A stretch of DNA of 27,254 bases from Pseudothermotoga sp. (GTDB taxonomy: Bacteria; Thermotogota; Thermotogae; Thermotogales; DSM-5069). The notes under the pieces were generated by a model. The model was given only the letters and a program-made list of their open reading frames with translations. It searched no databases and was not told the origin of the DNA. The DNA lies in contig JBEPZZ010000006.1 in NCBI GenBank assembly GCA_041640575.1, positions 1,606 to 28,859 on the forward strand. The letters are read 5' to 3'. Positions within the stretch are counted from its first letter, which is position 1. Each line of letters begins with the position of its first letter. Below are positions 1-27,254 of this stretch, piece after piece. Both the position numbers and the translations under genes were made by a program.

Positions 1-1
1 A

Positions 2-448
2 GTCGATCTTCTCTCTGTGGTCTGCAAGGAACGGAACATAGCGTACTCGCAAGACATTCTTGTGCTCGATATCGCAGTTGGAGAAGGTGCCAACAGAGGG
101 AGCAAGAGACGTGTCCAGTATACGGTTGTTTGCGGGCATGGGTACAGTTCCGCACGTGGGATCGGTGCGAAAGTGACTGCGAGCGGGAGGATCATCGACG
201 TAGTGGTGAACGGCGATGTTTACCTCACTGCGCACACCCACCAACCTGGAGTGGTCAAGATAGCCAGATTCGAGGCGGATACACGCAACAAGAAGATTCA
301 GCAGAGAGAGGCATTTTTGATCACCGTGCCGAGCTGGGTCGGGTACGAAAACTACGCAGCACAAAAGTTCATGCATCCGTCTGCAAATGGATATGTGGAA
401 TTAGAGCTTTCAGGAACAGAAAAGAAAGTACAAGTCCTGATAAGGTGA
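2..448 (+). CDS. Calcineurin-like metallophosphoesterase, C-terminal part (5'-truncated by the window), phage-associated
   Basis: Frame is open from base 2. It contains CGHG and AHTH motifs (metallophosphoesterase motifs IV/V) followed by a PSWVGY segment. Confidence 0.65.
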   Translation, partial: VDLLSVVCKERNIAYSQDILVLDIAVGEGANRGSKRRVQYTVVCGHGYSSARGIGAKVTASGRIIDVVVNGDVYLTAHTHQPGVVKIARFEADTRNKKIQQREAFLITVPSWVGYENYAAQKFMHPSANGYVELELSGTEKKVQVLIR

Positions 449-457
449 GGTGATACT

Positions 458-679
458 GTGAATAATTTCGAGCAAGAAGTCATTCAACGTATTACACGAT
501 TAGAAAGCAAAGTAGAAGAGCAAGGGAGTGATATCAAGGAAATAAAAGATAAAATGAACGGGTATTTAGAAAATAAGATCAAATCAACAGTTAAAGCAAT
601 GTTTGGAGAGATTCTTATAGCCGTGATCACTTCAACAGCGTTTATAAGCTTTATCTTAAGCCGTTTGTTTGGGAGGTAA
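458..679 (+). CDS. Small phage membrane protein (N-terminal coiled coil plus C-terminal TM helix), XhlA-like/holin-like
   Basis: GTG start preceded by GAGGTGA. RITRLESKVEEQGSDIKEIKDKM is heptad-like and ILIAVITSTAFISFIL is hydrophobic. Lies directly upstream of the lysin. Confidence 0.65.
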   Translation: MNNFEQEVIQRITRLESKVEEQGSDIKEIKDKMNGYLENKIKSTVKAMFGEILIAVITSTAFISFILSRLFGR

Positions 680-717
680 AAAAATTCTCATACTTACATT
701 CCTATGGAGGTGACAAA

Positions 718-1218
718 ATGATGATCCCAGTAAATCTAAAAAACCTTGTCACGGCATACTATAACGACTTTGTTTCTGAGTTCAATATTCAAGATTTTCC
801 AAAGCTACATAACGTGTTTGCAATTATTAGTATGGAATCTTCTTGGCAACCTGAAGCACAATCGCCATACGCACGTGGCTTGATGCAAATATCCCAACCG
901 GCGCTTGAAACAATTAATAGGCTCTATAACAAAAAATTCACTTATCACGACATGTTGCGTGCAGACCACAATGTTTTTGTTGGAATACGATACTTACGCT
1001 GGTTGTACAAAGCATTGTCACATTTAGAACCAACGCAGTGTGAGATTGCTACCGTAATGGCATATAACTGGGGTATTGGAAATGTCCAAAATTGGCTGTC
1101 TTTAGTAAAAGACAATCCACAAATCAAAAAGGAAGTACCGCAAGAAACAAAAGATTATGTTGTTTCGTATATTTACTGGTGTGAATATTGGAAAAAGAAT
1201 TTGAAGGTGAAAACATGA
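718..1218 (+). CDS. Soluble lytic transglycosylase (SLT) domain protein, probable phage endolysin
   Basis: Family 1 LT motifs: catalytic ES (MESS), ARGLMQI, AYNWGIGNV and ETKDYV. RBS GGAGGTGA. No signal peptide. Confidence 0.9.
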   Translation: MMIPVNLKNLVTAYYNDFVSEFNIQDFPKLHNVFAIISMESSWQPEAQSPYARGLMQISQPALETINRLYNKKFTYHDMLRADHNVFVGIRYLRWLYKALSHLEPTQCEIATVMAYNWGIGNVQNWLSLVKDNPQIKKEVPQETKDYVVSYIYWCEYWKKNLKVKT

Positions 1219-1566
1219 AATTCGATTTAAACATTTGGAGAGCAATACACGGTTGAAATAGATGAAAATGCAATAACAGAGGCATGTGAAGATCTTGGAA
1301 TAGATGTTGAATCTACAACAGGTCTTCATCTTAGTGATTATCACAAAATCCTTGTATCACCAATGCAAGATCGTCAAGAGATTGTGCAAACACTGCTACA
1401 TGAAGTACTGCATGCGATTGGAACCGTGTCAGGTCATACGATTTTGGCTCATTCTACAAGAAAGAATGAAGCGTTTGTGAATATGCTTGCTACTGCACTA
1501 ACGCAATTATTCAATCAAGAGAATTTTATGGTTTTTATTAACAATAATCTACGAAAGGAGGAGTGA
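1215..1566 (+). pseudogene. Phage HEXXH metallopeptidase-like protein with a frameshift near the 5' end (~1233)
   Basis: ATG 1215 overlaps the lysin stop (ATGA) with RBS GAAGGTGA, but that frame stops at 1254-1256. The adjacent frame is open from 1231 to 1566 (FGEQYTVEID...TLLHEVLHAI) with no start codon before 1363. Confidence 0.7.
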
Positions 1567-1568
1567 AC

Positions 1569-1799
1569 ATGGTAGAACTTTTGTGGGCAATTGTTGGTTT
1601 TGTAATTCCCTTCATTCTCTCTTGGATTTTCGCAAAGATCAATCCAGCAAAGTTCGTAAGTTGGCTTTCAAAGATGCTTGCGAAAGTCTTGAAAAACGAG
1701 GAAGCGAGGAACAAGGTCGAAAACGAAATAGGGCGACTCTTAGTGGAACTTGGGAACGCGATAATCAGCATTACTCCAGATGAGAACGAAAAAAACTGA
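1569..1799 (+). CDS. Holin-like small membrane protein (76 aa), ending on a slippery heptamer
   Basis: AGGAGG RBS favours ATG 1569 over GTG 1563. N-terminal TM helix LLWAIVGFVIPFILSWIFA, then an amphipathic basic segment. Lies in the lysis module and ends GAA AAA AAC TGA. Confidence 0.7.
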   Translation: MVELLWAIVGFVIPFILSWIFAKINPAKFVSWLSKMLAKVLKNEEARNKVENEIGRLLVELGNAIISITPDENEKN

Positions 1800-2098
1800 C
1801 CAAGCCTGTCGTGGTAGCTGTTGACGTCATAGACTTGTTAGGCAAGACAATTGAATATCTCTCAGCAAAGCAGCCTTCAGCGCTGCTTGTTTTGTTTTCA
1901 ATCGTATGGAAGTATGTCAAACAAGAACAAGAAAGAATCAAAGCAATCAACGAAGCCGAGATCAAGTCGCTTGGAGAGACCTTCTCAATCTCGGTTGAGC
2001 AACTCGAACAGGGTTTAGAGGTTTTGAAGCAAGCTGAGATAAGGCAGACGGGACCATACAGCTTTGAGACATCGCCTTTCAAAAAGAAGTCCCAATAA
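1796..2098 (+). CDS. Hypothetical phage ORF (track: 1811..2098), probably expressed as a -1 frameshift extension of 1569..1799
   Basis: The frame is open across the A_AAA_AAC site (1790-1796) and is the -1 frame of the upstream gene. There is no Shine-Dalgarno before GTG 1811. Confidence 0.55.
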   Translation: MTKPVVVAVDVIDLLGKTIEYLSAKQPSALLVLFSIVWKYVKQEQERIKAINEAEIKSLGETFSISVEQLEQGLEVLKQAEIRQTGPYSFETSPFKKKSQ

Positions 2099-2131
2099 TT
2101 GCCCAATTGTCCTAATTCTGGCCCAATAATT
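2091..2131 (+). repeat. Four phased CC(C/T)AAT direct repeats, candidate integrase arm-type sites
   Basis: CCCAATAATT at 2091, CCCAATTGT at 2102, CCTAATTCT at 2111 and CCCAATAATT at 2122, giving 9-11 bp spacing. Confidence 0.6.
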
Positions 2132-2142
2132 CACATATTCAA

Positions 2143-2174
2143 GAAAAAAGGGCTGAGCATTACACTCAGCCCTT
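2143..2174 (-). terminator. Rho-independent terminator of tRNA-Glu
   Basis: Minus strand reads AAGGGCTGAG-TGTAATG-CTCAGCCCTT followed by TTTTCTT (10-bp stem, U tract). Confidence 0.85.
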
Positions 2175-2199
2175 GAGTCTTTGATATTCAGGGATTTCC

Positions 2200-2274
2200 T
2201 GGTAGCCCCACGGGGAATCGAACCCCGACCTTCGGACTGAGAATCCGATGGACTAGCCATTATCCTATGGGGCC
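2200..2274 (-). tRNA. tRNA-Glu (anticodon CTC)
   Basis: Reverse complement is GGCCCCATAGGATAATGGCTAGTCCATCGGATTCTCAGTCCGAAGGTCGGGGTTCGATTCCCCGTGGGGCTACCA. It has an acceptor stem GGCCCCA/TGGGGCT, anticodon arm TCGGA-TTCTCAG-TCCGA, a TTCGA T-loop and an encoded CCA. Confidence 0.97.
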
Positions 2275-2283
2275 ACAAACTTT

Positions 2284-2312
2284 ATTTTATCATATACCTT
2301 GATCTTATTCAA
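2284..2312 (-). promoter_or_regulatory. Sigma70-type promoter of tRNA-Glu
   Basis: Minus strand TTGAAT-17 nt-TAAAAT with an extended -10 TG, ending 9 nt upstream of the tRNA 5' end. Confidence 0.75.
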
Positions 2313-2361
2313 GAGGCTAAACACCATTGTGCTTACCAAAAAGCTACACTTGAAATACTTT

Positions 2362-3186
2362 TCACACGCCAGAATATGCGTTAAAGCCACCATCTATTGG
2401 AATTACCACCCCAGTCACGAATTTGGACGCGTCTGAAGCTAACCAAATACAAACTCCTATTAGATCTTCTGGCATACCAAATCTTCCCATTGGAGTATGA
2501 TCGATTATAGCTTTTCCTCGTGCAGTTAGATTTCCATTCTCATCAAGAAGCAGGTATCTGTTCTGCTGCGTTAAGAAGAAGCCGGGTGCAATAGCATTTA
2601 CTCTGAGATTTTTGTTATACTCTTGTGCAAAATGTACCGCCAACCATTGTGTGAAGTTACTTACCGCAGCCTTGGCAGCAGAATAACCAATCACCCTTGT
2701 TAAAGGTCTGTACGCAGCCATTGATGAAATGTTTATGATTGAACCTCCTTCTGGATTCCTTGCCATTGTTTTTCCAAAAATTTGCGAGGGAAGGATTGCT
2801 CCACCAAAGAGATTCAGATTCACAACCTTTTGCAGGGCATCAAATGGCAGGTCGAAGAAACTCACATCTTGAGATGTGGTAGCTTCCTTCATGTTTCCAC
2901 CAGCAGCGTTCAGGAGCACATCAATTCTGCCGAAATCCTCTAAGATCTTGTCGTGTGTGGCCTTTATGCTGTCGATGCTTAATACATCCATGTAATATCC
3001 CTTCACTTCAATTCCTTGCTTTCGCATTTCTTCGGCAGTTGAATCTGCGTTTTTAATATCAGTGATTACAACCTTAGCTCCGCATTTTGCCATCCCCATT
3101 CCAATTGCGGATCCAAGAACTCCTGCACCTCCTGTGATGACGACAACTTTGTTCTCAAGGCTAAAAATCTCTAACATTGCTTTCAT
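2362..3186 (-). CDS. uxuB: D-mannonate oxidoreductase (fructuronate reductase), SDR family
   Basis: TGGAGVLG, NAAGGN, YSAAKAAVSNFTQWLA and NAIAPGFF are characteristic of SDR-type UxuB. Directly downstream of uxaE. Confidence 0.85.
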   Translation of the reverse strand: MKAMLEIFSLENKVVVITGGAGVLGSAIGMGMAKCGAKVVITDIKNADSTAEEMRKQGIEVKGYYMDVLSIDSIKATHDKILEDFGRIDVLLNAAGGNMKEATTSQDVSFFDLPFDALQKVVNLNLFGGAILPSQIFGKTMARNPEGGSIINISSMAAYRPLTRVIGYSAAKAAVSNFTQWLAVHFAQEYNKNLRVNAIAPGFFLTQQNRYLLLDENGNLTARGKAIIDHTPMGRFGMPEDLIGVCIWLASDASKFVTGVVIPIDGGFNAYSGV

Positions 3187-3190
3187 ACTT

Positions 3191-4675
3191 CTACCTTCTT
3201 TCGATGTTCAATAGGCTAAGATGTTTCGTCATGTGCTTTATCAAATACTCTTTATGAAGTTCCTCGTTTTCTCTTAGAACCTCTAGAATCTTGTCTTTGA
3301 AAACCCACTTGCCACTTTCATCCTTTAGTGTTAGCACCGAGCCATAAGTTATGTGTATAAGTTGTCTAGAGTCAGGCATATCGAGAAGTTTTACCAGATC
3401 TTCATCTTTTAGATCATCAACATTCGGTATCTTCGAAAGATCTGTAGTCACTTGGTAGGATTTTTTGTCCTGTTCAAACTTCGTAAGAGCAAACTTGTGA
3501 ATTTCCCTATAAAGCTTCGGAGCTTTTGTTGCAATAACTCTAATAGCTTCAAGATAACTCGTTCCAGCAGTTTTAACGTGAAATTCTCCTTCGGTTGCCT
3601 CAGCAAAGATTCGATATATGCTGAACTTGTCGCTTCCAGAGTGTAAAGATAGCTTGTAACCTTTGAGCTCCTTAGCAATCTCTGAATGCACTAATATCTC
3701 TTTGTGAAATTCTTTGAGATCCCCTATATAGTCGATACCCTTTTGCCATTCTCCTGGAAACCTCAAGGCAAGTGTTTTAAAGTCTACGCCTTTTCGCCTA
3801 AGCTCTGTGACAATGAAAATGTGTGCAAGTCCTGTGGTCGGTATGGACGTCTCGTCTATGGATATTTCGAAATCGAAGGCCTTTCCTTTTGATGTGAGCA
3901 ATTCATAGCACTTTAAAACATGATTAATTGCATCAATATAAGTTACGAAGATCTCAGCAAATTCCTTATCGGTCATTGTAAAAACGTAGTCTCGGAATTT
4001 GTATTTCTTCCCGACATACTTGCTTTCAAGTTCTCTTCGCATTCTGTGGTAAAGGTAGAAATCTTGAAAATCTTTCGCTGTCATTTTTGAGATATCTTTA
4101 ATATGGTCAGAAGGATCGACAGTATACATTGTGAAACCCTCGTTAATAGCCATTTCAAGATCGTGAAGCTCTTTCACATGATCAGCATCAGCTCCAAATG
4201 CAAAGTTGTAACCACTTTCAAATACTCCCCAGATAGCGTTATCGAGTACGTCTCGATAACTTCTTTCTGTTCTAGTTAATTCTCTTACTGACTGCTGTGC
4301 GAAAATTGGAAATACGTAGAACTGTTTTGCAACATCAGCATGGGCAGATGTAGCCAAGCCAATCCTATCGCCAAAACCAAAGGATGCTCTTTTATTGATT
4401 ATAACTGGGTTTAAAGTCTCAATAATTCTTCTCAGACTAGTCAAGTTTTCATGCGTTATTTCACATTTCAAGATATCTCTTAAGTCAATTTGTCCTATTT
4501 TTTCGCCTTGAAACATTTGGCAAATACCTTTTTTACCCACTACAAATAGATACTTCTTTTTTTCATCCCTTCCGGCAAAAAAGTAAGAGTCCGAAACTTT
4601 TCGTAATGAATTATCGTACAACTCAAAACGCCTATCAAAACTCTTCGATAGCTTTTCCAAAATATTCTCCTCCAT
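3191..4675 (-). CDS. uxaE: Tagaturonate/fructuronate epimerase
   Basis: Motifs GFGDRIGLAT, AQQSVRE, ADADH, FEISIDE, WQKGIDY, SLHSGSDKF and HVKTAGTSYLEA. ATG 4675 chosen because of an AAGGAG RBS 8 nt upstream. Confidence 0.92.
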   Translation of the reverse strand: MEENILEKLSKSFDRRFELYDNSLRKVSDSYFFAGRDEKKKYLFVVGKKGICQMFQGEKIGQIDLRDILKCEITHENLTSLRRIIETLNPVIINKRASFGFGDRIGLATSAHADVAKQFYVFPIFAQQSVRELTRTERSYRDVLDNAIWGVFESGYNFAFGADADHVKELHDLEMAINEGFTMYTVDPSDHIKDISKMTAKDFQDFYLYHRMRRELESKYVGKKYKFRDYVFTMTDKEFAEIFVTYIDAINHVLKCYELLTSKGKAFDFEISIDETSIPTTGLAHIFIVTELRRKGVDFKTLALRFPGEWQKGIDYIGDLKEFHKEILVHSEIAKELKGYKLSLHSGSDKFSIYRIFAEATEGEFHVKTAGTSYLEAIRVIATKAPKLYREIHKFALTKFEQDKKSYQVTTDLSKIPNVDDLKDEDLVKLLDMPDSRQLIHITYGSVLTLKDESGKWVFKDKILEVLRENEELHKEYLIKHMTKHLSLLNIERR

Positions 4676-4687
4676 TACAATCACTCC

Positions 4688-5452
4688 TTATACTTTGTAG
4701 ACTTCAACTTGCTTCTCCAAAAGGTATTTTTCACATTCTATTGGTATACCTGTATCAGTTATCACACCATCTATATCTTCTGGCATAGCAAAAGAAGCGA
4801 AAGCGTTTCTAAAAAATTTAGTTGAATCCGTAACAATATAAACTTTGGATGAACTTTTTATCATGGCCTTCTTTACATCAGCTTCAACAATGCTTGGAGT
4901 CATAAATCCCTTTTCAAATGAAAAACCAGTCGTTCCTAGAAAGGCTTTATCCACGTTTATTTCTTCGAGAAACTTCAAAGTCCATGGGCCTACGAGAGAT
5001 AGACTGTTCTCCCTAACCACACCTCCAAGTACCAGTACTTCAATACCAACTTCTATTAACTTAGCGGCAATAAAAACGTTGTTAGTAACAACTGTCACTG
5101 AACTAAATTCAGCTTTTCTAAGCTCGAATGTTACATAGTAATTAGTGCTGCTACTATCTAGGATTATCGTATCCCCATCGTCTATCAAAGAAACAATTTT
5201 CCTAGCTATTCTCTTCTTTTCAGACTGCTTTTGATGGATTTTTCTCAAAAAATTCCACTCAGATCGTGAATGATCTGGGAGCATCGCTCCTCCGTGAGTA
5301 CGCACGAGTACGCCGTTTGATTCGAGGAAGTCTAAGTCCTTTCTGATCGTAACGCTGCTAACATTGAACTTCTTTGCAAGTTCTTCAACTGTTATCTTTC
5401 CATCTTTTTTCAAGATTTCGATAATTTGGTTTCTGCGCTCTTCTGTGAACAT
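4688..5452 (-). CDS. DeoR/GlpR-family transcriptional regulator, probable regulator of the iol/uxa genes
   Basis: HTH LAKKFNVSSVTIRKDLDFLE and RTHGGA, plus a DeoR C-terminal sensor domain (IILDSSST, VVTN, DSTKF). Confidence 0.92.
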   Translation of the reverse strand: MFTEERRNQIIEILKKDGKITVEELAKKFNVSSVTIRKDLDFLESNGVLVRTHGGAMLPDHSRSEWNFLRKIHQKQSEKKRIARKIVSLIDDGDTIILDSSSTNYYVTFELRKAEFSSVTVVTNNVFIAAKLIEVGIEVLVLGGVVRENSLSLVGPWTLKFLEEINVDKAFLGTTGFSFEKGFMTPSIVEADVKKAMIKSSSKVYIVTDSTKFFRNAFASFAMPEDIDGVITDTGIPIECEKYLLEKQVEVYKV

Positions 5453-5483
5453 GGTTTCCCCCTACGATATTCTATCAAAAACT

Positions 5484-5561
5484 CTTTCGAAAACCAAATT
5501 CGAAAGTCGTTGTATAGTTTCAAAATTTAATGAAATAGAAAGAAAAAGATAGAAACGAAAA
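5484..5561. promoter_or_regulatory. Candidate DeoR operator region
   Basis: Perfect inverted repeat CTTTCGAA-7 nt-TTCGAAAG (5484-5506) and a run of GAAA repeats (5532-5560) in the divergent intergenic region. Confidence 0.5.
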
Positions 5562-5613
5562 GCATATGTGGCTTTGACAGCCTTTAGCTGTATGTAAATG
5601 ACAGTTTCTGAGT

Positions 5614-5643
5614 TTGTCTATATGGTTTATGATTTTTTATACT
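5614..5643 (+). promoter_or_regulatory. Candidate sigma70 promoter for the iolM operon
   Basis: TTGTCT-18 nt-TATACT, 55 nt upstream of the iolM start. Confidence 0.4.
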
Positions 5644-5698
5644 TTAGTTAACGAGGTACAGGTAATCCACGACGTACCTCGCTAATGGAGGGATAAAT

Positions 5699-6886
5699 GT
5701 GAAAGCTGTTAGGCTGCACGCAAAATGGGATCCAAAACCTGGTTTTCAACTGGGCCCAAAAGATATTGAGGGTAAGTTAACGTGGTTAGGTAGTAAAGTT
5801 TGGAGGTATCCAAAACTTGTTGTCGAGGAAGTACCGGAACCAAAAATAGTCAAGCCCACACAGGTTCTCATCGAGGTAAAAGCTTGCGGAATTTGTGGCA
5901 GTGATGTGCACATGGCCCAAGCTGATAAAGATGGCTACATTTTGTACCCGGGTTTGACAGGTTTCCCGGTAACCCTTGGTCATGAATTTTCTGGAGTGGT
6001 TGTTGAGGCTGGTCCAGAAGCTATCAACAGAAGAACTAACAAAAGGTTTGAGCCCGGAGAACCAGTAACCTCTGAAGAGATGTTTTGGTGTGGCGTATGC
6101 CGACCTTGTGCAGAAGGGTATCCAAATCATTGTGAAAATCTCAAGGAGATTGGTTTTGATGTTGATGGAGCATTCGCAAAATATGTTATCTCAGACGCAA
6201 AATACCTCTGGAGCTTACGCGAACTTGAAGGTGTTTACGAGGGAGATAAGCTCTTCTTGGCGGGAAGTTTGGTCGAACCAACTTCAGTGGCTTACCATGC
6301 TGTTATAGAACGTGGAGGTGGTATCCGACCAGGCGACAATGTAGTAATACTTGGCGGTGGACCGATAGGACTTGCTGCCGTTGCGATTCTCAAAAGGGCT
6401 GGAGCCGCAAAAGTAATTCTGTCTGAACCTTCGGAAAAGAGAAGGGAACTAGCGAAACACTTAGGCGCAGACATTGTTATTGATCCTACAAAAGAAGATT
6501 TTGTTGAGGCAGTTCTTGAAAGCACCAGAGGAATGGGTGCAAAGCTGTATCTGGAAGCCACTGGTCTGCCGCAGATCGTTTGGAAAGACATCGAAGAAAC
6601 TATTTGGAAAGGCCGAACAGTGAACTCTACGGTCGTAATCGTTGCACGCGCAGACGCGAAAATACCACTAACAGGAGAGATCTTCCAAGTTAGAATGGCT
6701 CGTATCGTGGGTTCACAAGGTCATTCTGGCCATGGTAACTTTCCAAGAGTCATAAGCTCGATGGCGAGCGGCATGGATATGACAAAGATTATTTCAAAAA
6801 TTGTGAGGCTCGAAGAGATTCCTGAGTACATATTAAGACTTCAAAGCGACAAAGAACTGGTCAAGGTAACAATGCTCAACCCCTAA
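5699..6886 (+). CDS. iolM: scyllo-inosose 3-dehydrogenase (Zn-dependent MDR)
   Basis: CGICGSD, GHE, structural Zn motif CGVCRPC...C and GGGPIG. The N-terminus MKAVRLHAKWDP...GSKVWRYP and GSQGHSGHG match Thermotoga IolM. Operon context agrees. Confidence 0.92.
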   Translation: MKAVRLHAKWDPKPGFQLGPKDIEGKLTWLGSKVWRYPKLVVEEVPEPKIVKPTQVLIEVKACGICGSDVHMAQADKDGYILYPGLTGFPVTLGHEFSGVVVEAGPEAINRRTNKRFEPGEPVTSEEMFWCGVCRPCAEGYPNHCENLKEIGFDVDGAFAKYVISDAKYLWSLRELEGVYEGDKLFLAGSLVEPTSVAYHAVIERGGGIRPGDNVVILGGGPIGLAAVAILKRAGAAKVILSEPSEKRRELAKHLGADIVIDPTKEDFVEAVLESTRGMGAKLYLEATGLPQIVWKDIEETIWKGRTVNSTVVIVARADAKIPLTGEIFQVRMARIVGSQGHSGHGNFPRVISSMASGMDMTKIISKIVRLEEIPEYILRLQSDKELVKVTMLNP

Positions 6887-6922
6887 GGCTAAAAGTGCTT
6901 GTGACAAGAGGTGAAAGCTGGT

Positions 6923-7909
6923 ATGAGAAAAGTTAGGATAGGACTTGTTGGTACTGGTGCCATTGGGCAGGTTCACCTTGAGATATTATCAAAATTCGAA
7001 GATGTTGATATAGTCGGCCTTATGGATATAGATGAATCAAGAGTAAAACCATTAGCAGAAAAATACAAAGCAACTATTTTTCGAAATCTTAAGGAAATGA
7101 AAGATGCTGGCATCGAAGCTGTCTACATAACTTCGCCAAACAAAACACATTTCAAGTACTCATTTGAAGCTCTTGAGTTTGGTATGCATGTTTTTTGTGA
7201 AAAACCGATGACGACTTCTTTGGATGACGCACTAGCCTTGGAAAAAAAAGTACAGGAAACAAAATTGCTTTTTCAGCTTGGTCACAACAGAAGATTTGCG
7301 TATGTGTATTCTTTCATGAAACAAAAAATAGAAACTGGCGAGCTGAGACCACATTCGTTTCAGATAAAGATGAACAGAGGTGAGCTACTGAATCCACCTT
7401 GGACGAGTGATAGAAATTACACCGGAGGTTTTCTGTTCGAGAGCACAATTCACCTCTTAGATATGATGTGCTGGCTTTTTGGCGACGTTGAAGAGATGTT
7501 TGTAATGGCTAAGAAGAGCCTATATCCAGACTACGATGATTGGGCAATTGCTGTAAAAATGAAAAATGGAATCATAGGCACTTTCACTTCGTGCGCACAC
7601 GCGAGTTGGATGGTACCTTTTGAAAGGGTGGAGATATATGGTGAGCATATGATGATATCCAATGACGAAATGGAAAGAGTTCACTTCTGCAAGGGATTAG
7701 GTAAGGAAACTGAAAGCTATGATTTCACCAAAGTAGATTTCAAAGAGAAATGGGGATACATCAAGGAAGATAGGTTTTTTGTTGACTGTATAAAGCAGGG
7801 AAAGACTCCACCTGTAACAGTAAGTGATGGAGTACGAGTCATTAGAATAATCGATGCTTGCTACAAAGCTGTTGAGAATGGAAATCCGTATGTGAAATTG
7901 GAGGGGTAA
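6923..7909 (+). CDS. iolG: myo-inositol 2-dehydrogenase (Gfo/Idh/MocA family)
   Basis: GTGAIG, CEKP, GHNRRF and GGFLFESTIHLLD, located between iolM and iolN. ATG 6923 follows a GAGGTGA RBS (track start 6911). Confidence 0.8.
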   Translation: MRKVRIGLVGTGAIGQVHLEILSKFEDVDIVGLMDIDESRVKPLAEKYKATIFRNLKEMKDAGIEAVYITSPNKTHFKYSFEALEFGMHVFCEKPMTTSLDDALALEKKVQETKLLFQLGHNRRFAYVYSFMKQKIETGELRPHSFQIKMNRGELLNPPWTSDRNYTGGFLFESTIHLLDMMCWLFGDVEEMFVMAKKSLYPDYDDWAIAVKMKNGIIGTFTSCAHASWMVPFERVEIYGEHMMISNDEMERVHFCKGLGKETESYDFTKVDFKEKWGYIKEDRFFVDCIKQGKTPPVTVSDGVRVIRIIDACYKAVENGNPYVKLEG

Positions 7910-7911
7910 AA

Positions 7912-8880
7912 ATGTCAAAGTGGCAAATTCCACCATCAGGTGGACACATGGAGCGTCCAAGTGGCGTTTACTATCAAACCATGACCATGAAAGAAATTGA
8001 AGATCGATTGAAAAAATGCGACCTTATAATAATACCGGTTGGTAGTACTGAAAACCATGGCCCAAATGCTCCCACTGGTGAAGACACTTTCTTGGTCACA
8101 AGAATGGCAGAGCAAGTAGCCTTAAAAACTGGGTGCACAGTTGCAGAACCAGTATGGTACGGATTTCATCCATATCATCACATTGGCATGCCAGGAACAG
8201 TTCCAGTGAAGGATGAAGCCTTTGTCGACTATCTTGTAAGTATTATTGCAGGATTTTGGAATACCGGTTTTCGAAAACAGATTCTTTTGAATGGTCATGG
8301 CCAGGAATTTGTCATTCCTGTGGCGATTCATAAATTTGCAAAGATCTTTCAGGTACCAGCGATGATATTCAATGTGAACTGGTATCATGCGATTCAAGAC
8401 AAATTTAAGACCAAGAAAGAAGGAGGACCATACGAAACTGCATTCATTCACGCAGATGAAGTTGAAACCTCTTGGAGTTTGGCACTCTTTCCTGAGTTTT
8501 GTCACCAAGAATGGGCTGTAGATACAAGTCCGCGTGGATACTTACCAGAAGGGCACATAGATAAAGCAGGAAATTTGTTGCATAGAGCTATCGCATGGTA
8601 TGGACATGTTGGAGGAGGACCTATTGAGGTTTCAGCCTACCCAGAAGGGGTTGTCGGGAAAGCAACTGCGGCCGATGCTAACAAGGCAATAGAAGGGATT
8701 GAGGCCTTACTTGATTACCTTGAAAAACTTGTAAATGACATTATGGAAAGGTATCCAGCAGGAAAGCTTCCACCTGCAAATGAATTGTCTCAGAGACCCG
8801 AAGAAGAACTCGAGGCGGTTTTGAAAAAGCCACTTGAAAAGGGGTGGCGAAGTATATACAGCATAGGTAATATGTGGTAA
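7912..8880 (+). CDS. iolN: 3-dehydro-scyllo-inosose hydrolase (creatininase family)
   Basis: PVGSTENHGP, GEDT, LNGHGQE and HADEVETS creatininase metal motifs. RBS GGAGGG. Operon context agrees. Confidence 0.9.
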   Translation: MSKWQIPPSGGHMERPSGVYYQTMTMKEIEDRLKKCDLIIIPVGSTENHGPNAPTGEDTFLVTRMAEQVALKTGCTVAEPVWYGFHPYHHIGMPGTVPVKDEAFVDYLVSIIAGFWNTGFRKQILLNGHGQEFVIPVAIHKFAKIFQVPAMIFNVNWYHAIQDKFKTKKEGGPYETAFIHADEVETSWSLALFPEFCHQEWAVDTSPRGYLPEGHIDKAGNLLHRAIAWYGHVGGGPIEVSAYPEGVVGKATAADANKAIEGIEALLDYLEKLVNDIMERYPAGKLPPANELSQRPEEELEAVLKKPLEKGWRSIYSIGNMW

Positions 8881-8918
8881 ACGGGGGCAGAAGCTCCCAC
8901 GTTCAAGGGGGGATTTGC

Positions 8919-9848
8919 GTGAAGAGGTTGATTGTACTAAGTGTAATTCTACTAGCAGGAGTAGCATTGGGCTACACATTCTATGTAGTTTCACATGGAG
9001 GTCCGGCTGATCCATTTTGGGGTGTAGTCATGAAAGGTGTACAAGATGCAGCACAAAAATTTGGTGTCAATGCTATTTATCTTGGACCAGAGAAATTCTC
9101 TCTGAAAGAATTCATTGATCTTGTAAACAGTGCTATTGCTCGAAAACCAGATGGATTGGTCGTAACAATCACGAATCCAATTGCGTTGGATGAACCACTG
9201 CGACAGGCGATCAAAGCTGGTATACCAGTTATCGCAATAAACGTTCCAGACGATCGACCAGTTGAACAAAAAATACCTTACCTCTGCTATGTGGGTATGA
9301 ATGAATATCTGGCAGGAGTTTACGCAGCAAGAAGAATGTTACAGGAATTCACACCGAAACGTGCTGTTGTTGCTATTCACGAGCCGGGACATGTCGGTCT
9401 TGAGGCAAGGGCGAAAGGTATAGCTGATGTGCTTGGGCAAAAGAAAATACCTGTTGAGAAGCTAGATATAACTACTGATCCTGTCAAAGCCTTGACCTTG
9501 CTGAAAAGCTACTTGATGAAATATCCTGACACCGATGCAATTTTCACACTTGGTCCACTTGGTGCTCATCCAGCTATTCAGCTCGTAGAGGAAGAAAAAC
9601 TAGTTGGTAAGGTTAAGATTGGTGCCATAGATTTGACGACACGCATAACGGAAGCTATTAAAAAGGGTGTCGTGGTTTTCACGATTGACCAGCAACAGTA
9701 CCTTCAAGGTTACCTACCCATAGTATTTCTGTACATGTACAAATCCTACGGTCTGATACCTCTCGAGGATGTCTTGACTGGCCCACTCATCGTTGATAAA
9801 TCCAACGTGGCCATAGTTGAAGAAACCGTAAAATTAGGCTATAGATAA
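8919..9848 (+). CDS. CUT2 sugar ABC transporter substrate-binding protein (RbsB-like), probably inositol
   Basis: GTG 8919 after AAGGGGGG, signal peptide MKRLIVLSVILLAGVALG, and motifs SHGGPADPFW and DQQQYLQGY. Confidence 0.85.
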   Translation: MKRLIVLSVILLAGVALGYTFYVVSHGGPADPFWGVVMKGVQDAAQKFGVNAIYLGPEKFSLKEFIDLVNSAIARKPDGLVVTITNPIALDEPLRQAIKAGIPVIAINVPDDRPVEQKIPYLCYVGMNEYLAGVYAARRMLQEFTPKRAVVAIHEPGHVGLEARAKGIADVLGQKKIPVEKLDITTDPVKALTLLKSYLMKYPDTDAIFTLGPLGAHPAIQLVEEEKLVGKVKIGAIDLTTRITEAIKKGVVVFTIDQQQYLQGYLPIVFLYMYKSYGLIPLEDVLTGPLIVDKSNVAIVEETVKLGYR

Positions 9849-9853
9849 GTTCT

Positions 9854-9885
9854 TATGTGGGCAGCCATGAAAGGCTGCCCACATA
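9854..9885 (+). promoter_or_regulatory. Intercistronic stem-loop after the SBP gene (mRNA-stabilising)
   Basis: TATGTGGGCAGCC-ATGAAA-GGCTGCCCACATA is a perfect 13-bp stem with no U tract. Confidence 0.7.
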
Positions 9886-9910
9886 TGACTAATTAACAGG
9901 GGGGTAAAAC

Positions 9911-10882
9911 TTGCAAGGGCACTGGATAAAACAATTTTTTCAGTCGTTTTTCAAAACCAAGGAACTTGGGGCCTTAGTTGGTACAGGAGTTTTTTTCCTA
10001 ATATTTTCTCTAACTTCCAAGAGATTTTTAAGTATAGACAACCTTTTCAATACCCTTACAATGGCCGCAGAACTCGGAATAATTGCTGCTGGTATGTGTA
10101 TTCTGATGATAAGTGGTGAATTTGATCTTTCTGTAGGAGCAGTATTTGCAGTTACATCAATGGTCTTTGCTTTGCTCATTAACAATGGTTTTGATCCGTA
10201 CCTTGCTCTCTTCATGTCTCTTTTGCTAGCAGTTGGTGTAGGATTTGCGAATGGCCAAATAACAATTAGGACATACATACCTTCTTTCATAACTACGCTG
10301 GGCATGATGATGTTTTGGAGGGGAATTCTATTAGCTGTCAGTGGTGGCTTTCCTATAATGCTTCGGAAGAGTTATCCCCTACTGCATTATCTTGGGGGAC
10401 GAATTTATGGTGGACTTCGTTACTCAGCACTTTGGTTTTTGATTTTTGTTCTTGTAATCTGGTTTGTTCTGGAAAGAACACGGTACGGAAACTGGACTTT
10501 TGCAACCGGAGGAAACCTGGGAGCCGCAAAAGCGCTTGGAGTACCGTCGGAAAGAGTCAAAATTATAAATTTCATGATAAGTTCTCTATTTGCTGGTTTT
10601 TCGGGTATAACAACCTTGGCGAGATTCAAAATAGTTGATCCTACATTTGGCCTTGAGATGGAACTTGAAGCAATTGCTGCATGTGTAATGGGTGGAACTC
10701 TGTTGAGCGGGGGATATGGCAGTGTTATTGGAACTGCAATGGGAGCCGTGATGATTAGCATGGTTAGAAATGGATTGGTTCTCGCTGGGGCTCCTGCTTA
10801 TTGGTATCGCGCCTTTATTGGCATCATATTAATCATAGCCGCCATCATTAACGCTAAGATTCGAAGAAGGGTGGTAGGATGA
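9911..10882 (+). CDS. CUT2 sugar ABC transporter permease (RbsC-like)
   Basis: GEFDLSVG, PSFITTLG, ATGGNLGAAKALG and ELEAIAACVMGGT. TTG start with a G-rich RBS. Confidence 0.92.
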   Translation: MQGHWIKQFFQSFFKTKELGALVGTGVFFLIFSLTSKRFLSIDNLFNTLTMAAELGIIAAGMCILMISGEFDLSVGAVFAVTSMVFALLINNGFDPYLALFMSLLLAVGVGFANGQITIRTYIPSFITTLGMMMFWRGILLAVSGGFPIMLRKSYPLLHYLGGRIYGGLRYSALWFLIFVLVIWFVLERTRYGNWTFATGGNLGAAKALGVPSERVKIINFMISSLFAGFSGITTLARFKIVDPTFGLEMELEAIAACVMGGTLLSGGYGSVIGTAMGAVMISMVRNGLVLAGAPAYWYRAFIGIILIIAAIINAKIRRRVVG

Positions 10883-11628
10883 AAGAATTGCTTGTCGAGA
10901 TGAAAAAGATAAGCAAAAAATTTGGAAAAGTTCAGGCTCTAAAAGGTGTTGATTTTCAAGTCAGAAGGCAAGAAGTAGTCGGCCTTCTTGGAGACAACGG
11001 AGCAGGAAAATCAACTTTGATCAAAATTTTAGTAGGTTACTATCAACCGGACGAAGGCGAGATCTATTGGGAAGGAAAAAGAGTACGATTCTCGTCACCT
11101 CGTGAAGCACGGGATTTGGGAATTGAAACAGTGTATCAAGATCTTGCTCTGGTGAACCTTATGTCGTTGTGGAGAAATTTCTTCCTTGGTAGGGAACTAA
11201 GGCGACGATTCGGCCCGATTAGTTTCCTAGATTTGCCCAACATGAGAACTCAGTCATTGCGAGCAATGAGGGATATCGGGATAACTTTTAGAGATGCGGA
11301 CACAGCTGTTGCCATGATGTCTGGTGGAGAGCGTCAAGCCGTAGCAATTGCTAGAGCAATACATTTTGGAGCTAAGTTATTGATTCTTGATGAACCAACA
11401 GCCGCACTCTCAGTAGGTGAGACAAAGAAGGTGTTGGAAAACATATTGGAAGCAAGAAAACGAGGCCTGTCCGTTGTGTTTATAACTCACAATATTTACC
11501 ATGTATATGAAGTTGCCGACCGATTGGTAGTTTTAGAAAAAGGTGAAAAGATTGGAGATTATGAAAAAACAAAGGTAACACCCCAACAGATTATGGATAT
11601 AATAGCTGCTTCTTCCGGTGTGAAGTGA
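10879..11628 (+). CDS. Sugar ABC transporter ATP-binding protein (single NBD)
   Basis: Walker A GDNGAGKS, VYQDLAL, MSGGERQ, ILDEPTAAL and H-loop ITHN. Confidence 0.93.
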   Translation: MKELLVEMKKISKKFGKVQALKGVDFQVRRQEVVGLLGDNGAGKSTLIKILVGYYQPDEGEIYWEGKRVRFSSPREARDLGIETVYQDLALVNLMSLWRNFFLGRELRRRFGPISFLDLPNMRTQSLRAMRDIGITFRDADTAVAMMSGGERQAVAIARAIHFGAKLLILDEPTAALSVGETKKVLENILEARKRGLSVVFITHNIYHVYEVADRLVVLEKGEKIGDYEKTKVTPQQIMDIIAASSGVK

Positions 11629-11637
11629 GGGATTCTG

Positions 11638-12462
11638 ATGCAGATAACCTTTGTCGGTCATGTCTCGAAAGATATCAACAGAACTCAGAAGACTACCACT
11701 GTTGTACCGGGTGGTGGCGTTTATTATGGGAGCATTGCTGCAAGTAAATTGTCGGCAGAGTGCTCGGTCATCACAAAATGTGCTGTGACAGATCAATATT
11801 TATTTGCTGAAATGGTTCAGAACGTTAGAAAAGTAGTTTTTCTAGACAGTCAAAATACGACAACTATAGAAAATCTCTACATGTCACAGGATCCTGACGA
11901 TCGTTTGAGTAGAGCTGTAAATTTAGCAGATAGTTTCTCGATCATCGATTTTCCTGATGTTAATAACCAAATATTAGTTGTAAGTGCTTTGTGGTACGGA
12001 GAGATAAATGAGGATCTATTACCTTTCCTGAGAAGTAAATGCGATCTTCTTGCACTCGACGCACAGGGTTTTCTTCGTAATGTTGATTCGAGTGGTCAGT
12101 TGATTTATTCAAAATGGGAAAGGTTGGATCTTCTAAATCTCGTCGATATTTTAAAAGTTGATAGCAAGGAAGCATTTGTTTTGACGAATCTCACAGATTA
12201 TCAAGCAGCATGCCGAAAGCTAAGAGAATTTGGACCAAGAATGATCCTGCTTACTCACAAACAAGGAGTTTGCTTATTCGATGGCAAAGTTTTCTATGAG
12301 GCGAACTTTGCTCCGTACAGTCTGGAAGGCCGTACAGGACGAGGAGACACCTGTTTGGCAAGCTTTTTAGCCTCACTCGACAAGCCTCTTGAAGTTGCTC
12401 TAAAGATTTCTGCAGATATAACCTCCAAAAAAATGCAGTACCCTGGTCCTTATCGAGGATAA
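11638..12462 (+). CDS. iolK: PfkB/ribokinase-family kinase, TM0415-like; probable PPi-dependent myo-inositol kinase
   Basis: GHVSKD, PGGGVYY, LDAQGFLR, LKVD and the anion-hole motif GRTGRGDT in place of the usual DxxGAGD. Confidence 0.8.
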   Translation: MQITFVGHVSKDINRTQKTTTVVPGGGVYYGSIAASKLSAECSVITKCAVTDQYLFAEMVQNVRKVVFLDSQNTTTIENLYMSQDPDDRLSRAVNLADSFSIIDFPDVNNQILVVSALWYGEINEDLLPFLRSKCDLLALDAQGFLRNVDSSGQLIYSKWERLDLLNLVDILKVDSKEAFVLTNLTDYQAACRKLREFGPRMILLTHKQGVCLFDGKVFYEANFAPYSLEGRTGRGDTCLASFLASLDKPLEVALKISADITSKKMQYPGPYRG

Positions 12463-12477
12463 AAGGAGGTGTCAAGC

Positions 12478-13464
12478 GTGAAGAGGTTATTGGTTGTCTT
12501 CGTTTTAAGTATCACTGTTTTTGCTCTCGCTCAGCAAGTTTTACATATGTACACGGCTTTGGATGAAAACGAGTGGCCGATTTACGTCAAAGCCTTTGAA
12601 CAAGCAACAGGAATTAAAGTCAATGTTGTACGAATGTCCTCTGGGGAATTATTGGCAAGAATTGAGGCTGAATCTAAAAATCCAAGAGCCAGCATCTGGT
12701 TTGGAGGACCCGCTGTTGATCAAATTGCTGCTAAGAAAAAGGGTTTACTTGCACCTTACAAATCTCAGGCAACTGAAAAAGTACCCCAAGCTTTTAAGGA
12801 TCCTGAAGGTTACTGGGTAGGATTCTACCTCGGAGCCATCGGATTTGGAACGAATACAGAGCACTTGAAACAGCTGAAGGTTGATCCGCCAAAGTCATGG
12901 TACGACTTACTCAAACCAGAATTCAAAGGTCGGATTGCTGTTGCATATCCATACACTTCTGGAACAGCCTATACTATTTTGGCAGCCTTGGTTGCTGTGA
13001 TGGGTGAAGACAAAGCATTTGAATACTGGAAAAAGTTAGACAAGCAGATCCATCATTACACAAAATCTGGATCAGCTCCAGTAACGGAAGCTGGGCTTGG
13101 AGAGGTTACAATTGCCATTGCTTTTGCACACGACATAATTGCAAAAGGGATTGCGAAAGGTTATCCCCTTGTTCTGACCTTTCCAGTTGAACCAACAGGT
13201 TACGAAATAGGTGCGATGTCAATTATCAAAGGTGGACCTGAGCCGGAACTTGCAGGAAAATTCATTGACTGGATGCTTTCAACCGAAGCTCAGAGTTTGT
13301 TCAAGCAGTGGTACAGAATACCTATAAACCCTGATGCGGAGGTTGCACCTGGTGCTGTGAAAATGCAAGATGTGAATGTGGTAGCCATGGATTTTGATTA
13401 CTTCGGTAAAGAAAAAGACAGGCTGATCGAAAGATGGAAAGAAGAAATTGAATACGGTAGATGA
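12478..13464 (+). CDS. AfuA-like ABC substrate-binding protein (phosphate-ester/sugar-phosphate binding subgroup)
   Basis: GTG 12478 after AAGGAGGT, signal peptide, and motifs MSSGE, WFGG, TSGTAY, KSG, FAHD and TGYEIG. Confidence 0.82.
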   Translation: MKRLLVVFVLSITVFALAQQVLHMYTALDENEWPIYVKAFEQATGIKVNVVRMSSGELLARIEAESKNPRASIWFGGPAVDQIAAKKKGLLAPYKSQATEKVPQAFKDPEGYWVGFYLGAIGFGTNTEHLKQLKVDPPKSWYDLLKPEFKGRIAVAYPYTSGTAYTILAALVAVMGEDKAFEYWKKLDKQIHHYTKSGSAPVTEAGLGEVTIAIAFAHDIIAKGIAKGYPLVLTFPVEPTGYEIGAMSIIKGGPEPELAGKFIDWMLSTEAQSLFKQWYRIPINPDAEVAPGAVKMQDVNVVAMDFDYFGKEKDRLIERWKEEIEYGR

Positions 13465-13469
13465 TTTTT

Positions 13470-13500
13470 GAGGGTGCGGAGCGGTGAGCCCGCCCCTTTT
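13470..13500 (+). terminator. Intercistronic hairpin or partial terminator after the SBP gene
   Basis: Imperfect stem GAGGGTGCGGAGC-GGTGA-GCCCGCCCC followed by TTTT. Confidence 0.5.
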
Positions 13501-13526
13501 AGGTTTTTAAAGGTGGGATTCAAATT

Positions 13527-15206
13527 ATGTACCTTCTTAAGCAACTGAAAAGAATTTTCAACGAACCTGTGTTACTTTTCTCAATATTGTTTTGCTGGAC
13601 ACTGCTTGCACTTTTCCTGCTTTATCCGCTTATCATGGTTGGTCTAAAAAGTTTTCAACCGAAACCAGGTATTATTGGGTTCGATGTTTATCGAACAATC
13701 TTCACACGTAGATACTTTATTACCCCAATATTCAATACTCTGAAACTTGGTTCTACTGTCGCATCAATAGGTGTGCTCATAGGTTATTTGTTTGCATTTG
13801 CGACAACCAAAATCCAGATCCCGCTGAGATCCTTTTTCAGGACAACGGCTTTGTTTCCGGTAGTGTCGCCACCCTTTGTCATAGCGCTAGCCTTGATCAT
13901 GCTTCTAGGGAGAAACGGAATTTTAACCAAAGTTGTTTTTGGTGGTAGGATACCATTTCAAATATACGGATTTTGGGGTCTGGTGATAGTCGAAACTCTT
14001 GCTTATTTTCCTACAGCTTTCATGACAATTGAGGCCGTTTTGCTGTCTATTGGTTCTGACCTTGAGGAAGCTTCAGCAAGCTTAGGTTCAGGAAAGTGGA
14101 GAACATTCTGGACGATAACTTTTCCTTTGTCTATGCCAGGAATTCTTTCTGCCTGGCTTTTAGTCTTCTCTCAGTCTATGGCTGATTTTGGAAATCCATT
14201 GATACTTGGCGGAAGATTCCAAGTTCTGAGCGTTGCGGCTTACCTAGAGATAACTGGTTCTTATAGAATACCTCACGGTTCTGCACTGGCTATATTGCTT
14301 TTGATTCCGACTCTTGTAGCTTTCTTTGTACAAAGATACTGGCTGTCCAAAAAATCATACGTGACAATTACTGGGAAACCAGCGTCGATTAGGATACTAG
14401 AACCACCAAAATTGGTTAAGGCAATTTTTTTAATGATTTGCTTGGTAATAGTTTCTGGCATTTTTTTAATTTATGGCACTGTTCTTGTGGGTTCGTTCAC
14501 CAAGCTTTGGGGTGTGGACCATACCTTTACGCTTAAAAATTACGTTTATGCATTTGGAAGAACTACCTTGAAATATCTAACTGATACACTCCTTCTTGCT
14601 TCAATTGCGACACCGATATGCGGCTTGCTTGGAATATTAATAGCTTACCTAGTTGCAAGGAAAGAGTTTCCAGCTAAAAGGTTCATGGAAGCAACCGCAC
14701 TGCTTGGTTTTGCCGTTCCAGGCACTGTTGTTGGAATAGGATATCTTCTAGCTTTCAACGATAAACCACTGGTTCTGACTGGAACAGCTCTGATAATAAT
14801 TCTGATCTTTGTTTTCCGCGAATTAGCCGTTGGTGTGCAAAATGGCATTGCCGTTTTATACCAAATAGATAAATCAATTGAAGAAGCATCTCTTGACCTT
14901 GGTGCAAGCAGCAATAAGACATTTTGGCGCATTACTCTTCCTTTATTGTTACCAGCACTTTTTAACGCTTTGTTCACTGCATTTGTTAGAAGCATGACAG
15001 CAATCAGCGCTGTGATTTTTGTTGTATCCGCGCGTTGGAACTTGCTGACAGTTAGAATATTAGGTGCTGTCGAGAACGCAGACCTTGCACAAGCTGCTGC
15101 TCTGAGTTGGTTGCTTATATTCTTTGTTTTAGTAGCTATGTTTTTACTTAGATTTCTGACAATCAATTTTTCATACCAAGTGAGACTTAGGAGGATTACA
15201 ACATGA
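13527..15206 (+). CDS. AfuB/FbpB-type ABC permease (fused double TMD)
   Basis: Two EAA-like loops (LEEASASLG, IEEASLDLGA), SPPFV and ADFGNP. Confidence 0.9.
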   Translation: MYLLKQLKRIFNEPVLLFSILFCWTLLALFLLYPLIMVGLKSFQPKPGIIGFDVYRTIFTRRYFITPIFNTLKLGSTVASIGVLIGYLFAFATTKIQIPLRSFFRTTALFPVVSPPFVIALALIMLLGRNGILTKVVFGGRIPFQIYGFWGLVIVETLAYFPTAFMTIEAVLLSIGSDLEEASASLGSGKWRTFWTITFPLSMPGILSAWLLVFSQSMADFGNPLILGGRFQVLSVAAYLEITGSYRIPHGSALAILLLIPTLVAFFVQRYWLSKKSYVTITGKPASIRILEPPKLVKAIFLMICLVIVSGIFLIYGTVLVGSFTKLWGVDHTFTLKNYVYAFGRTTLKYLTDTLLLASIATPICGLLGILIAYLVARKEFPAKRFMEATALLGFAVPGTVVGIGYLLAFNDKPLVLTGTALIIILIFVFRELAVGVQNGIAVLYQIDKSIEEASLDLGASSNKTFWRITLPLLLPALFNALFTAFVRSMTAISAVIFVVSARWNLLTVRILGAVENADLAQAAALSWLLIFFVLVAMFLLRFLTINFSYQVRLRRITT

Positions 15207-16291
15207 ACAAATACTATGTTGAAGTGAGAAACTTGACTAAAGAGTTTAAAGAATACGGCTCGTCTGGAAAGGTTTTGGCTGTTAACAACATTAGTTTTGG
15301 TGTAAGGAAGGGTCAACTTGTGACTTTGCTTGGACCATCTGGCTGTGGAAAAACAACGACCCTACGGTTGATAGGTGGTTTTGAAATTCCAACAAATGGC
15401 GAAATACTGATAGACGGGAACACAGTTAATGATCTCCCACCAAACAAAAGACCAACTGCTATGGTCTTTCAAAGTTACGCCCTTTTCCCTCATATGAATG
15501 TCTTTCAAAACGTTGCCTATGGTTTGAAAAATAAACGACTTTCAAAAGCCGAAATAAAACGAAAGGTAGACAGTATACTTTCTATAGTTGGGCTCAGTGG
15601 ACTTGAAAAAAGGTACCCAAATCAGCTTTCTGGTGGTCAACAACAAAGAGTTGCGTTAGCAAGAGCACTGGTTGTTGAACCAAAGGTCTTGTTGCTTGAT
15701 GAACCTCTTTCAAATTTGGATGCAAAACTTAGGGAACAAATGAGAATCGAACTGAAGAAAATCCAGATGGAACTTGGTATAACAAGTATTTATGTTACGC
15801 ATGATCAGCTTGAAGCGATGGTTCTGTCTGACTATGTAATAGTCATGAAAGATGGAATTATAATGCAGCAGGATCCTCCTGAGTTAGTCTACAAATTTCC
15901 CATGAATCGATTTGTTGCCAGTTTCATAGGGAAAGCAAGTTTTTTGAAAGCGTATGTGTTAAAGTGCTCAGAAGGACATTGCGAGATAAGGTTGGAAAAT
16001 GGCAAGATCGTGGAAGTACCGATTCGGGCTGGTATGGTTTTCCGCGAAGGAGAAGAGGTTTTCTTGACTATGAGACCAGAAGGCGGTCGGTTCGTTGAAC
16101 CGGCGAAAGGCATGATTACAGGAAGTGTTATCACAAGAGTTTTTACCGGCTCCACAGCTTACTTTGAAATAAAGACTGACTATGGGATGATGGCAGTAGA
16201 AATTCAAAATCCAAATCTTTCAAAACTTCCGTATCTTAACGAAAGCGTTGGTATAGTTTATGAAAGTGAATCAATGACGGTGGTGAAATAA
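15203..16291 (+). CDS. AfuC/FbpC/PotA-type ABC ATP-binding protein
   Basis: GPSGCGKT, VFQSYALFPH, LSGGQQQRVALARAL, LLDEPLSNLD and a C-terminal TOBE-like domain. Confidence 0.93.
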   Translation: MNKYYVEVRNLTKEFKEYGSSGKVLAVNNISFGVRKGQLVTLLGPSGCGKTTTLRLIGGFEIPTNGEILIDGNTVNDLPPNKRPTAMVFQSYALFPHMNVFQNVAYGLKNKRLSKAEIKRKVDSILSIVGLSGLEKRYPNQLSGGQQQRVALARALVVEPKVLLLDEPLSNLDAKLREQMRIELKKIQMELGITSIYVTHDQLEAMVLSDYVIVMKDGIIMQQDPPELVYKFPMNRFVASFIGKASFLKAYVLKCSEGHCEIRLENGKIVEVPIRAGMVFREGEEVFLTMRPEGGRFVEPAKGMITGSVITRVFTGSTAYFEIKTDYGMMAVEIQNPNLSKLPYLNESVGIVYESESMTVVK

Positions 16292-16293
16292 AC

Positions 16294-17100
16294 TTGCCCC
16301 TATTAGTCTTTGATTTGGATGGCACAATCTTAGAGGATGATCATAGCCTATCAGAAAATACGGTTGAGACTATAGACAAATTGATTCGGCTTGGTTTCTT
16401 TGTGACAATTGCAACTGGTAGGTCCTTGAAAAATTCATACGAGTATGTAGAGAAGCTTCCACTGAATCTTCCTGTAATACTTTTGAATGGCGTTAGAATT
16501 TATGATCATGTATCAAAAAAATACCTATATGAGAGAATTCTGGAAACGGACGTTTTGAGATTAGTCCTAGAGATTTACAATCATAGCCTGTTTGAAGTGT
16601 CCTTTTTCTTTTTTGCGAACGAACAAGTACTGGCGCTGAATCCCAATTATTGTGCTGTGAGCTATTTATGGAGAGATAGCTTGACTTATACATCCATAGT
16701 GGACAGCAAAAAGATTTTGCAAGAACCAGTCGCAAAGATTGTCATTTCGGCATCAGAGAATAAACTTGATAAAGTTAGACGAATTCTTTTTCAACTACTT
16801 GAAAATACCGCGCGCATTGTTCGCTCTGAAAGCGACATAATCGAAATTCTTCCTTATGATGCCAACAAAGGAACGGCTCTACGGATACTTTGTGGCATGT
16901 ATGGTATTGATTCATCCGAAGTTATGGCAGTTGGTGACAGTGAAAATGACATAGAAATGCTTGAATGTGCAGGCTTTGGAGTATCCGCTGGTAACGCAAA
17001 CGCGCTAGTTAGGTCGGTGTCCAAACTGTACATACCAGCAAAAGGTTATCAACTTGTGGAACGTTTGTACAAACTTATTAAAGAAGGTGAAATAAAGTGA
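16294..17100 (+). CDS. Cof-type HAD-IIB phosphatase
   Basis: DLDGT, ATGR, NG, NKG and GDSENDIEML motifs. Confidence 0.9.
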   Translation: MPLLVFDLDGTILEDDHSLSENTVETIDKLIRLGFFVTIATGRSLKNSYEYVEKLPLNLPVILLNGVRIYDHVSKKYLYERILETDVLRLVLEIYNHSLFEVSFFFFANEQVLALNPNYCAVSYLWRDSLTYTSIVDSKKILQEPVAKIVISASENKLDKVRRILFQLLENTARIVRSESDIIEILPYDANKGTALRILCGMYGIDSSEVMAVGDSENDIEMLECAGFGVSAGNANALVRSVSKLYIPAKGYQLVERLYKLIKEGEIK

Positions 17101-17912
17101 AACTTTCCATTGTAATAAGTACTGCTGACGCGGTCTTCAATCCCTTAGCTTTCAAGGGAGACCTCGTGAAAGGAATAGAACTTGCCAGAAAAATTGGCTA
17201 CGACGGGGTTGAAATAGCTATTAGAGATCCAAGGGTTGTGGATGCTAGCCTAATCAAGAAAGTTGTCTCTGACTATGGAGTGCAAGTAGTTGCAATAGGA
17301 ACTGGTCAAGCGTATCTTGCTGAAGGTCTTAATCTGATTGATGAAGATCAATCGGTCAGAGACAGAACTTTACAAAGGTTAATCGATCACATAAATTTTG
17401 CTGCCATTTTCGGTGCTAAAGTTATCGTTGGGCTAATCAGAGGAAAGCGACGTGATAGGGACGAGAAATATGTTCATTACCTTCTTACTGAACAGGTTAG
17501 CAAGCTTGCAAAATATGCAAAATTCTCTGGAATACAGCTAGTCGTAGAACCTTTAAACAGATACGAAATAGATTTTCTCAACACCTTAGAAGAAGCATAC
17601 GAATTTGTTCAATCTCTAGGTTACGACAACGTTGGAATTCTTGCTGACACTTTTCACATGAACATAGAAGAGCAAAAGATCGAGGAGAGCTTAGTTCAAG
17701 TAAAGCACAAACTCTACCATGTTCACGTTGCTGATAGCAACAGGTGGGCTCCAGGTGCTGGACATCTTGATTTCCATTCCATAATACAAACGCTTCGTGT
17801 GGTTGGTTACACCGGTTTTTTATCTGTTGAGTGCTTACCTTTACCTGGTGGTACCGAACAATCCGCCAGGCTGGCTTACGATTTTCTTTGGAAAATAATC
17901 AGAGACTCATGA
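17097..17912 (+). CDS. iolO: 5-keto-L-gluconate epimerase
   Basis: MKLSIVIST..F..LAFKGDL, GTGQAY, EPLNRYE, DTFHMNIEE, HVADSNRWAPG and VECLPLP resemble TM0416. Last gene of the iol operon. Confidence 0.88.
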   Translation: MKLSIVISTADAVFNPLAFKGDLVKGIELARKIGYDGVEIAIRDPRVVDASLIKKVVSDYGVQVVAIGTGQAYLAEGLNLIDEDQSVRDRTLQRLIDHINFAAIFGAKVIVGLIRGKRRDRDEKYVHYLLTEQVSKLAKYAKFSGIQLVVEPLNRYEIDFLNTLEEAYEFVQSLGYDNVGILADTFHMNIEEQKIEESLVQVKHKLYHVHVADSNRWAPGAGHLDFHSIIQTLRVVGYTGFLSVECLPLPGGTEQSARLAYDFLWKIIRDS

Positions 17913-19172
17913 TCAACGAGTTACTTCGCCTCTTTTGACAAAAAGCATTGTAAAAGCCGATAAAATCACAAAAGCAATTGAAAATGGCACCAGTGAATTA
18001 TACCCAGCAAGGTCTATAAAAGCACCTGCCAATGGTGGTGCGAAAATATTCGCGGCCATAGAAAAGAAGTAATATAGACCGGTGTATCCTCCAACCTTTT
18101 CTTGATCTGTCATATCCACAACCATTGGTAAAGAATTTACGTTCACCAATGCCCATCCTAACCCACTAATTGCAAATAGAATAAATAAACTGTTCAGGAG
18201 GCTTTTGCTAGAGAAGTTAACAATTGCGACAACGGTTATCAAACAAGTTATTAATATCGAAAGTCCTAATAGAATAGTGCGTTTTCTTCCAAGTTTAGAA
18301 CCTATTAAGCCTGCGGGAACTGCGGTGAGCATGAAAGCCAAAGAAAAAACACCTAGAACAAGTGCACCTGTGCTTTCTGGAATACCAAGGTGGAACTTGG
18401 CATAACTTGTGAAAAAGGTTTCAAGCGCATTGAAACCAATGAACCAAAAAAGTATTGAGAGCAAGATCAGCAACAAACTTTTCTCTTTAGATCTGAAAGC
18501 GTCTTTGAGATTCCCTAAAAGTTCGGCGTTTGCTCTTTTGAGTGTTTCAAAAACGCTGATGGGTCGCGAGTTTTTAACGGTATATTCCTCTGGTTCCTTT
18601 ACAAACAGCAGAATTAATGAATTTGCTCCTAACATTAACACTGCGCCGAAGATAAAAGGATACGCGTAATTTGCATCATAAAGCGGCTTACCAGCAAAGT
18701 ATGCGAACAAAGCTCCCAATCCACCCATAAAATTGATAACTCCATTGGCTTGACTTCGAAATTTTGAAGGTGTTATGTCTGGCATCAAAGCAATAACAGG
18801 AGAGCGGAAGAGAGCCATGGCAAAATTCATAAAAATTATCACACTCATCATTAAAACTAATGAATTCATATTCTTTGCTAATGGAATCATGATGAAAAAC
18901 AAAGCAGCAAAAGGTGCCCCAGCAAGTATGTATGGTTTTCTCCTACCAATCCTTGTTCTAGTTTGATCACTCAAAGTCCCTATGTAAGGTAACATCAATA
19001 TCGCAAATAAGTTGTCAATGGTCATTATTGAACCTATCACGAAGGAACTAAGTTTAAAGTCTTTAAGAAAAATTGGAACGTAAGCATTGTAAAGAGGCCA
19101 AAGGGCACTGATACCAAAGAAACCAAATCCTAGAAGGAAAATCTTTCGATAACTAAAATTTGAGTTGTTCAT
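17913..19172 (-). CDS. MFS transporter (GPH/SLC45-like sugar transporter)
   Basis: About 12 TM helices, motif A GTLSDQTRTRIGRRKPY, and ALMPDITP. Confidence 0.88.
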   Translation of the reverse strand: MNNSNFSYRKIFLLGFGFFGISALWPLYNAYVPIFLKDFKLSSFVIGSIMTIDNLFAILMLPYIGTLSDQTRTRIGRRKPYILAGAPFAALFFIMIPLAKNMNSLVLMMSVIIFMNFAMALFRSPVIALMPDITPSKFRSQANGVINFMGGLGALFAYFAGKPLYDANYAYPFIFGAVLMLGANSLILLFVKEPEEYTVKNSRPISVFETLKRANAELLGNLKDAFRSKEKSLLLILLSILFWFIGFNALETFFTSYAKFHLGIPESTGALVLGVFSLAFMLTAVPAGLIGSKLGRKRTILLGLSILITCLITVVAIVNFSSKSLLNSLFILFAISGLGWALVNVNSLPMVVDMTDQEKVGGYTGLYYFFSMAANIFAPPLAGAFIDLAGYNSLVPFSIAFVILSAFTMLFVKRGEVTR

Positions 19173-19186
19173 CCCTGATCTCCTCC

Positions 19187-19939
19187 TTATATGATTATTT
19201 CGTCAAGGTCCCTTGGTATGAGGATCTTTCCGGAAAAATACTCCTGAGCCTTCTCTAGAAGTATTCCTTCATTACTTACAAATTCTTCACCAAGGTGCAC
19301 AAGACAAAGCAATCTCACTCCAGCCAAATTCGCTATTTTTGCAGCATCCTCTACGCAGCTATGCCCTTTTTGTCGACCCGTAAGTACTTCGCTGCAAGTT
19401 GCTTCGTGAATTAAGACAGTTGCTCCTTTTGCGGCTTTAGCCACAGTTTCGCATGGTTCTGTATCGCTTGTGTAAACAATCGAAGCATGACGAGAACTAA
19501 GTTTTAGGCCCACATTACTCACAGAATGACAGACTGGAAAAGCCTCGACTGAAACTGAATTTGTTGATATATACGTTTGGGTCTCACTCATCGGAATTAT
19601 TCGAAGGGGAAAGCTGAGTTTATCCTCAGAAAGTTCGAAAAGAAACAGAAGCTTTTTCACCAGATCAACGTATTCGTCTAGTACATATACAAACAATGGT
19701 TTTTCTCTTTTCTTCAGTCGAACCATTTCCAAAAAGGAAGGTAGGCCATAAACGTGGTCTATGTGCCTATGAGTAAGAAATATGTAGTCTACAGTTTGCA
19801 CGGGATTCAAACCAGTTCTAAGAAGTTTACCAAAAACATTACCGGGACAATCGATCAAAATATTATCCACAAGCAAACTAGTGTTGTCCCGGTCAACAGA
19901 AGTCACTGCTGCCGCTGTTCCAAGGAATACCAATCTCAC
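19187..19939 (-). CDS. Metallo-beta-lactamase-fold hydrolase of the RNase Z/ElaC superfamily, lacking the exosite
   Basis: FLGT, IDC, THRHIDH, HSV, YTSDT, HEAT, GHS and LVH motifs. GTG 19939 follows GGTGG, with TATAAT upstream at 19958-19963 (track start 19966). Confidence 0.85.
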   Translation of the reverse strand: MRLVFLGTAAAVTSVDRDNTSLLVDNILIDCPGNVFGKLLRTGLNPVQTVDYIFLTHRHIDHVYGLPSFLEMVRLKKREKPLFVYVLDEYVDLVKKLLFLFELSEDKLSFPLRIIPMSETQTYISTNSVSVEAFPVCHSVSNVGLKLSSRHASIVYTSDTEPCETVAKAAKGATVLIHEATCSEVLTGRQKGHSCVEDAAKIANLAGVRLLCLVHLGEEFVSNEGILLEKAQEYFSGKILIPRDLDEIII

Positions 19940-20045
19940 TACTTTCCACCAAAGATGATTATACAATCTTTGATGCTAGGTGATAGACAATTAAATGAAG
20001 AATCGGCAATTTTTTCAGAAAATCAGTTGATTAGGAGGGGTATTC

Positions 20046-20849
20046 ATGATCTTGGGGTTCAACGGTGCCACAACAATTAAAGCAGATCTACTTACTGATA
20101 TTGAATGTGCTAGGAAAGCTGGATTTACAGCTTTGGAGATATGGAAAGATAAATTATTATCTGCACTTGAAGCTATGGATGTAGGATTCCTGTCGGCACA
20201 ATTCAAAAAACATTCCATTGTTCCCGTAACAATCAACTCAGTTGAACAATTCACATTTTGTGAAAACTTCTCCGAAAAAAGGGAAGAATTTGAGTTTCTA
20301 GCCAGACTCGGGAATGAACTTTCCGTGAGTAGCATAATAGTAGTACCGGGATTTACCAAGGAAAAGCTTTCGAAGAAAGAAGTTGTGAACGAAACAGTTA
20401 AAGCTCTCCTGGAATTTTCTAGAATCGCGAAAGCATATCGAGTTAAGGTGGGTTTTGAATTCTTGGGCTTCGAAAATTGTTCTGTCAACAATCTTGACGT
20501 TGCCTCATCAATAATTGAACTAGTGAACGACGAAAACGTTGGACTAGTGATTGATACTTTTCATTTTTTTGTCGGTGGCTCATCGCTTGAGCAACTAGGC
20601 CGCACTAGTTCAGAAAAAATATTCATGGTACATGTCAACGACTTACCGCACTTAAATCATACACCTACAGATCGTGATAGGGTAATGCCAAATGATGGAA
20701 TTTTACCTTTAAAGCAATTTTTCTCTGTGCTCAAGAGTATTAATTACCAAGGCGTTGTGTCCGTAGAACTCTTTAACGAAACATACTGGAACAGTGATCC
20801 TTACGAAGTCACAAAGAAAGCTTATGAAAAAGTGTCTGAATTATTGTGA
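20046..20849 (+). CDS. iolI: Inosose isomerase (2-keto-myo-inositol isomerase), xylose-isomerase-like TIM barrel
   Basis: FNGATT, EFLGF..CSVN, NVGLVIDTFHF, HVND, TDRDRVMP and SVELF are collinear with Bacillus IolI motifs. RBS AGGAGG. Confidence 0.78.
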   Translation: MILGFNGATTIKADLLTDIECARKAGFTALEIWKDKLLSALEAMDVGFLSAQFKKHSIVPVTINSVEQFTFCENFSEKREEFEFLARLGNELSVSSIIVVPGFTKEKLSKKEVVNETVKALLEFSRIAKAYRVKVGFEFLGFENCSVNNLDVASSIIELVNDENVGLVIDTFHFFVGGSSLEQLGRTSSEKIFMVHVNDLPHLNHTPTDRDRVMPNDGILPLKQFFSVLKSINYQGVVSVELFNETYWNSDPYEVTKKAYEKVSELL

Positions 20850-21608
20850 GAAAGTCTCCTTTGCGCCGAGGCGCTTTGATATCTCCTTAGCCGTTTTCAC
20901 AAGTTCCTTTGCCACGACGGCAATCAGTTGCTCGCTGAAAGTACTTGCTGCTCCGGTAACACTTATTCCCCCCACTACATTGCCGGTGTAATCAAAAACA
21001 GGAGCTCCTACACACATGATACCCAGCTCATTTTCCTCGTTGTCGATAGCATAACCTCTTTCTCTTACCGTTACAAGTTCTTCTAGCAATTTAGATTTAT
21101 CAACTATTGTTTTAGGCGTCTGTTTTGTTAGAACAACATGATTCAAGTAGTTTTGGAGCTCACTTTCCGGTAAGAAAGCTAGGATGGCTTTTCCAAAAGC
21201 CGTTGAATATAATCTCATTCTCATGCCAATCCTTGAAATTGTAGGTATAGTTCTAGCACTTTCTACTTTATCAACATACACTCCTTCAAAGCCATCCCTA
21301 AGAGCAAAATGTACCGTCATGCCAGTTCTTTCCATTAAATCAATAAGAAATGGATGTGCGATTTCTCTTACTTGAACATTTCTGAGCACTATACTTCCAA
21401 GCTCAACAATTTTGTATGATGCATGGTACTTTAAAGAATAAGGATTCTTGCTAACATAACCGCATTTCAACAACGTTTCCAAATGCTTGTAGGCCGCCGG
21501 AGGTGTGATTTTCATATATTCAGCTACATCCTGAATTCTCACACCATCGTTCTTAGATATGACATATTCCAAAATTTTTAGTGCCTTTTCAACTGAACCT
21601 ATAGTCAC
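20841..21608 (-). CDS. kdgR: IclR-family regulator, TM0065 (KdgR)-like
   Basis: HTH SVEKALKILE, DGFEGVYVDKVE, YSTAFGKAILA and GYAIDNEENELGIMCVG. Directly downstream of kdgK. Confidence 0.8.
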   Translation of the reverse strand: MTIGSVEKALKILEYVISKNDGVRIQDVAEYMKITPPAAYKHLETLLKCGYVSKNPYSLKYHASYKIVELGSIVLRNVQVREIAHPFLIDLMERTGMTVHFALRDGFEGVYVDKVESARTIPTISRIGMRMRLYSTAFGKAILAFLPESELQNYLNHVVLTKQTPKTIVDKSKLLEELVTVRERGYAIDNEENELGIMCVGAPVFDYTGNVVGGISVTGAASTFSEQLIAVVAKELVKTAKEISKRLGAKETFSQ

Positions 21609-21623
21609 AGTTCAATCACCCCA

Positions 21624-22646
21624 TCATCTCTGAACTCTACCAGACCCTTCACCTTTCATCAAAGTTTTAATTTCATCTGCTGTAACTTGATTAAAATCTC
21701 CCATCACAGTGTGTTTCAAGCAGGAAGCTGCGACAGCAAAATCAAGGGCTTCTTGTGGATTCATACTATTGATTATGCCATAAATTAAACCTGCAGCAAA
21801 TGAATCACCTGCACCAACTCGGTCTACAATGTGAACTGTGTAATGCTTACTAACTAGAAAGTCGTCATTAAATAGTAAGATACCCGACCAGCCATTCATA
21901 TTTGCGACAATACTTTCTCGCAGAGTTATGGCGACTATTTTGAAGCCAAAACTTTCTTTCAACCTTCTTGCGACTTGTTCGTAACCTTTCAAGTTAAGCT
22001 TACCTTCTTGAACGTTTGATTGGTCAGCCCTGATTCCAAAGACTTTCTCGGCGTCCTCTTCATTTGCAAACAGAACATCTACGTATTTAGCTAGTTGACT
22101 CATAACCTGATTTGCTTTTTGTGGACTCCAAAGTTTAGCCCTGTAGTTCAAATCACAGGACACCGTTATCTTCTTCTCTTTGGCTTTTTGAACCGCTTGT
22201 AAGCATGCCTCAACAAGATTATCGCCTAACGCGGGAGTTATCCCTGTGAAATGAAACCAAGTTGCAGTCTTAAGAATCTCATCCCAATTGTAATCCTCAG
22301 GTTTTGAAAGTGCAAACACGGAATTTGCTCGATCATATATTACTTTAGATGGACGCTGGGAAAATCCTGTCTCAAGAAAGTAAAGTCCAAGTCTACCTTC
22401 ACCGAACCGTATGTAAGATGTATCCACCCCATACTGTCTTATAGCGCGAAGAGCAGCCAAACCGAATTCGTTATTTGGAAGTTTTGTTACAAATGCTGTA
22501 TCGATTCCAAAACTAGCAAGTGCAACAGCGACATTAGCCTCAGCTCCAGCATAGGTTACTTCAAATCTATCGGACTGAACGAAACGCATATAACCTGGTG
22601 TAGACAATCTCATCATAATTTCGCCAAAAGTGACAACCTTTAACAT
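21624..22646 (-). CDS. kdgK: 2-keto-3-deoxygluconate kinase (PfkB family)
   Basis: VVTFGEIMMRL, GAEANVA, YDRANS, DLNYRAKLW, NEED and DRVGAGDSF. ATG 22646 follows GGGGGTGA (track start 22712). Confidence 0.9.
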   Translation of the reverse strand: MLKVVTFGEIMMRLSTPGYMRFVQSDRFEVTYAGAEANVAVALASFGIDTAFVTKLPNNEFGLAALRAIRQYGVDTSYIRFGEGRLGLYFLETGFSQRPSKVIYDRANSVFALSKPEDYNWDEILKTATWFHFTGITPALGDNLVEACLQAVQKAKEKKITVSCDLNYRAKLWSPQKANQVMSQLAKYVDVLFANEEDAEKVFGIRADQSNVQEGKLNLKGYEQVARRLKESFGFKIVAITLRESIVANMNGWSGILLFNDDFLVSKHYTVHIVDRVGAGDSFAAGLIYGIINSMNPQEALDFAVAASCLKHTVMGDFNQVTADEIKTLMKGEGSGRVQR

Positions 22647-22838
22647 TCTGTATTCACCCCCTGACAAACTCTTTCCTGTCAAAGATTCTACCACCAGAAA
22701 ACAACTGATCAATATTATTTTCTTAAGGTTAAAAGATGATTGTGAATAATTTATCGGTATGTAAGTTAATAATCAGCAATTATGTGAAGTAAAATATTCA
22801 AGTAAGTCTTAACATTATTGCGTTCCCGGAAAATAAAA

Positions 22839-22868
22839 TTGACCTGAATATGTACTTTGTGATAAAAT
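22839..22868 (+). promoter_or_regulatory. Sigma70-type promoter of the Liv-type ABC operon
   Basis: TTGACC-18 nt-TAAAAT with an extended -10 TG, preceded by an A-rich UP-like tract. Confidence 0.6.
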
Positions 22869-22940
22869 TAACTTGATCCCCTCAAATCAAGCTTGCCTGA
22901 CCTTCGGCGGCGAGCTATATCTGACAAAGGAGGTAAGAAA

Positions 22941-24179
22941 ATGAGGAGATTTTTCATTGTTGCGTTGCTGGTCCTATCCTTATTGCTCGTTGCGCAAGAT
23001 GTTATCAAAATCGGAGCGATTTTTCCACTAACAGGTCCTGCAGCAGCCACCGGAACAAAGATCAAATACGCTATCGAGGTTGCTCAGGAAATAATCAACG
23101 GGGTTTATCCAGATCTTGACATTCCTTTGGCGAAAACAGCGGGGCTGCCAAATCTTGGTGGAGCTAAAGTACAGTTTGTCTTTGCAGATCATCAAGCCAA
23201 CCCAGAATTAGCGATGGCTGAGGCCGAAAGACTAATAACGCGTGAAAAAGTCGTTGCGTTAATTGGATGCTACCATTCTTCAGCAACAAAACCAGCAAGC
23301 CAGTCTGCAGAAAAATATGGCATACCATTTGTTGCAGGTTCATCTAGTTCGGCAGCTTTAACAGAAAGAGGTTTGAAATGGTTCTTCAGAATAGCTCCGC
23401 ACGACGGCCTAGAAACTGATTTCTTCTTTGAATATCTCAGATACTTGAATGAGAAATTCAATGCCAACATAAAGCGAGTAGCTGTTGTTTACATTGACAA
23501 CGAGTACGGTGTTCACGCCTCACTGATGGTTAAAGAGAAAATTAAGAATTATCCTGAATTTACCTTGGTTGGAGAGGTCAAATATCCGGTCACTGCAACA
23601 AATGTTGACATTGAGGTTCAAAAAGTCAAGGCTGCTAAACCAGATGTTGTTATGCATGCATCTTACATAGGTGACATGACTATGTTCGCGAAGAAATACA
23701 AGGAATTCAACGTTGCTCCTAAGGTTATCCTTTCATACTGTGGTGGTTATCATGACCCACAATTTGTAATTAATCTTGGAAAAGATGCGGACTTCTTTTC
23801 GGGTGGAGCTGCTACTACACCTGTCCTGATTCCCGTATTACCTGCTTTGGCAAAAATCAACGAAATGTACAAGGCAAAATCGGGTGTAGACATCGATGGA
23901 CCAACTTTGGAAGACTTTGCCTCTGCACTTGTAATTGCCGAGGCCATAAATTTAGCTGGTTCGACAGATCCGGCCAAGATACTCGAAGTTTTGAAGAATC
24001 ACACTTTCATAGCTCCATATGTTCTCAGTGGAAAGATTAAGTTTGGTGCAGACGGCCAAAACGTTTACAACCCTAATGTCATGACACAAATAATCAATGG
24101 CGTTTACGAGGTCGTTTGGCCCGAACAATTCAGAACGAAACAACCGGTTGTTCCAATGCCAGATTGGTCAAAAAGATAG
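22941..24179 (+). CDS. HAAT (LivK-like) ABC substrate-binding protein, substrate unknown
   Basis: ATG 22941 after AAGGAGGT, signal peptide, and motifs IKIGAIFPLTG, GLPNLGGAK, GCYHSS and LTERGLKWFFRI. Confidence 0.88.
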   Translation: MRRFFIVALLVLSLLLVAQDVIKIGAIFPLTGPAAATGTKIKYAIEVAQEIINGVYPDLDIPLAKTAGLPNLGGAKVQFVFADHQANPELAMAEAERLITREKVVALIGCYHSSATKPASQSAEKYGIPFVAGSSSSAALTERGLKWFFRIAPHDGLETDFFFEYLRYLNEKFNANIKRVAVVYIDNEYGVHASLMVKEKIKNYPEFTLVGEVKYPVTATNVDIEVQKVKAAKPDVVMHASYIGDMTMFAKKYKEFNVAPKVILSYCGGYHDPQFVINLGKDADFFSGGAATTPVLIPVLPALAKINEMYKAKSGVDIDGPTLEDFASALVIAEAINLAGSTDPAKILEVLKNHTFIAPYVLSGKIKFGADGQNVYNPNVMTQIINGVYEVVWPEQFRTKQPVVPMPDWSKR

Positions 24180-24212
24180 AAAGCCTAACTTACTCAGAAA
24201 AACATATGCGAT

Positions 24213-24237
24213 GGGGGGACACTTTTGTCCCCCTTTT
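24213..24237 (+). terminator. Intercistronic hairpin or partial terminator after the SBP gene
   Basis: GGGGGACA-CTTT-TGTCCCCC followed by TTTT. Confidence 0.65.
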
Positions 24238-24264
24238 CAAAATTTGGTCGAGAGAGGGGTGCTT

Positions 24265-25119
24265 ATGTTAGGGCAACTGATTCTCACCGGTATCTTGGTA
24301 GGCGCAGTGTATTCTTTAGTAGCAGTTGGACTTACACTTGTTTGGGGTTTGATGGACATAATCAATTTCGCTCATGGAGACTTCATGATGATATCTATGT
24401 ACGTTGTTTTTTGGCTGTACAGTCTTCTGAACACAGATCCCCTACTGTCTCTACCAATAGCAGCTGGTGTTGCGGCTTTACTAGGTATTGCAACATACCA
24501 GTTTGTCATTAGACGTGTTTTAAATGCCCCGGGTTTAATGCCTTTGCTTGCGACTTTTGGGTTAAGTCTCTTCATAAGAAACCTTGCGCAATTTCTTTGG
24601 AGTCCAAACTATCGATTCATAACCCAGTCAGTGCTTACTGATAAAAGATTCTTCGTTGGTAATCTTGTCATAGGTTTGCCCCAGCTTGTTGCTGCACTGG
24701 GAAGCATTGCCGTGACTTTATTAATAGCGTTGTTCATCAAGAAAACAAAAACCGGAAAAGCAATCCAAGCAACAGCACAAAACAGAGACATAGCTGAGTT
24801 GATGGGTGTCAACACTCAGAAAATTTATGCCATTACCTTTGCCTTGTCTGGAATTTGTGTTGGTGTAGCAGGAACATTACTTTCCAACATTTTTCCAGTC
24901 TATCCCGAATCCGGAGCCATGTATGGCCTTTTAGCCTTTGTCATTGTTGCTTTGGGTGGGTTTGGGAACATTTGGGGTGCTTTTTATGCAGGGCTCTTAA
25001 TAGGCCTAGCTGAAACATTAGGTGGGTTCTACCTTGGAACTCAGTACAAATACGCAATCGCTTTCTTGATATATTTGCTTGTCTTGCAATTTAGACCCAA
25101 GGGTCTTTTTGGGTGGTGA
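24265..25119 (+). CDS. livH: HAAT ABC permease, LivH-like
   Basis: GLTLVWGLMDIINFAHG, AFVIVALGGFG and RPKGLFG. ATG 24265 follows GAGGGGT. Confidence 0.88.
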   Translation: MLGQLILTGILVGAVYSLVAVGLTLVWGLMDIINFAHGDFMMISMYVVFWLYSLLNTDPLLSLPIAAGVAALLGIATYQFVIRRVLNAPGLMPLLATFGLSLFIRNLAQFLWSPNYRFITQSVLTDKRFFVGNLVIGLPQLVAALGSIAVTLLIALFIKKTKTGKAIQATAQNRDIAELMGVNTQKIYAITFALSGICVGVAGTLLSNIFPVYPESGAMYGLLAFVIVALGGFGNIWGAFYAGLLIGLAETLGGFYLGTQYKYAIAFLIYLLVLQFRPKGLFGW

Positions 25120-25124
25120 CGATT

Positions 25125-26099
25125 ATGACAAAGAATCCTTGGCTTTTAATATTCTTCTTCATTTTGATTTTGGTTCTTCCTTTCATAATTTCGGATACTC
25201 ACTTTCAGCACACAATGATAATGCTTGCGCTTTTTGCTGGGCTTGGTGAAGCTTGGAATATAATAACCGGATTTGGTGGACAAACTTCATTTGGTCATTC
25301 AGCATTCTTTGGAATAGGAGCATATACATCAACTGTTTTGTTTTACAAATTTGGTGTCTCACCGTGGTTTGGAATGTTGATTGGGGCCATAATAGCAGCT
25401 TTGATCGCAATCGTGGTAAGTTATCCTTGCTTTAGACTCAAAGGACATTACTTTGCGATAGCAACACTCGCTGTTGCAGAAATCATCAAACAACTCTTCG
25501 TTAGCTGGGATTACGTGGAAGGAGCAACAGGTATTTCTATACCTGTTGTGAAAGACAGTCTAATGGCAATGCAATTTCATCAATCTAAGATTCCATACTT
25601 TCTGATAGTTTATTCATTATTCCTCTTTTCGACAGTCGTAGCAGTTTTGATCGAAAACAACAAGATTGGCTATTATCTGAAAGCTTTAAGAGAAAGTCAT
25701 GATGCTGCAGAAGCTTTAGGAATAAACACCACAAAATATAAGCTCATAGCCATGGCTATTAGTGCCGCTCTGACTGCAACGATGGGAACTGTTTATGCTC
25801 AATACATACTCTACATTGATCCATTTATGGTGTTTGGCCTTGAGATATCCATGAAAATAGTTTTACTCACAGTTCTCGGAGGTATAGGGAACATATACGG
25901 TCCTATAATTGGTGCAGGAATTCTGATACCACTTTCTGAATACACTCGTACAACACTTGGTGGAACAGGAAAAGGCATCGATTTGATGATATACGGAGCG
26001 CTTATCGTTCTTATAGCATGCTTCGAGCCAAGGGGAATTATAGGAATTATCAAAAGCCTCAGAAAAAGGGGTGTCAACTATGGCAGGACCACTGCTTGA
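25125..26099 (+). CDS. livM: HAAT ABC permease, LivM-like
   Basis: GQTSFGHSAFFGIGAY, RLKGHYFAIATLA and AAEALGIN. ATG 25125 follows GGTGGTGA. Confidence 0.88.
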   Translation: MTKNPWLLIFFFILILVLPFIISDTHFQHTMIMLALFAGLGEAWNIITGFGGQTSFGHSAFFGIGAYTSTVLFYKFGVSPWFGMLIGAIIAALIAIVVSYPCFRLKGHYFAIATLAVAEIIKQLFVSWDYVEGATGISIPVVKDSLMAMQFHQSKIPYFLIVYSLFLFSTVVAVLIENNKIGYYLKALRESHDAAEALGINTTKYKLIAMAISAALTATMGTVYAQYILYIDPFMVFGLEISMKIVLLTVLGGIGNIYGPIIGAGILIPLSEYTRTTLGGTGKGIDLMIYGALIVLIACFEPRGIIGIIKSLRKRGVNYGRTTA

Positions 26100-26838
26100 A
26101 GTAGACGGTGTTACGATGAAATTTGGAAGCCTCGTAGCTAATGATAATGTTTCTTTTGTCGTGAACGAAGGTGAAATTGTAAGTTTGATTGGACCAAACG
26201 GTGCGGGAAAAACAACCCTGTTTAACTGCATGAGTGGGTTTTACAAGCCATTCTCTGGTAAAGTGATCTTCAATGGGAAGGAAATAACTGGTTTTAGACC
26301 GCACAAAATAGCAGAATTGGGTCTGACAAGAACATTTCAAATAGTCAAACCGTTGATGGACATGACTGTCTTCGACAATGTTCTCACGGGAGCATTTTTG
26401 AGAGCAAGTACAAAAAAAGAAGCAGAGAAAATAGCAAACGAGGTGCTAGAGATAACACATCTTCACGAAAAGAGGTTCATGTTAGCCTCCAGTCTGACAA
26501 TAGGAGATAAGAAAAGACTAGAAATAGCGCGCGTTCTCGCCACCAAACCCAAAATGATTATGCTTGATGAAGCGATGGCTGGACTGAATCAAACTGAAAT
26601 AAAGGAAGCAGTGGAACTTTGTTTGAGGCTGAATCGTCAAGGAATTACATTGTTAGTTGTTGAACACATCATGGAAGCCATAATGCCGATTTCAAAGAGA
26701 ATAATTGTTCTAAACGCTGGTAGAAAGATTGCGGAAGGCTCTCCGGAGGAGATTGCTAACAACGAAGAGGTTATTAAAGCCTATTTGGGGGAGAGATACC
26801 ATGCTAAAAGTAAAGAACTTAACCGTCGGGTACAATAA
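26080..26838 (+). CDS. livG: HAAT ABC ATP-binding protein, LivG-like
   Basis: GPNGAGKT, RTFQ, MLDEAMAGL and VIKAYLG. ATG 26080 follows AAGGGGT. Confidence 0.9.
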   Translation: MAGPLLEVDGVTMKFGSLVANDNVSFVVNEGEIVSLIGPNGAGKTTLFNCMSGFYKPFSGKVIFNGKEITGFRPHKIAELGLTRTFQIVKPLMDMTVFDNVLTGAFLRASTKKEAEKIANEVLEITHLHEKRFMLASSLTIGDKKRLEIARVLATKPKMIMLDEAMAGLNQTEIKEAVELCLRLNRQGITLLVVEHIMEAIMPISKRIIVLNAGRKIAEGSPEEIANNEEVIKAYLGERYHAKSKELNRRVQ

Positions 26839-27254
26839 CGTACCGGTTGTTTTCAACGTTTCCATCGACGTTAGAGAAAAAGAATTCGTTGCAATTATTG
26901 GTTCTAATGGCGCAGGAAAATCAACTATCATGAAAACAATTGCTGGGCTCTTAAAACCTTTCTCTGGAGAAATTGAATTTGAAGGGAAAAAAATACACAC
27001 TTTACCAGCTTACGAGATACTTCGACTTGGAATAGCAATGGTCCCTGAGGGAAGGCATGTGTTTGGAAAGATGAGTGTGAGGGATAATCTTATAATGGGT
27101 GCCTATACTATAACGGACCGTGCAAAGATAAGAAAGAATATTGAAAAAATGTTCGATTTATTTCCTATTCTAAAGGAAAGACAGAATCAAAGGGCGGAAA
27201 CACTTTCTGGAGGAGAGCAACAAGTTCTTGCTATCGCAAGAGCGTTGATGGTAG
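26801..27254 (+). CDS. livF: HAAT ABC ATP-binding protein, LivF-like (3'-truncated by the window; absent from the ORF track)
   Basis: Translated by hand from ATG 26801: MLKVKNLTVGYNNVPVVFNVS...GSNGAGKST...VPEGRHVF...LSGGEQQVLAIARALM. Confidence 0.9.
   Translation, partial: MLKVKNLTVGYNNVPVVFNVSIDVREKEFVAIIGSNGAGKSTIMKTIAGLLKPFSGEIEFEGKKIHTLPAYEILRLGIAMVPEGRHVFGKMSVRDNLIMGAYTITDRAKIRKNIEKMFDLFPILKERQNQRAETLSGGEQQVLAIARALMV

Follow-up and report, generated by a model that had tools for sequence, protein, structure and literature searches.

Recoding at a run of adenines has a precedent within the Thermotogota, at the junction of two genes of central metabolism. In Thermotoga, PGK is fused to TIM via frameshifting at the 3′ end of pgk (Schurig et al. 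1995, as cited in PMC4256274). The genome analyzed here carries the same arrangement (C10:33477), in which the PGK gene (PF00162, E 4e-165) ends in GAC AAA AAA AAA TAG and TIM (PF00121, E 3e-98), which lacks a start codon, lies downstream in the -1 frame. TIM is present in all 41 genomes searched in the order, and among the 30 loci that were read, a run of 9–10 A is found at the pgk-tpi junction in 29, the thirtieth (L045) being cut by the contig end. In two loci, L036 (A10) and L046, pgk and tpi form a single in-frame fusion. Recoding at an A run, with a stop codon next to it and a -1 open reading frame (ORF) that has no start, is demonstrably tolerated and used by the host lineage.

Among phages, shifts at the 3′ ends of structural genes use a slippery heptamer to generate a C-terminally extended minor form of a capsid or tail protein in a fixed ratio to the main form. 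The holin–antiholin pair of phage lambda, S105/S107, arises from a dual start. Stop codons adjacent to a slippery site promote shifting, a situation known as the "shifty stop." The frameshift in the lambda G/GT tail assembly chaperone is among the cases cited in PMC4256274. The heptamer A_AAA_AAC is the IS1 motif, which Sharma et al. 2014 (PMC4066793) list as "a proven case of frameshifting" with "no established stimulator," and the same source names IS1 as a deliberately low-efficiency site. For lysis genes, heuristic GeneMark runs place frameshifts "near predicted holins" and endolysins in the Streptomyces BI phages, as predictions only (PMC9671017), and the available text of the review by Atkins et al. 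2016 (PMC5009743) does not contain the word "holin" and uses "lysis" only for the RNA phage MS2. The accessible literature on holins with a programmed frameshift and on lysis in Thermotogae prophages yielded no arrangement of the kind described below, and the part of PMC13313380 that could be consulted is not relevant to lysis genes. A preliminary description of the locus had been aware of no earlier account of such an arrangement; this stands for lysis-region genes of dsDNA phages in the literature searched but not for the geometry as such, which is the one known at pgk-tpi.

Gene order and junction anatomy at a prophage end

The window, the whole stretch of 27,254 nucleotides of Pseudothermotoga sp. 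DNA that was analyzed (G000:C6:1606-28859), holds the right end of a prophage in its bases 1 to about 2190. This end abuts tRNA-Glu(CTC) (2200..2274, reverse strand), which marks the prophage boundary, with host sugar-metabolism genes beyond; the contig upstream of the window encodes a tail-fibre-like ORF and a metallophosphoesterase (PHROG "DNA repair exonuclease"). On the forward strand, 458..679 encodes a 73-aa protein with a coiled coil in its N-terminal and a transmembrane (TM) helix in its C-terminal part; it is XhlA/holin-like, by weak matches only. It is followed by an SLT lytic transglycosylase (718..1218; PF01464, E 5e-16), likely the endolysin of the prophage, and by a small HExxH gene (1215..1566), which in the window lacks 2 nt of the 117-aa L009 ORF and is thereby broken. 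Gene 1 (1569..1799, forward) comes next, encoding 76 aa from an ATG at 1569 to a TGA stop at 1797-1799 behind the Shine-Dalgarno sequence AGGAGGAG (1556..1563, forward). It is overlapped by ORF2 (LTKPVV...KKKSQ; 1796..2098, forward), which occupies the -1 frame with 100 codons and a TAA stop at 2096-2098. A strong palindromic terminator (2148..2174, strand not assigned) lies between ORF2 and the tRNA. The metagenome contig L009 (747 kb) has the same gene order and adjoins the same tRNA.

The 3′ end of gene 1 reads GAA (1788-90), AAA (1791-93), AAC (1794-96), TGA (1797-99). Two structural points of the preliminary description can be read directly from the sequence: a perfect in-register heptamer, A_AAA_AAC (1790..1796, forward), stands immediately before the gene 1 stop, with an A7 run at 1789..1795, and the -1 frame continues without a stop for 100 codons, from CTG (1796) ACC AAG through to 2095. 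On the upstream side this frame is closed by a TGA at 1781..1783 (forward), where an ORF at 1583..1783 ends. The frame is open only from 1784 to 2095, and a shift into ORF2 is therefore confined to 1784-1796. In the window, L006, and L009 alike, the -1 frame opens just four codons ahead of the YTG with which ORF2 begins.

The observation that ORF2 lacks a Shine-Dalgarno sequence, unlike the other phage genes, also holds. None is found at CTG 1796, GTG 1811, or TTG 1892, whereas a (G)GAGGTGA-like sequence precedes all four of the other phage genes in the window (gene 1 and three more); genome-wide, 138 of 221 ATGA-overlap sites have a Shine-Dalgarno sequence. The junction accordingly presents an in-register X_XXY_YYZ heptamer and an overlapping -1 ORF devoid of initiation signals, with the caveat of a TTG in L009/L010. 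Lysine codons of gene 1 and ORF2 in the window favor AAG over AAA by 12 to 6.

Within a single genome, a heptamer next to a stop in this geometry is not beyond chance. A scan of the same genome for frames open for at least 60 codons to their stop and overlapped there by a -1 frame with 80 or more open codons, counted from the overlapping codon, returned 941 sites, 10 of which have an X_XXY_YYZ heptamer directly before the stop, as compared with about 3.7 expected by arithmetic at equal base frequencies. Because the geometry is not rare in one genome, the weight of the observation rests on its conservation in relatives.

Conservation of the junction and the 5′ part of ORF2

Junction DNA is available from three distinct lineages, represented by the window, by L006 (to which L007 and L008 are identical at the junction), and by L009 (identical to L010 there). 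Two further variants come from contigs of four public runs, a 15%-diverged X7 contig and a set of X2 contigs, whose junctions were reconstructed from tables of differences and loose ends. The X7 contig (record 20) has 68 differences over 452 nt, and those listed at 1778-1788 give ...GAC AGC GAA CAA AAA AAC TGA, in agreement with the PDSEQKN end of protein P0008. In X2 records 7 and 8 the loose-end consensus abuts 1789 and gives ...GAC AAA GAA CAA AAA AAC TGA; all seven differences of record 8 are explained by positions outside 1789-1800, whereas the lists for the other records are cut short, and a position absent from them may still differ. The L006 type was found in three metagenome contigs and one RNA-library contig.

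Conservation of the heptamer, the stop, and the -1 overlap despite sequence divergence had been proposed as a check on the idea of frameshifting, and this is what the comparison reveals. A7-Y-TGA is in register in all five diverged variants (A_AAA_AAY-TGA, with A_AAA_AAT in L009/L010). The two codons just upstream of the site differ among all five, including a 6-nt indel; lysine at the site is AAA in every variant, and the codon before it always ends in A. The site is thus kept beyond coding need, in sequences that are few and related and do not constitute a statistical test. At the protein level, nine homologues of gene 1 (41–77 aa) all end in KN, preceded by residues that vary in both sequence and number (NEKN, EEQKN, SEQKN, DDQKN, DEKN, EGETKN), and ORF2 has five protein matches.

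These comparisons bear on the simplest account of the split, a gene broken by loss of one base from a homopolymer in a decaying prophage, or an assembly error to the same effect. A runs are error-prone, and the damaged HExxH gene next to gene 1 lends this account some support, but independently assembled sequences from at least four other sources, as much as about 30% diverged, have an identical A7 and stop. No indel at 1789-1795 appears among the contig differences listed, a comparison at contig level in which minor variants are possible and to which X6 and X16 contribute only those parts of the stretch that they cover. The RNA-library contig (X16) crosses the junction in the L006 form with A7, though DNA may be present in such a library, and minor forms are lost in contigs. 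Neither a profile search of 1.84 billion representative proteins nor a search of 151 genomes of the phylum found a fused, single-frame homologue; the split therefore does not go back to a recent mutation or homopolymer error, and a broken gene is a highly improbable explanation. The profile search returned four hits, one a spurious 1080-aa coiled-coil row and the others of at most 100 aa, and tblastn of GenBank phages with both ORFs gave no match. Of the outcomes named beforehand as speaking against frameshifting, neither a continuous ORF joining the two halves nor a conserved start and ribosome-binding site belonging to ORF2 was encountered.

As its first codon, ORF2 has CTG in four variants and TTG in the fifth (L009/L010, where the overlap becomes TTGA). 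The Y position is synonymous in both frames and variable, as expected if no start codon is required there. Downstream, codon 6 is GTG solely in the window, and codon 9 is GTG, through a synonymous change, in the X2/X7 variants; the L006 type has no ATG, GTG, or TTG ahead of codon 33. Gene callers begin ORF2 at five different codons (1, 6, 9, 15, and 30 or 33), and two 100-aa database proteins are called from the YTG codon, P0003 beginning with L and P0004 with M.

Start codons at or near the overlap are the basis for an explanation by translational coupling, in which ribosomes terminating at TGA would re-initiate without a Shine-Dalgarno sequence at YTG (TTG, or the near-cognate CTG) or at a nearby GTG, yielding two separate proteins, with the A-rich tract serving as an unstructured spacer. 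The TTGA overlap in L009/L010 fits ordinary coupling, and the distant relative L014 begins the gene after its gene 1 homologue by an ordinary ATGA overlap; both weigh against a shift. The calling of P0003 and P0004 from YTG and the GTG at codon 6 (window) or codon 9 (X2/X7 variants) point the same way. In addition, the queH-DUF4940 pair of the same genome overlaps as A7-GTGA with a GTG start, and A7 before a start codon thus occurs in ordinary gene pairs. Unlike the junction studied here, however, the queH pair has GGGGTG upstream. A start overlapping the stop takes the form TTGA in one of the five gene 1/ORF2 variants and CTGA, with a non-canonical start, in the other four, and the L006 type offers no conventional start for 32 codons. 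No variant has a Shine-Dalgarno sequence or similar purine block, which most overlapping pairs of the genome keep. Coupling also leaves unexplained the constant AAA for lysine and the preceding codon ending in A. Taken together, coupling is the leading alternative to a shift, though on the doubtful side.

The preliminary description had placed a stimulatory stem at 1801-1809/1829-1837, and this part of the proposal did not survive analysis: the 64 nt 3′ of the heptamer have a folding energy of -8.5 kcal/mol (z = +1.42), which 191 of 200 shuffles match or better, and the RNAalifold consensus does not contain the stem. Across three diverged sequences 63% of its cells pair, a value equaled by 207 of 500 shuffles. 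Neither a 3′ structure 5–9 nt downstream nor an upstream Shine-Dalgarno-like stimulator is conserved, and the sole flanking feature of the heptamer is the stop codon directly 3′ to it. Such a stimulator is not obligatory, IS1 having none established. Farther into ORF2, a hairpin at 1868..1899 (forward; arms AAGCAGC / GCTGCTT around a 7-nt loop), followed by GTTTTGTTTTC, has invariant arms and a varying loop in the window, L006, L009, and the X2/X7 contigs. It is terminator-like and, at 72 nt past the heptamer, too far away for a usual frameshift stimulator.

The coding signal of ORF2 is uneven along its length. Codons 33–98 are under strong purifying selection, with pN/pS of 0.141/0.697 between the window and L006 and 0.275/0.722 between the window and L009, and codons 1–32 are weakly constrained (omega 0.41–0.70, vs 0.47–0.87 in the 0 frame). 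These first 32 codons contain no stop in the window, L006, or L009, with two to five stops in each of the other frames, and they accommodate 27–32% divergence over 96 nt with no indel in any variant; the indels listed for contigs are compensating pairs only, all of them outside this segment. In X2 record 8, all four single-base changes in codons 2–9 fall on third positions of the -1 frame. By these patterns of substitution, ORF2 is a real gene whose 5′ end looks translated, and there is modest evidence that codons 1–32 form a translated, loosely constrained linker. An antisense ORF at 1771-2106 was considered and set aside as a shadow ORF; it is open in the window only and has one stop each in L006 and L009.

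The same unevenness is compatible with a shorter ORF2 that would begin at the codon 33 TTG (1892), with codon 30 or 37 taking its place in some relatives, leaving 1796-1891 as an untranslated spacer that holds the hairpin. This TTG is invariant, gene callers have made 72–76-aa proteins from about codon 33 (P0005 and P0016; ORF lists of L006 and L008), and strong selection is confined to the codons past it. A start there would nonetheless have no Shine-Dalgarno sequence and would sit directly behind the hairpin, within a U-rich tract. An untranslated spacer also sits poorly with the absence of stops and indels from those 96 nt, with the third-position changes in codons 2–9, and with a hydrophobic periodicity that, read by eye, is conserved across variants. 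The shorter ORF2 is an improbable reading.

Protein products and distant homologues

Gene 1 encodes a TM helix at residues 4–22 (Kyte-Doolittle 2.38) followed by a helical, charged part. Its description as holin-like draws on size, the single TM helix, and position, downstream of the SLT lysin and the HExxH gene; no holin family matches. ORF2 has no convincing TM segment (maximum Kyte-Doolittle 1.35, under the usual threshold). An AlphaFold2 model of ORF2 from a 7-row alignment (pLDDT 76.3) has helices at residues 11–25, 27–49, 53–62, and 67–78 and a beta-hairpin at 81–93, and the conserved C-terminal part accordingly models as helix-helix-beta-hairpin. Foldseek comparison of this model with the PDB found no match at E <= 0.001; the highest-ranking rows, all of them weak, are winged-helix DNA-binding domains and a phage Xis, which serve as a lead only. 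Neither ORF matches Pfam or PHROGs at or above threshold, gene 1 giving only sub-threshold Pfam rows, and in the ESM Atlas there is no usable hit for ORF2 and only scores of 0.78–0.81 to unnamed viral clusters for gene 1.

From its position, the short form would be a holin-like or holin-associated membrane protein, and the long form would combine the gene 1 anchor with the conserved soluble domain. The more specific roles suggested earlier, a holin/antiholin pair, a spanin, or a component that disrupts the toga, found no backing beyond the location of the genes. For a spanin in particular, the translations of both products contain no Cys and match no spanin family.

A gene 1 profile matches in 7 of the 151 genomes of the phylum, the present one included; a match in G046 (L017, E 2.3e-4) was set aside when its translation looked unrelated. 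Four of the matches are "long forms" of 93–97 aa, which extend in frame for 22–28 residues beyond a conserved TPD/SDE motif and, with database relatives, total ten proteins, and the short forms of the window lineage end about five residues past TPD. A small TM-protein gene is next after the long form in L014, L015, and L016, and a C92 permuted-papain amidase is encoded downstream in L012, L014, and L016; by these neighbors the family belongs to lysis cassettes. In a multiple alignment, the -1 continuation of gene 1 falls on the extension of the long forms. The possibility that the first 32 residues of ORF2 continue this extension was evaluated with an HMM of the ten long forms and rejected as not significant, 139, 94, and 29 of 500 shuffled tails reaching or exceeding the score of the actual fusion for the window, L006, and L009, respectively.

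One homologue, L013, ends in A9, with the -1 frame opening exactly there (a TAA stands just before) for 79 codons and the 0 frame stopping two codons later. Its downstream ORF is unrelated to ORF2, has its own ATG 13 codons in, and has no relatives beyond G107 itself in 151 genomes and none in viral contigs; the case is an anecdote.

The C-terminal domain of ORF2 also ends another, apparently decayed element beside tRNA-Met/Leu (L004/L018), where it is joined to an unrelated N-terminal part. L018, a chimera of the L004 type, is the one locus recovered when the genome contig collection was scanned with query A3; the same collection scanned with query A1 and the viral contig collection scanned with query A3 each gave none.

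Proposed recoding and comparison with known systems

The anatomy of the junction, its conservation, the missing start signal of ORF2, and the presence of a like recoding site in the host genome are direct observations. The best single explanation, and one with about an even chance of being correct, is a low-level -1 shift, ribosomal or transcriptional, that yields the 76-aa product together with a fusion of roughly 176 aa. Of the frameshift proposal in the preliminary description, the site and its adjacent stop stand as conserved, but the stem is lost, and both the TTGA lineage and the weak constraint on codons 1–32 count against it. The A7 run is also shorter than the A9 kept at pgk-tpi, and it falls short of the homopolymer of about 9 or more A/T that characterizes polymerase slippage sites of the pgk-tpi/dnaX-Thermus type.

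Under a low-level shift, gene 1 and ORF2 would form one recoding unit, the last in the late, lysis-region operon of this family of Thermotogota prophages. Most ribosomes would end at TGA 1797 and release the 76-aa membrane protein. A minority would slip back by one nucleotide on A_AAA_AAC, with TGA, a slowly decoded codon, waiting next, or, by an alternative route, would read mRNA to which RNA polymerase slippage has added an A. In either case the shifted ribosomes would go on in the -1 frame to give a fusion of about 176 aa (...DENEKN-LTKPVV...), composed of the gene 1 TM anchor, a loosely constrained helical linker, and the helix-helix-hairpin domain of ORF2. The two routes would differ at the junction, which would read ...EKN-LTK... 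after a ribosomal shift and ...EKK-LTK... if RNA polymerase adds an A.

That the shift takes place, and how often, we infer; its efficiency may be very low, given that no 3′ or upstream stimulator is conserved. Any part that the fusion plays in lysis would be of the same conjectural kind. A tentative and rather unlikely extension is that the conserved recoding signal, acting without RNA structure, sets a fixed ratio between a free 76-aa holin-like protein and a long form in which the anchor carries a conserved, winged-helix-like domain and which would act as a built-in partner or regulator, such as an antiholin or a factor for timing or DNA tethering. In that role frameshifting would be without a described counterpart among the lysis genes of dsDNA phages, and independence of RNA structure might be expected at high temperature.

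Should a low-level shift be the correct reading, a membrane, lysis-region gene would join the short list of phage genes that frameshift at their 3′ ends (tail chaperones and capsid or tail extensions). The junction would also provide a second, phage-borne case of A-run recoding in the Thermotogota beside pgk-tpi, and a handy system for learning how frameshifting is tuned at 65–80 °C, where RNA stimulators melt. On the practical side, ORF2 is mis-started by gene callers at five codons, which leaves these proviruses inconsistently annotated. If all that happens at the junction is coupling of stop and start at a non-canonical CTG, the case is an ordinary one.

Among known systems, IS1 insA-insB′ shares with the gene 1/ORF2 junction the same heptamer, the lack of an established stimulator, and, as proposed here, low-level fusion of a small upstream protein to a downstream domain (PMC4066793, PMC5009743), but it encodes a transposase, whereas gene 1 and ORF2 are phage late-region genes. 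As in lambda G/GT, a conserved slippery heptamer lies near the 3′ end of the upstream gene; unlike G/GT, the gene 1 unit follows the endolysin at the end of the late operon and concerns a membrane-anchored protein. Gene L of MS2 encodes a phage lysis protein tied to rare frameshifting or termination in an overlapping upstream gene (Kastelein 1982 and Berkhout 1987, as listed in PMC5009743), but MS2 is an RNA phage, and the event there opens up a start of its own through termination-reinitiation, without any fusion being made. With lambda S105/S107 the proposed unit would have in common two products in fixed ratio from one lysis-region membrane gene; the lambda forms differ at the N-terminus through alternative starts, the forms proposed here at the C-terminus through a frameshift, and there is no homology between them.

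The nearest parallel is pgk-tpi, in the same phylum and the same genome. Both junctions have an A run at the very end of the upstream gene, a stop codon adjacent to it, and a downstream -1 frame with neither start codon nor ribosome-binding site; a short product and a long fusion, as proposed here, would complete the likeness. The site differs in kind, A9–A10 across the order at pgk-tpi and A7 plus Y in gene 1. So do the proteins: pgk-tpi joins two well-known enzymes that some lineages have fused in frame, whereas gene 1 and ORF2 encode orphan phage proteins for which no in-frame form was found.

A hairpin and an antisense frame within ORF2

ORF2, the -1 frame continuation of the 76-aa membrane-protein gene (gene 1), contains a hairpin at window positions 1868-1899, in which the arms AAGCAGC and GCTGCTT enclose a 7-nt loop and are followed by GTTTTGTTTTC. 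Neither the arms nor the U-rich tail show any change, even at synonymous sites, among the window and the related loci L006 and L009, which carry their own variants of the gene 1/ORF2 junction. The loop is variable across these three sequences, and also in contigs from the public runs X2 and X7. Together, hairpin and tail look like a terminator. The opposite strand carries a 111-aa ORF (window 1771-2106, minus strand) that spans the whole of ORF2. This frame was considered as a gene and rejected: it is interrupted in both L006 and L009 and is therefore a shadow ORF.

The ORF2 end and its surroundings

The window, L006, and the loci L007 and L008, whose junctions are identical to that of L006, diverge completely at the ORF2 stop, directly after AAGTCCCAAT (window 2088-2100; L006 about 660-680; the ORF2 end in L007 and L008). 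Beyond this point, L006 continues into phage early genes, XRE-like and, from a reading of the translation, RecT-like, and L007 and L008 continue into other DNA. The end of ORF2 is a module or attP boundary. The conserved C-terminal domain of ORF2 recurs in a different element, as the last ~50 residues of a 263-aa ORF found in L004 (862-1653; G001:C68) and L018. The N-terminal part of this ORF is unrelated to ORF2 and, judged by its sequence, looks Cas4/PD-(D/E)XK-like. The ORF lies directly upstream of tRNA-Met and tRNA-Leu and adjoins cI/Cro-like genes; the element is probably the decayed remnant of a related phage.

Upstream of gene 1, a small gene with an HExxH motif (SprT/peptidase-like; window 1215-1566) lacks 2 nt close to its 5′ end when compared with L009, where the ORF is intact and encodes 117 aa; the gene is either broken in this prophage or mis-assembled. 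Just upstream of the window on the same contig, a short N run interrupts a metallophosphoesterase gene (L002, about 1590-1605; G000:C6), the frame of which is therefore not readable across the gap.

Adenine runs at other gene junctions

A distant gene 1 homologue (L013, 1483-1946; G107:C167) ends in an A9 run. The -1 frame opens exactly at this run and stays open over 79 codons, leading into an unrelated ORF that lacks a Shine-Dalgarno sequence. No relatives were found. In the source genome, queH (PF02677) overlaps a DUF4940 gene at A_AAA_AAG-TGA (L020; G000:C41:10900-10910), with a GTG start and GGGGTG upstream; this is an ordinary coupled gene pair that mimics a slippery site. Also outside the window, the pgk-tpi junction (L019/L021; G000:C10:33450-33490) reads GAC AAA AAA AAA TAG; TIM follows in the -1 frame and has no start codon of its own. 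Of the 30 loci read from the order, 29 carry 9-10 consecutive A here, and pgk and tpi are fused in frame in two (L036 and L046). The junction in the source genome is the PGK/PGK-TIM recoding site known from Thermotoga.
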